DNA from: an uncultured Chloroflexia bacterium
Lineage (GTDB): Bacteria; Chloroflexota; Limnocylindria; Limnocylindrales; CSP1-4
Length of the DNA stretch: 64,000 nt
Direction: 5' to 3'
Assembly: GCA_963763775.1 (NCBI GenBank)
Contig: CAVXPZ010000004.1
Location: 64,001 to 128,000 of the forward strand
Shown: one piece after another, positions 1 through 64,000 of the stretch
How positions within the stretch are numbered: position 1 is the first letter of the stretch
How the letters are laid out: each line of letters begins with the position of its first letter
Translations under genes and position numbers: made by a program
The notes under the pieces: model-generated
Told to the model about the DNA's origin: nothing
What the model saw: only the letters and a program-made list of their open reading frames with translations
Databases searched by the model: none

Positions 1-372
1 GCGACGCTGGCGGGCGTCGTCGTCGGCGGCTCGATCCCGGACCCGAACCAGTTCGGCGTCGACGTGATCTTTCCGGCGGCCATGATCGGACTCGCCGTGG
101 GGCTGGTGACGGGCCGGCGCGAGCTGGTCGCGGCGATCGTGGGCGGCGGGATCGCCGTGGTCGTGGCGCTCCTTGTCAGTCCGTCCGTGGGGATCGTCGC
201 CGGGGGCGTCCTCGGGCCGGCGGTCGGCCTGATGGTCCCGGCGGCGGCGGCCCACGAGACGGCGCCGCTCGGGACGACGGAGAGTGCCGAACGGTACGCG
301 ATGCCGGGCACGCACCTCGAGGAGGACGAGGCGGGGCCGGGCGCGTCGCCCGGGGCCGAGGCGCCCCGATGA
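1..372 (+). CDS. azlC: AzlC-family branched-chain amino acid permease, 5' truncated by window edge
   Basis: Hydrophobic ORF open from base 1 (PDPNQFGVDVIFPAAMIGL...); overlaps the AzlD-like gene by ATGA. Confidence 0.75.
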   Translation, partial: ATLAGVVVGGSIPDPNQFGVDVIFPAAMIGLAVGLVTGRRELVAAIVGGGIAVVVALLVSPSVGIVAGGVLGPAVGLMVPAAAAHETAPLGTTESAERYAMPGTHLEEDEAGPGASPGAEAPR

Positions 373-710
373 GCACGAGCCTGATCCTGCTCGCGGTCCT
401 GATGTTCGCGGTCACCTACCCGTCACGCGCGCTCGGCCTGCTGGCACCGGCCTTCGACCGGCTGCCGCGCGGGGCCATCGACTACCTCCAGCTCGTCGGG
501 CCGGCCGTCCTCACGGCCCTGGCCGCGGTGAGCGTGATGGTGGTGACCGATGACTCGGGCGTCCCTCACTTCTACGTCGGCGTCGAGTGGATCGCGGTCC
601 TGGCGTGCCTCGCGATCACCGCGTGGCGGCGGAACCTGCTCCTCGGGTTGCTGGGCGCCATCGCGATCGTGGTGGTCGCTCGCGCGACGGGGCTTGCCGC
701 GCTGCCCTGA
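369..710 (+). CDS. azlD: AzlD-family small membrane protein
   Basis: 113 aa hydrophobic protein with VTYPSR and VGPAVLTAL motifs; coupled to azlC. Confidence 0.75.
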   Translation: MSTSLILLAVLMFAVTYPSRALGLLAPAFDRLPRGAIDYLQLVGPAVLTALAAVSVMVVTDDSGVPHFYVGVEWIAVLACLAITAWRRNLLLGLLGAIAIVVVARATGLAALP

Positions 711-1009
711 GTGCGCATATCTGTCGGGCGTGGTGAGGCCGAGGTTGTTCGGCCCTCCCCGCCTGGCGGATCGTCACCAGATGGGTGCTGTGCGCCCGAT
801 CCACGCGCCCCGACCTGGATCCGGCTCCGATCGATGCGGCACGATGCATCGAAACCGTCGGAAGGGGGCCGACGAGAACGTCCGAGCCCGCACAAGGGTC
901 ACCTGGTGAATATCTGCCAAGGATCGCGGGTCGAGCGGCCTCGCGACGGTGTCGCGTGCCGTCCCGGCCCGCCACGGCGGCGACGCCGGCCGGCCGCGGC
1001 CACCTCGGC

Positions 1010-1399
1010 TCAGCCCCGGCGGGCCTCGGCTTCGATCTCGATGAGCAGGGTCGGGTCGATCAGGGCGCTGACCTCGACGAGCGTGGCCGCCGGGCGGATG
1101 TCCCCGAAGACCTCGCCATGGACCGCGAGGACCTCCGCGGAGCGGCCGATGTCGGTCACGAACATCCGCGTGCGCACGACGTCGGTCAGCGCGAACCCGG
1201 CCTCGGCGAGCGCGGTGTCGATGATCGCGAGCGTCGCCCGGGCCTGGCTGGCCACGTCTCCGGGATGCTGCGTGCGACCGTCCGGGCCCGCATCCGTCGT
1301 GCCCGAGACCCAGCACGCGTCGCCGACGACGATCGCGCGGCTGTAGCCGGCGGCGGCCTCCCACGGGCCGCCCGAGGTGATCCGGCGCCGTTCGGTCAC
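1010..1399 (-). CDS. RidA/YjgF family protein
   Basis: PWEAAAGYSRA...VSGTT, DVVRTR, IRPAATLVEV, LIEIEAEA motifs; GTG start at 1399. Confidence 0.9.
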   Translation of the reverse strand: MTERRRITSGGPWEAAAGYSRAIVVGDACWVSGTTDAGPDGRTQHPGDVASQARATLAIIDTALAEAGFALTDVVRTRMFVTDIGRSAEVLAVHGEVFGDIRPAATLVEVSALIDPTLLIEIEAEARRG

Positions 1400-1403
1400 G
1401 CCG

Positions 1404-2648
1404 TCACGCGGTCGCGTCCCGCCAGGCGAGCACCTCGGGGTCGCGCGCGATCGAGAGCAGGAGGCCCGCCAGCAGCGCCGTCCGCGGCACGATGGAGGTG
1501 ACCTCCAGGTACTCCGAGGGCGAGTGGTCGTTGCCGCCGATCGGCCCGAGCCCATCGAGGCTTGGCACGCCCATGCCCGACGTCGTGTTCGCGTCGGAGG
1601 CGCCACCCGTCGCCGCATCGCCGATCGTGAACCCGAGCGAGCCGGCGACCGCGCTGGCGTGCTGGACGAGTCGCCCACTCCGTGCGAGCTTCTCCATCGG
1701 CCACCAGCGGGCCATCGGCTCGAACTCGACCGTGATGTCCGGCACCACCGTCGCCTCGGCGATCCGACGGACCTCCGCCTCGGCCTCCTCGAGCTCGGCC
1801 CGGGCGACGCCGCGGACATCGACCTCGAGCGAGCACCGCTCCGGGACCACGTTCGGCCGCGTCCCCCCGGCGATGACCCCGACGTTCACGGTGACCCCCG
1901 GCCAGCGTCCGTTCAGATCGTGGAGGTCCCGGACGATCCGAGCGGCCTCGAGGATCGCGTTGCGGCCCTTCTCCGGTTCGACGCCGGCGTGCGCCGCGCG
2001 ACCGTGGACGGTCATCCGCAGGTCGAGGATCCCCTTCCGCGACGACACGATGTCGCCGTTGGCGCGGGCGCACTCGAGGACGAGGCATGCGTCGACGGAG
2101 GGCGCGATCTCCCGGATGTGCGGTGTCGAGGTCGGCGAGCCGATCTCCTCGTCGGGGTTCGCGATGAAGACCAGCTGCTCGAACGGCACGCCGCCGAGCT
2201 CGCCGATGAGCGCCTTCAGCGCGTACAGCCCGGCGAGCAGCCCCGACTTCATGTCGGTGACGCCCGGCCCGCGGGCGACGCCCTCGGCGATGTGGAAGGG
2301 CCGTTCCTCGGCCGTGCCCGGGTCGAAGACCGTGTCCATGTGCCCGATCAGGAGCACGCGCGGAGCGCCCGCGCGGCCCGCGAACGTGGCGATCACGGTG
2401 TCCCCGAGGCGACCCTCGGGGTCGGGCCGGACCTCGATCGTGGCGCCGAGCTCCGCGAGGAAGCCGGCCGTCCAGCGGCCGACCTCGTTCACGCCGTCGG
2501 GCGTGTAGCTCCCGCAGTCGATGTTGACCAGCCGCTCGAGATCGCGCAGGTAGTTCGGGAGGTCCGCTTCGATGGCGGCCCGGAGCGCATCGAGCTCGGG
2601 GGTCGGGGGCGCCGGCGTCTCGCCGGCCGGGGCGGTGAGGGCGTCCAT
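1404..2648 (-). CDS. M20 metallopeptidase (carboxypeptidase G2-like)
   Basis: GHMDTVF, GPGVTDMKSG, PDEEIGS, HAG and GGASDAN motifs; ATG at 2648 within ORF 1404..4676. Confidence 0.9.
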   Translation of the reverse strand: MDALTAPAGETPAPPTPELDALRAAIEADLPNYLRDLERLVNIDCGSYTPDGVNEVGRWTAGFLAELGATIEVRPDPEGRLGDTVIATFAGRAGAPRVLLIGHMDTVFDPGTAEERPFHIAEGVARGPGVTDMKSGLLAGLYALKALIGELGGVPFEQLVFIANPDEEIGSPTSTPHIREIAPSVDACLVLECARANGDIVSSRKGILDLRMTVHGRAAHAGVEPEKGRNAILEAARIVRDLHDLNGRWPGVTVNVGVIAGGTRPNVVPERCSLEVDVRGVARAELEEAEAEVRRIAEATVVPDITVEFEPMARWWPMEKLARSGRLVQHASAVAGSLGFTIGDAATGGASDANTTSGMGVPSLDGLGPIGGNDHSPSEYLEVTSIVPRTALLAGLLLSIARDPEVLAWRDATA

Positions 2649-2655
2649 GGCGGGG

Positions 2656-2684
2656 AGTCTAGCCCGGTGCCGGCTTGCTATCCT
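2656..2684. promoter_or_regulatory. Divergent leaderless -10 elements
   Basis: TAGACT (minus, 2656-2661) lies 7 nt before the M20 ATG; TGcTATCCT (plus, hexamer 2679-2684) lies 9 nt before the GTG at 2694; no SD on either side. Confidence 0.55.
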
Positions 2685-2693
2685 GCCCGGACC

Positions 2694-4454
2694 GTGCGAC
2701 TGGTCGAGACCCGCCTGTTCGAGGGCCCCAACGTGTACCGGCTCGAGCCGGTGGTCAAGGTCGAGCTGGCCGTCGGGAAGCGGCGGACCTTCTACGGCCA
2801 GCGCGACCCGGGCCGGCATGCGCTGGTCCGCCTCGGCGCCCTGGTCCCGGCCCGCGAGTGGCCCGATGGGATCGCCGGCGTCGTGGCCTGGGTCCGCCGA
2901 CTGCGGGCGGACCACGGCGAAGGGACCGGCGGGGTCGGCGTCCACCGTTCGTCCGACCCGGGCCACTGGCTCGTGACGTTCCCGTGGCGCGGCGAGGAGC
3001 GCGCTCGGACGATCACCGACGCGGCGCTGGCCCTCGCCGAGCGCGACGTCTCGCCGTCGCGGACCGCGCGCCTGACCGGCGCGCAGGAACGCCTGCTCGA
3101 CCGGTGGACCGAGCGGATCGCGGCCGCGGGGACGGCACCGCCCACGTGGGTGCGCGACGCCGATCGACACATCCCGGTCATCTCGATCTCGGGCACGAAC
3201 GGCAAGTCCACCGTCACCCGGCTCATCAGCCACATCCTCATCGGCGCCGGACGACATGTCGGGACCACCACGTCGGACGGTGTCCTGGTCGACGAGCGGA
3301 TGGTCGACCCGGGCGACTGGACGGGTCCCGGCGGCGCGCACCAGATCCTCGGCCGCCGCGACCTCGACGTCGCCGTGCTCGAGACGGCCCGGGGTGGGAT
3401 CGTCCTGCGCGGCGTCGGCTATGAGTCGAACGAGGCCAGCGTCCTGACGAACGTCTCGTCGGACCACCTCGACCTCCAGGGGATCCACACCCTCCCCGAG
3501 CTCGCGGAGGTCAAGTCCACGATCTGCCGCATCACCAAGCGGGGCGGCTGGGTCGTGCTCAACGCGGACGACCCGCTCGTGGCGGCGGTGGCGCGACGGA
3601 CGCACGCCCACGTGGCGTTCTTCTCGATCGCCGACGAGTCCGCGGTGATCCGGCGGCATCGGGCGGCTGGCGGCCGCGCCTACGTCGTGCGGCGTGGTGT
3701 CATCGTCGAGGCAGATGGCGACCGCGAGACCGAGATCGTCGACGTCGCGCGGGTGCCGATCACCATCGGCGGCCTCGCGCGGCATAACGTCGCCAACGCC
3801 CTCGCCGCGGCCGGCGGGGCGCGCGGCCTGGGGGCGACCATCGAGCAGGTCCACGACGGGCTCGTCGACTTCGGACCGACATCGGAGCGGTCGCCGGGCC
3901 GGCTGAACCTGTACCGCCTCGGGGCCCGGGTCGTGATCGTCGACTTCGCCCACAACGAGGCCGGGATCGCCGCGGTCCTCGATGTCGCCGAGGGGATCGC
4001 CGGCGGCGCGGCCGGACGTGCCGCGCCCATCACGGCGATCATCGGCACGGCCGGCGACCGGCCGGACGACACGTTGCGCGGGATCGGGCGGATCGCCGCC
4101 CAGCGCGCGCAACGCGTCGCGATCAAGCAGACGCTGCGATACCTGCGAGGGCGGACGGCCGACTCGGTCGTCGGCGAGCTGCTGGCGGGCGTGGAGGAGG
4201 GCGGCGGCGACCCTTCGACCGTGCCGGTCTACGAGACCGAGCCCGAAGCCCTGCGAGCCGAGCTGAACGGCGCGGCCGGGCATGGGTCGGACGGCGGCCG
4301 TGTCGATGGCCCGCGGGTCGTGGTGCTGATGTGCCATGAGGACCGTGACGGCGTGTTCCGCGTGCTCGAGGAGCTCGGGGCGCGGCCCGTGGACGTCGCC
4401 TCCGAGCTGACCGAGCTGGTGCCGCGGCTGCAGACGCGGCCGCGACGCGCCTGA
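2694..4454 (+). CDS. Cyanophycin synthetase-like protein with N domain and Mur-ligase domain but no ATP-grasp domain (586 aa)
   Basis: N-terminus RLVETRLFEGPNVY..EPVVK aligns to the CphA1 N-terminus, then runs directly into IPVISISGTNGKST, ETARGG, TNVSSDHL, PGRLN, DFAHN, GDRPDD and LRGR. Confidence 0.85.
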   Translation: MRLVETRLFEGPNVYRLEPVVKVELAVGKRRTFYGQRDPGRHALVRLGALVPAREWPDGIAGVVAWVRRLRADHGEGTGGVGVHRSSDPGHWLVTFPWRGEERARTITDAALALAERDVSPSRTARLTGAQERLLDRWTERIAAAGTAPPTWVRDADRHIPVISISGTNGKSTVTRLISHILIGAGRHVGTTTSDGVLVDERMVDPGDWTGPGGAHQILGRRDLDVAVLETARGGIVLRGVGYESNEASVLTNVSSDHLDLQGIHTLPELAEVKSTICRITKRGGWVVLNADDPLVAAVARRTHAHVAFFSIADESAVIRRHRAAGGRAYVVRRGVIVEADGDRETEIVDVARVPITIGGLARHNVANALAAAGGARGLGATIEQVHDGLVDFGPTSERSPGRLNLYRLGARVVIVDFAHNEAGIAAVLDVAEGIAGGAAGRAAPITAIIGTAGDRPDDTLRGIGRIAAQRAQRVAIKQTLRYLRGRTADSVVGELLAGVEEGGGDPSTVPVYETEPEALRAELNGAAGHGSDGGRVDGPRVVVLMCHEDRDGVFRVLEELGARPVDVASELTELVPRLQTRPRRA

Positions 4455-4668
4455 CACGCGGGCCTTGCGCGGGCGTGCGCGGGCGTGCGCGGGCCGGGTA
4501 CTCCCAGTGGCAGTTCCCCGACAGGTTCCTCGTGGACTCGCGCGGAATCGACCGGTCGCCGTCGTTCCTGCCGGGCGACCACGCTCGGGCGTGCCCGAAG
4601 CGGTACTGACAGTTGCGTCGGCTGGTGGACGCGCCGCCGCGCCTGACGCGCAGGCCTTGCGCGGGCGT
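4446..4668 (+). repeat. 31-bp imperfect direct repeat bracketing a ~160-bp non-coding segment
   Basis: cgcgcctgacacgcgggccttgcgcgggcgt (4446-4476) versus cgcgcctgacgcgcaggccttgcgcgggcgt (4638-4668), 2 mismatches. Confidence 0.8.
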
Positions 4669-4746
4669 CGTCCCACGGCGCATCATCGTCGCGATGCCGG
4701 CCGGCCCCATCGGTCGACACTGGTCGGAGGGTACGAACCCGTGGAG

Positions 4747-4833
4747 ATGGCCGCTGGCGTCCTGCTGATCCTGATCTCCCTGGTGGAGATCTTCTTCGTC
4801 GTGCGGGTGGTCCAGGCGAACATGCCCCGCTGA
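4747..4833 (+). CDS. Possible 28-aa single-TM peptide
   Basis: MAAGVLLILISLVEIFFVVRVVQANMPR; host-like GC-rich third codon positions. Confidence 0.4.
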   Translation: MAAGVLLILISLVEIFFVVRVVQANMPR

Positions 4834-4859
4834 CCTCGGCCACGCCGTGGTCGACGCGC

Positions 4860-5579
4860 TCAGGCGGGGCGCGGCCACCAGGCGACGACGTCGACCCGGG
4901 ACGCGAAGCGCAGATGCGGCGGTTCGTCGGGGAGCGTGAGGCCGTGCGCTTCGGCCATCGTCTCGATCTCGAACCGGGCCGCCGCTGGTTGGAGCGGCCA
5001 CGGGGCGTGCCGGATCTCGGTGCGCAGGACCTGACCGTCGCCGTCCATCGCGAACAGGCGCCAACGCTCGGTCAGCCACGCCTCGAGTGACCCGGGCGCG
5101 GCCCGCTCGACCGGTCCTGTCGGCCGGTATCTCGTTTCGAGCCGCGCCGGCGGCCCGCGGTGGTCGATCCGCACGGACCGGTAGTCGATGACCTCACGCA
5201 CGCGTCCCGTGGACATGCGCGCCTCGTAGTACGGCAGGTGGAACGCCGTTCGGGCACCCTCGACCGCCGGGCGACTGCCCGCATCGAGGCTCAGGAACCA
5301 GACGCCCGACCGGCCTCGATATCGGACGTACGTCCGCACGTTGAGCTCAGGAAACGCGCCGGCGACCGGCGGCGCCGGCAGACCCCGGATCCCGACGTCC
5401 TCCATCCGGAACGGGACGATGCCCAGGTAGGCACGGCCCTCGAACAGGTCGAGCTCGAGCGGTTCGGGCACCACCGCCCGGATGGCCGCCGGATCGATGG
5501 GCCAGTGCGCGAAGAGCAGGTCGCGCCACCGCATCCGCATCACCCACGGCCGTCGGCCGAGGTCGGGCAGCCGTGTCAT
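4860..5579 (-). CDS. DUF2071/YqjF family protein
   Basis: MRWRDLLFAHWP, FPELNVRTYV, GVWFLSLDA, WLTERW and HAPWPLQ motifs. Confidence 0.9.
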   Translation of the reverse strand: MTRLPDLGRRPWVMRMRWRDLLFAHWPIDPAAIRAVVPEPLELDLFEGRAYLGIVPFRMEDVGIRGLPAPPVAGAFPELNVRTYVRYRGRSGVWFLSLDAGSRPAVEGARTAFHLPYYEARMSTGRVREVIDYRSVRIDHRGPPARLETRYRPTGPVERAAPGSLEAWLTERWRLFAMDGDGQVLRTEIRHAPWPLQPAAARFEIETMAEAHGLTLPDEPPHLRFASRVDVVAWWPRPA

Positions 5580-5594
5580 GGGACGACGGCGGAC

Positions 5595-8450
5595 CTAGCC
5601 TTCGGGGGCCGTGAGCTCGCCCGGGTCCGCGAACGCCGTGCCCCCGCGCGACGTGCCGGACGCCGACATGGCCTCGCGGTAGACGCCGATCGCGTCGTCG
5701 ACGCAGCAGACCACGAGGTCGCCCGGGATCGCCCGTCGGAGCGCCGCCCGGACGGCGGTCATCTCCTCGAGGACCTTGTCGGCTCGGGCGGCTCGGGCAT
5801 GTCCGGCGGCCCGGGCCTTGCGAACCCCCTCGATGACGTTCGACGCGGTCTCGCCGGGTGCCCGTCCGCGAAGGTTCTTGTCCTCGCGCACGATGATCTC
5901 GTCGAACGCGGTCGCCGCGACGGCCCCGTACTCGCGCTGGTCGTCGTCGCGCCGGTCGCCGGGGATGCCGAGGACGCCGATCGCGCGGCCGGTCCGGAGC
6001 GCCGCCCCGCTCGGGCCGATCCGCCCGGCCTTCGTGACGGGCTCCTCCATCATCCGGTTGACGAAGTCGGCGAGCTGCCGCATGCCGTCGACGTTGTGGC
6101 AGTAGTCGATGACGACGCGGACACCGCCGACGTCGAGCAGGTTCAGCCGCCCGGGCGCCTGGAAGAACGACGTCGTGAACGTCCGCAGCCCTTGGCGGAT
6201 GTCATGCAGGTGCGCGCCCGCCGACCAGGCCGCCGCGGCCGCGGCCAACGCGTTGGCGACGTTCATCCGGGCACGGCCACCGAACGTGGCCGGGATGAGG
6301 TGCGTGTACAGCACCGGCATCGTGCGCGGGCCGAGCTTGAGCACGATGAGCTCGCCCTCCGAGGACGCCTCGAGGCAGAAAGCGGCACCGCCGCGACCCG
6401 TGTGGCCATCCACGCGGTCGTAGCCGTCCTCGCCCTTCGTCATCGACATGCTGAACAGCACGACTCGTCCCGAGCAGTGCCGGCCCATGCGGTAGACATG
6501 CGAGTCGTCGGCGTTGAGGACGGCGGTGCCGGATCGCGGCACGGCCTCCACGACCACGCCCTTGACGTTCGCGAGCTGGCCGATCGAGTCGATGCCGCCG
6601 AGCCCGAGGTGGTCGCCGGTCACGTTGGTCACCACGGCGACGTCGTTGCGGTCGTAGCCGAGGCCCTCGCGCAGGATCCCGCCGCGGGCCACCTCGAAGA
6701 CCGCCGTGTCCACGGTCGGGTTCTGGAGCACGGTCTGCGCCGACTTCGGGCCGGACATGTCGCCTTTTCTGATCAGCCGGCCGTCGACGACGATGCCGTC
6801 CGTCGAGGTCATGCCGACCCGCCGGCCCATCAGCTTGAGGATGTGGGCGATCATCCGGACCGTCGTCGTCTTGCCGTTGGTGCCGGTCACCGCGACGATC
6901 GGGATCCTCGCCGACGACCCTGGCGGGAACAGGGAATCGATGACGGGGCGGGCCACGTATTGCGGCTCCCCCTCGGTCGGGTGGGTGTGCATCCGGAACC
7001 CGGGCGCCGCGTTGACCTCGACGATCGCCCCGCCGGTCTCCCGGACGGGGGTCGCGATGTCCGGACAGATGAAGTCGATGCCGGCGACGTCGAGGCCGAC
7101 GATCTGCGCCGCCGTCTCGGCGATCTCGACGTTGTCCGGGTGCGCCTCGATGGTCCGGTCGATGGACGTGCCGCCCGTCGACATGTTGCCGGTCAGCGCG
7201 AGCTTCACGCGCGTGCCCGCCGGCGGGACCGCGTCCAGGCTCAGTCCCTGGGCCGAGACGAGGGCCTCGGCCGCCTCGTCCATCTTGATCCGCGTCAGGA
7301 CCTTCTCGTGCCCGATCCCGCGACGCGGGTCCTGGTTGGCGAGGTCGACGAGCTCGCGGACGGTATGCGACCCGTCGCCGGTCACCGACGCCGGCACCCG
7401 CTCGGCGATGGCCGCCACCTTGCCACCGATCACGAGGCAGCGGTAGTCGTTGCCGGCGACGTACGTCTCGACGACCAGGTCGCCGGACCGGCTCTCGGAT
7501 CGCGCACCGTGGAAGGCGGCACGGACCGCCTCCTCGGACTGCAGGTCGAGATGGACGCCGCGGCCGTGGTTCCCGTCGAGCGGCTTCACCACGCACGGGT
7601 ACCCGAGGCGCTTGGCGGCCGCGACGGTCTCGTCCTCGGTCTCGACCACCTCGGACCGCGGCACGGGCAGGCCGGCCGAGTCGAGCAGCCGATTCGTCAG
7701 GCTCTTGTCCGACGCGATGTCGACGCCGATCGCGGAGGTCTGCGACGTCATCGTCGCGCGGATCCGCTGCTGGTGGACCCCGTGGCCGAACTGGACGAGC
7801 GAGTGCCGGTCGAGCCGGATGAACGGGATGTCGCGGCTCACCGCCTCGTCGATGAGGGCCTGCGTCGACGGCCCGAAGGCCTGTCGCTCGGCCTGGCGGA
7901 TCAGCCGTTCGAGCTCGACGGCGAAATCGAAGAAGACCTCGGGATCGTCGGGCGCGACCAGGTGGTTGACGAGGCGGACGGCCATCCGACCGGCCTCGAG
8001 GCCGACCTGCTCCTCGCGGTACTCGTAGATGCAGTTGTACTGGCCGGGCTTCCCGGCCGAGCGCGTCTTGCCGTGGCGGACATCCGTGCCCGCGAGGTTC
8101 TGGAATTCGAGCGCGACGTGCTCGGCGATGTGCCCCGCCCACGTCCCGTCGCGCAGGCGCGTGATGAAACCGCCGCGCCGGCCGAGCGAGCAGGCGTGGT
8201 CCTCGAGCGTCGGCATCAGCGCGACGAGCGCGTCGGTGAAGTTCGGGAGCTTGTTCGACGGGTAGTCCTCGAGGACGCCGAGGTCGACGAGCATCCGGAT
8301 GACGGGCTCGCGCGCCCAGTAGTTGGGACCGCGCAGGACGCGAGTCTCCAGGATCCGCAGGGTCGGGGCCGGACCCGATGTGGGCGTCCCGGCCTTCGCC
8401 ACGCGGGAACCGCCGCGCTTGGAGCGGGACGCGGGTGCGGTCTGGGCCAC
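5595..8450 (-). CDS. cphA: Cyanophycin synthetase CphA1
   Basis: N domain with Cx19HxxEH; FGPST; ATP-grasp (VKPLDGNHGRGV, NMSTGG, EVNAAPGFRMH); Mur domain (GTNGKTT, EVARGG, DYCHN); SD GAGGAG. Confidence 0.97.
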   Translation of the reverse strand: MAQTAPASRSKRGGSRVAKAGTPTSGPAPTLRILETRVLRGPNYWAREPVIRMLVDLGVLEDYPSNKLPNFTDALVALMPTLEDHACSLGRRGGFITRLRDGTWAGHIAEHVALEFQNLAGTDVRHGKTRSAGKPGQYNCIYEYREEQVGLEAGRMAVRLVNHLVAPDDPEVFFDFAVELERLIRQAERQAFGPSTQALIDEAVSRDIPFIRLDRHSLVQFGHGVHQQRIRATMTSQTSAIGVDIASDKSLTNRLLDSAGLPVPRSEVVETEDETVAAAKRLGYPCVVKPLDGNHGRGVHLDLQSEEAVRAAFHGARSESRSGDLVVETYVAGNDYRCLVIGGKVAAIAERVPASVTGDGSHTVRELVDLANQDPRRGIGHEKVLTRIKMDEAAEALVSAQGLSLDAVPPAGTRVKLALTGNMSTGGTSIDRTIEAHPDNVEIAETAAQIVGLDVAGIDFICPDIATPVRETGGAIVEVNAAPGFRMHTHPTEGEPQYVARPVIDSLFPPGSSARIPIVAVTGTNGKTTTVRMIAHILKLMGRRVGMTSTDGIVVDGRLIRKGDMSGPKSAQTVLQNPTVDTAVFEVARGGILREGLGYDRNDVAVVTNVTGDHLGLGGIDSIGQLANVKGVVVEAVPRSGTAVLNADDSHVYRMGRHCSGRVVLFSMSMTKGEDGYDRVDGHTGRGGAAFCLEASSEGELIVLKLGPRTMPVLYTHLIPATFGGRARMNVANALAAAAAAWSAGAHLHDIRQGLRTFTTSFFQAPGRLNLLDVGGVRVVIDYCHNVDGMRQLADFVNRMMEEPVTKAGRIGPSGAALRTGRAIGVLGIPGDRRDDDQREYGAVAATAFDEIIVREDKNLRGRAPGETASNVIEGVRKARAAGHARAARADKVLEEMTAVRAALRRAIPGDLVVCCVDDAIGVYREAMSASGTSRGGTAFADPGELTAPEG

Positions 8451-8493
8451 GGGAGTCCTCCTCGGTCGGCGGCGGCGGCCGCCCGGATCGGTC

Positions 8494-9330
8494 CTAGCTG
8501 GAGGCGGCCTCGCCGCCGGGAAGGGCGTGGAGCGTGGGCGTCGAGATCCGGGCGCGGTGCCGGAGGTCGAATCGGTACCCGGCCGGCAGGGAGTGCAGCA
8601 CGACGCCGCTGATCATGAGCGGCCGGTGGCCGCGGACCTCCCACGCGTCGGTCTCGGATTGGGCGCCGTCGACGACGGTGATCGAGCCGCGGCCGATGAC
8701 TTCGAGGATGCCGTCCGGGCCGACCACGCCGGCCGTGTCCTCGTCCACGCCGAGGCCGAGCAGCGACGGGTTCTGGGCGATCAGGCTCAGCAGGCGGCCC
8801 AGCCGGTTCCGCTGCTGGAAGTGCTGGTCGACGATGACGCCGGGCAGCACCCCGAGCCCGGCGGAGATCTGCGCCATCCGGTGCTTTGGCGTCGCGCCCG
8901 ACGCGCCGAACGCGATCATGTGGCTCGACATCGCGGAGGCGCCGGCGGACGTCCCCGCCACCACGGCGCCGTGGCGGAACCGTTCCAGGATCGCATCGGC
9001 CAGCCGCGTGCCGCCGATCGTGGACGACAGTCGGAGCTGGTTCCCGCCGGTGAGGAAGATGCCGGTCGCATCGCGCACGGCCAGGGCGGCGTCCGGGTCG
9101 TTCGCCTGCGGGCGGGTCACGGCGTGGAGGAGCTTGACCCGCGTCACGCCGAGTTCCGCGAACACAGCCTTGTACCGCTCGCCTGCCTCGAGCCCCAGCG
9201 ACGAGGCGGTCGAGATGACGGCGATCGTGGCATCGACGCCGCCCGCGAGCGCGACGAACCGGCTGAGGATGACCCGATCCCGGACCTTGTCCTCTGCGCC
9301 GCCGATGATGATGACGGTCCCTTCGGCCAC
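8494..9330 (-). CDS. cphB: Cyanophycinase
   Basis: IIGGAEDK, GGNQLRL, GTSAGA (Ser), DQHFQQRNRLGRL (His), GVDEDT (Glu); lies just upstream of cphA. Confidence 0.95.
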   Translation of the reverse strand: MAEGTVIIIGGAEDKVRDRVILSRFVALAGGVDATIAVISTASSLGLEAGERYKAVFAELGVTRVKLLHAVTRPQANDPDAALAVRDATGIFLTGGNQLRLSSTIGGTRLADAILERFRHGAVVAGTSAGASAMSSHMIAFGASGATPKHRMAQISAGLGVLPGVIVDQHFQQRNRLGRLLSLIAQNPSLLGLGVDEDTAGVVGPDGILEVIGRGSITVVDGAQSETDAWEVRGHRPLMISGVVLHSLPAGYRFDLRHRARISTPTLHALPGGEAASS

Positions 9331-9427
9331 GAGCTCCACGTGCTTCGGCGTTCGTTGGCGGTGAGGATACCGCCTCGAAGCCGACCGCCGCCGAACGGCT
9401 GACCGTCCGTGCGAGAATCCGCGTGCC

Positions 9428-10397
9428 ATGGCCGACGACGACGAGCCAGCCGGACTCCGCCCGATCCCGGGGTCGGCGCGCGGCCGCGGCCGGATCGTCG
9501 TGGACCTGGCCGACATGATCGACCGGCCGACGCGGCGTCGGGCCGGGGTCTTTCGTCGAGCGCTCCGACGCGAGGTGTCGCGACTCCACGACCCGCGGCG
9601 GATCGCGGCGATCGTGCTGCTGAGCCTCACGTTCGCGATGCTCGTCTCGGGGATGATCGCCCGCGGTGACGCGGGCGGCGCGGACGCCCGGGCGTATTGG
9701 GCCGGGGTCCGGATCTGGCTCAACGGCGGCGACCCGTACCACCCGACGGGGCCGTTCCTCCCGTACGTCTACGCCCCGTGGATGCTGCCGCTGTTCGCGC
9801 CCTGGGCGGTCCTGCCGTGGGATGTGGCCTGGTTCGTCTGGCGAGGCGGCACGATCCTGCTCCTGCTCTGGACGATCCACTGGGCGTACCGTCGCCGACC
9901 GTTGACCACGGCCGTGATCTTCGCGGTCCTCGCGTTCCCCTTCGGCGCGAACCTCGACACCGGGAACATCAACCTCCAGCTCACCCTGATGCTCTGGGCC
10001 GCCAACTTCACCGGCCCGCGGCTGGGCGGGCTCCTGTGGGCGCTCGCGACGTGGATGAAGTGGATCCCCGGTGATCTTCTGGCCGGTCCTGTCGCGCCCG
10101 GCGAAGGTCTGGGGGCTGGGCTGGCTGGCGGTCTCCATCGCCTTGAGCGTGGCCACGCTCCCGCTGACGATCATCCAGCTCCAGGTCCTGTTCGGGTTCG
10201 GGGCGCGACCGGTCCGCCTCGACTACCTCGTCTATCTCTGGGCCTTCGTCCCGTGGCTCTACCGACGGCCCGACCCGTTCGACTTCCTTCGTCCTGCCAC
10301 CTGGCGTCGCTGGGCGACGGCCCGGAGGCGACGCGGAGCGGCGGACCCGGCGGCGTCCCCCGACCCGGCGGAACCGAGTCAGGGCGCGGTCGTCTAG
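9428..10397 (+). CDS. GT87/DUF2029-like membrane glycosyltransferase (frameshift near 10070)
   Basis: DARAYW, PYVYAPW, GNIN and MKWIP motifs; continues in ORF 10071..10397. Confidence 0.75.
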
Positions 10398-11746
10398 GTC
10401 GCCGGTGCGGCGGTCGCCGGGGCCGCCACGAGGTCCTCGATATCCTCGCGCCGGCGCTGGTCGACGGGCCGGAGCAGGGCCGCCGCGACGATGAACAGGA
10501 CGATGCCGATCATCAGGGCGGCCCTTGGCCCCGCGCCCGACTCGTCGACCCCGCCGACGATGTCGATGACCGGTCCGCCGATGATCAACGCGAAGGCGCC
10601 GGCCGAGGCCGTCGCGACGTTGCTCATCCCCATGTACCGGCCCGACGCGGCCTTGGGGATGATGTCGGTCATCAGCGCCCAGTCGACCGCGAGGAACGCG
10701 CCCGCGCCGATCCCGACGCAGAGGATGCCGGCTTCCGCGACCGGCAGGCTCGGTGCGACCGTGAGGATCGTCATGCCCACCGCCCCGAGCACGCACGCGG
10801 CGTAGATGACGGCCTTGCGGCCGACGCGATCGGAGAGCTTCGCGGCCGGAAGGGACGTGATCACGATGGCGATCGCGATGATCACGGCGGTGATCTTCAC
10901 CCACAATCCCTTCTCGTCGTCGGAGAGGCCCATGGACCGGCCGAGGTACAGCACGCTCAGCCCGGAGATCATCGAGACGCCGGTCAGGAAGAACAGCCGG
11001 GAGGCCACGAGCCAGACATAGCTGCGCTCCTTGAGGATGTCCGTGCCCCATGCCTCGGCGGCCACGGAGCCCCAGCCACGGCCCTCGCGGTCGCGAGCCT
11101 GCCGGCCTTCCCGGACCCACAGCACCGTGCCGACCATCGTCAGGAACTCGACGACACCCACGGCGATGAGGGGCACGGTGAAGTCCGGCGGCGTCGACGA
11201 GTAGCCGACCGAGGCGATCGCGATGCCGCCGACGTTGCCGAGGATCGACATGATCCCGACGAGGGCGCTGGCGAGCGCCACCTGCTGGGCGCCGACGAGG
11301 TCGGGGATGTAGCCCTGGAACGGACCCTGGGCGAAGTTCGAGCTGAACTGGAGCAGGACCACGAACGCCATCACGGCGAAGAACGTCTGCGACGTGGCGA
11401 TGCCGACCAGGAAGACCACGTCGAGCGTCGCCCCGATCGCGATGTACGGCTTGCGCCGTCCCCAGCGGCTCATCGTGTAGTCGCTGATGTTGCCGACCGT
11501 GGGCTGGACGACGATCGCGATCATGACGGCGGCGACCTTGATGACCGCGATGGCCGTGCCGCCGGTCCCTTGCGCCACGAGGTCCGGGACGCGCTCCTGG
11601 AGGATCACCCCATCCAGGGCGCCCCAGATCGCGTTGATCCCGAACCAGTAGATGGAGATCTGGAAGAGCTGGCGCAGCGGGAGCAGGGCCGTCGGGCGGC
11701 CGTCCGCGCCGAACGCGCTGGTCGCGGTGGCACTCGGGCTGTGCAT
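10394..11746 (-). CDS. MFS transporter
   Basis: About 12 TM segments; SDYTMSRWGRRKPY and LSDRVGRK loop motifs. Confidence 0.92.
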   Translation of the reverse strand: MHSPSATATSAFGADGRPTALLPLRQLFQISIYWFGINAIWGALDGVILQERVPDLVAQGTGGTAIAVIKVAAVMIAIVVQPTVGNISDYTMSRWGRRKPYIAIGATLDVVFLVGIATSQTFFAVMAFVVLLQFSSNFAQGPFQGYIPDLVGAQQVALASALVGIMSILGNVGGIAIASVGYSSTPPDFTVPLIAVGVVEFLTMVGTVLWVREGRQARDREGRGWGSVAAEAWGTDILKERSYVWLVASRLFFLTGVSMISGLSVLYLGRSMGLSDDEKGLWVKITAVIIAIAIVITSLPAAKLSDRVGRKAVIYAACVLGAVGMTILTVAPSLPVAEAGILCVGIGAGAFLAVDWALMTDIIPKAASGRYMGMSNVATASAGAFALIIGGPVIDIVGGVDESGAGPRAALMIGIVLFIVAAALLRPVDQRRREDIEDLVAAPATAAPAT

Positions 11747-11781
11747 CCGACCTCTCCGTCTAGCGGTCGCTGCGGGACATC

Positions 11782-12499
11782 CTACGCTTCGGGTATGGGC
11801 GTCCCGTCACGACCGAGGGCGACCGTCCGATGCAGGCCCACCAGACGACGGGCGGTCGCACCGGGAGCGACGAACCGGAAGAGCGATCGATCGAGGGAGT
11901 AGATCCCGGTCGAGACGACGCCGATCCGGCCCAGGGCGAAGGAGAACACCGGGTTCTCGCCGTTGCCCGCGTAGTGATACGGGGTCCCGTCGCCGGCGAG
12001 GACGGCAAGGTTCGCCTGGCCGCCGAACCGGTCGTGCAGCGCCCCCAGCAGGTGCGGGACGGGCTCGCCCCCGTGCCACGCATCCTCGAGCCAGCGCGCG
12101 CCGACCTCGGTGTCGGCCCGGCCGTGGATCCGGCCCTGCCCCCGGTACATCGGGCGGAGCGACTGGTAGTCCCGCAGGTCGCCGTTGTGGCTGAACGAGA
12201 ACCGGCCAGCCGGATCGTCGAACGGCTGCGTGTCGGGCAGGGTGAGCGTCGAGAGCCGCGACGGGCGGCGCAGGTGGACCAGCGCGGAGGTCGTCTCGAC
12301 GGCTCCGACGGTCGTTCCGGCCCGGATCTTCGCGGAACGCGCGCACGTCGCGGTACGACCGGATCTCGCCACGCTCGTCCAGCCATGCCGCGCCCCACCC
12401 GAACCCGGCGATCCCGAACCGCTCCAGCTTCTCGGCGAAGGGCCACAGGTCGTCGAGCCGGAACGGTTCCGCGGCGCGGACGATGAAGTGCTCGCACAT
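11782..12499 (-). CDS. Class II glutamine amidotransferase-like Ntn protein (frameshift near 12320)
   Basis: Met-Cys start, GWG, HLRR, DTQPF, HNG and DTE motifs split over ORFs 11807..12499 and 11782..12783; TATCAT 8 nt before the ATG. Confidence 0.75.
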
Positions 12500-12545
12500 G
12501 GCTCGCGATGATACCCGCGACGTCGGCCGCTGCGACGACGACCCG

Positions 12546-12824
12546 CTAGCCGTGGATCGCCGACTCGTACTCGGGGAAGTAGCGGCCGATGACCGGCAGG
12601 TCGAAGGTCGTGAGGATCGAGGTCTTCGGCTCGCGCGCGAGCAGGAACCGGAACGAGCGGAGCACGAGCTCGTGCGGGTCGCGGTCGCCGGGCGACAGGC
12701 GGGCCAGGTCGGCGTCGGTCAGGCCCACCACATGACGCGACGAGGAGCCGTCGTCGTCGGCCACGACGACATCGCACGTCCACTGCCCGTCGGCGCGGGT
12801 GCAGGTCACATCGAGCTCGGTCAT
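12546..12824 (-). CDS. Conserved-looking hypothetical protein (92 aa)
   Basis: MTELDVTC...SFRFLLAREPKTSIL..FDL.VIGRYFPEYE; ATGA overlap with the nei stop codon. Confidence 0.75.
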   Translation of the reverse strand: MTELDVTCTRADGQWTCDVVVADDDGSSSRHVVGLTDADLARLSPGDRDPHELVLRSFRFLLAREPKTSILTTFDLPVIGRYFPEYESAIHG

Positions 12825-13646
12825 CGGTCGGCGGCTCCCTGGCAGGTCGGGCACCAGTAGGTGGTTCGCGGCAGGTCCGTGCCCTGCCGGGCGGAGCGGA
12901 TCGGCGTCTGGCAGCGGCGGCATCGGCGCCCGGTGCGGCCGTAGACGTAGAGCGGACCCGGGCGCGGCGCGATCGCCCGCGGTCGTGACGCGCTCCGGCC
13001 CGCGCGTCGGACCGACGTTGGCGAGCAGCAGGCGTCGTGCGGTGGCGATCAGCCGCTCGAGCGCGTCGTCGTCGAGGTCACGGACCAGCGCGAACGGCGA
13101 CACCCGCTCGAGCCAGAGGACCTCGCTCTTGTACACGTTGCCGATGCCCGCGAGCGCCCGCTGGTCCACCAGGGCGACCGCGACCGCTGTCGCGGCCCGC
13201 GACGGGTCTCGAAGGCGGCGAAGGGCTTCGGCCGCGTCGAACTCGGACGCGAGAAGATCCGGCCCGAGCTGCCCCAGCGACGGGTGGATCGATGCGGCGC
13301 GGGTCTCGAACAACTCGACGACCGGCGCATCGAAGCAGACCGCCACCGCACCTGGGACTTCGAGGACGAGTCGTGCCCGGGACGGCGGGCGGCGCCATCG
13401 CTCGCCCGGGCGATAGCGATGCCACGAACCGTTCATCCGCAGGTGCGTCCGGATCTCCAGCCCGCCGTCGAACCGGATGAGGAGGTTCTTGCCGTGCGCT
13501 TCCACGGCGTCGATACGGCGGCCGACCACCCGCTGGACCTGCGGGACCGGTCCCGGGCCGTTGGCGCGCGCCGCGGTCACCGCCCGCCCGACCAGGAACG
13601 GCCGGAGTCCGGCCGCGGTCCGGAAGAGCGTGTCGCCCTCAGGCAC
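12821..13646 (-). CDS. nei: Fpg/Nei family DNA glycosylase, Nei2-like (frameshift near 12955)
   Basis: PEGDT N-terminus, GKNL, HLRMNGSW, AGIGNVYKSE; the alternative frame gives the zinc finger YVYGRTGRPCRRC...YWCPTCQ. Confidence 0.9.
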
Positions 13647-16600
13647 GGCCGCGCAGGACCAGACCGCGGTAGCCCGGCACGAACCCGGCCTCGACGAGGC
13701 GGTCGCGGAACGGCGAATCCGCCACGGGCAGACCATCGACCTTCTTGAGCACGAGCTCCCGGATCCGCCCGTCGACGACGAGCTGACCGAGCGCCCGGCT
13801 GGCCGCCGTCGCCATCCCGGGGTCGTCGGCCGGCGCAAGGGTCTGGAGCGTGGCCCCGCCTCGCTCCAGGTACAGCACGGCGAGCCCGTCGACCAGGACC
13901 GCGTAGGCGCCGGCGGCCCGCTGGATCGGGCGACGGTCGCGGTCGTCGCGCCGGGGCCAGGCGAGCGCGGCGCCGTAGGGCTGGGCCGGGTCCGCGGCCG
14001 CGAGGACGTACGTGCCCCGGGCCTCTCCCTCGCCCGCCGGCTCGCGGACGGCCCGCAGCCGGTCCAATGCCCCGGCGAGCGCGAACTGCGCGGCCCCGAG
14101 CCCGTCGACGAAGTAGCCGCGTCGGATCCGTCCGGCGTCCTCGAGGGCCCGGAGGACCGGGTAGACGGCGCTGAACCCGCCCTCGAGACCTTCGGCCGCG
14201 ACGGATTCGCGGGTGAGCACGCCATACCGCTCGAGCAGCGCGAGGGACTGGGCGTGGAGCCGCTCCGTCGGGGTCGCCGTCGGCGGCTCCACCACGGACC
14301 AGCGGCCCGCTGCCTCGGGCGGACCCAGCGACGTCAGACGGCCGGGCCGCGGTCGTCGTGGACCACTTCCGCTCCCCGATCGCTTCCAACGAAGGGCCCG
14401 AAGCGGCGCGAACGTGTCGTTGGTGACCTCGCCGGCCCACACGAGATCCCACAGGGCATCGAGGACCTCGCGATCGGGCCCGCCACCGGCCGCCGCGTGG
14501 ACCTCCCGGTAGAACGAGGCGCCGCGCCGGGCCAGATGCTCGCGGATCGCGTCATGGCGGACGCCGTCAGGGCGCTCGACGTCGGGCGGCGGACCGGCCG
14601 GTCGCAGCGCATCGCGGCCGGGTCGCACGAGCGCCACGCGACCGTCATCGCGTCCGAGGCTTCCCCGCCCCACCCACGTGACCTCGCCCAGCGAGCCCAG
14701 CTCGTCGAGCAGTCGCGGCTGGTACCCGGGCACGCGGGCCGGGAGCACGTCACGCTCCAGCACCGAGGCCGGGATCGCCATCCCGGCAAGCTGGTCCACG
14801 ACCTCCGCGAGGCGCTCGAGGGCCGCGGTGCCACGGACCGGCGTTTCGGCACGGCCCAGTGGGACGATGCCGTGCCATTCGGGGAGGAAGCGCGCCAGCG
14901 CGGCCGGGTCGACCGGCTCCACCTCGCGGCGGAGGCGCGCCAGGGAGCGGCGACGGAGCAGCCGCAGGACGTCCGGATCGCACCACTCACGCTCCGCGCC
15001 ACCCGGCCGGAACTCGCCGCGAAGGACCGTCCCGGCCGCGAGCAGCCGTTCGAGGGCATCCTCGACGATCCCCATCGGCAGGCCCCAGCGAGCCGCCGGC
15101 TCGGGCGTGAGGAACGGGCCGTGGCCGCGCGCCCAGCGCGCCAGCAACCCGTCGAGCGCGCCGCTGACGGGCGCGAGGAAGGCCTCCGGCACACCGACCG
15201 GCGGCGAGATCCCGACGCCGTCCCGATACCGGGCGGCGTCCTCGATCGCGATCCAGCGTTCCTCGCCGGCGATGCGTGTCCGGACCACGCGGCGCGCGCC
15301 CGCCAGGTCGTCCAGCCAGCCGTCGGCCGCCGCACGGCCGCCCTCGACGCGCGCCGGCACCTCGTCCGCCGACAGGTCGCCCAGGCGTCGGAGCAGGTCG
15401 TGGAGTTGGTCCGCGGTCGTGGCACGCCGGTCGTCGGTGAGCCCCTGGAGTGAGAGCTCGAGGTCCGCGAGGGCGTCGGGATCGAGCAGCTCGCGCAGCT
15501 CCTCCTGGCCGAGCAGCTCGCGCAGGAGGTCGCGGTCGAGGGTCAGGGCACCGGCTCGGCGCTCGGCCAGGGGGGTGTCGCCGTCGTACATGTAGGCCGC
15601 GACGTAGTCGAAGAGCAGGCTTCCGGCGAACGGGCTCGCGCGGAGCGTCTCCACGGAGTGGACCGCGATCTCCCGGCTCGCGACGCCACTCAGCACCTCG
15701 CGCAGGGCCGGGAGGTCGAAGACGTCCGACAGGCACTCGCGGTAGGTCTCGACGAGGATCGGGAAGCTGCCATAGCGGGACGCGACCGCGAGCAGGTCCG
15801 CGGCTCGCTGGCGCTGCTGCCAGAGCGGTGTCCTCGTTCCTGGCCGACGTCGCGGGAGCAGGAGCGCCCGGCCGGCGTTCTCGCGGAACCGGCTGGCGAA
15901 GAGCGACGAGGACGCGACCTGCTCGACGACGAGGTCCTCGATCTCGTCGGCCTCGGGGAAGAGCAGGGCCTCGATCCCATCCAGCGGGGCGTCGCCTTCC
16001 GGCAGCCGGATCGCGATCCCGTCGTCGGACCAGATGGTCTGGACCTCGAGCCCGAGCCGCTCGGCGAGTCGTGCCTCGATCGCCATCGACCAGGGGGCGT
16101 GGACCCGACCGCCGAACGGCGTGAGCAGGCAGATCCGCCAGTCGCCGAGCTCGTCGCGGAAGCGCTCGATGACCACGCGCTTGTCGGTCGGGAGCACGCC
16201 GGTGACCTCGCGTTCGTCGTCGAGGTAGGCGAGGAGGTTGTCGGCGGCTCGTTCGTCGAGGTCGTGCGTCTCGCGGAGCCGGGCCGTGGCCGCTCGGCGG
16301 CCCTTGTCGCCCTTCGCCAGGTCCGCCTCGACCTCGCGGACGAAGGCCCCCATGGCCCGGCCCAGCTCGATGGGCCGCCCGACCGCGTCGCCCTTCCAGA
16401 ACGGCAGCTTGCCCGGTACGCCGGGCGCGGGCGTGACCGTGACGCGGTCGTGGCCGATCTCGTCGACGCGCCAGCTGCTCGCGCCCAGGACGATCACGTC
16501 GCCGTGCATGCCCGCGCGGAGTTCGTACACCATCTCCTCGTCGAGCTCACCGACACGGCGCCCGGGTGTGCCCGCCTCGCCGGCCATGAACACGCCGTAC

Positions 16601-18183
16601 AGGCCTCGGTCGGGGATCGTCCCGCCACTCGTGACCGCCACCACACGCGCGTCTCGCCGGCCTTCGACGACATCGGTCACGCGATCCCAGACGACCCGCG
16701 GCTTCAGCTCCGCGAACTCGTCCGACGGATACGCGCCGGCGAGCATCCCGAGCACGCCCTCGAGCAGGTCGCGCGTCAGCGTCTCGTACGGGGCGGCGCG
16801 CGTGACGGTCGCCAGCAGGTCGGCGACCGACCAGCGGTCCATGACCGTCATCGCGACGAGCTGCTGGGCGAGGACGTCGAGCGGGTTGCGCGGGATGACG
16901 GTCGCCTCGATCGCGCCCTCGTGCATCCGTCGCGTCACGACCGCGCACTCGAGGAGGTCGCCGCGGTACTTCGGGAAGATCACGCCCTTGGACGGGGCGC
17001 CGACCTGGTGCCCGGCCCGGCCGACCCGTTGGAGCCCGCGCGCGACCGAGGTGGGCGATTCGACCTGGATGACGAGGTCGACCGCCCCCATGTCGATGCC
17101 GAGCTCGAGGCTCGACGTGGCGACGAGGGCCGGCAGGCGTCCGGCCTTCAGGTCCTCCTCGATCATCAGGCGCTGCTCGCGCGCGATGCTGCCGTGATGC
17201 GCCTTGACCAGGTCCTCGCCGGCGAGCTCGTTCAGCCGATGCGCCAGCCGTTCGGCGAGGCGGCGACTGTTCGTGAAGACGATCGTGCTCTTGTGCTCGC
17301 GGATGAGCTCCAGGATCCGCGGGTGGATCGCCGGCCAGATGCTGTTGCGCCGATCACCGCCGGTGGCCGGGCCGCCGGGCTGCTCCTCGAGCGGCAGGAT
17401 CTCGCCGATGGCCGACATGTCATCGACGGGGACGATGACCTGCAGCTCGAGCGGCTTGCGCGCCCCGGCGTCGACGATCTGGACATCCCGGCCGGGACCC
17501 ACGCCGCCGAGGAAGCGGGCGATCGCCTCGAGCGGTCGTTGCGTGGCCGACAGCCCGATGCGCTGCATTGGCGGCGCGTCGGCCGTTCGGAGCGCCTCGA
17601 GCCGTTCCAGGCTCAGCGCGAGGTGGGCGCCGCGCTTGGTGCCGGCGATCGCGTGGACCTCGTCGATGATCACGTGCTCGACGCCGCGGAGGATCTCGCG
17701 GGCCGCACTGGTGAGCATCAGGTAGAGCGATTCGGGGGTCGTGATCAGGATGTCCGGCGGGTGCTTGACGAGGTCGCGGCGCTCGTCGGCAGGCGTGTCC
17801 CCCGTTCGGCTCGCGACCGTGATGTGCGGCACCGGCTCGCCGAGACGCTGCGACGCGTGGCCGATCCCCGTCAGCGGCGCTCGCAGGTTCCGCTCGACGT
17901 CGTAGGTCAGGGCCTTGAGCGGCGAGACGTAGAGGACCCGGACGGTGCCGGGGTCCGCGCGGGTGCGCTCGGGCGTCGGGTCGGTCGCCAGTCGATCCAG
18001 CGCCCACAGGAACGCCGCGAGGGTCTTGCCGCTCCCCGTCGGAGCGTGGATCAGCGTGTGGTGGCCCGCCGCGATCGCCGCCCAGCCACGGGCCTGGGCG
18101 TCCGTGGGAGCCTCGAAGCTCGACGCGAACCACTCGCGAACGGGTCGCGAGAACGGAGCCAGCGGGTCGGTGCCGACGGGCAT
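13639..18183 (-). CDS. lhr: Lhr ATP-dependent helicase, long form with C-terminal domain
   Basis: APTGSGKT, SPLKAL, DEVH, GLSAT, HHGS, ELGID and QRVGRAGH motifs; C-terminal RRGYFVDGLGAAQFA and DPAQPYG. Confidence 0.96.
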   Translation of the reverse strand: MPVGTDPLAPFSRPVREWFASSFEAPTDAQARGWAAIAAGHHTLIHAPTGSGKTLAAFLWALDRLATDPTPERTRADPGTVRVLYVSPLKALTYDVERNLRAPLTGIGHASQRLGEPVPHITVASRTGDTPADERRDLVKHPPDILITTPESLYLMLTSAAREILRGVEHVIIDEVHAIAGTKRGAHLALSLERLEALRTADAPPMQRIGLSATQRPLEAIARFLGGVGPGRDVQIVDAGARKPLELQVIVPVDDMSAIGEILPLEEQPGGPATGGDRRNSIWPAIHPRILELIREHKSTIVFTNSRRLAERLAHRLNELAGEDLVKAHHGSIAREQRLMIEEDLKAGRLPALVATSSLELGIDMGAVDLVIQVESPTSVARGLQRVGRAGHQVGAPSKGVIFPKYRGDLLECAVVTRRMHEGAIEATVIPRNPLDVLAQQLVAMTVMDRWSVADLLATVTRAAPYETLTRDLLEGVLGMLAGAYPSDEFAELKPRVVWDRVTDVVEGRRDARVVAVTSGGTIPDRGLYGVFMAGEAGTPGRRVGELDEEMVYELRAGMHGDVIVLGASSWRVDEIGHDRVTVTPAPGVPGKLPFWKGDAVGRPIELGRAMGAFVREVEADLAKGDKGRRAATARLRETHDLDERAADNLLAYLDDEREVTGVLPTDKRVVIERFRDELGDWRICLLTPFGGRVHAPWSMAIEARLAERLGLEVQTIWSDDGIAIRLPEGDAPLDGIEALLFPEADEIEDLVVEQVASSSLFASRFRENAGRALLLPRRRPGTRTPLWQQRQRAADLLAVASRYGSFPILVETYRECLSDVFDLPALREVLSGVASREIAVHSVETLRASPFAGSLLFDYVAAYMYDGDTPLAERRAGALTLDRDLLRELLGQEELRELLDPDALADLELSLQGLTDDRRATTADQLHDLLRRLGDLSADEVPARVEGGRAAADGWLDDLAGARRVVRTRIAGEERWIAIEDAARYRDGVGISPPVGVPEAFLAPVSGALDGLLARWARGHGPFLTPEPAARWGLPMGIVEDALERLLAAGTVLRGEFRPGGAEREWCDPDVLRLLRRRSLARLRREVEPVDPAALARFLPEWHGIVPLGRAETPVRGTAALERLAEVVDQLAGMAIPASVLERDVLPARVPGYQPRLLDELGSLGEVTWVGRGSLGRDDGRVALVRPGRDALRPAGPPPDVERPDGVRHDAIREHLARRGASFYREVHAAAGGGPDREVLDALWDLVWAGEVTNDTFAPLRALRWKRSGSGSGPRRPRPGRLTSLGPPEAAGRWSVVEPPTATPTERLHAQSLALLERYGVLTRESVAAEGLEGGFSAVYPVLRALEDAGRIRRGYFVDGLGAAQFALAGALDRLRAVREPAGEGEARGTYVLAAADPAQPYGAALAWPRRDDRDRRPIQRAAGAYAVLVDGLAVLYLERGGATLQTLAPADDPGMATAASRALGQLVVDGRIRELVLKKVDGLPVADSPFRDRLVEAGFVPGYRGLVLRGRA

Positions 18184-18204
18184 GGTCGCGGTCACGGGAC
18201 CGGC

Positions 18205-18242
18205 AGTATAGGCCGGGCCGACCATTTCGACCAGATGTTCTA
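18205..18242 (-). promoter_or_regulatory. lhr promoter with LexA (GAAC-N4-GTTC-type) box over the -35 region
   Basis: Minus strand taGAACatctGGTCga at 18227-18242 (1 mismatch); -10 TATACT at 18205-18210. Confidence 0.6.
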
Positions 18243-18836
18243 TTCCGGTCGCTCGCCGGCGGGGCACGCCGGGCTCAGGCCGCAGGCGTACCGCAGGTAG
18301 ACGACGCCCGAGTCGAACGTCCGAGCCTCGACCAGCGTGAGGGCGATGCGCTCGTCGAGCGGCGGGAAGAAGCGCGTCCCGGCGCCGAGGATGACGGGGT
18401 TGACGTAGACGCGGAACTCGTCGACGAGACCGGCCTCGATGAGGGTGGAGGCCAGGGTCGGCCCGCCGACGCCCATGTCGAACCCCGGCTGCGCCTTCAG
18501 GCGCGCGACCTCGGCGACCGCGTCGCCGCGGACCAGCCGGCTGTTCCATTCCACGCGCTCGAGCGTCGTCGAGAACACCACCTTCGGCGTCATCCGCCAG
18601 ATCTCAGCGAACTCGAGCATGGCCGGCGTGGCGGCCGGGTCGGACGCGGCCGTCGGCCAGTAGCCGGTCATCAGCTCGTACAGCCGCCGGCCGTAGAGGA
18701 ACGTTCGCATCTCGCGGGCTTCCGCGTTGAAGACTCGATGGAGCTCCTCGTCGACGTGCACCCAATCGAGCGACCGGCTCGGCGTCTCGACGTACCCGTC
18801 GAGCGACACCGACATCGAGAAAACGAGCTTGCCCAT
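18240..18836 (-). CDS. Dihydrofolate reductase-like (RibD C-terminal) protein
   Basis: SVSLDGYV, GRRLYE, PKVVFSTTL, GGPTLA, GLVDE and PVILGAG motifs. Confidence 0.9.
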   Translation of the reverse strand: MGKLVFSMSVSLDGYVETPSRSLDWVHVDEELHRVFNAEAREMRTFLYGRRLYELMTGYWPTAASDPAATPAMLEFAEIWRMTPKVVFSTTLERVEWNSRLVRGDAVAEVARLKAQPGFDMGVGGPTLASTLIEAGLVDEFRVYVNPVILGAGTRFFPPLDERIALTLVEARTFDSGVVYLRYACGLSPACPAGERPE

Positions 18837-18908
18837 GCCGACGATCGTACCCGGCGGCCGGCAGCCGGGTGGGTCCGACAGGATCCGGGCCGGTTTGGCG
18901 ATGGTTGA

Positions 18909-19679
18909 GTGCGACGTGATCAACTGATTGCCGTGGGAGCGCGGGAGGACGAACGACGCCGTCGTGATCGCACGCGCCAGGTGCGCCGCGCGATCGGTGC
19001 GGACCTGCGTCAGCTTCGGATCGATACAGGCCTGACCGCCCGAGCCGTTGCCGTCGCTGCCGGTGTGAGTCCGAGCCATCTCAGCCGGATCGAGGACGGC
19101 TCGCGAGAGGCGAGCACGGGGATCCTCGTGGCCATCGCCGACGTTCTCGGCGCGGACCTCGCCGTGAAGGCCTACCCGGGCACCGGACCGCGCATCCACG
19201 ACCGTATCCAGGCACGTATCGTCGAGGAGCTCATCCGCGTGACGAAGCCGCGTTGGCGGTCCTATGTCGAGGTCCCGGTGTATCGACCGGCCCGCGGATT
19301 CATCGATGTCGTCCTGGCAGACGCGGGTCTTCTGGTCCCGTCCGAGGTGCAGTCAGACCTACGACGACTCGAGCAGCAGCTCCGCTGGTCCCAGGACAAG
19401 GTGCGATCCCTCGAATCGGCGGACCTGTGGCGGCGGTACCCGAGGGCCCCCGACGTGAGCCCCATGCTCGTTCTTCGGTCGACGGCACGGACGCGCGAGC
19501 TCATCGAGCGCTTTCCCGAGACGCTCGCGGGCTTCTACCCGGCCCGCACAGCCGACGTCTTCGCGGCGATCACGGGTGACGCGCCATGGCCTGGGTCCGG
19601 CTTGCTCTGGGCGACTGTCGATGGCGATCGGGTGGCCTTCCTTCCCGGGCCGCCTCGTGGCGTGACGTTCGGGCGCTGA
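18909..19679 (+). CDS. XRE-type HTH fused to a PD-(D/E)XK-like domain
   Basis: LRQLRIDTGLTARAVAVAAGVSPSHLSRIEDG HTH; EVPV...IDV...SEVQS resembles a restriction-fold core. Confidence 0.7.
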   Translation: MRRDQLIAVGAREDERRRRDRTRQVRRAIGADLRQLRIDTGLTARAVAVAAGVSPSHLSRIEDGSREASTGILVAIADVLGADLAVKAYPGTGPRIHDRIQARIVEELIRVTKPRWRSYVEVPVYRPARGFIDVVLADAGLLVPSEVQSDLRRLEQQLRWSQDKVRSLESADLWRRYPRAPDVSPMLVLRSTARTRELIERFPETLAGFYPARTADVFAAITGDAPWPGSGLLWATVDGDRVAFLPGPPRGVTFGR

Positions 19680-19710
19680 CCCGCCGGGTGACCTACCGGG
19701 GAACTCCGAG

Positions 19711-19980
19711 GCGTCCGTTGCCTGTCAGGCAACGGACGCACGTTCAAGCCGCGTCGCCGACGGAGATCAGCCCTTGCCGAGGCCGTTCTGTTGGCAGTAG
19801 GACAACGGATGCACGGAATCGGTGCGGGATCGGTGGCACGAGGGCCGGATCTGCACGGAAACTGTCCCCGGGCGGGATCTGTCCTGGATTCGTTGTCTGT
19901 TTGGCAATCAGCGACTCGCAGCCCGTCGCCGGCACCCCGTCGGCCAACTCCGGTCGGCATACGTTGCCTGTCGAGCAACC
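19711..19980. repeat. Cluster of REP-like palindromes (cgttgcctgtc..gcaac)
   Basis: Perfect 14-bp inverted repeat at 19711-19739; related copies at 19891-19909 (14/19) and 19962-19980 (16/19); ccgtt...aacgg variant at 19783-19808. Confidence 0.75.
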
Positions 19981-20066
19981 GGCGGGGTAGAAAGGGCGCC
20001 GGCCCGCGGAGGGCTGTACCGACCCAGGCCGACGGGTCTAGGCTGGTCGTCCACGAAGGAGGCGTC

Positions 20067-20430
20067 ATGAACATCAACGGCATCCTCATCGGCTCCGAGC
20101 ACCCGGGGCCGATGGTCGAGTACTACACGAAGCTGTTCGGTACGCCGCAATGGGACGAGAGTGGCTACACCGGCTGGCAGATCGGCAGCGGGGCCATCAC
20201 GATCTCGGCGCACGACCAGGTCAAGGGCAAGAACGCGCAGCCGGGCCGGTTCATCTGGAACATCGAGTCGGACGACGTCCGCGGCGAATTCGAGCGGTTC
20301 AAGGCGGCCGGGCGCGATCGTCGTCACCGAACCGTACGAGCTCGGCATGGACACTGCGACGGCCACGATCGCGACCTTCGCCGACCCCGACGGCAACTAC
20401 TTCCAGCTGGTCACGCCGATCCAGATGTAG
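20067..20430 (+). CDS. VOC/glyoxalase family protein (frameshift near 20310)
   Basis: YYTKLFG and FADPDGNYFQL motifs; SD AAGGAGG. Confidence 0.85.
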
Positions 20431-20485
20431 GCGGCGCCGCGGCCGGTCGCGCGGGCGGCACGGCGGTCCGGACCCGGCGCCGCGG

Positions 20486-20893
20486 TCAGTCGAGCCAGAC
20501 CCGGTCCTGGTCGTCGGGGTCGTCGATCGGCGACGAGATGAACAGGACCTGCGGGGCGTCCTCGAACTGGCCGCCGTGCGGCGTATTGGCCGGGATCACC
20601 CAGACGTCGCCCTTCTTGACCGGGCGCGTCTCGCCGCCGACGGTCACGGAGCCCGTGCCCTCGAGCACGTAGCCGATCTCGTCGTGCGTGACGTGGACGT
20701 GCGTGCGGAACGGCCCCGGATGGCCCTGGAAGACGAAGACGCTCGACTGACTCGCGTGCCCGAGGTACGTGCGCTTGAACACGTCGGTGTCGGTCAGCTT
20801 GTCCGCCTCGACGGCGGCCGCGACGTCGATGACGTCGATCTTCGTCAGGTGGCTCAGGTCCTTGGCCGCGTGATCGTCCTCGTGATGGCTCAT
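20486..20893 (-). CDS. Cupin domain protein
   Basis: HVH..HDEIGYVLEG and GDVWVIPANTPH motifs. Confidence 0.88.
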   Translation of the reverse strand: MSHHEDDHAAKDLSHLTKIDVIDVAAAVEADKLTDTDVFKRTYLGHASQSSVFVFQGHPGPFRTHVHVTHDEIGYVLEGTGSVTVGGETRPVKKGDVWVIPANTPHGGQFEDAPQVLFISSPIDDPDDQDRVWLD

Positions 20894-21531
20894 GCGGGGT
20901 CCTCCTTGTGGCGGTCGCGTCGGGCGACCACGGCTTCGAACAGGAAGTGGTAGACCTCGGTGTGGCGCTTCGCCTCCCAGACGTCGTCACCCCAGATGTA
21001 CGCGCCGTGGTCGGCGACGACGACCGCGAAGGCCGAGGCGAACCGCGGATCGCCCAGCACGCGCGTCAGCTGGTCGACCAGCTCGCTCTCGCGCGGCGTG
21101 TTCCGGATGACCGGCAGCAGGTGGACGTCGCGGTTCGCGACGCCGCGGATGCCCTTGAGCATCTCGAGGTCGCGGATCGCGACGTGATCGGCCGACCCGG
21201 CGAGGTCGCCGGCGAGGACGGCCGATAGCGCGTGCGAGTGGACGATGCTCCGGGCGCCGCGCTCGCGGGCGGCGAGACAGAAGATCGAGTTGCACTCGCT
21301 CGGGCGCAGGCTCGCGTCGGTGGGCGACGTCCGGACGGATCCGTCGGCCGGGTCCACGGTGAAGAACTCGTCGGGGCGGATGCGCTCCTTGTGGACGCCC
21401 GTCGGGGCGAGCAGCAGTCCTCCCCCATCCGCCGGCCCGGAGATCCCGCCGCCCGTGCCGGACACCCAGCCTCGGCGATGGAAGTCGCCCAGCAGCTCGA
21501 CAAGGAGTTCGCGGGTCGCCTGTTCGGTCAT
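20890..21531 (-). CDS. mtnB: Class II aldolase family, methylthioribulose-1-phosphate dehydratase-like
   Basis: GWVSGTGGGIS, PTGVHKER, PSEC, HSH, EMLKGI, PVIRNT and HGAYIWG motifs. Confidence 0.8.
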   Translation of the reverse strand: MTEQATRELLVELLGDFHRRGWVSGTGGGISGPADGGGLLLAPTGVHKERIRPDEFFTVDPADGSVRTSPTDASLRPSECNSIFCLAARERGARSIVHSHALSAVLAGDLAGSADHVAIRDLEMLKGIRGVANRDVHLLPVIRNTPRESELVDQLTRVLGDPRFASAFAVVVADHGAYIWGDDVWEAKRHTEVYHFLFEAVVARRDRHKEDPA

Positions 21532-21567
21532 CTGCCTATGTTCGCCGAAGCGCGGCCGGGCCGGTGG

Positions 21568-22275
21568 CTAGGTCCGCCGCCGGCGGTCATCGGCCGGCGG
21601 AGCCGTCCCGCCCAGCACGAGCGCGGCCGCATCGGCGGCGTGGCGTTCCGGATCGGTGAGCCGGTCGCGGCGGTCGTGCGCCGAGTGGTCGACGAACCCT
21701 TCGAGCTGCGCGTGGAGCGCCTCGAGTCGCGCGAGCTGGCGCTGCGCGACCGGCACGAACGCCGGGGCGTCACCGGCCTCCTGCCACAACGCGACGAGAT
21801 CGTCGAGGCAGAACGGGGCCTCGGCGGTCGCGTCGGCCCAGGCCGGGTCGTCGGCCCGCTGCGCGAGTCGCCCCAGCGCCGTCGTCACACCGACCTCGCC
21901 CTGTGCGCAGGCGATGCATGGCGGCCGCTTCCGTGCGGCGGTGAGCATCGAGCGCTGCTTGCGTCCCCGCGCACCGACCGCCTCACGCAGGCCCTGGAGC
22001 CGCCGCTCGAGCATCGCCCCGTACAGGATCGACGACCCGAGGATCCCGCCGCTGCCCCGCCGGTCGGCGAGGACGAGTTCGCGCAGGTGACGGCGGCAGA
22101 ACGACTTGGTGCGCTCGAGCTCGCCACGGAACGGGATGTCGAGCACGTGCTCGGCGATGATCGAGTCGAGCATCGCGGCCTCGGACCGGGCGCGGACCAC
22201 GCAGATCGGGCAGCCACCGTCATCGATGGCGGCACTGAGCCGGACGTCGACGATGTCGCGCGCCGGCAGGCTCAC
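21568..22275 (-). CDS. DUF6062-like Cys-rich protein
   Basis: Two internal repeats CPIC...FCRRH and CIAC...FC; GTGA overlap with the upstream gene. Confidence 0.65.
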   Translation of the reverse strand: MSLPARDIVDVRLSAAIDDGGCPICVVRARSEAAMLDSIIAEHVLDIPFRGELERTKSFCRRHLRELVLADRRGSGGILGSSILYGAMLERRLQGLREAVGARGRKQRSMLTAARKRPPCIACAQGEVGVTTALGRLAQRADDPAWADATAEAPFCLDDLVALWQEAGDAPAFVPVAQRQLARLEALHAQLEGFVDHSAHDRRDRLTDPERHAADAAALVLGGTAPPADDRRRRT

Positions 22276-23945
22276 CGCTCGGCTCGGATGGCGTACGCGT
22301 CGGCCGCACCGAGCGGATCGGGCGCTCGCTCGACACGGAACCCGGCTCGCTCGAGGAGGCGCCGCGAGACCGCGGCGCGGGTCGCGCGGTCGATCGGGTC
22401 GTACGGGTCGCGCTCGGCCACGGTGATCTGCGCCCGCTGGGCCGGGCTCGCGGCGAGGAGGCGGCCCGCGAGTCCGCCGCGGCGGTGGGCCGGCGCGACG
22501 CCGAGGGCGAGGAGGTCGCCCGCCGCATCCGTGACAGCCGCGCCGACGACCGTCGTGCCGCTGACGGCAGCGACCACGTGCGCTCCCTCGCGCAGCGCGG
22601 CGCCGATGATGGCGTGACCGTCGGCCGCGTCCGCGGGCGCGACGACGCGCGGCGCCAGCTGCAGTGCCGCCCACTGCGTGACGTCGACGGCGTCGAGGAT
22701 CGTGGGCGTGGCACCTTGATCAAGCGCAGGCGCGGCCTCGGCGCCGGACCGCGCGGCGGGAGCCTGGGCATCACCCCGCCACCATCCCAGGTCGCGGGCT
22801 TCCCGAAGCAGCCGAGGCACGACCAGCTGCCGCGCGACCAGGGCCACGGCCCGCGTCCGGTCCTCGGCGGTCTCCTGCGACCAGTCGAGCGGGAGGCCCG
22901 CGTTCGGGTCGTCGTCGAAGGTGGCCGGCGGCGGCGTCTGGCCGTACTCCGCGGACTCGGCCGCCCAGCGGTCGCGCCACGCCGGCTCGATCGCCGCCGG
23001 GACCGGCCGGTGCGCGCCGGCCAGCCAGACGAGGCTCCACATCCTCGGCACCACGCGGTAGGCGTCGTAGCCACCGCCACCGGTCGCGAGCCACCGGCCG
23101 CCGGCGTGCCGGTGCGCCAGGCCGTCGACCAGCCGGGCCGCGGCCCCCATCGCCGTCGTCGTCATCCGCAGGTGCGCGAGCGGGTCCCACGCATGCGAGT
23201 CCGCGCCGTGCTGGCTCACGATGAGGTCCGGCCCGAACGCAGCGGCGACCTCGGGGACCAGCAGCGCGACCGCGTCGAGCCAGGCGCCCTCCCCGGTCTC
23301 GGGCTCCATCGGCACGTTGACCGACGTCCCGGCGGCGACCCCCTCCCCCAGCTCGTCGAGGAAGCCGCTCCCCGGGAACAGGTAGTGCCCGGATTCGTGG
23401 AACGAGACGGTCATCACGCTCGGGTCGTCGTAGTGGATCGCCTGGACGCCGTCGCCGTGGTGGACGTCGAAGTCGAGGTAGAGCACACGCAGGCCGTCGC
23501 GCCGCGCCCGGGCGATCGCGAGGGCCGGGTCGTCGTAGATGCAGAACCCCGACGCGTGGTCGGGCATCGCATGGTGGAGGCCGCCACCGGGATGGAAGGC
23601 ATGCTCGACGTCCCCGCGCAGGATCGCCTCGAGGGCGCGGAGCGACCCGCCGGCGACCATCGCGGCCGCGTCGTGCATCCCGGCGAAGGCCGGATCGTCG
23701 CCACCCCGACCGATGCCGGCCGCGGGTGGGCCACCGGGCGCGGCCGACAGCCGCTTCACGGCCTCGAGGTAGCGCGCCTCATGGCACCACAGGAGCTCCT
23801 CGTCGGGCGCCGGCTCCGGCGCCAGGCCCGGCTCCGCGCCCACGGTCCGCAGGAGGTCGATCCCCGGTCCGAACCGGCGCGGCGTCAACGGGTGGGCCGG
23901 CCCGAAGTCGTACGTGGTCGAGCGCGGGCCGTAGACGAGCAGCAT
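22272..23945 (-). CDS. acuC: AcuC/HDAC-family deacetylase with C-terminal GNAT domain
   Basis: GGGLHHA, GFC, DVHHGDG, FPGSG, GADSH..DPL and GGGGY motifs; C-terminal LGVAPAHRRGGLAGRLL and LERAGF. Confidence 0.85.
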   Translation of the reverse strand: MLLVYGPRSTTYDFGPAHPLTPRRFGPGIDLLRTVGAEPGLAPEPAPDEELLWCHEARYLEAVKRLSAAPGGPPAAGIGRGGDDPAFAGMHDAAAMVAGGSLRALEAILRGDVEHAFHPGGGLHHAMPDHASGFCIYDDPALAIARARRDGLRVLYLDFDVHHGDGVQAIHYDDPSVMTVSFHESGHYLFPGSGFLDELGEGVAAGTSVNVPMEPETGEGAWLDAVALLVPEVAAAFGPDLIVSQHGADSHAWDPLAHLRMTTTAMGAAARLVDGLAHRHAGGRWLATGGGGYDAYRVVPRMWSLVWLAGAHRPVPAAIEPAWRDRWAAESAEYGQTPPPATFDDDPNAGLPLDWSQETAEDRTRAVALVARQLVVPRLLREARDLGWWRGDAQAPAARSGAEAAPALDQGATPTILDAVDVTQWAALQLAPRVVAPADAADGHAIIGAALREGAHVVAAVSGTTVVGAAVTDAAGDLLALGVAPAHRRGGLAGRLLAASPAQRAQITVAERDPYDPIDRATRAAVSRRLLERAGFRVERAPDPLGAADAYAIRAER

Positions 23946-23964
23946 GCGTGGCACGATACCCGTC

Positions 23965-24363
23965 GTGGAACGCGTCTACACCACGCCCCTCCTCGACAAG
24001 CTCGGGATCCGTCCGGGGATGCGCGTCGCGCTCATCGACATCGACGACGAGGCCATCCGCCCGCTGATCGCGGATCGGACCTCGGATGTCACCGAGGGCT
24101 GGCCCGAGCCGGACACCGACGTCGTGCTGCTCGGCGCCGAGTCCACGGAACAGTTGGAGCCGCTGCGCGCCCTGGCGACACGCATCCGGCCGAACGGCGC
24201 GATCTGGGTCGTGTCCCGGAAGGGCAAGGCCGCGACGCTGCGCGACGTCGAGGTGATCGACGCGGCCAGGACGGCCGGCCTCGTCGACAACAAGGTCGCG
24301 TCGTTCTCGGCGACGCACACGTCGCAGCGGCTGGTGATCCCGGTGGCCCTTCGGCCGCGATGA
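23965..24363 (+). CDS. DUF3052-like protein
   Basis: PLLDKLGIRPG, GAIWVVSRK and GLVDNKVASFS motifs. Confidence 0.7.
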   Translation: MERVYTTPLLDKLGIRPGMRVALIDIDDEAIRPLIADRTSDVTEGWPEPDTDVVLLGAESTEQLEPLRALATRIRPNGAIWVVSRKGKAATLRDVEVIDAARTAGLVDNKVASFSATHTSQRLVIPVALRPR

Positions 24364-24417
24364 CGTGGCGCGACGCGGTCTCGTCGGGCTCGCTCGCCGC
24401 GGGAGTACCATCGCGGC

Positions 24418-24615
24418 ATGCCCGTCGACCTGATCGTCGTCCTGCTCATCATCCTCGTGATCGTGCTCATGGTGCGCGGGCCCAAGACGCTCCCGAAGTG
24501 GGGCGAGGTCCTGGGTCGCGGCGTCAAGGAAGCCAAGTCCGAGGCGGCGAAGGCGCAGGCCGAGATCCAGGCCCGGACCACGGACGGCTCGTCCGACTCG
24601 GACCGACCGGCCTGA
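24418..24615 (+). CDS. tatA: Twin-arginine translocase TatA/E subunit
   Basis: N-terminal TM followed by GPKTLP...LGRGVKE amphipathic helix. Confidence 0.85.
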   Translation: MPVDLIVVLLIILVIVLMVRGPKTLPKWGEVLGRGVKEAKSEAAKAQAEIQARTTDGSSDSDRPA

Positions 24616-24778
24616 CGCCGGTCTCGATCCCGCGCGCGACGATCGATCCCCGTGGCGCCCGATCGACCCCACCGATGACCGCGCCGCCCGACGACGTCAG
24701 CCCCACGCCCGATGTCGGTCCGCCGGACGCCTCGGTCGTCCCGGAGCCCGCGCGTCCGCGCGACCGCCGCGACCGCCG

Positions 24779-25147
24779 ATGGTCGAGGCCGCGGCCGCGA
24801 TCCTCATCGTCGTCGGCGTCGCGGGCATCGCCGCCCAGCTCCTCGCCCTGATCGACGGGACCGAGGTACCGGCCGCGGGCGCGGAGCCCATCCTCGTCGT
24901 CCAGTACCTCCTCATCGCCTCCACCATCGTGATCGGCCTGCTCGTCCGGGCCGGGCGAGCGTGGCCCATCTGCGTGAGCGTCGCGACGATCCTGCTGCTG
25001 CTCGACCTCATCGCGGTCCCGTCGGGCAATCTGTTCGCGATCCTGTTCTCGGTCCTCGACGCGGTCGTGGTCGTCACGCTGCTCCGGCACAAGGCCTGGT
25101 TCGACTCCCGCCGGTCCGCCGGGGCCGCGGTGGAGGTCGAGGCATGA
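24779..25147 (+). CDS. Four-TM membrane protein (true start may be 24675 with a frameshift)
   Basis: Hydrophobic ORF overlapping the mug start codon. Confidence 0.6.
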   Translation: MVEAAAAILIVVGVAGIAAQLLALIDGTEVPAAGAEPILVVQYLLIASTIVIGLLVRAGRAWPICVSVATILLLLDLIAVPSGNLFAILFSVLDAVVVVTLLRHKAWFDSRRSAGAAVEVEA

Positions 25148-25746
25148 CACCGGACGACCTGGCCGCGCTCACGCAACGACCCGAACCGGGGCCGCACCGG
25201 ACGACCATCACGGTCGGCGACCGCGCCGTCGAGACCCTCGCCGACCTGCCTCCGCGCCGTGACGGCCTCCTGTTCATCGGGCTCAACCCGTCCCCGGTCA
25301 GCGTCGAGGCCGGCCACTACCACCAGGGCCAGCTCGGTCGGACGTTCTGGAAGCGGATCGCCACGGCCGGGATCATCCCGCCCGGCACGCCGGTCGAGAC
25401 GGCCGACGACGCCCTGGTCGCCGCGGGCCACGGCATCACGGACCTCATCAAGCGGCCGTCGCCTCGCGACGAGGCCACGGACGCGGAGCTGACCGGCGGC
25501 GTGGGCGCGCTCTGGCAGAAGATCGCCATCTGGCGCCCGGCCGCCGTCGTGTTCATCTACAAACGCGCTGCCTCGATCGCCGCCGGAAGGACGCTCGACG
25601 AGCCGTGGGGCGTGCTGACGGGCGTCGCCCTCGCCGGCCGACCGTGCTTCCTGATGCCCGGGCCGTACGCGCCGACCGAATCGGTCGACGAAGGCATCAA
25701 CTTCCTGCGCAACCTGGCGGCGTCGCTCCCGGTGGATCGCGCCTAG
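25144..25746 (+). CDS. mug: Mismatch-specific uracil-DNA glycosylase (Mug/TDG family)
   Basis: LLFIGLNPS, GHYH...FWK, GITDLIKRPS and MPGP motifs. Confidence 0.85.
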   Translation: MTPDDLAALTQRPEPGPHRTTITVGDRAVETLADLPPRRDGLLFIGLNPSPVSVEAGHYHQGQLGRTFWKRIATAGIIPPGTPVETADDALVAAGHGITDLIKRPSPRDEATDAELTGGVGALWQKIAIWRPAAVVFIYKRAASIAAGRTLDEPWGVLTGVALAGRPCFLMPGPYAPTESVDEGINFLRNLAASLPVDRA

Positions 25747-26033
25747 GGCGCACCCGGCCCACCGCCCGTCCGGCGCCGCGCGGCGATCGCCCGAGCCAAG
25801 GCTCCGGCGAGCACGCCGACCAGCCAGACCAGCGGGATCACGAACACGGCGATGGCCAGCGTGGTGAAGTTCGCGTCCCCGAGCTGCGGGCACGGGCCGG
25901 TGCCGACGAAGCACTCGTCGTCAGCGCGGAGGAACCCTGCCAGGGCGGAAACGGCCAAGAGGATCGCGACGGCCAGGAGGGCGGCGGTCCAGATCAGGAA
26001 CGCCCGGACCCACGGACTCCTCAGGCGCCGCAT
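25743..26033 (-). CDS. Small two-TM membrane protein with Cys pair in loop
   Basis: MRRLRSPW-TM-ECFVGTGPC-TM pattern. Confidence 0.55.
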   Translation of the reverse strand: MRRLRSPWVRAFLIWTAALLAVAILLAVSALAGFLRADDECFVGTGPCPQLGDANFTTLAIAVFVIPLVWLVGVLAGALARAIAARRRTGGGPGAP

Positions 26034-26080
26034 GGCACGGATCACCGCCTGAGCTGCCGCCTGGTCCCGGCCCGTATGCA

Positions 26081-27310
26081 TCAGGTGACTCTTCCGGCGG
26101 GCTCGAGGCGTTGGCGTGACCGCTGCGAGCCTTCGATCGCCCGTCTGATCCCGATCCGTGCTGGGCCAGGCATCACGGTCCCGTCGGATCGGCGTCCGCG
26201 GCCTCGACTCCTTGGATACCAGGCATGCCATGACTCGGCGCCGGGATCCGCCGTGCCGGCGGCCTCGCCGGCGGCCTCGGCCTCGTCGGTCTCGGTCTCG
26301 TCCGGCCCGACCTCGTCCACGTCCGGCCCGACCTCGTCCACGCCCGGCAACCCGCGCCAGAACCCGAGCAGCACGAGCAGGTACCCGGCCGCGGACACGA
26401 TGGCGGTCAGGCGGACCACCCAGAACAGCGTCTCGGCGTCGGCCTGGCCGATGTTGACCAGATAGCCCACGAGGTAGGCGCTGGACGTGGCGAGCCCGGC
26501 GAGCAGGATCATCCACAGACCGGTCGCCGCGGCACGCCACGCACCGGGCGGTCGCTCGCCGGACGCACGCCCCGTGGAGGCGACCAGCGTCAGATAGGCC
26601 GTGCTACCGATGGTCGCCGCCGCCAGGACCAGGAGACCCAGATAGTCCACGACGGCCCAGCCGCCCGTGAAGTCAAGTTGGCCGCGTGACCACGGGACGA
26701 AGAACGTCCCGTACGCCACGAGGATCGAGGCCATCGCGACCGCGGCGATCAGCCAGCCCCGTCGCCGCGCCCCGCCGTCCTCGTCCTGCTCGCGCGCGTC
26801 GACCAGCCCGCGGGCGAGGTACAGCAGTCCGAAGACGGCGATCGTCCGCCACAACAGCGAGTACAGGACGACCCCGGGGGCGAAGAACGGGTTCGTTTCG
26901 ACCTCCGGCGGGACGATGCCCTGGAGGAACTCGCTGAACTGCGAGCCCGCGACCTGCATCACCTCGACGGCCACCAGCAGGACGATCCCGAACACGATTC
27001 GAGGGTCGGTGCGCCGGGCGCTCGGATGTCGCAGGAAGAGTGCCGCCCCGAAGAGGCACGTCGCCACGGGCTGGACGGCCGAGGTGAACAGGCTGAGGAG
27101 GCTGGTCGGGATGATCTGCGTCAGCAGACCGCCGACGTCGCGGAACGACCAGAGCGCCAGCAGCACCGCGAGGACGACGAACGCCCAGGCGGCCACGGGC
27201 ACCCGCCGCGCCACACCGACCACCGGGTCGGGCAGATGCGGCGGTCGCGGGTCGTCCCACGGCGTCCCGTCGATGGTGTAGCCGGTGGGTTCGTCCATGG
27301 GCGTGGTCAA
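26081..27310 (-). CDS. Multi-pass membrane protein, paralog of 27353..28291
   Basis: About 8 TM segments; shared ALFLRH, ARGL..AR and GERP...W motifs; acidic tail; exact stop uncertain. Confidence 0.75.
   Translation of the reverse strand: MTTPMDEPTGYTIDGTPWDDPRPPHLPDPVVGVARRVPVAAWAFVVLAVLLALWSFRDVGGLLTQIIPTSLLSLFTSAVQPVATCLFGAALFLRHPSARRTDPRIVFGIVLLVAVEVMQVAGSQFSEFLQGIVPPEVETNPFFAPGVVLYSLLWRTIAVFGLLYLARGLVDAREQDEDGGARRRGWLIAAVAMASILVAYGTFFVPWSRGQLDFTGGWAVVDYLGLLVLAAATIGSTAYLTLVASTGRASGERPPGAWRAAATGLWMILLAGLATSSAYLVGYLVNIGQADAETLFWVVRLTAIVSAAGYLLVLLGFWRGLPGVDEVGPDVDEVGPDETETDEAEAAGEAAGTADPGAESWHAWYPRSRGRGRRSDGTVMPGPARIGIRRAIEGSQRSRQRLEPAGRVT
26300..26341. repeat. 21-bp tandem duplication encoding VDEVGPD x2
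   Basis: gtccggcccgacctcgtccac occurs twice exactly. Confidence 0.9.
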
Positions 27311-27352
27311 CCTCGGGTCCGGGCGGCCGAAGTCCGCCCGTTCGCGTCCAGC

Positions 27353-28291
27353 CTACTCGCCGTCCGTCGAGGCCTCGTCATCCATCGGCAATCCGGTGAG
27401 GAGGGCCGCGAGCAGGAGCACGTACCCGAGCGCGAACGCCGCGAGGATCCCGATCGACAGCTCGTCCGGCAGCGGCGTCGTGAACACCCCGACCGTCGCG
27501 ATGACCCCGCTCACCGCGAACCCGAGCAGGACCAGCCCGGCCCCGAGCGCCGCGAGCCCCCAGCCCTTGAGCGGCCGCTCGCCGGTCCGCCAACCCACCA
27601 GTGCCACGCCCGCCAGGTACGCCCAGCCGAAGACGCTCAGCAGGCTGATGGCCACCGAGAGCACGGTCAGCCAGAAGTAGGCGACGATCGCGTCCGGCGG
27701 GATGTCGAGCGAGAGGTTGACGAGGTTGAGGACGTTCGTGACCGCCGCGACCACCGTCAGGACGCCGACCAGCAGCCACCAGCGTCGCGAGCCCGGCTCG
27801 TCCTCGTAGGCTCGGGCCGCCAGCAGGCCGCGCGCCGTGTAGATCGGGGCCATCGCCGCGAGGATGCCGACCACCACCTGGAACGCCACGTCCAGTGGGA
27901 CCAGGAACGGCAGTCCGGTCGGGGCCGGGATGATCGCGTCGAACCCGGCGGTCATCCCGGGTGACACGTACTGCAGGAATTCGACGATCCCGAACAGCAC
28001 GACACCGACGACGAGCAGGCGGTCGGTCGACCAGATGCGTCGATGGCGCAGGAAGAGCGCCGCCGGCAGCAGGAACGCGATCGCCGTCGGGATGGCCCCG
28101 GAGATCGCGAACGCGAACCCGGTGATGTTGTCGATGCCGGCCTGCGCGATCCCGCGGACCGCGAGGACCGTCATGGTCACCGACAGGAGGACGAACACCC
28201 AGGTCGGGGCCGGCACGGCCGCCAGCCGCCCGACGACGCCGGACGGGGGCTCCGGCTCCGGCGCGGCGCGCGTCCAGCCCGGCTTGGTCAT
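27353..28291 (-). CDS. Multi-pass membrane protein
   Basis: About 8 TM segments; paralogous to the downstream gene; overlaps the NUDIX-MBL stop codon. Confidence 0.8.
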   Translation of the reverse strand: MTKPGWTRAAPEPEPPSGVVGRLAAVPAPTWVFVLLSVTMTVLAVRGIAQAGIDNITGFAFAISGAIPTAIAFLLPAALFLRHRRIWSTDRLLVVGVVLFGIVEFLQYVSPGMTAGFDAIIPAPTGLPFLVPLDVAFQVVVGILAAMAPIYTARGLLAARAYEDEPGSRRWWLLVGVLTVVAAVTNVLNLVNLSLDIPPDAIVAYFWLTVLSVAISLLSVFGWAYLAGVALVGWRTGERPLKGWGLAALGAGLVLLGFAVSGVIATVGVFTTPLPDELSIGILAAFALGYVLLLAALLTGLPMDDEASTDGE

Positions 28292-29574
28292 GCGGCGCCA
28301 TCGACGGGGTGGCCGGCGAGCCGCCGGGCGCCGGGCGCCGCCGCATCGATCCGGGCCAGCGAGTCATCCCACGCCACGCGGTCAACCGGCCCCGGTAGGC
28401 ACCGAGCGCCGCGCCGGCCGTCGAGATCCCCGGCCAGCACCGAACGCACGCCGCCCGCCGCCTCGACGACGAACGCCAAATGGTCCGCCCGCGGACCCGG
28501 CGTCGTCACGACCCGCAGCGGCAGGTCTCCCGCATCGATCACGTCGCCGTCGGCGAGTTCGCGGACCGGGTATGGGAGCGGCCGGCCGCCGCCCGGCCCC
28601 ACGAGCACCGAGACGCCCAGCTGCTCAGCCAGGGCCTCGGCGCCGGCCGCATGGTCGGGGTCGACATGGGTCAGCGCGATCGCCGCGATCGTGCCGCCGC
28701 GCGCCGCCGTCTCGGCCACGGCACGCTCCAGACCCGGACCCGTCGGGTCGCCCGGATCCACGAGCACGAACGAGCGATGCCCGACGAGATACGCGTTGAC
28801 CGGTTGACCCGCGACGCCGCCGCCGGCCGGCATCTCGATGCGGACGACGCCGTCGCCGAGATCCTCGACCTCGAGCCGGCCGAGCGTCGATGGCGCCAGT
28901 CGCGACGCGACGTCCTCGAACCTCTCGAGATGCTCGAGCTGCTGGAGCGTCGACGAGGTCGGCAGCCAGAAGCCGAGTCGGCCGTCCGCCATGGCCTCGA
29001 GCGCGTCCGCCGGGCGCATCCAGGCCTGCGCGGCCACCTCGTCGCCTTCGATGGACGCCACCGAGCCCTCCGGCAGCGCGGCCGCGAAGAACCGCGCGTC
29101 GAACCGGCGCGGATACCCGGCAGGCGTGACCCAGCGCGAGAGCGGCGTCAGCCAATCGGTCCGCAGGGTGAGGTCGAGCTGCGCGGCCAGCGCGGTGAAT
29201 CCGATCTCGCCGCCGACCAGCGCCGAGCGCGCGGCTCCCAGCATCCCGGGCGACGACGGGGGCGCGTCCGCGAACAGGACGCCGGCTTCCTCGAAGGCTT
29301 CCCGGATCGCGGCGATGAACGCGGCGATCGCCTCGTTCGGCTCCAGGTCGCCGCCCATGACGGCCGCCGCTTCGTCAGGCGTGCGGACGGACCGCGCGAC
29401 GAGGCTCGGGTGCGCATCCGACGGATCGACGCGACCGCCCGGGAACACGTGCACGTCGGGCGCGAACGCCATCGATGCCGGCCGGCGGCCGAGCAGCACC
29501 TCCGGCCCGGACGAGGTCGGGCGCATGAGCACGACCGTCGCGGCCGGCCGCGGCTCGACCGACGGCTCAGCCAC
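28288..29574 (-). CDS. NUDIX hydrolase fused to a metallo-beta-lactamase-fold domain
   Basis: AATVVL, FPGGRVD...[13 protein letters not shown] and RRFDARFF; then VDPG, THVDPDH, GD and GH. Confidence 0.85.
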
Positions 29575-31606
29575 CGGACGCGACCAGCTCCGCTCGGAGC
29601 GCCTCGGGATCGGTGACCGGGAGCCGGCAGACGAAGCCTCGGCAGACGTACGCCGTCGGCCGCCCACCCACAGCGATGCGATCGGCGAGCAACGGGACCG
29701 CCGAGGCGTCCGGCGTGGCGCTCAGCGCCACGACCTGGTGCGGCCGGTAGCCGCGCGTCGTCTCGGCGACGAGCGCGCGCGTCGCGGGATCGGCCGGGTC
29801 ACCCACGATCGCGACCTCGACCGCGGGCGAGAAGGCGAGGTCCAGCCCGACGAGCCACTGGGCGAATCCCGTCGGGTAGCGGGGCAGGTAGGCCGTGACC
29901 GTTCGGAAGGCCGCCTCGGCGGCATCCCGGTAGCGGCCCTCGCCCGTCCAGGCCGCCAGGCGGAGCAACACCAGGACGGCCATCGCATTCCCGGACGGCG
30001 TGGCGTTGTCCTGCGGGTCCTTGGGCCGGGTGACGAGCCGCTCGTGGTCGTCGGCGGTGTCGTAGAAGCCGCCGGCCGGGTCGGCGAACCGGGCGAGCAC
30101 CCGGTCCATCAGCGCCCGGGCGGTCGAGAACCACCGCTCGTCGAACGTGGCCTCGTAGAGGGCAAGCAGGCCATCCGCGAGATTCGCGTAGTCCTCGAGC
30201 ACGCCTTGGCCGGTGGCGCGACCGTCCTTCCAGGACCGCGAGAGCGAGCCGTCGGCGGCGAGCAGCCCACCCGTGATCGCGGTCGCGGCCGCCACCGCGG
30301 CTTCCACGTAGCGTGGCTCGTCGAGCAATCGGCCGGCCTCCGCAAAGGCGGCGATCGCCAGCCCGTTCCAGGCGGCCAACGCCTTGTCGTCGCGAGCCGG
30401 CTGCGAGCGGGTCGCGCGTCGGGCCAGCAGCCGCGCCCGCGCGTCGGCGAGCCGTGCCTCGAACGCGGCGTCCTCCCGCGACGGCGGCGGGGTCTGGATG
30501 TCCGGCCATACCCGCGAGAGGATCGTCCGGTCCTCCCAGTTGCCCTCGTCGGTCACCCCGTAGGCGGCCATGAACGGCTCGGCGTCGTCGCCCAGGACGT
30601 CGCGGATCTCCGCGGCCGTCCACACGAAGGTGAGGCCCTCCACGCCGTCCGTGTCGGCATCCTGGCTCGAGGCGAAGGCGCCGTCCGGCAGCCGGAGCTC
30701 GCGGAGCAGGTAGTCGAGCACCCCGACGGCAACGTCGCGGAATTGCGCGTCATCGGTCGCCGCCCAGGCATGGAGGTACACCCGCGCGAGCTGCGCGTTG
30801 TCGTACAGCATCTGTTCGAAGTGCGGCACCAGCCACGCCGGGTCCGTGGCGTATCGATGGAAACCGCCGCCGAGCTGGTCGTGGATCCCGCCGTCGGCCA
30901 TCTTCTCGAGCGTGAACCTCGCGACGGTGCTGAGCCGCGGCGCTCCGCCTGCCAGCCGCCGCAGCGCGTAGTCGAGCGTCATCGGCTGCGGGAACTTGGG
31001 CGCGCCGCCCCACGACCCGTTGCGCGCGTCGAACGTCGAGAGCAGCGCCTCGTCCACGACCTCCAGAAGCTCCGGCGTGGGCGTCTCCGGGTCCACCTCG
31101 GTCCGCTGCCGCTCGACGAGCGCGCTGACCAGCCGCAGCCCGGCCGACTCCACCTCGCCGCGCTGCTCGCGCCACGTGCGGTCGACGCCCTCGAGGACTT
31201 GCCGGAACGACGGCATCCCGTGCCGCGGTTCATCCGGGTAGTACGTCCCGCCGTAGAACGGGTTGCCGGACGGCGTGAGGAAGACCGACATCGGCCAGCC
31301 GCCGCCCCCGGTCATCGCCTGGACCGCGCTCATGTAGACCTGGTCGAGGTCGGGCCGTTCCTCGCGGTCGACCTTGATCGAGATGAAATGGTCGTTGAGG
31401 TATCGGGCGGTGGCGTCGTTCTCGAAGGACTCGCGCTCCATCACGTGGCACCAATGGCACGCGGCGTAGCCGATCGAGAGGAAGATCGGGCGGTCGAGGA
31501 TCTTTGCGCGAGCCAGGGCGTCTGGGCCCCACGGGAACCAGTCGACGGGGTTGTTCGCGTGCTGCAACAGGTAGGGACTGGTCTCGCCGGCCAGGCGGTT
31601 CGGCAT
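29567..31606 (-). CDS. YyaL/SSP411 thioredoxin-domain protein
   Basis: [40 protein letters not shown] and PHFE motifs. Confidence 0.95.
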
Positions 31607-31785
31607 CGGGTCAGTTTGAACGAACCGGGCCCCCGGCGGCATCTATACAGGTAGGAGGCGGAACATCGGTGACCGACGGCACCAGATAGCGTGGATGACG
31701 GGCAGATATGGGCCCGGTGGTATGGTCTGCCGGACCGGACTGGCGTTACCCTGAAACCCGCCTCGGAATGGAGTGCCCTCCTGTC

Positions 31786-33513
31786 GTGAGACGGCTAGGT
31801 TCGATCGTCGCGGCGCTGCTCCTGGCTGGTCTGCTGGCACCGGCCCTACTCGTGGCGCCTGTCGCCGCCGCGTCGCCCGCCGTTCCCAAGGTGGTGATCG
31901 TCGTGGGTCCCGCTGGCGTGGCCACGGACCGCTATCGCGCGGAGGCGCGCGCCGCCGCCGACGTCGCCCGCAAGTACACCCCGGACGTGGCGGAGATCTA
32001 CTCCCCCAACGCCACGTGGCCGGCCGTGAAGAAGGCGCTCAAGGGCGCCAGCCTCGTGATCTACATGGGCCACGGCAACGGGTTCCCGAGCCGGTACCGC
32101 GACAGCCTGTACCCGCCGACCCAGAACGGCTTCGGGTTGAACCCGCAGGCCGGGACGAACGACAACACCACGCATCAGTACTTCGGGGAGAGCCGCGTCG
32201 CGAGCGTCGACCTCGCGCCCGACGCCGTCGTCCTCCTCAACCATCTCTGCTATGCCAGCGGCCTCTCGGAGCCGGGGCTCGCGGAAGGGACCCTCGACCA
32301 GGCCAAGCAGCGGGTCGACAACTTCGCGGCCGGGTTCATCCGGGCCGGCGCATCCGCGGTCATCGCCGAGGCGTACACCAGCCCGTCCCGGTACGTCGCC
32401 GCGATCCTGGGCAGCCACCGCACGATCCAGTCGATCTGGAACACGTCGCCCACGGCGAACAGCAACACGTTCGCGTACGCGAGCGAGCGCAGCCCCGGCT
32501 ACGTGGCCGAGATGGACCCCGTGAACGTCACCTCCGGCTTCGAGCGCTCGATGGTGCTCAAGCAGGGCCTCGCCTCGAGCGACGTCCAGGCCGGCGCGCG
32601 CGGTACGCGACTCGGCACGACCGGCGGGTTCTCCACGGGCGACCCCGGCCTCCCGAGCCTCACGGCGACGGGCCTGCGACTCTCGGTCCCGACGATCCTC
32701 GGCGCGACCAGCGTCAGCCGGCGAGCCGATCTGAAGCTGCCGTTCAGGATCAAGGACCGCGGCCGGCTGCCGAAGGTGCTCGAGGCGAGTGTCCGCTGGG
32801 ATCCCGTCGACGTGGCCACCGGCGCAGCCGTGCCGTCCACGACCACGACCTCGCCCAGCCCGACGCTGCTGCTGCCCTCCAGCCCGCCCACGGACCTCGA
32901 TCTGGTCGCCGCGGAGCAGACCGGCACGCTCGTCGCACCAGCCGCCCTGACGATCGGCAAGAAGAACCTCTCCATGGGCGTGAGCCTGCCGTCAGCGCCC
33001 GGTCGCTACCGCATGACGATCACGCTCCACGACCGCGATGGCGTGGCCTATGACGGCGCCACACAGGCACTTCTGCCCACGCTCATCGTCCGCGTCACGG
33101 GCGACCCGGACGGTGCGGTCCTTGCCGCGCCATCGAACACGCTGGCAGCCGGGTCCCATGTCTCGCTACCGGTGCGAGTCGTGAACCTCGGGACCGCGGC
33201 CTGGGGTCACGACCGCGTGAAGAACACCAGGGACCCGGACCGGATGTCGCCGGCGCTCGCCGCCGAGCTCGTCGGTCACTGGATCGCCCTCGGCGACGGG
33301 GCGGTCTTGACGATCCCCGCTGAGGTGAGCACGACACTCGCCCCCGGCCTCGCCCCAGGCGCGGAAGCCGACGCCCCGATCGACATCGACGTCCCGACCG
33401 TTCCCGGCGACTACATCCTGCTGCTCGACGTCGTGACGCCCGAGCACGGCTCGCTGACGGCCGTCGGCGTCGCGCCGACCATCGTCCGCGTCAAGGTCGT
33501 CGCCCCGGGCTGA
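31786..33513 (+). CDS. Secreted protein with clan CD (caspase/gingipain)-like N domain and beta-rich C-terminal domains
   Basis: Signal peptide ending VAAA; IYMGHG and LLNHLCYASG resemble a His/Cys dyad. Confidence 0.7.
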   Translation: MRRLGSIVAALLLAGLLAPALLVAPVAAASPAVPKVVIVVGPAGVATDRYRAEARAAADVARKYTPDVAEIYSPNATWPAVKKALKGASLVIYMGHGNGFPSRYRDSLYPPTQNGFGLNPQAGTNDNTTHQYFGESRVASVDLAPDAVVLLNHLCYASGLSEPGLAEGTLDQAKQRVDNFAAGFIRAGASAVIAEAYTSPSRYVAAILGSHRTIQSIWNTSPTANSNTFAYASERSPGYVAEMDPVNVTSGFERSMVLKQGLASSDVQAGARGTRLGTTGGFSTGDPGLPSLTATGLRLSVPTILGATSVSRRADLKLPFRIKDRGRLPKVLEASVRWDPVDVATGAAVPSTTTTSPSPTLLLPSSPPTDLDLVAAEQTGTLVAPAALTIGKKNLSMGVSLPSAPGRYRMTITLHDRDGVAYDGATQALLPTLIVRVTGDPDGAVLAAPSNTLAAGSHVSLPVRVVNLGTAAWGHDRVKNTRDPDRMSPALAAELVGHWIALGDGAVLTIPAEVSTTLAPGLAPGAEADAPIDIDVPTVPGDYILLLDVVTPEHGSLTAVGVAPTIVRVKVVAPG

Positions 33514-33540
33514 CGCCGACGCCTGACCGCGATCGCGACG

Positions 33541-34086
33541 TCAGCGGCTCGCCAGCGCCTCCGCCCGCAGTTTCGCCAGGTACGCCGACGCTTCCTTGTA
33601 GTTGGGCCACGTCACGTCGTGCTCGTACGGGACCGGCGTGTCATGGAGACGGTGACCACCGTCGGGCAGGACCCCACTCGGGCCGGCGGCACGAAGCAGG
33701 TCCACGTCGAGGGTCGCGAGGTCCGCCCCGAGCTGGTGGGCCAGCGCCAGATAGTGCGCGTCGTACGCGGTCAGGCCGTAGCGCTCGATGTGGTCGACCG
33801 TCAGCAGCAGCAAGGTGCGATCCGGATCGATCGTCGTGATCGCCAAGTCCTCGAGGGCATCGACGGCTCGAAGCATCTCCTCGCTGGAATAGCGATGCTT
33901 CCGAGCCAGCGGGTTCAGGACCTCGATCCAGAACAGGGAAGGGACGAGCATCTCGCGATCGAGTCGTGCCCATCCAGCGATCGAAGCGCGGATGCCCGCG
34001 GCGGCGGGCTCGTCGCGAACGACCGCGATGCCGACCGACGCATCAAGGACGACGGGTGGCAGCTCGCTCGGCGACGCTTCGGTCAC
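33541..34086 (-). CDS. vapC: VapC PIN-domain toxin
   Basis: VVLDAS, EV.N, YDAHY and LATLD acidic PIN residues. Confidence 0.9.
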   Translation of the reverse strand: MTEASPSELPPVVLDASVGIAVVRDEPAAAGIRASIAGWARLDREMLVPSLFWIEVLNPLARKHRYSSEEMLRAVDALEDLAITTIDPDRTLLLLTVDHIERYGLTAYDAHYLALAHQLGADLATLDVDLLRAAGPSGVLPDGGHRLHDTPVPYEHDVTWPNYKEASAYLAKLRAEALASR

Positions 34087-34397
34087 GACTCGACCTCCTT
34101 CGGAGGGTCATCCCGGTCGCGATCCATGCGGATGGCCTCGGCGGCATCCGGGTCGCCCGGTCGAGGCGGGTACTTCTCCCGCATCTCCTTGCCGAATGCC
34201 GTGAGTCGATCAAGGGCCTCCAAGCGGCGTTGACGGATGGCGTCGCGCTCCTCGGTCAGCCGACGACCGTCCTCGACCGACACCAGGTACGCCAGCGGCC
34301 GATGGTCCCGCTCGATGGCGATCCGTTCGCCCGCCGACGCAGCGTCAAGGATCTCGCCGAGTTTCAGGCGCAGCTCCGTGGCGGTGATGGTCCTCAT
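34083..34397 (-). CDS. vapB: Phd/YefM family antitoxin
   Basis: TITATELR..LGEILD...GERI.I.R..RPLAYLV; 4-nt overlap with the toxin gene. Confidence 0.9.
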   Translation of the reverse strand: MRTITATELRLKLGEILDAASAGERIAIERDHRPLAYLVSVEDGRRLTEERDAIRQRRLEALDRLTAFGKEMREKYPPRPGDPDAAEAIRMDRDRDDPPKEVES

Positions 34398-34399
34398 GG

Positions 34400-34433
34400 C
34401 TAGTCATACTAATCAGTCATCATAGCCTGTCAA
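34400..34433 (-). promoter_or_regulatory. Sigma70 promoter of vapBC, leaderless, with ATGACT repeats as possible operator
   Basis: TTGACA (34428-34433), 16 nt, TAGTAT (34406-34411), 8 nt, ATG. Confidence 0.7.
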
Positions 34434-34452
34434 GGCGTAGGATGCCCCCGAT

Positions 34453-35076
34453 ATGACCGAATCCAACGCTGTTCCGGGCTTCGTCCCGAGCCACAACGGG
34501 CTGCACTTCGCCAACCGGTTCGAGTCGGGACCGACCGTCCGGCTCGGCTTCCTGGACCCTCGGATCGTGGGCATCGGCGACGCATCCGCCGGCCTCTGCG
34601 GCGGCATGTGCTGGTTCGTCCGCGAGCGGTTCGAGGCCGGTGTGGCGATCCCGGGCGACCAGGCGGCACCAGCGAACGGCTCGCCGCTGTTCCAGGCCAT
34701 CGTGCGCCGCCAGGTGCTGTCGCTCGACTGGCTGCGTGGCCCGCTCCGCTTCTGGCTCGCGTCCGGGATGGGTGCCGGTCCTGCGGCGCAGCGCACCCGC
34801 GAGACCGAGTGGCCGAAGCTCCGGGCGGCCATCGATCAGGGGCACCTGCCGATGCTCGGGCTCATCCGCCATACGGGCTGGAACCCGTTCGGCCTCAGCC
34901 AGGACCACCAGGTGCTGGCGTTCGCCTACTCGACCGACGGGCCGACCGGCTCGACGACGATCCGCGTCTACGACCCCAACTGGCCGGACCGCGACGACGT
35001 CACGCTCACCATCGACGCGTTCGGCCTGCGCCAGAACTCCGGCGAGCCGCTGATGGGGTTCTTCGTCCAGACCTGA
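34453..35076 (+). CDS. Hypothetical protein, papain-like Cys-His-Asp fold candidate
   Basis: GLCGGM...HQVLAFAY...VYDPN. Confidence 0.7.
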   Translation: MTESNAVPGFVPSHNGLHFANRFESGPTVRLGFLDPRIVGIGDASAGLCGGMCWFVRERFEAGVAIPGDQAAPANGSPLFQAIVRRQVLSLDWLRGPLRFWLASGMGAGPAAQRTRETEWPKLRAAIDQGHLPMLGLIRHTGWNPFGLSQDHQVLAFAYSTDGPTGSTTIRVYDPNWPDRDDVTLTIDAFGLRQNSGEPLMGFFVQT

Positions 35077-35117
35077 CGCCGGCCGGGCCCCCAAGCACCG
35101 GCCGGCGCGGCTCTCGG

Positions 35118-38100
35118 CTACTGGGTGGCGTTCGCGATCTCGAGGTTCTGTGCGGGGAGCGTCGCGCCGCGATCCCGGATGATCGATGACTGGATGACGG
35201 CCGGCTCCCACCGATACGAACCGGGCGTCACCACGCGCGCGATGTAGCGGAGCTGGTGGACCGGGTTGCGGTCGCGCGTGACGCAGAAGTCCACGCGCTG
35301 ACCGTCGACCCGGAACGGGTACTCGTAGCGAGGCGACGGCGCCTTCCTCGTCCCCGGCGTCCCAGCCCGCGGGTCGCCCGAGCGGCCGCCAGGCCGGACG
35401 GAACAAGGTCCGTCACCAACCAGCAACCGTCGTCGGCACCGCTCCCCAACCCGACGTACAGGTCCACGATCACGAGGCCGTCGGCGGGGATCGGTCCCAG
35501 CCGGCTGGACCTCTCGCCGGAAGGTGGTCACGTCGTCGCCGTGCAACGACTTGGGATCCAGCGGCCCCTCCCAGCTCGTCGTCACGATGACCGACCCGCT
35601 GACCGGCGCGATCGCGGCGCCGGCCAGTTGCGCGGGTGTCAGCGACAGCCAGCTCGGGGACTCGGGAGCGATGGCCACTCGTTTCGTGGCGCCGTCCACC
35701 GTCACGGTGGCGGCGGCATCCTGACCCGGCACGCGCTCGGCCCACGAGCGTGCGGCGATCGCGCGCGGCAGGTCGATGAGCGTGTCCGTCGGAGGGTTCG
35801 CCGCGACATAGGCGTCCATGTCGGCCGCCAGCGGGTCCCCGAGCCCGGCTGCGACCATCCCCAGCAGGGCCGTGGTCGTGATGCTGGTCTCGCGGTCGTC
35901 GAGCGAGAGACGGACCCACGGTCCCTGGCGCTCGCCGTCGGCGGCGAGGATCTCGTGCTCGAGTTGCTCGGCGTACGTCTCGTCGCCGGCCGCCAGGGCG
36001 GCCACGGCGAGCCACGTCCGGTCGATCGGCGTCGCCCGCGAGAAGCGAGCTGCGGTGCGGACCTGGTCAAGGACCGGCTCGCCGAGCGCGGCCAGGCCGG
36101 CGAGCGCCACCGCGCGCCGAGCGCGCGGCTCGGCGGGCTCGCTGTAGATCGAGTCGATGAACCCGCGGAGGCCCTCGCGATCGATCCGCTGGTCGTTCGA
36201 CAACGCCGCCAGCACGGACATCTCGAGGTCCGGCGAGGCGTAGGGCAGGAGCGCCACGCCACCGCCCGGCTGCTGGAACGCCGTGACGTCGGTATCCGTG
36301 GTGCCGAGCCAGTCGGCCGGCATCGCGAAGTCGTCGCGGAGGGTGTCACGGGCGATCCGCGCCGCCAGCGCGTCGTCGACGCGACCCGTGCCGCGATCCG
36401 CGATCGAGAGCAGGATCGGCACGACCCGCCCGCGACCGCCGTCCGACAACGCGATCGTCGTGAACCCCGATGTCCCGCTCGGCAGGGTGAAACCGGTCGT
36501 CAGCGGCGCGCTCGTGGTCCGTCCCTGGACCGCACGGGTGTCGACGACGTGGATGGTGCGGATGAGGGTGTCCTTGAGCGTCGCGGCACCGGTCCCGCTC
36601 GTGGCCGCGACGGTGATCCGGTGGTCGCCCACCTTCAACGCGGGCAACGTGACACTGGCCGCGGCGAAGGCCGGCGCCGAGACCGTCGTGCCGCCGAGCC
36701 CCAGCGATGCGGCCGTGACCGTGAACGACACCGGCGCGCCCGTCCCGAGCGCCGAGCCGTAGCCACGCATCCGCAGGACGGGCGTCTCGCCCGTCAGGTA
36801 CTCGGGCGCGATCGCGGTTTCGACGAAGAACGGCTTGCCGACCGGGATCTTCACGGTCGAACCCCCGGCGTCGAGGCCACGGTCGAGGCCGGAGGCGACG
36901 ACACGCCACGACGTCAGGTCGTCTGACGTGTCGAACTCGACCGACGCCGTCCCGTCCGATGCGGTGTCCACGACCTTGAACAGCAGCCAGTCGCGGAAGT
37001 CCTCACGGTCACCACCGCCGCCGCCCGTGTCCCCGCCTTCGCTGCCGGTACTAGGCGCACGATGCGACCAGGCCGTGGCGATGACCCCGTCGCGCACCCA
37101 CGAGTAGAGGGAGTCGAGGATGTCGATGTCGTTGGCGGCGCCGATCGCGTAGAGCTTCTCGTCCACCGCCTGGACGAGCACCGTGGCGGCCACCGGATGT
37201 CCGCTCGGATCAGTCGTCCGGATCGCGATCCGGACGTGGCCCCCGGGCTCATATCGCGCGGCGTCCGGGGTGAGCGCGACCTGGAGTCGGCGGTCCGCGG
37301 TATCGAACTGCGCGCCGTACACATCGCTGACTTCGTAGGCCTTGCCCGTGAACCGGACGCCGCGGATATCGGCATTCGGCACCCAGGATCGCGGGAATGT
37401 CACAGCGAAGGCCGGGCCATCCTGCACGCGCACGGTCCGGACGCCCTGGTGCGCGACGGTGAAGAGGTACCGATCGACCGACGGGACCGGGTGGCCCGCC
37501 GTCATCGTGACGTGCACGCGATCGCCGATCGAGTACGACACGCCGTTCCCGTTCGGGTCCGTGGGGACGACGAGCCGCGGCGATGCGTCCTGGAAGTCGA
37601 CCTGCGATGCCGACGCGTCCGTGGTCGTCTCGACCTGGCGACCGGCCTCATCCGTGTACCGCGCGAGGATCCGGTACGACCGCTGTCCGCCGGTGACCTG
37701 CATGACGAGCCGATACGTCCCGGCCGCGTCGGTCGTCACCGTTCGGTCGCCGAGCTTCACGTCGCGCTCGCCGTACTCGTAGACGGGCGCGGCGCGCTTG
37801 GTGACGAAGTCGTAGGTCGTCCCGATCTTGTGCCGGGTTGGGATCACCTCGGTGATCGTCAACGTGACGCGTGCCCCGGCGCGCGGCGCCCCGGCCGGGT
37901 CGACGCCCCAGTCTCCGACGTCGGCGGTCGCCATCCTGGCGAAGTCGACATCGTTGACCGTCCCGGTGACCGTCAGGGACCGACCGTCAAGGCCGGCCGA
38001 CGCGCCGACGAGCGCGGTCGAGCGGAAGACCGCCACCGATGTGTGCCCCATGATGCTTGCCTCTTCCGGCAGCGTCGGCGAGGCGGTGATGTCCTGCCAG

Positions 38101-40214
38101 ATCCACTCGCTGGCGTCGTACTCGACCGCCGGGAGCGAGGTTTGGATGGTTGCCGCGGCCGTGCCGTCGGCGCCGGTTCGAGCCGGCTTGCTGTCGATCG
38201 TCTGGCCCTCGCCGTCGCCACTCGCCGCGACCTGGAGGTCGACGCCGCCGACCGGCGTCCCCTCGAAGAAGTTCGCCTTGACGGCCGCGGTGACCGCGGT
38301 CCCCACCAGGACGGCCCGCTGGTCCGTGGACATCTCAAGGGTGTAGGCGGGCTTGACGACCGTGCCGACCTCGAACCAGGTCGTCGTCACCTCGACGCCG
38401 TCCGCGACCAGCACGACGTTGTACGTCCCGGTCGGCAGGTCGGAGAACGCCATCTGCGTCGAGAACATCCCGGTCGACCGTGGCGTGACCTGCTGGACGA
38501 GGATCGGCACGCCGGCCGGCGAGTCCATCTCGACATGCTGCAGCCGCAGCTCGACGCGCTTCGGCGCGACACCGTCGCGCGCCCGGAGGACGCCCCACAC
38601 GTTGGCCTTGTCGGTCGCGCGCAGGAGCTGCCGGTCCGTCGCGAGGACGTGCCACCAGCGATCCGCCGTGTCGGTGCCCGTCGGCATGCCCGACTCGCAC
38701 TTGCTGCACACGGACGAGCCGCCGATCGGCACGAACACCGCTCGACCGGCACCGTCGCGGACGATCAGATAGAAGGGCGCAGGGTTCGAGCTCGCGACCC
38801 GCATCGACCGTGGTGTCGTCGAGACCCGCAGCCCGTCGGCGTCGGTCCGGCCGAGGGCGGTGCCGCCGAGCGTGACGCTGGCATGGTTCACCGGCTTGCC
38901 GTTCGAGATCGAGTTGACCCACACGACGGTGCGGGTATCGCTGACGAGCGCGTATGCCGCGAGGTCGGTGACCTGGATCAGGACCTGCTCGCGCAGGCCC
39001 GCGTGCGTCATCGTCAGGATGTAGGAGCCGGCCTTCAGGGACGACGGCAGCTGGATCCACCAACGCGTGTCGCCCTGGATCGTCGAGTGGCGGACCGCCG
39101 CTGTGGCCCGGAGGACCAGCGTGAGGCCACTCGTGGCGACGGGCGCGCCGCCTGACCGGGCCCAGTCTGGGGCCGATTCGAGTCGGGTGTCGGCGGCGGT
39201 CGCGGCCTTGAGCCCGTCGAGCCGATGCACGGTGACCGGCAGGGTCTTCGGGGCCGTGATCCGGTCGTCGCCGTTCGCGTCGTAGAACTGGATCGGGATC
39301 GCGATCGAGTCGCGCGTCCCGACGTCGGCGAGGCGATCGAAGATCGCGAGCCGATCGGCATCGGGACCGGGGCCCTTCGTCTCGAAGCGCACGGTCACGT
39401 CCCGCCCGAGCGACTGACCTGTCCCCGGGAGCGGCACGCCCTTGTGCAACGTGACGGTGTAGAGGGTCGAGGCCTTCAGCCGGCTGGACGGCACGAACGC
39501 GACGACACGACCGTGGACCTCGAAGCGGCCCGCGACGCTGGGGCGGATCTTGAAGGCGGCCTTGACCGCGTCCGCGGTAACGCCGGGCTGGTCGAACGTG
39601 AACTCGATGCCGGTGTCGCGCGGGACATCGGTCGACTCATCGGATGGCAAGGTCCCCACGACCCGGAGGGGCGTGGCGGCGGTCACGGCCCATGCCCGCG
39701 CGATGGAGCCGTCGGCTCGATGGAGCGTGAACCGATACGTGACGCCGGCGGTGAGGCGGCTGGTGGGCCGCAGGAGCATCGCGTCGCCATCGGGCGTCGC
39801 GGGCTGGAGCCGAAGGGCCGGCTGGACCTCAAGGTGCGACGCGAGCGTGGCGACCGGCGAGCCATCGAGGCTCGTGAGGCGGAAGGCCGTGTCGGTGGCG
39901 GCGCCGGCGGCGCCGTGCCTGGTCGGGACGAGCGACGCGATCGGTTTGCTCGTCGTGAGCTCGACGGCCGACCACCCGGTCGAGTCGATGACCGGCGATG
40001 TCGCGTCGGGTGCGTTCGGGTCGGGCGACCCTGCGGGCCCGTTGGGCAGGCTCGCGCTGGGGTTGGTATCGACGACGGCCGTCGTGGGCGTCGGCGATGG
40101 CGTCGGCGACCCGCAGGTGCCGGCGACAAGGGCCGTCAGGACGGTCAGGAGGAGAAGACGGGAGGCGCTGCGGTGCGCTCCCTGGGACCCTGGATCGCCG
40201 GCGAGCTTCGCCAC
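35118..40214 (-). CDS. Alpha-2-macroglobulin-like exported protein with Ig-like domains (frameshifts near C-terminus)
   Basis: Signal/lipobox-like AGTC, QVTDL, TDR.L.R, KPAY, AVDEKLY, REDFRD, DDLTSWRV, KPFFV, YIARVVTPGSY..EPA. Confidence 0.85.
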   Translation of the reverse strand: MAKLAGDPGSQGAHRSASRLLLLTVLTALVAGTCGSPTPSPTPTTAVVDTNPSASLPNGPAGSPDPNAPDATSPVIDSTGWSAVELTTSKPIASLVPTRHGAAGAATDTAFRLTSLDGSPVATLASHLEVQPALRLQPATPDGDAMLLRPTSRLTAGVTYRFTLHRADGSIARAWAVTAATPLRVVGTLPSDESTDVPRDTGIEFTFDQPGVTADAVKAAFKIRPSVAGRFEVHGRVVAFVPSSRLKASTLYTVTLHKGVPLPGTGQSLGRDVTVRFETKGPGPDADRLAIFDRLADVGTRDSIAIPIQFYDANGDDRITAPKTLPVTVHRLDGLKAATAADTRLESAPDWARSGGAPVATSGLTLVLRATAAVRHSTIQGDTRWWIQLPSSLKAGSYILTMTHAGLREQVLIQVTDLAAYALVSDTRTVVWVNSISNGKPVNHASVTLGGTALGRTDADGLRVSTTPRSMRVASSNPAPFYLIVRDGAGRAVFVPIGGSSVCSKCESGMPTGTDTADRWWHVLATDRQLLRATDKANVWGVLRARDGVAPKRVELRLQHVEMDSPAGVPILVQQVTPRSTGMFSTQMAFSDLPTGTYNVVLVADGVEVTTTWFEVGTVVKPAYTLEMSTDQRAVLVGTAVTAAVKANFFEGTPVGGVDLQVAASGDGEGQTIDSKPARTGADGTAAATIQTSLPAVEYDASEWIWQDITASPTLPEEASIMGHTSVAVFRSTALVGASAGLDGRSLTVTGTVNDVDFARMATADVGDWGVDPAGAPRAGARVTLTITEVIPTRHKIGTTYDFVTKRAAPVYEYGERDVKLGDRTVTTDAAGTYRLVMQVTGGQRSYRILARYTDEAGRQVETTTDASASQVDFQDASPRLVVPTDPNGNGVSYSIGDRVHVTMTAGHPVPSVDRYLFTVAHQGVRTVRVQDGPAFAVTFPRSWVPNADIRGVRFTGKAYEVSDVYGAQFDTADRRLQVALTPDAARYEPGGHVRIAIRTTDPSGHPVAATVLVQAVDEKLYAIGAANDIDILDSLYSWVRDGVIATAWSHRAPSTGSEGGDTGGGGGDREDFRDWLLFKVVDTASDGTASVEFDTSDDLTSWRVVASGLDRGLDAGGSTVKIPVGKPFFVETAIAPEYLTGETPVLRMRGYGSALGTGAPVSFTVTAASLGLGGTTVSAPAFAAASVTLPALKVGDHRITVAATSGTGAATLKDTLIRTIHVVDTRAVQGRTTSAPLTTGFTLPSGTSGFTTIALSDGGRGRVVPILLSIADRGTGRVDDALAARIARDTLRDDFAMPADWLGTTDTDVTAFQQPGGGVALLPYASPDLEMSVLAALSNDQRIDREGLRGFIDSIYSEPAEPRARRAVALAGLAALGEPVLDQVRTAARFSRATPIDRTWLAVAALAAGDETYAEQLEHEILAADGERQGPWVRLSLDDRETSITTTALLGMVAAGLGDPLAADMDAYVAANPPTDTLIDLPRAIAARSWAERVPGQDAAATVTVDGATKRVAIAPESPSWLSLTPAQLAGAAIAPVSGSVIVTTSWEGPLDPKSLHGDDVTTFRREVQPAGTDPRRRPRDRGPVRRVGERCRRRLLVGDGPCSVRPGGRSGDPRAGTPGTRKAPSPRYEYPFRVDGQRVDFCVTRDRNPVHQLRYIARVVTPGSYRWEPAVIQSSIIRDRGATLPAQNLEIANATQ

Positions 40215-40471
40215 GATCGCGCCACCCTTCGGGCCGGCGGGCGTTGGTGGTCCGTGTTGATCCGACCCGCCCTACGACGTGCGGGGCGCGGGAGTCGTGA
40301 CTCGCGCCTCGCAAACGCAGCATGGACGCTCGTGGCACGAATGGCTAGAGCCGGTCGGCAGGTTGGCGGTCATGTCACGGTCAAGTCCACCCTCACCTCC
40401 TAGTTATGTGCCGTACCAAGGCTGTCGGGATCCACGACGCCCAGCGATATCGCTGTGTCTATCCTGGCGAC

Positions 40472-43400
40472 GTGGCAGAGGACTTCATCGAGGGTCTCTA
40501 CGAAACCCTCCTCACCGATACCCTTCGGACTCGCATTGAGGCGGCTCGTGCCCTTGGATGGGTCATTGAAGTCGACGAGGTTGGCAAGTCCGAACTGCCC
40601 GAGCTGCTGGCACGTCACGTTCAAGACGAGCTTCGCCGATCCATCGCCAACACTGGCGCCAGCGACTCAGAGCGTCGAGCCTCACAGATCGCCCTGACGA
40701 ACCGCGTTTTGGCACTCCTTCGTGGCGGGGCGATGGCCGAGGAAGACGTCGACCCTTCGGCCCAGCTACTCGTGGAAGCGCGCAGACCTGGGGCCAGAGG
40801 TAACGGGCGGACCAATCGACCGGGGATATCGCTGAGCTCGAGCGCGCTCTTGGTCAACGGGCGGAATGACTTCCAAATTGGCAACGAGGTCGGGCGCGAG
40901 ATCGAAAGCGCCGACCGAATTGACCTCGTATGTGCGTTCGTCCGTTTCGCGGGCTTGCGCTTGATCCGATCGCAACTGCAGGACTTCCTGCTGAGTGGCG
41001 GGCAGATGCGAGTGATCGCAAGCGTCTATACGGGCTCGACGCAACGACGGGCAATCGATGAACTGGTCGGCCTTGGGGCCAAGGTCAAGATCTCGTACGA
41101 GACGTCCCAAACAAGGCTGCACGCGAAGGCGTGGCTGTTCCGACGCGACTCGGGGTTCTCCACCGCGTATGTCGGATCGTCCAACTTGACCCGCTGGGCG
41201 CTCCTGGATGGGCTCGAGTGGAACATCCGAGTCAGCCAAGTCGACAACGCTGGAATCGTCGATCGCGTCGCGGCCACGTTCGAGCAGTACTGGAATGAGG
41301 TCGAATTCGAGTCATACGACCCGCGCGTTGACGCCGAGCGCCTCGATCGCGCCCTCAATGCCCAGAAGGGTGAGCGCGGCGAGGCGGCGGAGTTCTTCGC
41401 GTCTGCATCACTTGAACCAAAGCCGTTTCAGCAGGAGATGCTGGAAGCGCTTGCCGCCGAGCGCCAGCGCGGGCACATGCGCAATTTGGTGGTGGCTCCG
41501 ACAGGAACCGGCAAGACCTGGGTGTCGGCCTTCGACTACAAGCGACTCCGCGGTCAAGGTCTTGATCGGCTGCTTTTCGTCGCTCATCGGGACGAAATCT
41601 TGTTGCAGAGCCAGCAGGTCTTTCGCTGGGTCTTGAACGACATGTCGTTTGGAGAACGACACGTTGGCTCCGAGCGGCCAGTCGTGGGCGAACACGTCTT
41701 CGCGTCGATCCAGTCGCTCAGCCGGCGGCTTGACGACATTCCGCCCGATGCGTTTGACGTCGTCATTGTCGACGAGTTCCATCACTCCGAAGCTCCGACG
41801 TACCGCAAGCTGCTGGATCGGCTGCATCCAAAGGTGCTTCTTGGTCTGACTGCGACGCCCGAGCGGTCCGACGGCCAGGACATCATTCATTGGTTCGACA
41901 ACCGCATTGCCTGTGACATGCGTCTCTGGCAGGCCCTCGACCAAGGACTCCTTTCGCCATTCCACTACTTCGGCGTCGCAGACGGTACTGACCTTCGAGG
42001 CGTGGCCTTTGATCGTGGTCGATACGTGCCGGGCGAACTGGAAGGGCTATACACAGGCGATCACATCCGCGCCCGCCGAATCCTGGACGCCGTCGAGGAA
42101 TGGATCTTGGATCCGACCAAGATGCGAGCTCTTGGGTTCTGCGCCGGGGTCGCGCACGCCAGGTTCATGGCAGATCAGTTCAGCGAAGCCGGGCTGCCGG
42201 CGATCGCTCTTGATGGCGGGTCGCCACGGGACCTCCGCCTGAGCGCCGTGCGACAACTTCGTCGCGGCGAGCTCCGAGCCATCTTCACGGTCGATATCTT
42301 CAATGAGGGGGTCGACATTCCTGAGGTGGACACGCTTCTGCTCCTGAGACCGACGGAGAGCGCGACGGTATTTCTCCAGCAGCTCGGCCGAGGCCTGCGG
42401 TGGGCGGAGGGCAAGAGCGTCCTCACTGTTCTCGACTTCATCGGACAAGCGAATGCGAACTACCGGTTCGATATCCGATATCGGGCAATCACCGGTGGAA
42501 CAAGGCAGCAACTCGGGAGGTCGATCGAGGCCGGTTTTCCACTCATGCCGCCCGGATGCGCCATTCGTCTGGACGAGATCTCGCAGAAGATCGTGCTCGA
42601 CAACATACGGACGAGCCTCCGAACTGGACGCCGTGCGATCGTCGAGGACCTGCGTGGACTCCCGGTTGACACCACCCTCCCGGAATTCTTGAACGAGAGT
42701 CACTTTGAGCTCGAGGACGTCTACGCGGATGTCGGTCAGACCTACACGGCGCTGAGGCGCGCCGCTGGCCATCTCCGGGACACGGCCGCGCCGGTCGAGA
42801 CGGCCGGCGGTCGCGCATTCAGCCGTCTGCTTCACCTCGACGACGAGGAACGACATGAACATTGGTCGAGGTTCCTTGGCGGCGCACCGCTTGAGACCGA
42901 CACAGACACCCGCAAGGGTCGCCTTGACCTCATGCTTTTCGCAGCACTTGGGTACAGCCTGCGGCCGATCTCCGAGCTCACGGGGTCGCTCGAAGCCTTT
43001 CGGAAGAACGAACATCTCGCCGAAGAACTGCATCAGCTCCTGGGCGTTCTTCGTGACGCCAGTCGTAGCGAGTCTCGCCCAATCGATGCCCGCGGAGTGG
43101 TCCCCATTCAGTCACACGCGACGTACGCACTCTCCGAGCTAATGGCCGGCTACGGACGAGTTAGCAGGGGCGTGCTCGTGGCGCCACGAGAAGGGGTGGC
43201 GTACGTGCCCGAGCATCAAACGGACCTCTTGTTTGTAACCTTGAACAAGGCTGACGAGGACTATTCACCTACGACTCGCTACCAGGACTACCCAATCTCG
43301 CCGACGATGTTTCATTGGGAATCGCAATCCGGGACATCGGTGGCATCCATCACCGGCCAGCGCTACATCAATCACGTGGCTCGGGGCTCGAAGGTAGTGC

Positions 43401-43573
43401 TCTTCGTGCGCGAGAACCGGCGGGATGGCCGGGCCATCTCCAGCCCGTACGTCTGCCTTGGGACAGCGAGACTCGTTAGATACGAGTCGGAAAGGCCAAT
43501 TCGAATTGTGTGGGAGCTAGATCGGCCGATGCCGACCGAGTTGTTCCAGTCAGCAAAGGTCGCGGCTGGCTAG
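40472..43573 (+). CDS. PLD nuclease-SF2 helicase-DUF3427 protein (SauUSI-like architecture)
   Basis: LHAKAW and GSSNLT (PLD); PTGTGKT, DEFHH, TATPER, FNEGVD and QQLGRGLR; C-terminal YQDY...FHWESQ; more A/T-ending codons than the flanks. Confidence 0.92.
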   Translation: MAEDFIEGLYETLLTDTLRTRIEAARALGWVIEVDEVGKSELPELLARHVQDELRRSIANTGASDSERRASQIALTNRVLALLRGGAMAEEDVDPSAQLLVEARRPGARGNGRTNRPGISLSSSALLVNGRNDFQIGNEVGREIESADRIDLVCAFVRFAGLRLIRSQLQDFLLSGGQMRVIASVYTGSTQRRAIDELVGLGAKVKISYETSQTRLHAKAWLFRRDSGFSTAYVGSSNLTRWALLDGLEWNIRVSQVDNAGIVDRVAATFEQYWNEVEFESYDPRVDAERLDRALNAQKGERGEAAEFFASASLEPKPFQQEMLEALAAERQRGHMRNLVVAPTGTGKTWVSAFDYKRLRGQGLDRLLFVAHRDEILLQSQQVFRWVLNDMSFGERHVGSERPVVGEHVFASIQSLSRRLDDIPPDAFDVVIVDEFHHSEAPTYRKLLDRLHPKVLLGLTATPERSDGQDIIHWFDNRIACDMRLWQALDQGLLSPFHYFGVADGTDLRGVAFDRGRYVPGELEGLYTGDHIRARRILDAVEEWILDPTKMRALGFCAGVAHARFMADQFSEAGLPAIALDGGSPRDLRLSAVRQLRRGELRAIFTVDIFNEGVDIPEVDTLLLLRPTESATVFLQQLGRGLRWAEGKSVLTVLDFIGQANANYRFDIRYRAITGGTRQQLGRSIEAGFPLMPPGCAIRLDEISQKIVLDNIRTSLRTGRRAIVEDLRGLPVDTTLPEFLNESHFELEDVYADVGQTYTALRRAAGHLRDTAAPVETAGGRAFSRLLHLDDEERHEHWSRFLGGAPLETDTDTRKGRLDLMLFAALGYSLRPISELTGSLEAFRKNEHLAEELHQLLGVLRDASRSESRPIDARGVVPIQSHATYALSELMAGYGRVSRGVLVAPREGVAYVPEHQTDLLFVTLNKADEDYSPTTRYQDYPISPTMFHWESQSGTSVASITGQRYINHVARGSKVVLFVRENRRDGRAISSPYVCLGTARLVRYESERPIRIVWELDRPMPTELFQSAKVAAG

Positions 43574-43576
43574 CTT

Positions 43577-43843
43577 CTACCAGGCAAGCCCCAGGCCGGG
43601 GTAGCGGTCCGCGAGTTCGTCGAGGGTGAACGAGGCGACGCCGAGGCGGGCTTCGGTGCCGTCCAGGTCGGTGATGACGGCGTCGGCCAGGAGCTCCGTG
43701 TCACCCGGTCGGAGCTCGACCTCCTCGAGAACGAGGCGGACGATCTTGGGGAGGCTGGACTCGACCTCCTCGCGAATCTCGGCGCCGTGGACGTGGATGA
43801 CGAGATTGAGTGCCCATCGACGGCTTGCGGATCCCATCGTCAC
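43577..43843 (-). CDS. Hypothetical protein (~86-88 aa)
   Basis: Host-like codon usage; converges on the DUF3427 gene. Confidence 0.55.
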   Translation of the reverse strand: MTMGSASRRWALNLVIHVHGAEIREEVESSLPKIVRLVLEEVELRPGDTELLADAVITDLDGTEARLGVASFTLDELADRYPGLGLAW

Positions 43844-44189
43844 GCGTACCTCACATGTTCAGCGTTGGCTCTCCCAAAGCTGCGGCGGCAGTCGCACCAC
43901 CCGGCGCTGGATATCCGGCCGCAGCCCTCGGTGTCCGCGCCGTGAAACGTCACTAGGTGACCGCAATCGCAGCACACGTCGACCGGATGCCAGTCGACCG
44001 CAGCTCCGCAACGCCGACAGTAGATCGGGTCGTCGACGGCATCGCTTCGCGACGGACCACACGATCGGGACCTGCACCGCCATGTGGATCATCGATCATC
44101 GATCGAGCGTGCCACGATCCGGCGAGATCGTCGATCGGGCAAATGCGCTGGCTGCAGGCGGAGAACCGAGCCTACAACGGCGTCCCCCG

Positions 44190-45441
44190 CTAGAACGGCG
44201 TCCCGTTGAACGGCGCAGCCGACACCGCGAACAGCGCGTCGGCGTCGGCGATGGCGCCGGGGCGGCATTCGGTGACGCGGTTGGCGCGGGCCAGGTCGCC
44301 GAAGCGGACGGTGCCGAGGTAGTTCGCGGCAAGGTCGCGGATGTCGAGTGCGAGGTCTGCCGCTGTCGCGGCCGCGGCCGGCTCGACGGAGCCCACGCCA
44401 TCACCCGAAACGTTCAACCGCCATCGACCCGCGTTCTCGGGGCAGAACTCGTCCGTCACATCGAACACCAGCTCGCCCGGGCCGCGATACCGCCGCGCCT
44501 CGAGCGCGCCCTTCAGGTCGATGATCCGCAGCCACAGGCTGTCGCCGATACCCAGGTTCAGGCGGCGCGGCTCGGTGACCATGAGCGAGAGCGGCAGCGG
44601 CACCGCCCCGCGCTCGGTCTTGACCGTCGCGATGAGATCGAGCGAGAAGATCCACTGCCACATCGCCTGCTCGGCGCCGGCGTCGAGGCCGAGCAGCTCC
44701 AGCACGAAGACGACGCCCTTCGGGCCGAGCGCGTCCCAGTCCGCGCGGATGCGGTAGATCGCGTACGCCCGCGCCTCGCCGTCGCGCTCGAGCACCGCCC
44801 GGATCTTGTGCCCGTTCCCGGCGCGCATCCACTCGGCGTCCTCGAGCATGTGGTAGCGCCATTTCGCGTGGGTTCGGCTCAGCGAGCCGTTGATCGACGG
44901 CCGGCGCGCGTCGTAGATCGCCGATGCCAGCTCGACCGCTTCGTCGCGCTCGACGATGCGGACCTCGCCCTGGCCCTCCACCGGCCGGCTGAACGTGATC
45001 CTGTCCTTCGGCGCCTCCATCCGGGTCGAGAGCGTGGCGATCGCGTACCCGAATCGCTGATAGATCGCCGCCTCGGACGCCTGGAGGACCGCGACGGGCT
45101 CGCCGCGGTCACGCGCCTGCTCGAACAGGTCGACCATCATCTGGCGGAGGATCCCGCGACGCCGATGCGTCGGCGACACGCCGACCAGCGTGATACCGGC
45201 GGCGGCCACCTCGCCACCTCCGGGCACGGTCATCCGGAACGAGATCGCGCCCGAGCAGCCGACCGCGGTGTCGCCGTCGAACGCGCCGATGACTCGGTCG
45301 ATCTCGATGACGTGGTGCTCGTTCTCGAGCTCGGCTTCGGACCACAGCTCGCCGAAGGCGAGTTCGAGCGGCTTGAGGATCGTCGCGGAGCGTGTCCTCG
45401 GTGGCCGTGCGGATCGTGATCGCGCTGGTCGCGTCTGGCAT
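44190..45441 (-). CDS. Eis-like GNAT acetyltransferase with SCP2-like C-terminus (frameshift near 45385)
   Basis: VGVSPTHRRRG, ASEAAIYQRFGY, LWLRIID...ALEARRY, D.FCPENAGRW. Confidence 0.9.
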
Positions 45442-45473
45442 CTGCGCATCGTGCCACGCGCACGTCGCGTGGG

Positions 45474-48325
45474 TCAGACCTTGGGAAGTTCCTGCGCGTC
45501 GGTCTGGGCCGGCGCGAAGAGGTCGCCGATGCGCTCCGACCCGCTCCGGGAGGTCGCGGATCGTCCATCGGTCCGGTCGCAGGTCCGGGTCGTCCAGCTC
45601 GTCCCACGTGATCGGGGCCGAGACCGGAGCGCCGGCCGCCGGCCGCACGGCATAGGGCGCCACGAGCGTCTTGATCGAGGCGTTCTGCGTGTAGTCGAGG
45701 CGGGCACGGCCCTTGCGGGCCTCCTTGGCCCACTCCCAGGAGATGAGGTCCGGGACGGTCGCGCCCACCGCGCGCGAGACGCGCTCGACCCAGGCGCTGG
45801 TGTCGGCGAACTCGTACTTCGGGACGATCGGGATCCACACCTGGACGCCGCGTTTGCCCGTGACCTTGGGGTAGCCGCGGACGCCGAGATGGCCGAGCGC
45901 GGTCCGGTAGAGGCGCGCGAGCACGAGGGTCTCGTCCCAGGTCGTCTTCTCCCCGGGGTCGATGTCGATCAGCGCGAACGTGGGTCGCCAGGCGTCTGGG
46001 AGGCGGCCGGTCCAGGCATGGATCTCGAAGCTCGCCTGGTTGCCGAGCCAGCACAGCGCGGCGGCCCGGTCCGCGATGAGATGGTCGTTGGCGCTCCGGT
46101 CCGCCCGGCCGTCGACGCCGGTCTCGTGCCAGCGGCGCAGCCACTTCGGGGCGGTCTCCGGGATGTCCTTCTGCCAGAACCCGGGCGAGCCGGCACCGTT
46201 GGGGAACCGCTGGAGGTTGAGCGGCCGCTCCGCAAGGTGGCGGAGCATCGTGGGGGCGATCCTGGCGAAGTAGCCGATGAGCTCGCGCTTGGTGATCGGG
46301 CCAGCCGCGACGTCATCGGGGCGATCCGCCCGTGGCTCGAAGAGCGGCTTGTCGAGGTTCGTCAGCTTCAGCTCGTCGGCGCCGACGCGCCAGACGCCTT
46401 CCTTGCCGAGCGCCGCCAGGGCGGCGAGCTCGTCCTCGGTGACACGCCAGTCGTCGGGGACGATGGCCGGTGCCGCGGCGGCGGCGGCGCCCGCGGTTGC
46501 CGCGGCGGCGGAGCCCGCCGGTCGCGCGGCGGCGGAGCCCGCGGCGGCGGACCGCCGGCGCCAACGAGGTTGCTACGCTTTCGTAGTACGAAATCGCACG
46601 ATCATCGCCGGGCGCGGGACGGCCCGGAGCAGGGCCTGGCGCTGGCGGCTGCGCTGGCGCCTCACGCTCGGCGGCACGGACCGCCGACGTCGTGGCGACC
46701 GCGGTCTCGCGAGCGACGGTGGTCGGGTCGCGTCCCGCCTCGATGCCCTTGAAGGCGGCCTGCCGAACCATCCCGTCGCGCGACCAGCCGCCCAGCTCGG
46801 CACGGATCACCAGCTCGGGCCGGGTCCATGTCACGCCACCCAGGTCGCCGCCCCAGCGGCCCTTGTAGTCCTTGGGCGGCGGCGGGTCGAACGGCGGCGC
46901 GTCGGTCGCGAGCGGTCCAAGGCGCGCCAGCAGGTCCTTGCGGATCGCGCCCGTGAACCCCGACCCGACCTTGCCGCTGAACCGCAGCTTGCCATCCTCG
47001 TAGACGCCGACGACCACGGCTCCGAGATCGCGGGCGTTCCCCTCCCCCGGCGTCCAGCCACCCACGACGAGCTCCTGTTCCGGTCGCACCTTGAGCTTCA
47101 GCCAGGCGTTCGTGCGTTTCCCGGGCTCGTACCGGGAGCGGCGCAGCTTGGCGATGACGCCCTCGAGGCCCTGCGCCTCCGCGGCGGCGTAGAACGCGAG
47201 CCCCTCGCCGTCGACGTGCGAGGCGAACCGGACCCTCGGGTGCGGCTTGAGCACGCTCTTGAGCAGGCGCTTGCGGTCCTCGAGCGGCACGTCCAGCAGC
47301 GATCGCCCATCGAGGTACAGCAGGTCGAACGCCTGGTACACCAGCCCGGGCGCGCCCTTCTCGCCGAGCCGCGACTGCAGCAGCGAGAAGTCCGGCCGCC
47401 CGGCGTCGTCGATCGCGACGACCTCGCCGTCGACGATGGCCTCGCGCGCCTCGATCCAGGACGGTGGCGTGAGCAGCCGCGGGAAGTACGTCTCGGCGTC
47501 CTTGAGGTTCCGGGTCCAGAGGCGGACCTTGCCGTCCGCCACGACCGCCTGCACGCGATAGCCGTCCCACTTGATCTCGAACAGCCAGTCCGGGTCGCTG
47601 AACGCCTTCGACGCGAGGGTCGCGAGCATCGGCTCGATCCGCGTGGGCAGCGGCGCGCGGACGGCGCCCGCGAGGTCGATCTCGGCGGTCGCGGCCGGCA
47701 TCGTGCCGATCCACAGGGCGTCGCGGTCGGCCTTGACGTCGTCGTTCGTGCGGCCCGTCTTGACGCTCTGCGGGTGATCCTCGGCGTCCCATCCCGGGAT
47801 CGACTCCGGGCCCTTCTTGTGGATCAGGAGCCACTGCTCGGCCTCGTCGTCCTCGAAGGCGCGGGCCGCGGGATCGTCGCCCTTGTGTCGTCGGCCGCTG
47901 GTCCGGACGATCGTGAAGCGGCCCTGCACCTTGTCGCCGTGGAGGCGGAACTTCAGCTCGCCGTCCTGGACGGCCCGCCTCGGGTCGAGCGTCGGCGCCT
48001 CGGGCTCCCATGTGCCCCAGTCCCAGACGATCACGTCGCCGGCGCCGTACTCCTTGGCGGGGATCACTCCCTCGAAGTCGAAGTACTCGATCGGGTGGTC
48101 CTCGACGTGGACCGCCATCCGGCGCGTGGCCGAGTCGAGCGTTGGCCCCTTCGGCACGGCCCACGAGACCAGGACGCCGTCGATCTCGAGGCGGAAGTCG
48201 TAGTGCAGGCGTGTCGCGCGATGCCGCTGCACGACGAACCGCCCGGTCGTCGGCACGACGCTGGCGGGCGCCGGCTCCGGGGTCTTCGCGAAATCACGCT
48301 TGCGCCGATATTCCTCGAGGGGCAT
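45474..48325 (-). CDS. ligD: LigD with phosphoesterase-ligase-polymerase order (frameshifts in the linker near 46600 and near 45540)
   Basis: HRATRLHYDFRLE, SWAVPKGP, EIKWDGYR, EGVIAK, WLKLK, RFPNG, DIDPG, KVTGKRG, DYTQN and APYAVR motifs. Confidence 0.93.
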
Positions 48326-48398
48326 CAGGCCGTCAGTGTGCCATTCCTTTGAGGACCCACAAGACGCTGCCAGGACGGGCTCCTAGCGTGCTGGCGAG

Positions 48399-50102
48399 GT
48401 GCTTGTCAGCGTCGTCATCCCGACGTACAACCCGGGGCGGTATCTCGATGCCGGCATCGCCTCGCTCATGGCCCAGACGCTGCCGTCTGATCAATTCGAG
48501 GTCGTCATCGTGGACGACGGGTCGACGGATGGCACTCCCGCCCACCTCGAGGCGCTGGCGACGGAGCACTCGAACATCCGCGTCGTCCTGACCGAACACT
48601 CGGGCTGGGCCGGCCGCCCGCGAAACGTCGGCATCCACCATGCCCGAGGCGAGTTCATCCAGTTCATGGATCAGGACGACCGCCTGGCCCCGGACGCGCT
48701 CCGCCGTCTCGTCGCGACGGGTCGGCGGAACCATTCCGACGTCGTGCTCGGCAAGTCGACCTCGGACTTCCGCGGCGTCGCCCTGTCCGTGTTCGCGAGG
48801 AACCGCGACGCCTGCACTATCTACGACTCGCCCGTCATCAATTCGCTCACGCCGCACAAGATGTTCCGTCGCGCGTTCATCGAGCAGCATGGCCTCGCAT
48901 TCCCCGAGGGTCGGCGTCGACTCGAGGACCAACCATTCGTCCTGAAGGCGTACTTCGCCGCAGCCGTGATCTCGATCGTCGCCGACGCGCCCTGCTACTT
49001 CTACCTGGGACGGGACGACCGCGGGAATGCCGGTTCGACGCGGATGGAGCCGGTCGGCTACTACGAGAACGTCCGCGAGGTCATCGACATCCTGCTCGCC
49101 AATACCGAGCCCGGCAAGGACCGAGACCGACTCATGCGACGGTTCGCTCGAGTCGAGTTGTTGAATCGCCTGAGCGGCCCGTACTACGTCCGCTGGCCAT
49201 CCGAGTTCCGACAGGCCGTGTACGAGAACGTCCGATCCGTGTATCTCGACGTCGTCCCCGAGTCGGCCGAAGCGGACCTCGGGGCTGTCGGGCGACTGCG
49301 TGCCCGGCTGCTTCGCGACGATCGACCCGACGCCCTCCTGGAGCTCGCGACGAGGATGCTGGACCTGCGGGCGGTCACCCGGGTCGAGTCTGCCCACTGG
49401 ACCGATGGTCGGCTCCTGATCGCCTTCACGGCCAGGATCGAGTTTGCCGATGGCTCGCCGGTCGAGCTCATCCGTCGCAGCGGGCGCACGCTGCTCGATC
49501 CGCGACTGACGGACGAGGTCGTGGACCTGCCGTTGGACGTCACTGACGCCGTCGGAAGCGTTCGCGTCGGGGTCGTGCTGCACGAGCGAACGACCCACGT
49601 CGAGTGGGCGGTGCCATCGAAGGTCGCGCTCGCGCGCCTCGACGGCGGCGGCGACCCGGACGGTGCGTCGCCGATGCCGCTGGCCTTGCGTGGCGAGATC
49701 GGCATCGATCCACAGACCGTCGCCGTCGGTCGACCGCTGGCACCCGGCGAGTGGGACATCCGCTTGCGCGTTGCCGCGTTCGGTCTCGACGTCGCTATCG
49801 GATTGGGGTGTGACCCGGACCCTGACGATGCCGTGCAGGCCGTCCCGCCGCTCTTCCACGCACCAGGTCGGCTCGTCTCCCTTCGCCGGTCGAACGCCCA
49901 CGGCACCGAGTTGGCGGTCGAAGCGGTCGATGGCTTGCCCGTCGGCATCGAGGTCTACCGCCCGCCCCGACCTGGCGCTGTGGCCCGCCTGCGACGCTCG
50001 ATCGTTCCCGGGGCCTGGCGGCTCTACGACCGCCTGCCGCCTCGCGCGCGGCGGCGGACTGCCGCGATCGTCCGCCGCCTCCGCGTGCTGGCCAAGGGCT
50101 AA
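48399..50102 (+). CDS. GT2 glycosyltransferase
   Basis: SVVIPTYN, VDDGSTD, PRNVG, DQDD and LED motifs. Confidence 0.9.
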   Translation: MLVSVVIPTYNPGRYLDAGIASLMAQTLPSDQFEVVIVDDGSTDGTPAHLEALATEHSNIRVVLTEHSGWAGRPRNVGIHHARGEFIQFMDQDDRLAPDALRRLVATGRRNHSDVVLGKSTSDFRGVALSVFARNRDACTIYDSPVINSLTPHKMFRRAFIEQHGLAFPEGRRRLEDQPFVLKAYFAAAVISIVADAPCYFYLGRDDRGNAGSTRMEPVGYYENVREVIDILLANTEPGKDRDRLMRRFARVELLNRLSGPYYVRWPSEFRQAVYENVRSVYLDVVPESAEADLGAVGRLRARLLRDDRPDALLELATRMLDLRAVTRVESAHWTDGRLLIAFTARIEFADGSPVELIRRSGRTLLDPRLTDEVVDLPLDVTDAVGSVRVGVVLHERTTHVEWAVPSKVALARLDGGGDPDGASPMPLALRGEIGIDPQTVAVGRPLAPGEWDIRLRVAAFGLDVAIGLGCDPDPDDAVQAVPPLFHAPGRLVSLRRSNAHGTELAVEAVDGLPVGIEVYRPPRPGAVARLRRSIVPGAWRLYDRLPPRARRRTAAIVRRLRVLAKG

Positions 50103-50998
50103 CCCAGCCGCAGGTCCGGGATGACCTCGTCGATGAACCGCCGGTACGTGCCCATCGTGTCGAAGTTGACCTGGAAGTGGGACACGCCGTGGTCGATCAT
50201 CGTCTGCATCTCGCGGACGACGTCCGCTGGCGTGGGGCCGAACGGGCGGAACAGCGCGTCCGGGTAGAAGGAATGCACGTAGGTCGGCTCGAAGGTCGAT
50301 GCGTCGTCCGGCATCGAGACGTCGATCCCGGCGGTCAGCGTGATCTCCTCGAACGGTCGGCCGATGGCCTGGCAATGCGCCTTCAACGTCTCGTACGGCC
50401 CTTGGTACATGGCATCCCACGGGCCGTCCCAGTTCCACCAGTCCGCGAGCCGGGCCGTGACACCGAGCGCCTTCGGCCCGTTGGTCCCGACCATGATCGG
50501 GATCGGCGGGTCGGGGCGCGGTTCGCAGTACGCGTTCTCCACGTGGTAGTACGTGCCGTGGTAGGTCGCCGGCGACTGCGTCCACATCGTCCGGATCAGC
50601 TCGATGGTCTCGGCCAGCTGCGCCACTCGGACGCCCGGGGTCGGGTAGTCGTAGCCGTAGGCGCGGTACTCCTCGTCGTGCCAGCCGGCCCCGAGGCCGA
50701 GGATGAACCGGCCGCCGGTCAGGTGCTGCAGCGTGGCCGCCATCTTGGCCAGGAGGGCCGGGTTCCGGTAGCTCTGGCTCAGGACGAGGTGGCCGTAGCG
50801 GAACCGCGGAAAGGCGGCGGCGAGGTACGCGAGCTTCGTCCAGCCCTCGTCGACCGGGTCGGCATCGAACTGGAGGTGGTCGGAGATCCAGACCGTGGTG
50901 AACTCGGGCGGCGCCATCTCGAGGACGGTCCCGATGTGGTCCATGAGGCCCACGCCGTCCGGCGGCTCAGGAAAGCCCTGGAAACCGAGGTCCGCCAC
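50099..50998 (-). CDS. LLM-class flavin-dependent oxidoreductase
   Basis: WISDH, YRNPALLAKMAATL and GRFILGLGAGW motifs. Confidence 0.92.
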   Translation of the reverse strand: MADLGFQGFPEPPDGVGLMDHIGTVLEMAPPEFTTVWISDHLQFDADPVDEGWTKLAYLAAAFPRFRYGHLVLSQSYRNPALLAKMAATLQHLTGGRFILGLGAGWHDEEYRAYGYDYPTPGVRVAQLAETIELIRTMWTQSPATYHGTYYHVENAYCEPRPDPPIPIMVGTNGPKALGVTARLADWWNWDGPWDAMYQGPYETLKAHCQAIGRPFEEITLTAGIDVSMPDDASTFEPTYVHSFYPDALFRPFGPTPADVVREMQTMIDHGVSHFQVNFDTMGTYRRFIDEVIPDLRLG

Positions 50999-51129
50999 GT
51001 CCCAACCTCCGGTGCTGACTGATCCCCGCGATCTTCACAGCCTAGTCGGCGCGCGTCGCCGGAGGTGGCCGTTGCGTGGGGCGGCGATGCGCAACGGGAT
51101 CGTCCCGATGTGGGGTCTGCGGCCTCGGA

Positions 51130-52095
51130 TCAGGCGGACTTGCGCCGGCGGGCGGGCTTGGCGTTCTCGGCGGCGGCGTCCTCGGCCCCGGTGTCTTCGG
51201 TCTCGGCGGCCTCGGCTGCGTCGTCCTTGGCCTTCGCGGCCGTCTTGGCCTTGGCCGTCTTGGCGGCCTTCGCGTCCGCGACGGACACCGGCGCCTCGTT
51301 GCTCGCCTCGCGCTTGGCCTTCGCGTCGGCGACCGACGCCTCGAGGGCGGCCATCAGGTCGATGAGGTTGCCGGTCTCCTCGGGCTGCTCGATCTCGACC
51401 GTCTCCTGGCCCTGGACCTTGGCCTCGATGATGGTCTCGAGCGCCTCGCGGTACTCGTCCTTGTACTGCGCGGGGTCGAACTCGCCGGTCATCGCCGACA
51501 CGAGCTGCTGGGCCATCGCGACCTCGGCCGGCTTGAACGTGAAGTCCTCGTCGGGGAGGTCGAGCTCCTTGGTCGAGCGGATCTCGTCGGGCCAATGGAG
51601 TGTCGTCAGCAGCATCGTGTCGCTGAACGGGTCCAGCGCCGCGAGCGCCTCGCGGTCCTTGATGACGACCTTGCAGATCGCCGTCAGGCCGTCCGCTTCC
51701 AGCACGGACTTGAGCAGGTAGAACGCCTTGCGGCCGATCTTGTCGGGCTCGAGGTAGTAGGCGCTCTTCACGAACCGCACCGCCGCGTCATCGCGCTGGG
51801 CCTTCGTGAACTGCTCGATCTCGATGGAGCGGACCGTCTTGAGCGGGACGCGGTCGAGGTCCTCGTCCGTGATCACGACGTACTCGCCAGGCGAATACTC
51901 GTAGCCCTTGACGGTGTCGCCGCGGGAGATCGGCTCGTCCTCGACCGGGCACCAGACCTTCATCTGGATCCGCGACAGGTCGTCCTTGTGGAGCATGTTG
52001 AAGCTGATGCCCTTCGACTCCGTCGCGAGGTACAGCTTCACCGGGATGGTGACCAGCCCGAACTGGATGGCCCCCTTCCACATCGCTCGCGCCAC
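51130..52095 (-). CDS. ku: Ku NHEJ protein
   Basis: RAMWKGAIQFGLVTIPVKL, KGYEY, YYLEP and DLMAALEASV motifs; basic tail. Confidence 0.96.
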   Translation of the reverse strand: MARAMWKGAIQFGLVTIPVKLYLATESKGISFNMLHKDDLSRIQMKVWCPVEDEPISRGDTVKGYEYSPGEYVVITDEDLDRVPLKTVRSIEIEQFTKAQRDDAAVRFVKSAYYLEPDKIGRKAFYLLKSVLEADGLTAICKVVIKDREALAALDPFSDTMLLTTLHWPDEIRSTKELDLPDEDFTFKPAEVAMAQQLVSAMTGEFDPAQYKDEYREALETIIEAKVQGQETVEIEQPEETGNLIDLMAALEASVADAKAKREASNEAPVSVADAKAAKTAKAKTAAKAKDDAAEAAETEDTGAEDAAAENAKPARRRKSA

Positions 52096-52250
52096 GGCAC
52101 AACCTCAGGCTTCGCGCCGATCGCCCACGAGTCTCCGGCCCAGGGCTGTCGGGACCGTCACCTTAGCGCACGAGCGCAACCAGCGACGTCGACGCGGCGG
52201 CGCCGAGCGTCAAAGCGACGTGACAGCCGCGACCGGACGGGACGGCGGTC

Positions 52251-54713
52251 CTACCTCGCGACGAGGAGCGCGTCGAGCTGGGCGGTCCCGGATGTGACCA
52301 CCTTCAGCGAGATGCGGTGGGCGCCCACGCTGCCGAACGCCGCGGTGTAGACGATGCGGTGCGGGTGGTACGCACCGCTGCGCAGGTTCACGGTCCGCTT
52401 GTAGACCCCGTCGACGTAGACGGCGATCTTCGCGCGACCCGGACCGATCGGCGCGACGACCGAGACGCTCCGGCCGGTGAACGAGGACGACATCACCGAG
52501 CCCTTTCGCGTCGAGCCGTGCAGCGTCTTGCGGATCGCGACGCCCGACGTGGTCCGGCCCCAGGCGGGCGAGTACTTGATCGTCGATGATCGATCATCGA
52601 CGATGCCGACGGTGATCGGGTTGGTCGGGGCGACCCAGTCGCTCCAATTGCCGACGCCGTCCTTGGCGCGGAGGCGGGCTTCATACGTGGTGCCGACCGC
52701 GAGCGCGCGGGTCAGCGAGCGCGCGGACGCGGCCAGGGAGGTCGCCGTGCCCCACTCCCCGCCGTCGGCGCGGAGCTGGATCTGGTACCCGCTGATACCG
52801 GTCGACGGGTCCGTCGCGGCGGCCCACGTGAAGGTGATCGGCGCGCGGGTGTTGCTCGCGGAGCCGCCGCTGACCGTGGGCCGCGCGGCGTGCGCCGTCG
52901 GCTTGTCGTTCTCGACCACCACGGTCGCCGTCGCGGTGTCCGTGCGGCCCTGATTGGTCGCTGTGACCGTGAGGCGGTACGTGCCGGCGGGCGTCGGGTC
53001 TGGCGCGGTCACGCTCAGGCTCGTGCTGTTCGCGGTCCAGCCCAGCAGGCTCGACGTGGCGAGGGTCGCCTTCCAGCCGGCCGGGATGTCGGACACGGCC
53101 AGCCGGACGCGCTCGAAGAACGTGGTGCTTCGCGACAGCGTGATCGGCACGACGGTCACCCCGCCTGGCTCGCCCAGGAGCGGCGGGGTCCCGGCGGCCA
53201 CCGAGAACGTCCCGAGCGGGCCGATCCGGGAGACGTCGAGCAGCTTCTCGTGCTTGGAATCCGGGTCGGTGGAGGTCTTCCAGTCGAGGTTGCCGAGGTA
53301 CTGGAGCGCCTCCTTGACCTCCTTCGGCGTCGCGTTCGGACGACTCGACTTGTAGAGCGCGACCGCGCCGGTGACTGCCGGGGCCGCCATCGACGTGCCC
53401 GAGGAGTAGGCATAGGTCGGTCCCGGCTTGGTGGACCAGATGCATTTGCCCGGGGCGATCAGGTCGACATCCGCGCCGTAGTTGCTGAAGTCCGCGAACG
53501 TGTCGTCCTTGTCGTAGCCGCCCCACGAGTAGCAGCGCTTGCCGCCCAGGCCGCCTGGCTTGCCATCCGTATCGGCCAGGGCCGAGACCGTGATGACCTC
53601 GTCATACGAGGCCGGGATCTTGTGCGACGCGTTAGCGTGATCGTTCGCGGCCGCCGCGACCACCGTGATGCCACCGGCGACGAGCCGGCAGATCGCCTGG
53701 TGGAGGATGTCCTTGTTCGTCTTGCCGCAGTTGTGGTCGTCCGACCCGGCCTTCGCCACGCTCATGTTCACGGCCTCGAAGAGCGGCCGCGAGGCGTCGT
53801 GGGGATCGCGCTGCGCCAGGATCCAGTCGAGCCCGCAGACGTACCACGAGAGCTTGCCGTAGCCGTCGGCGTTGAGGATCCTGACCGCCCACAGCCGGGC
53901 GCCCGGGGCGACGCCGACGACGCCGATGTTGTTGTCGAGCGCCGCGACCGTGCCGGCGACGTGCGTCCCGTGGCCGTTCGCGTCGGCCCAGTTCGAGCGG
54001 TTCGTGGTGGAGCAGTTGTAGCCACCGGCGATGTTGAGGTCCGGATGCGGTCCGATCCCCGTGTCGACGATGGCGACATCGGCATCGACGCGCTGGTCCG
54101 AGCCGTCGATGGCGGCAACGGTCGAGGTCCGGGCTCCGACCCGGGCGACGCCGGTCGGGATCGTCTGCGCGGTGATCTTGATGATCTCGTCGGGCACGAC
54201 CGCGACGACGTTGGGGTCGCGGGCGAGCGCGCGGCGCTGGGCCAGGTCGAGATGCGCCGTGAAGGCGTGCGCCACCTTGGTGAACTCGCGGCCGGCGTCG
54301 ATGCCGTCCGTGACCTCGTGCTTGTCGACGACCTCGGCCGTGTCCGCGGTCGACTTGAGGACGACGATGTACTGGCCCGCCACGCTGAGGCCGCCGTTGG
54401 GCGCCGAGGCCGCGGGCTTCGTCGGAACGGGCGTGGTGCCATCGGGTGCGGCGTCGGGCGTCGTCGCCGGGTTCGGGTCCGGGGTCGTGGCCGGGTCCGC
54501 GACGGGCGGAACCACCGGGTCCGGGTTCACCGCAGGCGTGGGATCGGGTGCCGACGTCGGGTCGGCGGCCGGTGATGGATCGGGGGTCGGCGTGGGCTCG
54601 ACCGTCGGCGGATCCGAGGGTGTCAGCGCCGGATCGGGCTCCGCCGCGCTCGCCGGACCGGCCGAGAAGACGACCAGGGCAGCGAACAAGATGGCGGGGA
54701 GCCGGCGACGCAT
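52251..54713 (-). CDS. Secreted S8 subtilase with Pro/Thr-rich N region, I9-like propeptide and beta-sandwich C-terminal domains
   Basis: DTG, HGTHVAG and GTSMAAP triad; signal peptide; SD GGAG. Confidence 0.93.
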   Translation of the reverse strand: MRRRLPAILFAALVVFSAGPASAAEPDPALTPSDPPTVEPTPTPDPSPAADPTSAPDPTPAVNPDPVVPPVADPATTPDPNPATTPDAAPDGTTPVPTKPAASAPNGGLSVAGQYIVVLKSTADTAEVVDKHEVTDGIDAGREFTKVAHAFTAHLDLAQRRALARDPNVVAVVPDEIIKITAQTIPTGVARVGARTSTVAAIDGSDQRVDADVAIVDTGIGPHPDLNIAGGYNCSTTNRSNWADANGHGTHVAGTVAALDNNIGVVGVAPGARLWAVRILNADGYGKLSWYVCGLDWILAQRDPHDASRPLFEAVNMSVAKAGSDDHNCGKTNKDILHQAICRLVAGGITVVAAAANDHANASHKIPASYDEVITVSALADTDGKPGGLGGKRCYSWGGYDKDDTFADFSNYGADVDLIAPGKCIWSTKPGPTYAYSSGTSMAAPAVTGAVALYKSSRPNATPKEVKEALQYLGNLDWKTSTDPDSKHEKLLDVSRIGPLGTFSVAAGTPPLLGEPGGVTVVPITLSRSTTFFERVRLAVSDIPAGWKATLATSSLLGWTANSTSLSVTAPDPTPAGTYRLTVTATNQGRTDTATATVVVENDKPTAHAARPTVSGGSASNTRAPITFTWAAATDPSTGISGYQIQLRADGGEWGTATSLAASARSLTRALAVGTTYEARLRAKDGVGNWSDWVAPTNPITVGIVDDRSSTIKYSPAWGRTTSGVAIRKTLHGSTRKGSVMSSSFTGRSVSVVAPIGPGRAKIAVYVDGVYKRTVNLRSGAYHPHRIVYTAAFGSVGAHRISLKVVTSGTAQLDALLVAR

Positions 54714-54842
54714 GGGCGCTCCATCGTGCTGGGGCATCGGGAGGAGCACGGGCCATCTGGCGTCCTCCGCGCTCCTACCCAGTCTCCCCCACGAGGCAAG
54801 TCGTGCCTACCGCCCCTTCGTCCCGGTACCCACTAGCCCCTC

Positions 54843-54992
54843 CGGGCGAGCCGAGAGGCCGATCTGACGGCGGCCGGGAGATGTCGTGCCTGCAGGGATC
54901 GAGGGAGCCGCCCGGCACACGGGCAGGACGGTCCTCACCCCAGGGATGCGGCTCCCGCCTCAGGACTTCGCGAGGTGGACATTCGCCGACGG
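54843..54992 (-). ncRNA. c-di-AMP (ydaO/yuaA)-like riboswitch, divergent
   Basis: Ordered blocks GGCGAAU, GGGAGCC, UGGGGUGA, GCAGG, CCCG..CCGUCAG, CCUC.GGC; GGCGA/UCGCC closing stem; ~130 nt upstream of a secreted protease. Confidence 0.55.
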
Positions 54993-55670
54993 ACGGGTAG
55001 CGGGGCGGCAGACGTGACGACGTCGTGGCAGCGATCTCGCGCTCGCCCGGCGAACCCGCGTCGACCGAGACCGGATCGTGGCTGGCCTGGACTTCGGCGG
55101 CGGTCGGCCAGGGCCGTCGGTCTCGCGGTGTACGAGTAGGTCGTGAAGAACGTTCCGCAAACCGATCCGAGACACCGGTGAAATGCTCCGTGCCGTCGCG
55201 CGGAAGCGCGACTGTTCGGGTCGACGTGGTTTCGACACGTGTCGATACCCAGCAGCCGACGAGGCGCCGGCGGCATAGCCGCGATCGCCACGCTCCCTGC
55301 GGCCGCAGGTACCGGAGGATGCTCGCCGATGACCACGACGGAGCCAGCCGACGCAGCATGCCGGACGAGCACGAAGGCGGCGATGGTCGATGGCGGTCGA
55401 AGTCTGAGCACCTCACGGCGTTGCGAAGTCACGGTGTGGCTTCCTGGCGGCCAGGGCGGACTCGCCATTCACCCGGCCGAGCTGGGCGACCGGACGGCCG
55501 CGGGCCGTCGGGCGCCGGGCCTCTGCTCTCTCCGTCGCGGGCATCGTCGGAAATCGACCCGATGCCTCACAAGTGGGAAATCGGTCACCGATCGGGCGAT
55601 TCTTGCCACTCCGGGGTGGGAGCGATCGCGTTCATGGCCGCCCGTTTCGGACGAGCCGGACGCCGTCTGA

Positions 55671-56701
55671 CTAGTTGTCGGTCGCGACGATCGGGGCGTA
55701 CTTCCGCCGGTAGGCAGACGGCGTCATGCCGGTGGTCCGCTTGAAGAGCCGGCGGAAGAAGCGTCGGATCCTCATAGCCCACCGAGTACCCGACGTCATC
55801 GACGCGTGCCGCGATCCGGTCTCGAGGAGCTGGCGTGCCTCCTCGATCCGCACGGCGTGGACATAGTCGATCGGCCGACGGCCGGTCGCCGCCGCGAAGC
55901 GACGGGCGAACGTCCGGCTGGTCAGACCCGAACGCTCGGCGATCGGCGGCGACCGGGTTCGAGGCGCGCGTAGTTCTCCGAGATCCACTCGAGGCATGCC
56001 CGGATCACGGCGTCATCGGTCCGGGTCAGCCGCGTCATCGCCGTGAACGGCAACTGCCCGTCCTCGTGTCCTGCGAGGAGGTAGACCTTCGCGGTCCGCG
56101 ATGCATGTTCCGGGCCGCAGAACCTCGCGATCAGGCGGAGGGCCAGGTCCTGCCACGAGGTGACGCCGCCAGCCGTGATCAGGCCATCGTCTTCGCTCGA
56201 GAGGTCCAGGATCGCTCCGGGCTACGAACCGGATCTTCGGGTAGGCGGACTCGAACAGCTCCCGGTACGCCCAGTGGCCGGCACACGACCGACCATCGAG
56301 CAGGCCCGACTCGGCGAGGAGCAGTGAGCCCGTGCACACGGTGGCCACCAGGGTGCCGCGACCGTGCATCCGTTGCAGCCATGCCGTTTCGACGGCGAAG
56401 CGATCCCCGGGCGGCGTGTCGATGGGCGTGTACATGTCGCAGACGACCACTGCGTCGACATCGTCGACGTCCGCGAGGGCCGCGTGCGGTTCCACGGGGA
56501 TGCTCCCGAAGCAGCGGAATGGCTCCGCGCGATGCCGCGACGATGGAAACGTCGAGCAGCGGGTCACCGGTCGTCGGCCGCGGTCATGTCCGGCCACATC
56601 GGGCCGACGGACATGAGCACGTCGTAGAGCCCGTAGAGGACCGACGCGGACGTCTCCGGCGCCGCGAGGAGCGCGATGCGAGGTCGGCGTGTCGGTGTCA
56701 T
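55671..56701 (-). CDS. GlxA-type DJ-1/PfpI-AraC regulator (several frameshifts)
   Basis: VCTGSLLLAESGLLDG, HWAY, TAGGVTSW, RTFARRF and GYEDP..FRRLFKR..GMTP.AYR spread across frames. Confidence 0.85.
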
Positions 56702-56800
56702 GTTTGTCCCGACTCTGTGGATTTCGACTCTTCCAGCATGGCAGCCCGACATCGAGACTGTCAGCGTCCAGCGACGACGATCGAGGGCGAGGGAACGATC

Positions 56801-58198
56801 ATGACGTTCGAGGCCCCGGCCGCCGCGAAGCTGCGCTCGACGCGTCCGGGGACGGGTGCTGGTCCGAGGGCGACCCGGACTACGATGTCGCTCGCCGCGT
56901 CTGGAACGGCATGATCGACAAGCGTCCCGCGCCTCATCGTGCAGGCGTGCCGGCGCGGATGACGTCGCGCCGACGATCGCGTTCGCCCGCGAGACTGGGC
57001 CTGCCGCTCGCGATCCGTGGCGGGGGCCACAACGTCGCGGGCCACGGGACCGTGGATGACGGGATCCTCCTGGACATGGGCCGCCTGACGGCCGTCGAGG
57101 TCGACCCCGACACGCGACCGGTCCGCGTCGGAGCGGGAGCGACCCTCGCCGACATCGATCGCGCGACCGAGCCCTTCGGGCTGGCGGTGCCGGTCGGGGT
57201 GGTTTCCGGGACGGGCATCGCCGGCCTCACGCTCGGCGGTGGCGTCGGCTGGCTCACCCGCCGATACGGGCTGACCATCGACAACCTCGTCGAGGCTGAC
57301 ATCGTCCTCGCCACGGGCGAGCTGATCCGGGCGAGCGCCGAGGAGCACCCGGACCTGTTCTGGGGCCTGCGCGGCGGCGGCGGCAACTTCGGGGTCGTGA
57401 CCTCGTTCACGTTCCGCGCCCACCCACTCGGCCCGGAGGTCTTCGCCGGCACGCTCATCTACGAACGCCCGCGCTGGGACGCTGCGCTCGCGCGCCTACG
57501 CGGAGTGGACGGCCGACGCCCCCGACGAGGTGACCACGCTGATCACCTTCATGGTCCCGCCCGTCGACTGGGAGCTGGGTGACCGCGTGCTGATGTTCCT
57601 CGGCTTCGCGTGGGCGGGACCCGATCGGCGCGAGGGCGAGGCGGTGATCGGCCGACTGCAGGCCGCCTGCCCGCCTGACGTCGCGGTCACGGACCCGACA
57701 CGCTGGGTCACGTTCCAGTCGGCGTTCGATGCGGCGATGCCGAAGGGCGTCCGCGCGTACTGGCGAAACGCCTGGTTCGAGCGAACTGGACGGCGACGTC
57801 ATCGACGCCCTGACGGAGGGCTGCGGAGCGCAATCGTGGTTCGGGACGGCCGCGGACCTTCACCACATGGGCGGGGCGTTCGGGCGGGTCCCGCGAGGAC
57901 GCCACCGCGTTCCCGGATCGGTCAGCCTCGTTCTGGCTCAACATCTACGGGTTCTGGCCCGATGCCGCAGACGACCCGGCGCGCATCGCCTGGGTCAAGG
58001 CGTTCTCCGACGCCGTTCGGCCGCACGCCATGACCAAGCAGTACGTCAACTTCCTGGGCGAGGACGACGACCCCGCGCTCCAGAAGGCGTTGTCCGTCTA
58101 CGGGCCGTCGAAGCTGGATCGGCTGCGGTCGCTCAAGCGCCGCTACGACCCGCAGAACCTGTTCCGCGATCAACCACAACATCCCGCCCGACGCCTGA
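56801..58198 (+). CDS. FAD-binding oxidoreductase, BBE family (several frameshifts)
   Basis: RGGGHNVAG, GLTLGGG, DLFWGLRGGGGNFGVVT, YVNF and KRRYDPQNLF motifs. Confidence 0.88.
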
Positions 58199-58218
58199 GG
58201 TCGGCCGGGCTCTCCTGC

Positions 58219-59508
58219 CTAGGTGGTGGAGATCTCGGCTTCGGCCTCGGCCACCTTGAGCAGGATGTTCGAGCGCATGGTCTCGAGCCCGGTCCAGACC
58301 GCCTTGGTCGCGTTCGAGATGGACGTCAGCGAGGCCTTCAGCGTCCGAACCTGGTCGAGCTGCTCGCGGATCCCCGTGAGCGCGGCCGCGATGGCCGCGG
58401 GGTCGAGCTCGACCTCGTGCTCGGCGAGCGACGTCAGCGCCAGGAGGCGCGCCAGGCGGACCGCCGCCTCGAGCGTGGCCGGCTCCGGCCCGTCCGGGTC
58501 GACGACGCAGTAGACGTCGTCGCCGACGAGGCTGAACGGCGCGACCCCGGCCGGCGCGTGGGCCGGCGTGAAGATCGCCAGTCCCACGGCCGCGCCGCGG
58601 TTCTCCTTCGCCTCGCGAAGCTCCTCGCGGATGGCCCGCATCGACATCGGGCGGTCCTTCGCCTCGATGACGACCCGAAGGTCGCAGCCGCGCGCCACCC
58701 GCGCGTCGACGGTCAGCACGAAGTCGCCCTTCTTGGATTTGAGCACGGCCCCGGTCTCCGTGCCGGTCCGGTCCAGGAGGTCGCCCGCGCCGCGGGCCAG
58801 CTCGCCGAGCATCGTCTCGAGGAGGTCCTCGAAGTCGGCACCCTTCGCCGCGGACTTGGCACGCTCGGCGCCGCGGGCCGCGGCGGCGGCCTCGATGGCG
58901 ACCAGCCGCTCCTCGAGGCTCTTGAAGCCCGCCGTCATCTCCATCCGGAACTGGTGCATCGGCGAGTTGAGTCGCGTCGGGTCGAGGAGATGGGCCAGCT
59001 TCGAGGCATCGCCGTCGAAGTAGGTCTCGAGCATCCGGCCGATCCGGCCGATGGCGCTGTCGCGCTTGGTCTCGTCGAAGAGCTCGTCGACCATGCCCCG
59101 CAGCGCCCCTCGGTCGCCGAGGAAGCGCTCGAGCGTGCGGGGCAACCGCCCGTCGCCGTCGGCGAAATTGGTCCGGAGCGTCTGCTCCAGCGTCGCGGCG
59201 GCCCGCTCATTGACTTGCTCGGCCTGGCGCACGAGACGCTCGAACTCGGCCTTCACGACATCGACGTTGACGGTGACGCCCGCGTCCTGGAGCGCGAGCA
59301 GGCCGATGCGCAGGCCGCGCTCGACCAGGGCGGGGCGGTCGTCGCCGGGCCGCTCGGCCAGGAAGCCGGCGAGCGCGGGGTCCGTGACGACGAGCCGCTC
59401 GATAAGGATCCGGTCGCCGTCGAGGCGGACGCGGGTCGGCAACGAGGTGGGTTCCGCGCTCGGCACGGAAGTCGGCGTTGGCAGCGGTCGGATGACGGCG
59501 GTGTCCAT
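58219..59508 (-). CDS. Coiled-coil protein with PD-(D/E)XK core (RmuC/DUF2130-like)
   Basis: Helical N region; KGADFED...KGDFVL...VIEAKD; C-terminal coiled coil. Confidence 0.75.
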   Translation of the reverse strand: MDTAVIRPLPTPTSVPSAEPTSLPTRVRLDGDRILIERLVVTDPALAGFLAERPGDDRPALVERGLRIGLLALQDAGVTVNVDVVKAEFERLVRQAEQVNERAAATLEQTLRTNFADGDGRLPRTLERFLGDRGALRGMVDELFDETKRDSAIGRIGRMLETYFDGDASKLAHLLDPTRLNSPMHQFRMEMTAGFKSLEERLVAIEAAAAARGAERAKSAAKGADFEDLLETMLGELARGAGDLLDRTGTETGAVLKSKKGDFVLTVDARVARGCDLRVVIEAKDRPMSMRAIREELREAKENRGAAVGLAIFTPAHAPAGVAPFSLVGDDVYCVVDPDGPEPATLEAAVRLARLLALTSLAEHEVELDPAAIAAALTGIREQLDQVRTLKASLTSISNATKAVWTGLETMRSNILLKVAEAEAEISTT

Positions 59509-59515
59509 GTCCGGC

Positions 59516-59550
59516 ACGTTGACGGTGCGCCGTGACACCTTGCGTGTCAC
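59516..59550 (-). promoter_or_regulatory. Palindromic operator and PafBC/RecA-NDp-like promoter
   Basis: GTGACAC-N5-GTGTCAC at 59532-59550; minus strand TGTCAC-N10-CAACGT-N7-ATG. Confidence 0.5.
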
Positions 59551-59646
59551 TTCCGATCGCCGGTTCTCGATCCGCGTCCTATCATGTCGCGGCCGCCGCG
59601 GCGATCGAGCCACGACGTGCCTGCTCACGACCGTCGTCGAGGGGAC

Positions 59647-61779
59647 ATGTCTCGCGCTCGCGCTCCACATCGCCTTGCCTCGCGGACCGCCACGCTCATC
59701 GCTGCCATCGGGTTGGTCGCGGCCATCGTGACGCCGGCCCTCGCCGCGGATCCGACGACGCCTCCGCGACGCTCCGAGGCCCTCCGGCCCGACCGCCCGG
59801 CGTGGGATGCCGCCACAGCGCAACCGGCGACGCTGGCGGTCACGGGCACGCAACTGATCGTGCGGTTCCGCGACGGATCGAGCGGCGCCGAGCGGCGCCG
59901 CGCCACGGCCCTCCCCGGCGTGACCCGCCTCCAGGACCTACCGTCGAGCGGCATCGCGGTCGTGCGCACGGCCGACGCGGACCCGGCCGCCGCGATCGCC
60001 GCGATCGAGGCGGATCCCCGGGTCCTCGACGTCACGCTCGACCACCAGTTCTTCCGCGACGACGACCCCCAGGGCGAGTCCTTCTGGTCCGAGCAGTGGG
60101 GCATGGACAACACGGGCCAGCTGATCTACCAGGGCAAGGCCGGGTCCGCGGGGCGCGCCAACATCGATATCGACGGGCTCCAGGCGCTCGGCGTCACCGA
60201 GGGCGACCCGAGTGTCGTCGTCGCGGTGATCGACGACGGCGTCGATTTCAGCCATCCGGACCTAGCCGGGCGCGCGTGGACCAACGCGGGCGAGACCGGC
60301 ACCGACGGTGATGGCAACGACAAGCAGACCAACGGCATCGACGACGACGGCAACGGCTACATCGACGATGTCCACGGCTGGGACTTCTGCAACAACGACA
60401 ACACGGTCCACGACTTCGACGAGGACTTCCACGGCACCCACGTGGCCGGCACGATCGCCGCGTCGCTCGACGGCGAGGGCGTCGTCGGCGTCGCGCCGCA
60501 GGTCCAGATCATGGCGCTCAAGTTCATCAACGGGACGTCCGGGTGCGGCCACGAGTCGCAGGCCATCAAGGCGATCGCGTACGCCAAGCACTTCGGCGTC
60601 CGGATCGCGAACACGTCCTGGGGCGTCCGCGCGAGCAAGAACGCCATCCCGGCCCTCAAGAGCGCCATCTCGCACTCCGGGATGCTCTTCGTGGCGTCGG
60701 CGGGCAACTACGGCATCAACAACGACACCGATGCCTTCCCGGCGTTGCCGGCCACTTACGACCTATCCAACGTCCTGTCGGTCGCCGCGGTCGACAACCG
60801 GGGCCGGATGCCGGCCTTCTCGGACTACGGCAAGAAGACCGTCGACATCGCGGCCCCGGGCGTCGGCATCCTGAGCAGCCTCCCGGGCGACTCGGACTTC
60901 CCGGATCCGCACTGGGGCTGGCTCGACGGGACGTCGATGGCTGCGCCGCACGTCACGGGCGTCGCCGCCCTCGTGATCTCGCAGCTCCCCGGCCTCGCAT
61001 CGAACCCCGCGGCCGTCAAGGCCCGGATCCTCGCCACGGGCAAGTCGGTCGCGGGCGCGCGAGGGCGGACCACGAGCGGCAAGATCGTCGACGCGTTCCG
61101 CGCGGTGGACATCGATGGGCCGACCGCCGAAGCGCCGAACGCGTTCGGGTTCGCGCGAGGCTCCATCCTGGGCCGCTCGACGGTCCGGGCGCACGCCGGG
61201 TGGCCCGCCGCGACCGACGACTTGACCGGCGTCTCCGCCTATCGCGCGGGCCAACGCACGGATTCCGGTGCGTGGACCACCCTCGTGAGCGAGACCACGG
61301 CTCGCTCGGCATCGTCCACCTTGAAGCTCCGCCACCTCGCGACGTTCCGGGTCCGAGCCAAGGACGTGTCGGGGAACTGGGGCGCCTACGTGAGCGGGCC
61401 TGATGTCCGACCGTCGGTCGCCCAGGAGACCGGCGCCGGCGCGGTCTACGCCGGCGGGTGGAGGCACTCGCGGAGCTCGTCCTGGTCCGGGGGCACCACC
61501 CGCTACGCCCGCAAGGCGGGGGCGACGGCCACGTTCACCTTCAACGCCCGGGCCTTCGCCGTGGTCGCCCCGAAGGGCCCGACACGCGGCTCGTTCCGCC
61601 TGTACATCGACGACGTGTATGCCGGGACGATCTCGCTGAATCGGTCGTCGTCGCAGGCCCGGGTGCTGGTCGCGACGAAGACGTGGACGGACCTCGGCGA
61701 CCACACGGTGAAGATCGTCGTGGTCGGGACGGCGCATCATCCGCGCGTCGACGTGGACGCCCTCGTCCTGATGCGCTAG
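59647..61779 (+). CDS. Secreted S8 subtilase with FN3-like and C-terminal beta-sandwich domains
   Basis: IDDG, HGTHVAG and GTSMAAPHV triad; DDDGNGYIDD..GWDF insertion; signal peptide. Confidence 0.93.
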   Translation: MSRARAPHRLASRTATLIAAIGLVAAIVTPALAADPTTPPRRSEALRPDRPAWDAATAQPATLAVTGTQLIVRFRDGSSGAERRRATALPGVTRLQDLPSSGIAVVRTADADPAAAIAAIEADPRVLDVTLDHQFFRDDDPQGESFWSEQWGMDNTGQLIYQGKAGSAGRANIDIDGLQALGVTEGDPSVVVAVIDDGVDFSHPDLAGRAWTNAGETGTDGDGNDKQTNGIDDDGNGYIDDVHGWDFCNNDNTVHDFDEDFHGTHVAGTIAASLDGEGVVGVAPQVQIMALKFINGTSGCGHESQAIKAIAYAKHFGVRIANTSWGVRASKNAIPALKSAISHSGMLFVASAGNYGINNDTDAFPALPATYDLSNVLSVAAVDNRGRMPAFSDYGKKTVDIAAPGVGILSSLPGDSDFPDPHWGWLDGTSMAAPHVTGVAALVISQLPGLASNPAAVKARILATGKSVAGARGRTTSGKIVDAFRAVDIDGPTAEAPNAFGFARGSILGRSTVRAHAGWPAATDDLTGVSAYRAGQRTDSGAWTTLVSETTARSASSTLKLRHLATFRVRAKDVSGNWGAYVSGPDVRPSVAQETGAGAVYAGGWRHSRSSSWSGGTTRYARKAGATATFTFNARAFAVVAPKGPTRGSFRLYIDDVYAGTISLNRSSSQARVLVATKTWTDLGDHTVKIVVVGTAHHPRVDVDALVLMR

Positions 61780-61823
61780 GTCCGCCGGCCGCCGCGCCCG
61801 ACCCCAGGGAAGCCTCGCCCGCC

Positions 61824-62192
61824 TCAGCTCCCCCGGTAGGTCGTCATCGAGTACGGCGCGAGCAGCAGCGGCACGTGGTAGCTGCGGGTCGGGTCGGTGA
61901 TGCGCAGCTCCACCGCGAGCTTCGTGAAGAACGTGACGTCCTCGTGCGCGACGTCGAACTCGAGGCGGTAGTCGCCGGCCGCGAGCGGGCGGTCGAGGAG
62001 GTCGCGGACGCGCCCGTCGCCGTCGGTCAGGGCCTGCGTCATCCGGATCGGCTTCTCGCCGACGTCGAGCCGGTAGAGCGTCACGTGGACGCCGACCGCG
62101 GGCGTGCCCCGCTCGGTGTCGAGGACGTGCGTCGAGATCGTGGGCCGGGTCGGCAGGGTGGCATCGGGGGCGTCGCTGGGCTGGGCGGCCAC
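61824..62192 (-). CDS. uraH: 5-hydroxyisourate hydrolase (transthyretin-like)
   Basis: STHVLD, DGR, YHVPLLLAPY and terminal YRGS motifs. Confidence 0.93.
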   Translation of the reverse strand: MAAQPSDAPDATLPTRPTISTHVLDTERGTPAVGVHVTLYRLDVGEKPIRMTQALTDGDGRVRDLLDRPLAAGDYRLEFDVAHEDVTFFTKLAVELRITDPTRSYHVPLLLAPYSMTTYRGS

Positions 62193-62206
62193 GCTATCCT
62201 CCGCGG

Positions 62207-62630
62207 ATGGGAACGTTGCGCATCGAGGTCGGCGACCTCCACTTTAGCGCCCGCTGGGACCCGGCCGCTCCCCGGACGATCGACGCCATCCGGCGGATGC
62301 TCCCGATCGAGTCGAAGCTGATCCACTGCCGCTGGACCGGCGAGTCCACGTGGATCCCGTTCGGCGACTTCCGGCCCGGGCCTCGAGTTCGAGAACCACA
62401 CGTCGCACCCGGCCCCGGGCACGCTCGCGATCTACCCGGGCGGCATCAGCGAGTGCGAGATCTTCTTCCCGTACGGCGGCTGCACGACCGCCTCGAAGGT
62501 GGGACAGCTGGCCGCGAACGTGTTCGCGTCGGTGGTGCCCGACGACGGCTGGGACGACCGCCTCCGCGAGGTCGGCCGGCGCTGCCTGTGGGACGGTGCC
62601 CAGACGATCCGGATCAGCGAGGTCGAGTGA
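62207..62630 (+). CDS. DUF3830-like cyclophilin-fold protein (frameshifted)
   Basis: IHCRWTGES.WIP, ENHTSHPAPG...YPGGISECEI..PYG and LWDGAQ across frames. Confidence 0.75.
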
Positions 62631-64000
62631 CCGACCTGGTCATCCGCGGCGGGACGGTCGTCACGGCCGCAGGGTCGCGGCGGGCGGACGTCGCGGTCCG
62701 CGGCGGCGTCATCGAGGCCGTGGAGCCGGACCTCAGCGGACCGGCGGCGGCCGCGGCCGAGGTGGTCGACGCGACCGGGCTGCTGATCCTCCCCGGCGCG
62801 GTCGATGCGCATACGCATACGCGCGTCGCCTCGGACCAGCACCCTGACCGGTTCTTCCAGGATTCGATCGCGGCGGCGTTCGGCGGGACGACGACCTTCC
62901 TCTCGTTCAACAACCCGGGCACGGGGTCGTCGCCCGCGGCGGAACGGTCGCTTCGCGTCGGCGTCCGGGAGTGGCGAGTCGCGACGGACGGCGACAGCGC
63001 CGTCGACGTCGGGCTCGCCCTGGCGGTCAGCGGCCATGCGGAAGACCCGCTCGCGGAACTCCCCGCGACCATCGATGCCGGCGTCGCCACCTCCAAGGCG
63101 TTCATGGTGTTCGACTTCCGGCTCGAGGACCGGCGGCTCTTCGAGGCGATGCGGGTGATGGCCCGACGCGGCGGCATGCTCCAGGTCCACTGCGAGGACC
63201 CCGTCCTCCTTGACGCCGCGGTCGCGGACGCGCTGGCGCGCGGCGACACGGCGCCACGCTTCCACGCGACCACCCGGCCGCCGTACGTCGAGGCCGTGGC
63301 CACGGCGCGGGCCCTCGCCTTCGCCCGACAGGCCGACGCACCCGTGCATGTCGTGCACCTCTCGTCGGCGGCCGCGCTCGACGAGGTCCGTCGCGCCAAG
63401 GCGGCCGGCGTCCGGGTCACGGCCGAGACGTGTCCGCACTACCTCGTCCTCACGGACGACCGATACGACGACCCCGACCCGGCGGTGTGCGCTCGCTACG
63501 TGATCTCGCCGCCGTTGCGGTCAGCGGCGGACCGCGACGCCCTGTGGGCCGGGCTCGCGGACGGCTCGCTGGACCTCGTCGCCACCGACCACGTCGCCGA
63601 CCGCCTCGACACGGAGAAGGCCGAGGCCGCGCGCGGCGTGCCCTTCGACCGCATCTCGAACGGCGCGCCCGGCATCGAGACGCTCCTGACGATCCTGTAC
63701 GGCCAGGGCGTGGCCGCCGGCCGCATCACCGTGGAACGGATGGTCGACCTCATCGCCACGACACCGGCCCGGCGGTTCGGCCTGGCGCGCAAGGGCGAGG
63801 TCGCCGTCGGCAAGGACGCCGACCTCGTGCTGTTCGACCCGCTGGCGCGCCGGACGATCCGCGCGGCGGACCTCCATCACACCAGCGACTACACGCCGTA
63901 CGAAGGGCTGGACGTCGCGGGAGCGGTCCGCTCCGTGTTCGTGCGCGGGAGCGCGGTCGTTCGCGACGGCGCGTTCGTCGGCCAGCGCGGCCACGGCCGG
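62627..64000 (+). CDS. Dihydropyrimidinase/hydantoinase family amidohydrolase, 3' end beyond window
   Basis: LVIRGGTVV, PGAVDAHTH, GGTTT, SKAFM, VHCE, VHLSS, ETCPHYL, SPPLR, TDH and GKDADLV motifs; absent from the ORF track because no stop falls in the window. Confidence 0.92.
   Translation, partial: MTDLVIRGGTVVTAAGSRRADVAVRGGVIEAVEPDLSGPAAAAAEVVDATGLLILPGAVDAHTHTRVASDQHPDRFFQDSIAAAFGGTTTFLSFNNPGTGSSPAAERSLRVGVREWRVATDGDSAVDVGLALAVSGHAEDPLAELPATIDAGVATSKAFMVFDFRLEDRRLFEAMRVMARRGGMLQVHCEDPVLLDAAVADALARGDTAPRFHATTRPPYVEAVATARALAFARQADAPVHVVHLSSAAALDEVRRAKAAGVRVTAETCPHYLVLTDDRYDDPDPAVCARYVISPPLRSAADRDALWAGLADGSLDLVATDHVADRLDTEKAEAARGVPFDRISNGAPGIETLLTILYGQGVAAGRITVERMVDLIATTPARRFGLARKGEVAVGKDADLVLFDPLARRTIRAADLHHTSDYTPYEGLDVAGAVRSVFVRGSAVVRDGAFVGQRGHGR

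What the first reader, a model, noticed from the sequence alone, without database searches (positions are those of the whole stretch)
2694..4454. CphA paralog with N and Mur-ligase domains but no ATP-grasp domain: candidate stand-alone cyanophycin side-chain ligase
Seen: a 586-aa in-frame ORF whose start aligns to the CphA1 N-terminus (RLVETRLFEGPNVY vs RILETRVLRGPNYW). After ~160 aa it runs directly into an intact M domain (GTNGKS, ETARGG, DHL, PGRLN, DFAHN, GDR, LRGR). The whole ATP-grasp G domain and the Cx19HxxEH hydrolase site are absent, and a complete cphA1 lies 1.1 kb away. Known: in CphA1 the G domain adds Asp to the backbone and the M domain adds Arg to the Asp beta-carboxyl; CphA2 keeps G and has an inactive M. 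This protein is the mirror image of CphA2, and I know of no description of it. Inference: it ligates a different residue (Lys, Orn, citrulline or an amine) onto the polymer, or joins CphA1 in a hetero-oligomer. M-lid differences (DFAHNEAG vs DYCHNVDG; KQTLRYLRGR vs REDKNLRGR) fit altered specificity.
Basis: partly seen in the sequence, partly recalled or inferred. Interest (0 to 1): 0.82.

Follow-up and report, generated by a model that had tools for sequence, protein, structure and literature searches.

The report
Cyanophycin synthetase relative lacking ATP-grasp domain
This intact gene encodes a cyanophycin-synthetase relative that keeps the polymer-holding and arginine-adding parts but lacks the backbone-building part, and it sits beside complete cyanophycin genes in several bacterial phyla without having been studied.

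Summary
Window 2694-4454 (+) is an intact 586-aa gene with a CphA-type N domain (about residues 1-150) joined directly to a complete Mur-ligase M domain. There is no ATP-grasp G domain and no Cx19HxxEH hydrolase site. A complete cphA1 (5595-8450, -) and cphB (8494-9723, -) converge on it.

It is not a local deletion or misassembly:
- The 120 best database hits keep the same length and domains.
- The AlphaFold model (pLDDT 90.5) superposes on TeCphA1 with N and M in the CphA1 arrangement (Z 39.9, rmsd 2.8 Å, 507 residues).
- All ATP/Mg catalytic residues are present.
- In an M-domain tree, all CphA1 M domains form one clade that excludes these proteins.

Linkage to cphA1 is strong:
- Own class: 101 of 107 genomes with a CphA-family match have two or more matches.
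- Actinomycetes: 46 of 54 cphA1 genomes have an M-only match.
- A second subgroup lies directly downstream of cphA1 in Proteobacteria, Myxococcota, Planctomycetota and Acidobacteriota.

Ten literature searches found no description. The function is inferred. I think it is most likely a trans-acting, ATP-dependent cyanophycin side-chain ligase. A family-wide change in the amino-acid-recognition motif hints at altered specificity. I rate it a new variant of a known kind, interest 0.72.

The parts
2694..4454 (+). N+M gene: a 586-aa cyanophycin-synthetase-family protein without the ATP-grasp domain (GTG start)
   Evidence: Translation; GC3 frame analysis; Pfam; NCBIfam; homologues; AlphaFold model
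2694..3158 (+). N domain (about residues 1-155), CphA-type, with the Cx19HxxEH zinc-hydrolase site missing. The N-terminal loop R7-L9-G11-P12-N13...P19 is conserved
   Evidence: hhalign 97.7% against CphA1 N domains; structural superposition from residue 1; invariant columns; no Cys or HxxEH
3159..4454 (+). M domain (Mur-ligase core plus lid). P-loop GTNGKS 167-172, E230, D257-H258, K274, R403, H420, then GDR 454 and the lid motif IKQTLRYLRGR ending at 487
   Evidence: Pfam PF08245 165-374 and PF02875 402-529; 36% identity to the neighbour's M domain; residue mapping to TeCphA1 through the alignment and PMC9427784 section 10; motif comparison
5595..8450 (-). cphA1: complete cyanophycin synthetase 1 (951-aa ORF; N, G and M domains; Cx19HxxEH at residue 87)
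   Evidence: TIGR02068 1137 bits, cut-off 850; Pfam PF18921, ATP-grasp families and Mur ligase M/C; motif regex
8494..9723 (-). cphB: cyanophycinase (peptidase S51)
   Evidence: Pfam PF03575; TIGR02069 261 bits, cut-off 126.6
1404..2648 (-). M20/CPG2-like metallo-amidohydrolase, divergent from the N+M gene across a 45-bp spacer. It is a conserved cluster member in this class
   Evidence: Translation; sequence; Pfam; NCBIfam; adjacent in 8 of 8 sampled class loci and in L001
4860..5579 (-). DUF2071 (COG2071) gene between the N+M gene and cphA1. It was not found in the other loci examined
   Evidence: Pfam PF09844 E 3.8e-74; no tblastn hit in the loci printed
10394..11746 (-). MFS transporter upstream of cphB, on the same strand
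   Evidence: Pfam PF07690; also present in L001

Best explanation
The gene encodes a free-standing, catalytically competent 'N+M' member of the cyanophycin synthetase family. It has the polymer-holding N domain packed against a complete Mur-ligase M domain, as in CphA1, but without the backbone-extending ATP-grasp domain.

Most likely mechanism. It works in trans on the product of the neighbouring CphA1. It binds a cyanophycin chain (or an oligomer) in the groove between the N domain and the M core. It uses ATP to phosphorylate a free carboxylate of the polymer, by analogy the beta-carboxylate of an Asp that carries no side chain. It then joins an amino acid to that carboxylate through an isopeptide bond.

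Shown:
- the gene is intact;
- the two-domain architecture and its CphA1-like geometry (a predicted model);
- conservation of all ATP/Mg catalytic residues;
- family-wide conservation;
- tight genomic linkage to cphA1/cphB in at least five phyla;
- a lineage separate from CphA1 M domains.

Inferred:
- cyanophycin is the substrate;
- the reaction is side-chain ligation;
- the incoming amino acid may differ from that of CphA1. I put Arg against non-Arg at roughly even odds, because the amino-acid-recognition motif is altered across the family.
For: Architecture:
- Pfam and NCBIfam find M only and no ATP-grasp.
- hhalign of the N region against CphA1 N domains gives 97.7%, E 2.5e-12.
- The AlphaFold model has pLDDT 90.5 and pTM 0.91.
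- VIA-align to TeCphA1 7wae_A gives Z 39.9, rmsd 2.8 Å, 507 aligned residues, model 1-562 against chain 1-877. The best MurE reaches only Z 26. Foldseek TM(query) is 0.74-0.76 to SuCphA1.

Catalytic competence. By the alignment, TeCphA1 residues N497, K499, T500, T522, E558, R731 and H748 (roles from PMC9427784 section 10) map to N169, K171, S172, S194, E230, R403 and H420. The D585/H586 pair, whose mutation gives the M-minus enzyme (passage of PMC9262961), maps to D257/H258. Of the mapped residues, N169, K171, E230, D257, H258, R403 and H420 are invariant in 24 diverse family members.

Substrate logic:
- In CphA1 the cyanophycin analogue at the M site lies between the N domain and the M core (PMC9427784 section 10).
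- The N-terminal hydrophobic loop of the N domain contacts the M domain (PMC9262961). That loop is the best-conserved part of the N region here: G11, N13 and P19 invariant; R7, L9 and P12 at 90% or more.

Linkage to cphA1:
- 9 of 11 loci with a full-length match hold a complete cphA1 in the flank, and 8 of those 9 also hold cphB.
- 5 of 5 genomes checked hold both genes.
- Own class: 201 genomes, 107 with a CphA-family match, 98 with full CphA1, 101 with two or more matches.
- Own taxonomic family: the N-domain query hits 36 of 60 genomes. All 36 are among the 37 of 60 with a CphA-family match, and none of the 23 without one is hit.
- Actinomycetes: 54 of 401 genomes have full CphA1, and 46 of those 54 also have an M-only match. 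Of these 46 pairs, 42 lie on one contig, 0.1-11.2 kb apart, and all 42 are convergent. Only one genome (G502) has the M-only match alone.
- Second subgroup: cphB-cphA1-N+M co-directional in 7 of 10 loci and convergent in 2.

Not a recent truncation. All 33 CphA1-type M domains form one clade (SH-aLRT 100) that excludes the N+M rows.

Altered recognition motif. 24 of 25 CphA1 carry x-D at the position that aligns with the MurE DNPR-type motif, and carry no aromatic residue before xRGR. 41 of 43 N+M proteins have Tyr/Phe/His there, and 38 of 43 lack the Asp.
Against: - No biochemical or expression data exist. No RNA-holding run was listed, which says nothing either way.
- The neighbouring CphA1 already has an intact M domain: K527, E586, D613, H614, R768 and H785 are invariant in the CphA1 alignment. 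A second enzyme of the same chemistry therefore has no obvious need.
- CphA1 alternates its G and M reactions at the chain end. Whether free Asp side chains ever exist on the polymer in vivo is unknown.
- The structural argument rests on a predicted model. AlphaFold was trained when CphA1 structures may already have been public, so the N-M packing could partly be recalled.
- The role of the CphA1-invariant Asp in Arg binding is inferred from the MurE motif, which I recall from the MurE literature. The structural paper that may define the Arg site (Sharon et al. 2021, Nat Chem Biol) was not readable here.
- One full-length CphA1 (P0241) carries the N+M-type motif, so the signature is not exclusive.
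- 4 of 54 Actinomycete and 6 of 15 Gammaproteobacteria cphA1 genomes showed neither an M-only match nor a second cphA-like gene. The protein is therefore an accessory, not a requirement.
Confidence: 0.55

Rival explanations
1. It is a ligase for small molecules, not the polymer. It might make or extend beta-aspartyl dipeptides or short oligomers, for example joining Asp and Arg, or re-using cyanophycinase products. That would supply primers or recycle breakdown products for CphA1.
For: - It carries the same catalytic machinery and the same linkage to cphA1/cphB as the main explanation.
- In this class it shares a 45-bp divergent spacer with an M20 amidohydrolase. That would fit a role in dipeptide turnover.
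- CphA1 is very slow at the first, unprimed steps (discussion passage of PMC9262961).
Against: - All 19 of 19 partner CphA1s examined keep the C..HxxEH primer-generating site. A separate primer supplier therefore has little motive.
- A polymer-holding N domain, kept for its whole length in the CphA1 geometry, is hard to explain for a dipeptide substrate.
Confidence: 0.15
2. It is a structural or regulatory partner of CphA1. It would join or cap the CphA1 oligomer, or hold the polymer, and its own catalysis would be secondary or unused.
For: - Linkage to cphA1 is strict.
- Partner CphA1s from different phyla fall in one M-domain clade (SH-aLRT 97). That fits co-inheritance of a working pair.
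- CphA2 shows that this family tolerates non-catalytic domains (PMC10273328 passage).
- Some members carry a C-terminal TPR_5 protein-interaction domain.
Against: - The P-loop Lys, the Mg-binding Glu, the D-H pair, the lid Arg/His and the Lys that aligns with the carbamylated Lys of MurE are kept across phyla at 33-45% overall identity. That is not expected of a purely structural protein.
- The residue aligned with SuCphA1 W672, which that enzyme needs to form tetramers (PMC9262961), is Arg344 here by the alignment.
- No interaction test was run.
Confidence: 0.1
3. It is an ordinary Mur-type ligase with a role unrelated to cyanophycin (cell wall, folate or capsule) that merely lies near cphA1.
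For: Pfam sees only the Mur ligase M and C domains. NCBI names relatives 'Mur ligase family protein'.
Against: - The genome has its own MurE at 465 bits, whereas the target reaches 92-106 bits against cut-offs of 257-373.
- The closest solved and profile relatives are CphA1 M domains, not MurC-F.
- The N-terminal domain is the CphA N domain, not the UDP-MurNAc-binding domain.
- Presence and absence follow cphA1 within one taxonomic family: 36 of 37 with a CphA-family match against 0 of 23 without.
Confidence: 0.05
4. It is a decaying duplicate of cphA1 that lost its G domain (a pseudogene) or an assembly artefact.
For: None beyond the missing domain.
Against: - The frame is intact with GC3 of 0.91-0.96.
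- The 120 best hits are 78-90% identical and show the same Mur-ligase domains without an ATP-grasp domain.
- The same architecture occurs in complete genomes of cultured Kribbella and Terrabacter.
- It lies outside the CphA1 M-domain clade.
Confidence: 0.01

Closest known systems
Cyanophycin synthetase 1 (CphA1; TIGR02068; structures 7LG5, 7LGQ, 7WAE)
   Same: - Homologous N domain (hhalign 97.7%).
- Homologous M domain: 36% identity to the neighbour and E 1e-68 to SuCphA1.
- The same predicted N-M packing (Z 37-42).
- The same ATP/Mg residues.
   Different: - It has no ATP-grasp G domain, so it cannot extend the Asp backbone in the CphA1 way.
- The N domain lacks the Cys loop and the HxxEH hydrolase residues.
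- The lid motif lacks the CphA1-invariant Asp, is one residue longer and carries an aromatic residue.
- It is a separate lineage in the M-domain tree.
- It scores 376 bits against a cut-off of 850.
Cyanophycin synthetase 2 (CphA2)
   Same: Both are CphA1 relatives that keep the N domain and only one catalytic activity. In both the N domain lacks the hydrolase motif (PMC9262961 figure legend; PMC10273328).
   Different: The two are opposites. CphA2 keeps G and has a truncated, inactive M domain, and it polymerises beta-Asp-Arg dipeptides. This protein has no G and a complete, apparently active M domain. CphA2 is described as cyanobacterial, whereas this family was found in Chloroflexota, Actinomycetota, Proteobacteria, Myxococcota, Planctomycetota and Acidobacteriota.
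MurE and the other Mur ligases (MurC, MurD, MurF)
   Same: Same fold and ATP-dependent acyl-phosphate chemistry in the central and C-terminal domains (Pfam PF08245 and PF02875; MurE Z 24-26). The lid motif aligns with the DNPR-type motif of the genome's own MurE.
   Different: - No UDP-MurNAc-binding N-terminal domain. The CphA N domain takes its place.
- It is far below every MurC-F model cut-off.
- Its genomic context is cyanophycin, not the dcw cell-wall cluster.
Second cphA-like genes next to cphA1 in Proteobacteria (N + G + partial M)
   Same: An accessory CphA-family gene placed directly beside a complete cphA1 (G926, G912, G759 and G739).
   Different: Those genes match TIGR02068 positions 1 to about 310-722. 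They keep N and G and lose part or all of M. The protein here matches positions 474-838 only.

Membership tests
Cyanophycin synthetase 1 (CphA1, TIGR02068) | N-terminal CphA N domain | tested here: met
   hhalign 97.7%, E 2.5e-12, 145 columns. The model superposes from residue 1 on CphA1 structures. Pfam PF18921 itself did not reach E 0.01.
Cyanophycin synthetase 1 (CphA1, TIGR02068) | ATP-grasp G domain that extends the Asp backbone | tested here: not met
   No ATP-grasp Pfam family. TIGR02068 aligns only at positions 474-838. The P-loop of M starts at residue 167, directly after the N domain.
Cyanophycin synthetase 1 (CphA1, TIGR02068) | Complete Mur-ligase M domain with catalytic residues | tested here: met
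   PF08245 and PF02875. N169, K171, E230, D257/H258, R403 and H420 are present and invariant.
Cyanophycin synthetase 1 (CphA1, TIGR02068) | Score above the curated equivalog cut-off (850 bits) | tested here: not met
   376 bits. The neighbouring gene scores 1137.
Cyanophycin synthetase 1 (CphA1, TIGR02068) | Makes multi-L-arginyl-poly-L-aspartate from Asp, Arg and ATP | not testable with these tools
   This needs an enzyme assay.
Cyanophycin synthetase 2 (CphA2) | Active G domain with a truncated, inactive M domain | tested here: not met
   No G domain, and a full M domain with its lid. The definition is taken from passages of PMC10273328.
Mur ligase superfamily | Central ATP-binding domain (P-loop) and C-terminal domain | tested here: met
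   PF08245 76.8 bits (cut-off 24) and PF02875 29.9 bits (cut-off 28.4).
MurC, MurD, MurE, MurF (peptidoglycan ligases) | UDP-MurNAc-binding N-terminal domain and a score above the family cut-offs | tested here: not met
   The best MurE models give 92-106 bits against cut-offs of 257-373. The N region is homologous to the CphA N domain instead.
Proposed family: free-standing N+M cyanophycin-synthetase-like ligases | 530-600 aa; N-terminal R-x-L-x-G-P-N loop; M domain; aromatic residue before xRGR in the lid; encoded near cphA1 | tested here: met
   All features are present in the window protein. Linkage is shown. I defined this family here; it is not a curated one.

The most novel reading that the evidence does not exclude
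In Actinomycetota, Chloroflexota and several other phyla, 'cyanophycin' is not finished by CphA1 alone. A dedicated trans-acting ligase either installs a second kind of side chain (not Arg) or re-loads amino acids onto a persistent poly-Asp backbone. In this class it would work against the divergently encoded M20 amidohydrolase, which would strip side chains or split the dipeptides. The polymer would then be a rechargeable or chemically distinct nitrogen store, and the N+M protein a third functional class of cyanophycin synthetase beside CphA1 and CphA2.
Probability: 0.25. Interest if true: 0.85.

Novelty: new variant of a known kind. Interest (0 to 1): 0.72.

Why it matters
Cyanophycin synthesis is currently described with two enzymes, CphA1 and CphA2. 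This protein would be a third architecture.

It is widespread among the genomes sampled:
- Actinomycetes: 46 of 54 cphA1 genomes have it.
- This Chloroflexota class: 101 of 107 genomes with a CphA-family match have two or more matches.
- Gammaproteobacteria: 5 of 15 cphA1 genomes have it.

It keeps a full catalytic site. If it modifies or re-charges the polymer, then the composition of natural cyanophycin outside cyanobacteria is unknown in an important respect. The enzyme would also be a ready tool for making tailored poly-Asp materials, which is an active biotechnology aim.

It gives a clean natural experiment on what the N domain does for the M reaction without G. Cultured, non-pathogenic hosts (Kribbella, Terrabacter) carry it, so the question can be tested directly.

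Tried and rejected
Explanations and lines of work that were rejected or led nowhere:

- Pseudogene or misassembly: rejected.
- Recent G-domain deletion from the neighbouring cphA1: rejected, because all CphA1 M domains form a clade that excludes the N+M proteins.
- N+M as the ancestor of CphA1: not supported. The free tree puts N+M lineages at the base. However, an AU test does not reject all 45 N+M rows as one clade (p 0.636; the constrained tree is 4.7 log-likelihood units better), and the root rests on one long MurE branch.
- Primer supplier: down-weighted, because 19 of 19 partner CphA1s keep the hydrolase motif.
- Whole-length hhalign printed only the M-domain hit. I therefore cut out the N regions and ran hhalign in the script box.
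- A single-sequence N-domain search found no N+M protein in the sister family f4 (0 of 66), although one search shows M-only matches there. The query is too weak, so this is not an absence.
- RNA evidence: no RNA holder listed.
- ESM Atlas gave only automatic names.
- Not run: complex prediction, a second structure prediction, and fold searches of the N domain alone.

Literature. All ten searches gave no paper that describes a G-less CphA relative. 'CphA3' returns only the Aeromonas beta-lactamase.
- I read section 10 of PMC9427784 in full.
- I read only term-matched passages of PMC9427784, PMC9262961, PMC10206079, PMC10273328, PMC11915815 and PMC9974463.
- Not readable here: Sharon et al. 2021 (Nat Chem Biol), the 2023 Nat Prod Rep review, and Füser & Steinbüchel 2007. 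These and the closed supplementary files could hold a mention that I could not see.

Rows dropped or regrouped:
- The partner CphA1 of L084 was left out of the tree because of a frame problem in my extraction.
- The 'mid' and MurE rows were left out of the position comparison.
- P0268 was moved to subgroup 2 after I had seen the tree.
- hid N+M hits under 45% identity. As a result three loci (L155, L156, L161) show no N+M row there, although one search lists that gene for G003 (L155) and G132 (L161).

Limits of the counts:
- In some searches only two candidates per genome were scored. Five Actinomycete genomes whose two slots were both filled by CphA1 pieces (G221, G253, G277, G378, G416) are undetermined.
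- In one search only 150 match rows were printed and 70 were not. The tallies include the unpublished genomes G087, G096, G123 and G159. G087 and G123 are among the M-only rows I read.
- G224 shows only an ATP-grasp match and enters no N+M count.
Full report
**What is in the sequence**

The window has 71% G+C, so long spurious ORFs are common. The in-frame ORF 1377-4454 is one of these. Third-position GC shows that 1404-2648 codes on the minus strand and that the target frame is coding only from about 2700 on, with GC3 of 0.91-0.96.

The minus-strand gene is an M20 peptidase that starts at the ATG at 2648. The target starts at the GTG at 2694, 45 bp away and divergent, and ends at 4454, giving 586 aa. 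Homologues of 586-587 aa that begin M/V-R-L-V-E and cover 99-100% of the query agree with this start.

The local map is:
- RidA (minus strand, about 1010-1370)
- M20 (minus, 1404-2648)
- the target (plus, 2694-4454)
- DUF2071 (minus, 4860-5579)
- cphA1 (minus, 5595-8450; TIGR02068 1137 bits)
- cphB cyanophycinase (minus, 8494-9723; TIGR02069 261 bits)
- an MFS transporter (minus, 10394-11746)

**Checking the observation**

Pfam finds Mur_ligase_M (165-374) and Mur_ligase_C (402-529) and no ATP-grasp family, while the neighbouring CphA1 hits eight ATP-grasp families. The CphA1 equivalog model TIGR02068 aligns to the target only at positions 474-838, at 376 bits against a cut-off of 850. The M domains of the two neighbours are 36% identical.

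The first 150 residues are a true CphA N domain:
- A profile of 53 family members, cut to residues 1-155, aligns to the N domains of 14 CphA1s with 97.7% probability, E 2.5e-12, over 145 columns.
- In that alignment the Cys-bearing loop of CphA1 is deleted.
- The helix that carries HxxEH is kept, but with other residues.
- The target has no Cys and no HxxEH in residues 1-160, while its neighbour has Cx19HxxEH at residue 87.

**Structure**

An AlphaFold2 model built on the 53-sequence alignment has mean pLDDT 90.5 and pTM 0.91. Comparison with solved structures gives:
- Foldseek's best hits are the Synechocystis CphA1 structures, with TM normalised to the query of 0.74-0.76.
- VIA-align superposes model residues 1-562 on TeCphA1 residues 1-877 with Z 39.9 and rmsd 2.8 Å over 507 residues.
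- On the apo structure 7wac, whose chain as solved has 723 residues (the paper reports the lid poorly resolved in the apo state), 359 residues within model 1-395 align.
- The best MurE reaches Z 26.

The N domain and the M domain are therefore predicted to sit against each other as in CphA1, with the G domain simply absent. This is a prediction, and CphA1 structures may have influenced it.

**Catalytic residues**

Section 10 of PMC9427784 names the ATP and Mg ligands of the TeCphA1 M domain. The phmmer alignment to that chain maps them as follows:

| TeCphA1 residue | Target residue |
|---|---|
| N497 | N169 |
| K499 | K171 |
| T500 | S172 |
| T522 | S194 |
| E558 | E230 |
| R731 | R403 |
| H748 | H420 |
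| A755 | A427 |
| F692 | H364 |

F692 is the one non-conservative difference among these, and it is Met in the window's own CphA1. The D585/H586 pair, mutated to make M-inactive SuCphA1 (passage of PMC9262961), corresponds to D257/H258.

Of the mapped residues, N169, K171, E230, D257, H258, R403 and H420, together with K274, are invariant in 24 members that share only 32-42% identity with the target, apart from one close relative at 76%. K274 aligns with the Lys that is carbamylated in MurE; that role is recalled knowledge. The M domain therefore looks active.

**Not a one-off**

The word-indexed search returned 4996 proteins at E ≤ 1e-10 among 8000 scored candidates. The 120 listed are 78-90% identical over 99-100% of the query. 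They are 579-715 aa long and carry only Mur-ligase Pfam domains. Sources name them 'cyanophycin synthetase' (JGI) or 'Mur ligase family protein' (NCBI; Chloroflexota, Limnocylindrales).

The exhaustive search of 50%-identity representatives found 8276 proteins at E ≤ 0.001 and 1202 at E ≤ 1e-30. These include many 530-590-aa proteins aligned over the whole query at 37-45% identity.

Two subgroups emerge:
- One is like the target (N-terminus R-L-V-E-x-R-x-L-x-G-P-N).
- One begins x-D-S-R-R-L-T-G-P-N.

In the N region, the invariant or nearly invariant positions are R7, L9, G11, P12, N13 and P19. This is the loop that in SuCphA1 contacts the M domain (Y14 and I17).

**Linkage to cyanophycin genes**

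In named genomes the full-length architecture occurs in Kribbella, Terrabacter, Nocardioides, Thermomicrobiales, Sphaerobacteraceae and other Actinomycetota and Chloroflexota.

Local synteny:
- Of 11 such loci, 9 hold a complete cphA1 in the fetched flank, and 8 of those 9 also hold cphB.
- L006 has no downstream flank.
- L012 has no cphA1 within 10 kb, but its genome has one on another contig.
- 5 of 5 genomes tested carry both genes.

In the window's own class, 201 genomes were searched with TIGR02068:
- 107 have a match and 98 have a full CphA1.
- 101 have two or more matches.
- Every second match among the printed rows that is not a CphA1 piece covers model positions of about 474-849. Where both matches share a contig, it is convergent with the CphA1 match in all but two printed pairs (G048, G153), which lie on separate contigs.
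- 70 rows were not printed, and four genomes are unpublished.

Within the window's taxonomic family, an N-domain query hits 36 of 60 genomes. All 36 are among the 37 with a CphA-family match, and none of the 23 without one is hit.

In a sample of 401 Actinomycetes:
- 54 have a full CphA1.
- 46 of those also have the M-only match. Of these, 42 are on the same contig, 0.1-11.2 kb away, and all 42 are convergent by my reading of the rows.
- 5 are undetermined, because only two candidates per genome were scored.
- 4 lack it.
- One genome has it alone.

The second subgroup lies co-directionally about 0.2-2.2 kb downstream of cphB-cphA1 in 7 of 10 loci, from Planctomycetota, Gammaproteobacteria, Betaproteobacteria and Myxococcota. 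It is convergent in 2 loci from Acidobacteriota.

In 400 Gammaproteobacteria, 15 have a full CphA1 and 5 of these have the M-only neighbour.

**Evolution**

I built a quick maximum-likelihood tree of 79 M domains (LG+G4), rooted on the genome's own MurE:
- All 33 CphA1-type M domains fall in one clade (SH-aLRT 100) that excludes both N+M subgroups.
- The CphA1s that have an N+M partner cluster together across phyla (SH-aLRT 97).

The protein is therefore an old, separate lineage, and not a truncated copy of its neighbour. Whether N+M proteins are one clade or a grade is open. The AU test does not reject a single clade (p 0.636).

A few G-less proteins (P0247, P0274) sit inside the CphA1 clade and have a Pfam-recognisable N domain. 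The architecture may therefore have arisen more than once, although these could also be fragments.

**A specificity signature**

I compared 26 + 17 N+M proteins with 25 CphA1 M domains. Few positions separate the groups. The clearest is in the lid:
- CphA1 has [KR]-[EQR]-D-x-x-[LTP]-R-G-R, with the Asp in 24 of 25.
- N+M proteins have one more residue, an aromatic or His directly before x-R-G-R in 41 of 43, and no such Asp in 38 of 43.

This stretch aligns with the D-E-D-P-R motif of the genome's own MurE. That is the counterpart of the DNPR motif that recognises the incoming diamino acid in MurE; I recall this from the MurE literature and did not read it here.

An acidic residue lost from the amino-acid site would fit a substrate other than Arg. 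However, one full CphA1 (P0241) has the N+M-type motif, and I could not read the paper that may define the Arg site. This remains a lead.

**How it most likely works**

The parts that are kept are exactly those that, in CphA1, surround the polymer end during the M reaction. The cyanophycin analogue lies between the N domain and the M core (PMC9427784).

Together with intact catalytic residues and strict linkage to cphA1 and cphB, the best reading is a trans-acting, ATP-dependent ligase. It would put an amino acid on a free carboxylate of cyanophycin.

The puzzle is why a cell with a complete CphA1, whose own M domain is intact, needs it. Possible answers are:
- a second kind of side chain;
- refilling of side chains removed during turnover;
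- work on short breakdown products.

I give the polymer-ligase reading 0.55, a small-substrate ligase 0.15, a mainly structural partner 0.10, an unrelated Mur-type role 0.05 and a pseudogene 0.01.

**Comparison with what is known, and novelty**

The papers I could read describe CphA1 (N+G+M) and CphA2 (N+G plus a truncated, inactive M). Their surveys of cluster genes name IadA, IaaA, CphZ/M14, an S9 peptidase and a cocaine-esterase-like gene. They name no ligase and no M20.

Ten full-text searches found no description of a G-less CphA relative. NCBIfam has no model for it, and the Atlas clusters carry only automatic names. Key subscription papers and supplements were not readable, so a passing mention cannot be excluded.

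I file it as a new variant of a known kind. It fails the CphA1 and CphA2 membership tests on the G domain, but it clearly belongs to the same family and, I infer, works like the M half of CphA1.

**Verdict**

The finding is a real, widespread, uncharacterised accessory enzyme of cyanophycin clusters, and it can be tested with ordinary biochemistry in non-pathogenic hosts. Interest 0.72.

Noticed in passing
window 1404-2648 (-); also L001, L154-L161: An M20 amidohydrolase is divergent from the N+M gene across a 45-bp spacer. Its nearest model is CPG2-like 'glutamate carboxypeptidase', at 294 bits, below the cut-off of 349. It is adjacent in 8 of 8 sampled loci of the class. The window's genome (87% complete) gave no hit to IaaA (PF01112), IadA (TIGR01975) or the AstE/AspA model PF04952. 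It is therefore a candidate for the missing beta-Asp-Arg dipeptidase, or for a side-chain-removing enzyme. The cyanophycin papers I read name no M20.
   Followed up: partly
window 4860-5579 (-): A DUF2071/COG2071 gene (with a weak acetoacetate-decarboxylase-like hit) sits between the N+M gene and cphA1. It lies on the cphA1 strand, 15 bp after the cphA1 stop. tblastn found no counterpart in the other loci printed.
   Followed up: partly
L009:2372-4633 (+), L014:9911-12187 (+), protein P0192: In Terrabacter and relatives the N+M protein carries a C-terminal TPR_5 domain (753-758 aa). One Atlas cluster shows TPR_5 in 12% of its members. This hints at a protein partner.
   Followed up: partly
L084-L092 (for example L091:8001-9773, Plesiocystis pacifica; L092, Luteimonas lutimaris): A second N+M subgroup (N-terminus D-S-R-R-L-T-G-P-N) lies directly downstream of cphB-cphA1 on the same strand in Proteobacteria, Myxococcota and Planctomycetota. 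This is a different gene order from the convergent one in Actinomycetota and Chloroflexota.
   Followed up: yes
G926:C1:5091501-5093666, G912:C2:18847-20982, G759:C1:81024-82898, G739:C45:12782-13696: Some Gammaproteobacteria have, next to cphA1, a second cphA-like gene that matches only the N and G parts of the CphA1 model (positions 1 to about 310-722). This is the opposite kind of partner. The G926 match contains one TAA.
   Followed up: no
proteins P0247 (533 aa), P0274 (581 aa), P0250, P0258: These G-less proteins have a Pfam-recognised CphA N domain plus Mur ligase M/C, and they fall inside the CphA1 M-domain clade. P0247 and P0274 also show the N+M-type lid motif (aromatic residue, no Asp). 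This suggests independent loss of G with the same motif change, unless they are fragments.
   Followed up: partly
protein P0144 (972 aa): A protein with two Mur-ligase modules in tandem (M-C-M-C) is among the relatives of the target.
   Followed up: no
window 1377-4454 (+), 1404-4676 (-), 5160-8612 (+): Very long antisense or extended ORFs (1025-1150 aa) overlie the real genes in this 71% G+C DNA. Database homologues of 712-715 aa (P0007, P0040) may be such over-extended gene calls.
   Followed up: partly
window 9428-11902 (+): An 824-aa ORF with a weak GT87 hit (E 1.9e-9) overlaps the MFS gene on the other strand (10394-11746, GC3 0.96). I did not resolve which parts are real.
   Followed up: no
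G053:C24:181049-181273: One genome of the same taxonomic family (94% complete) has only a partial N+M gene. The N-domain match covers residues 81-155 in a 399-aa open frame, and no CphA1 match was found. This may be a decaying cluster.
   Followed up: no
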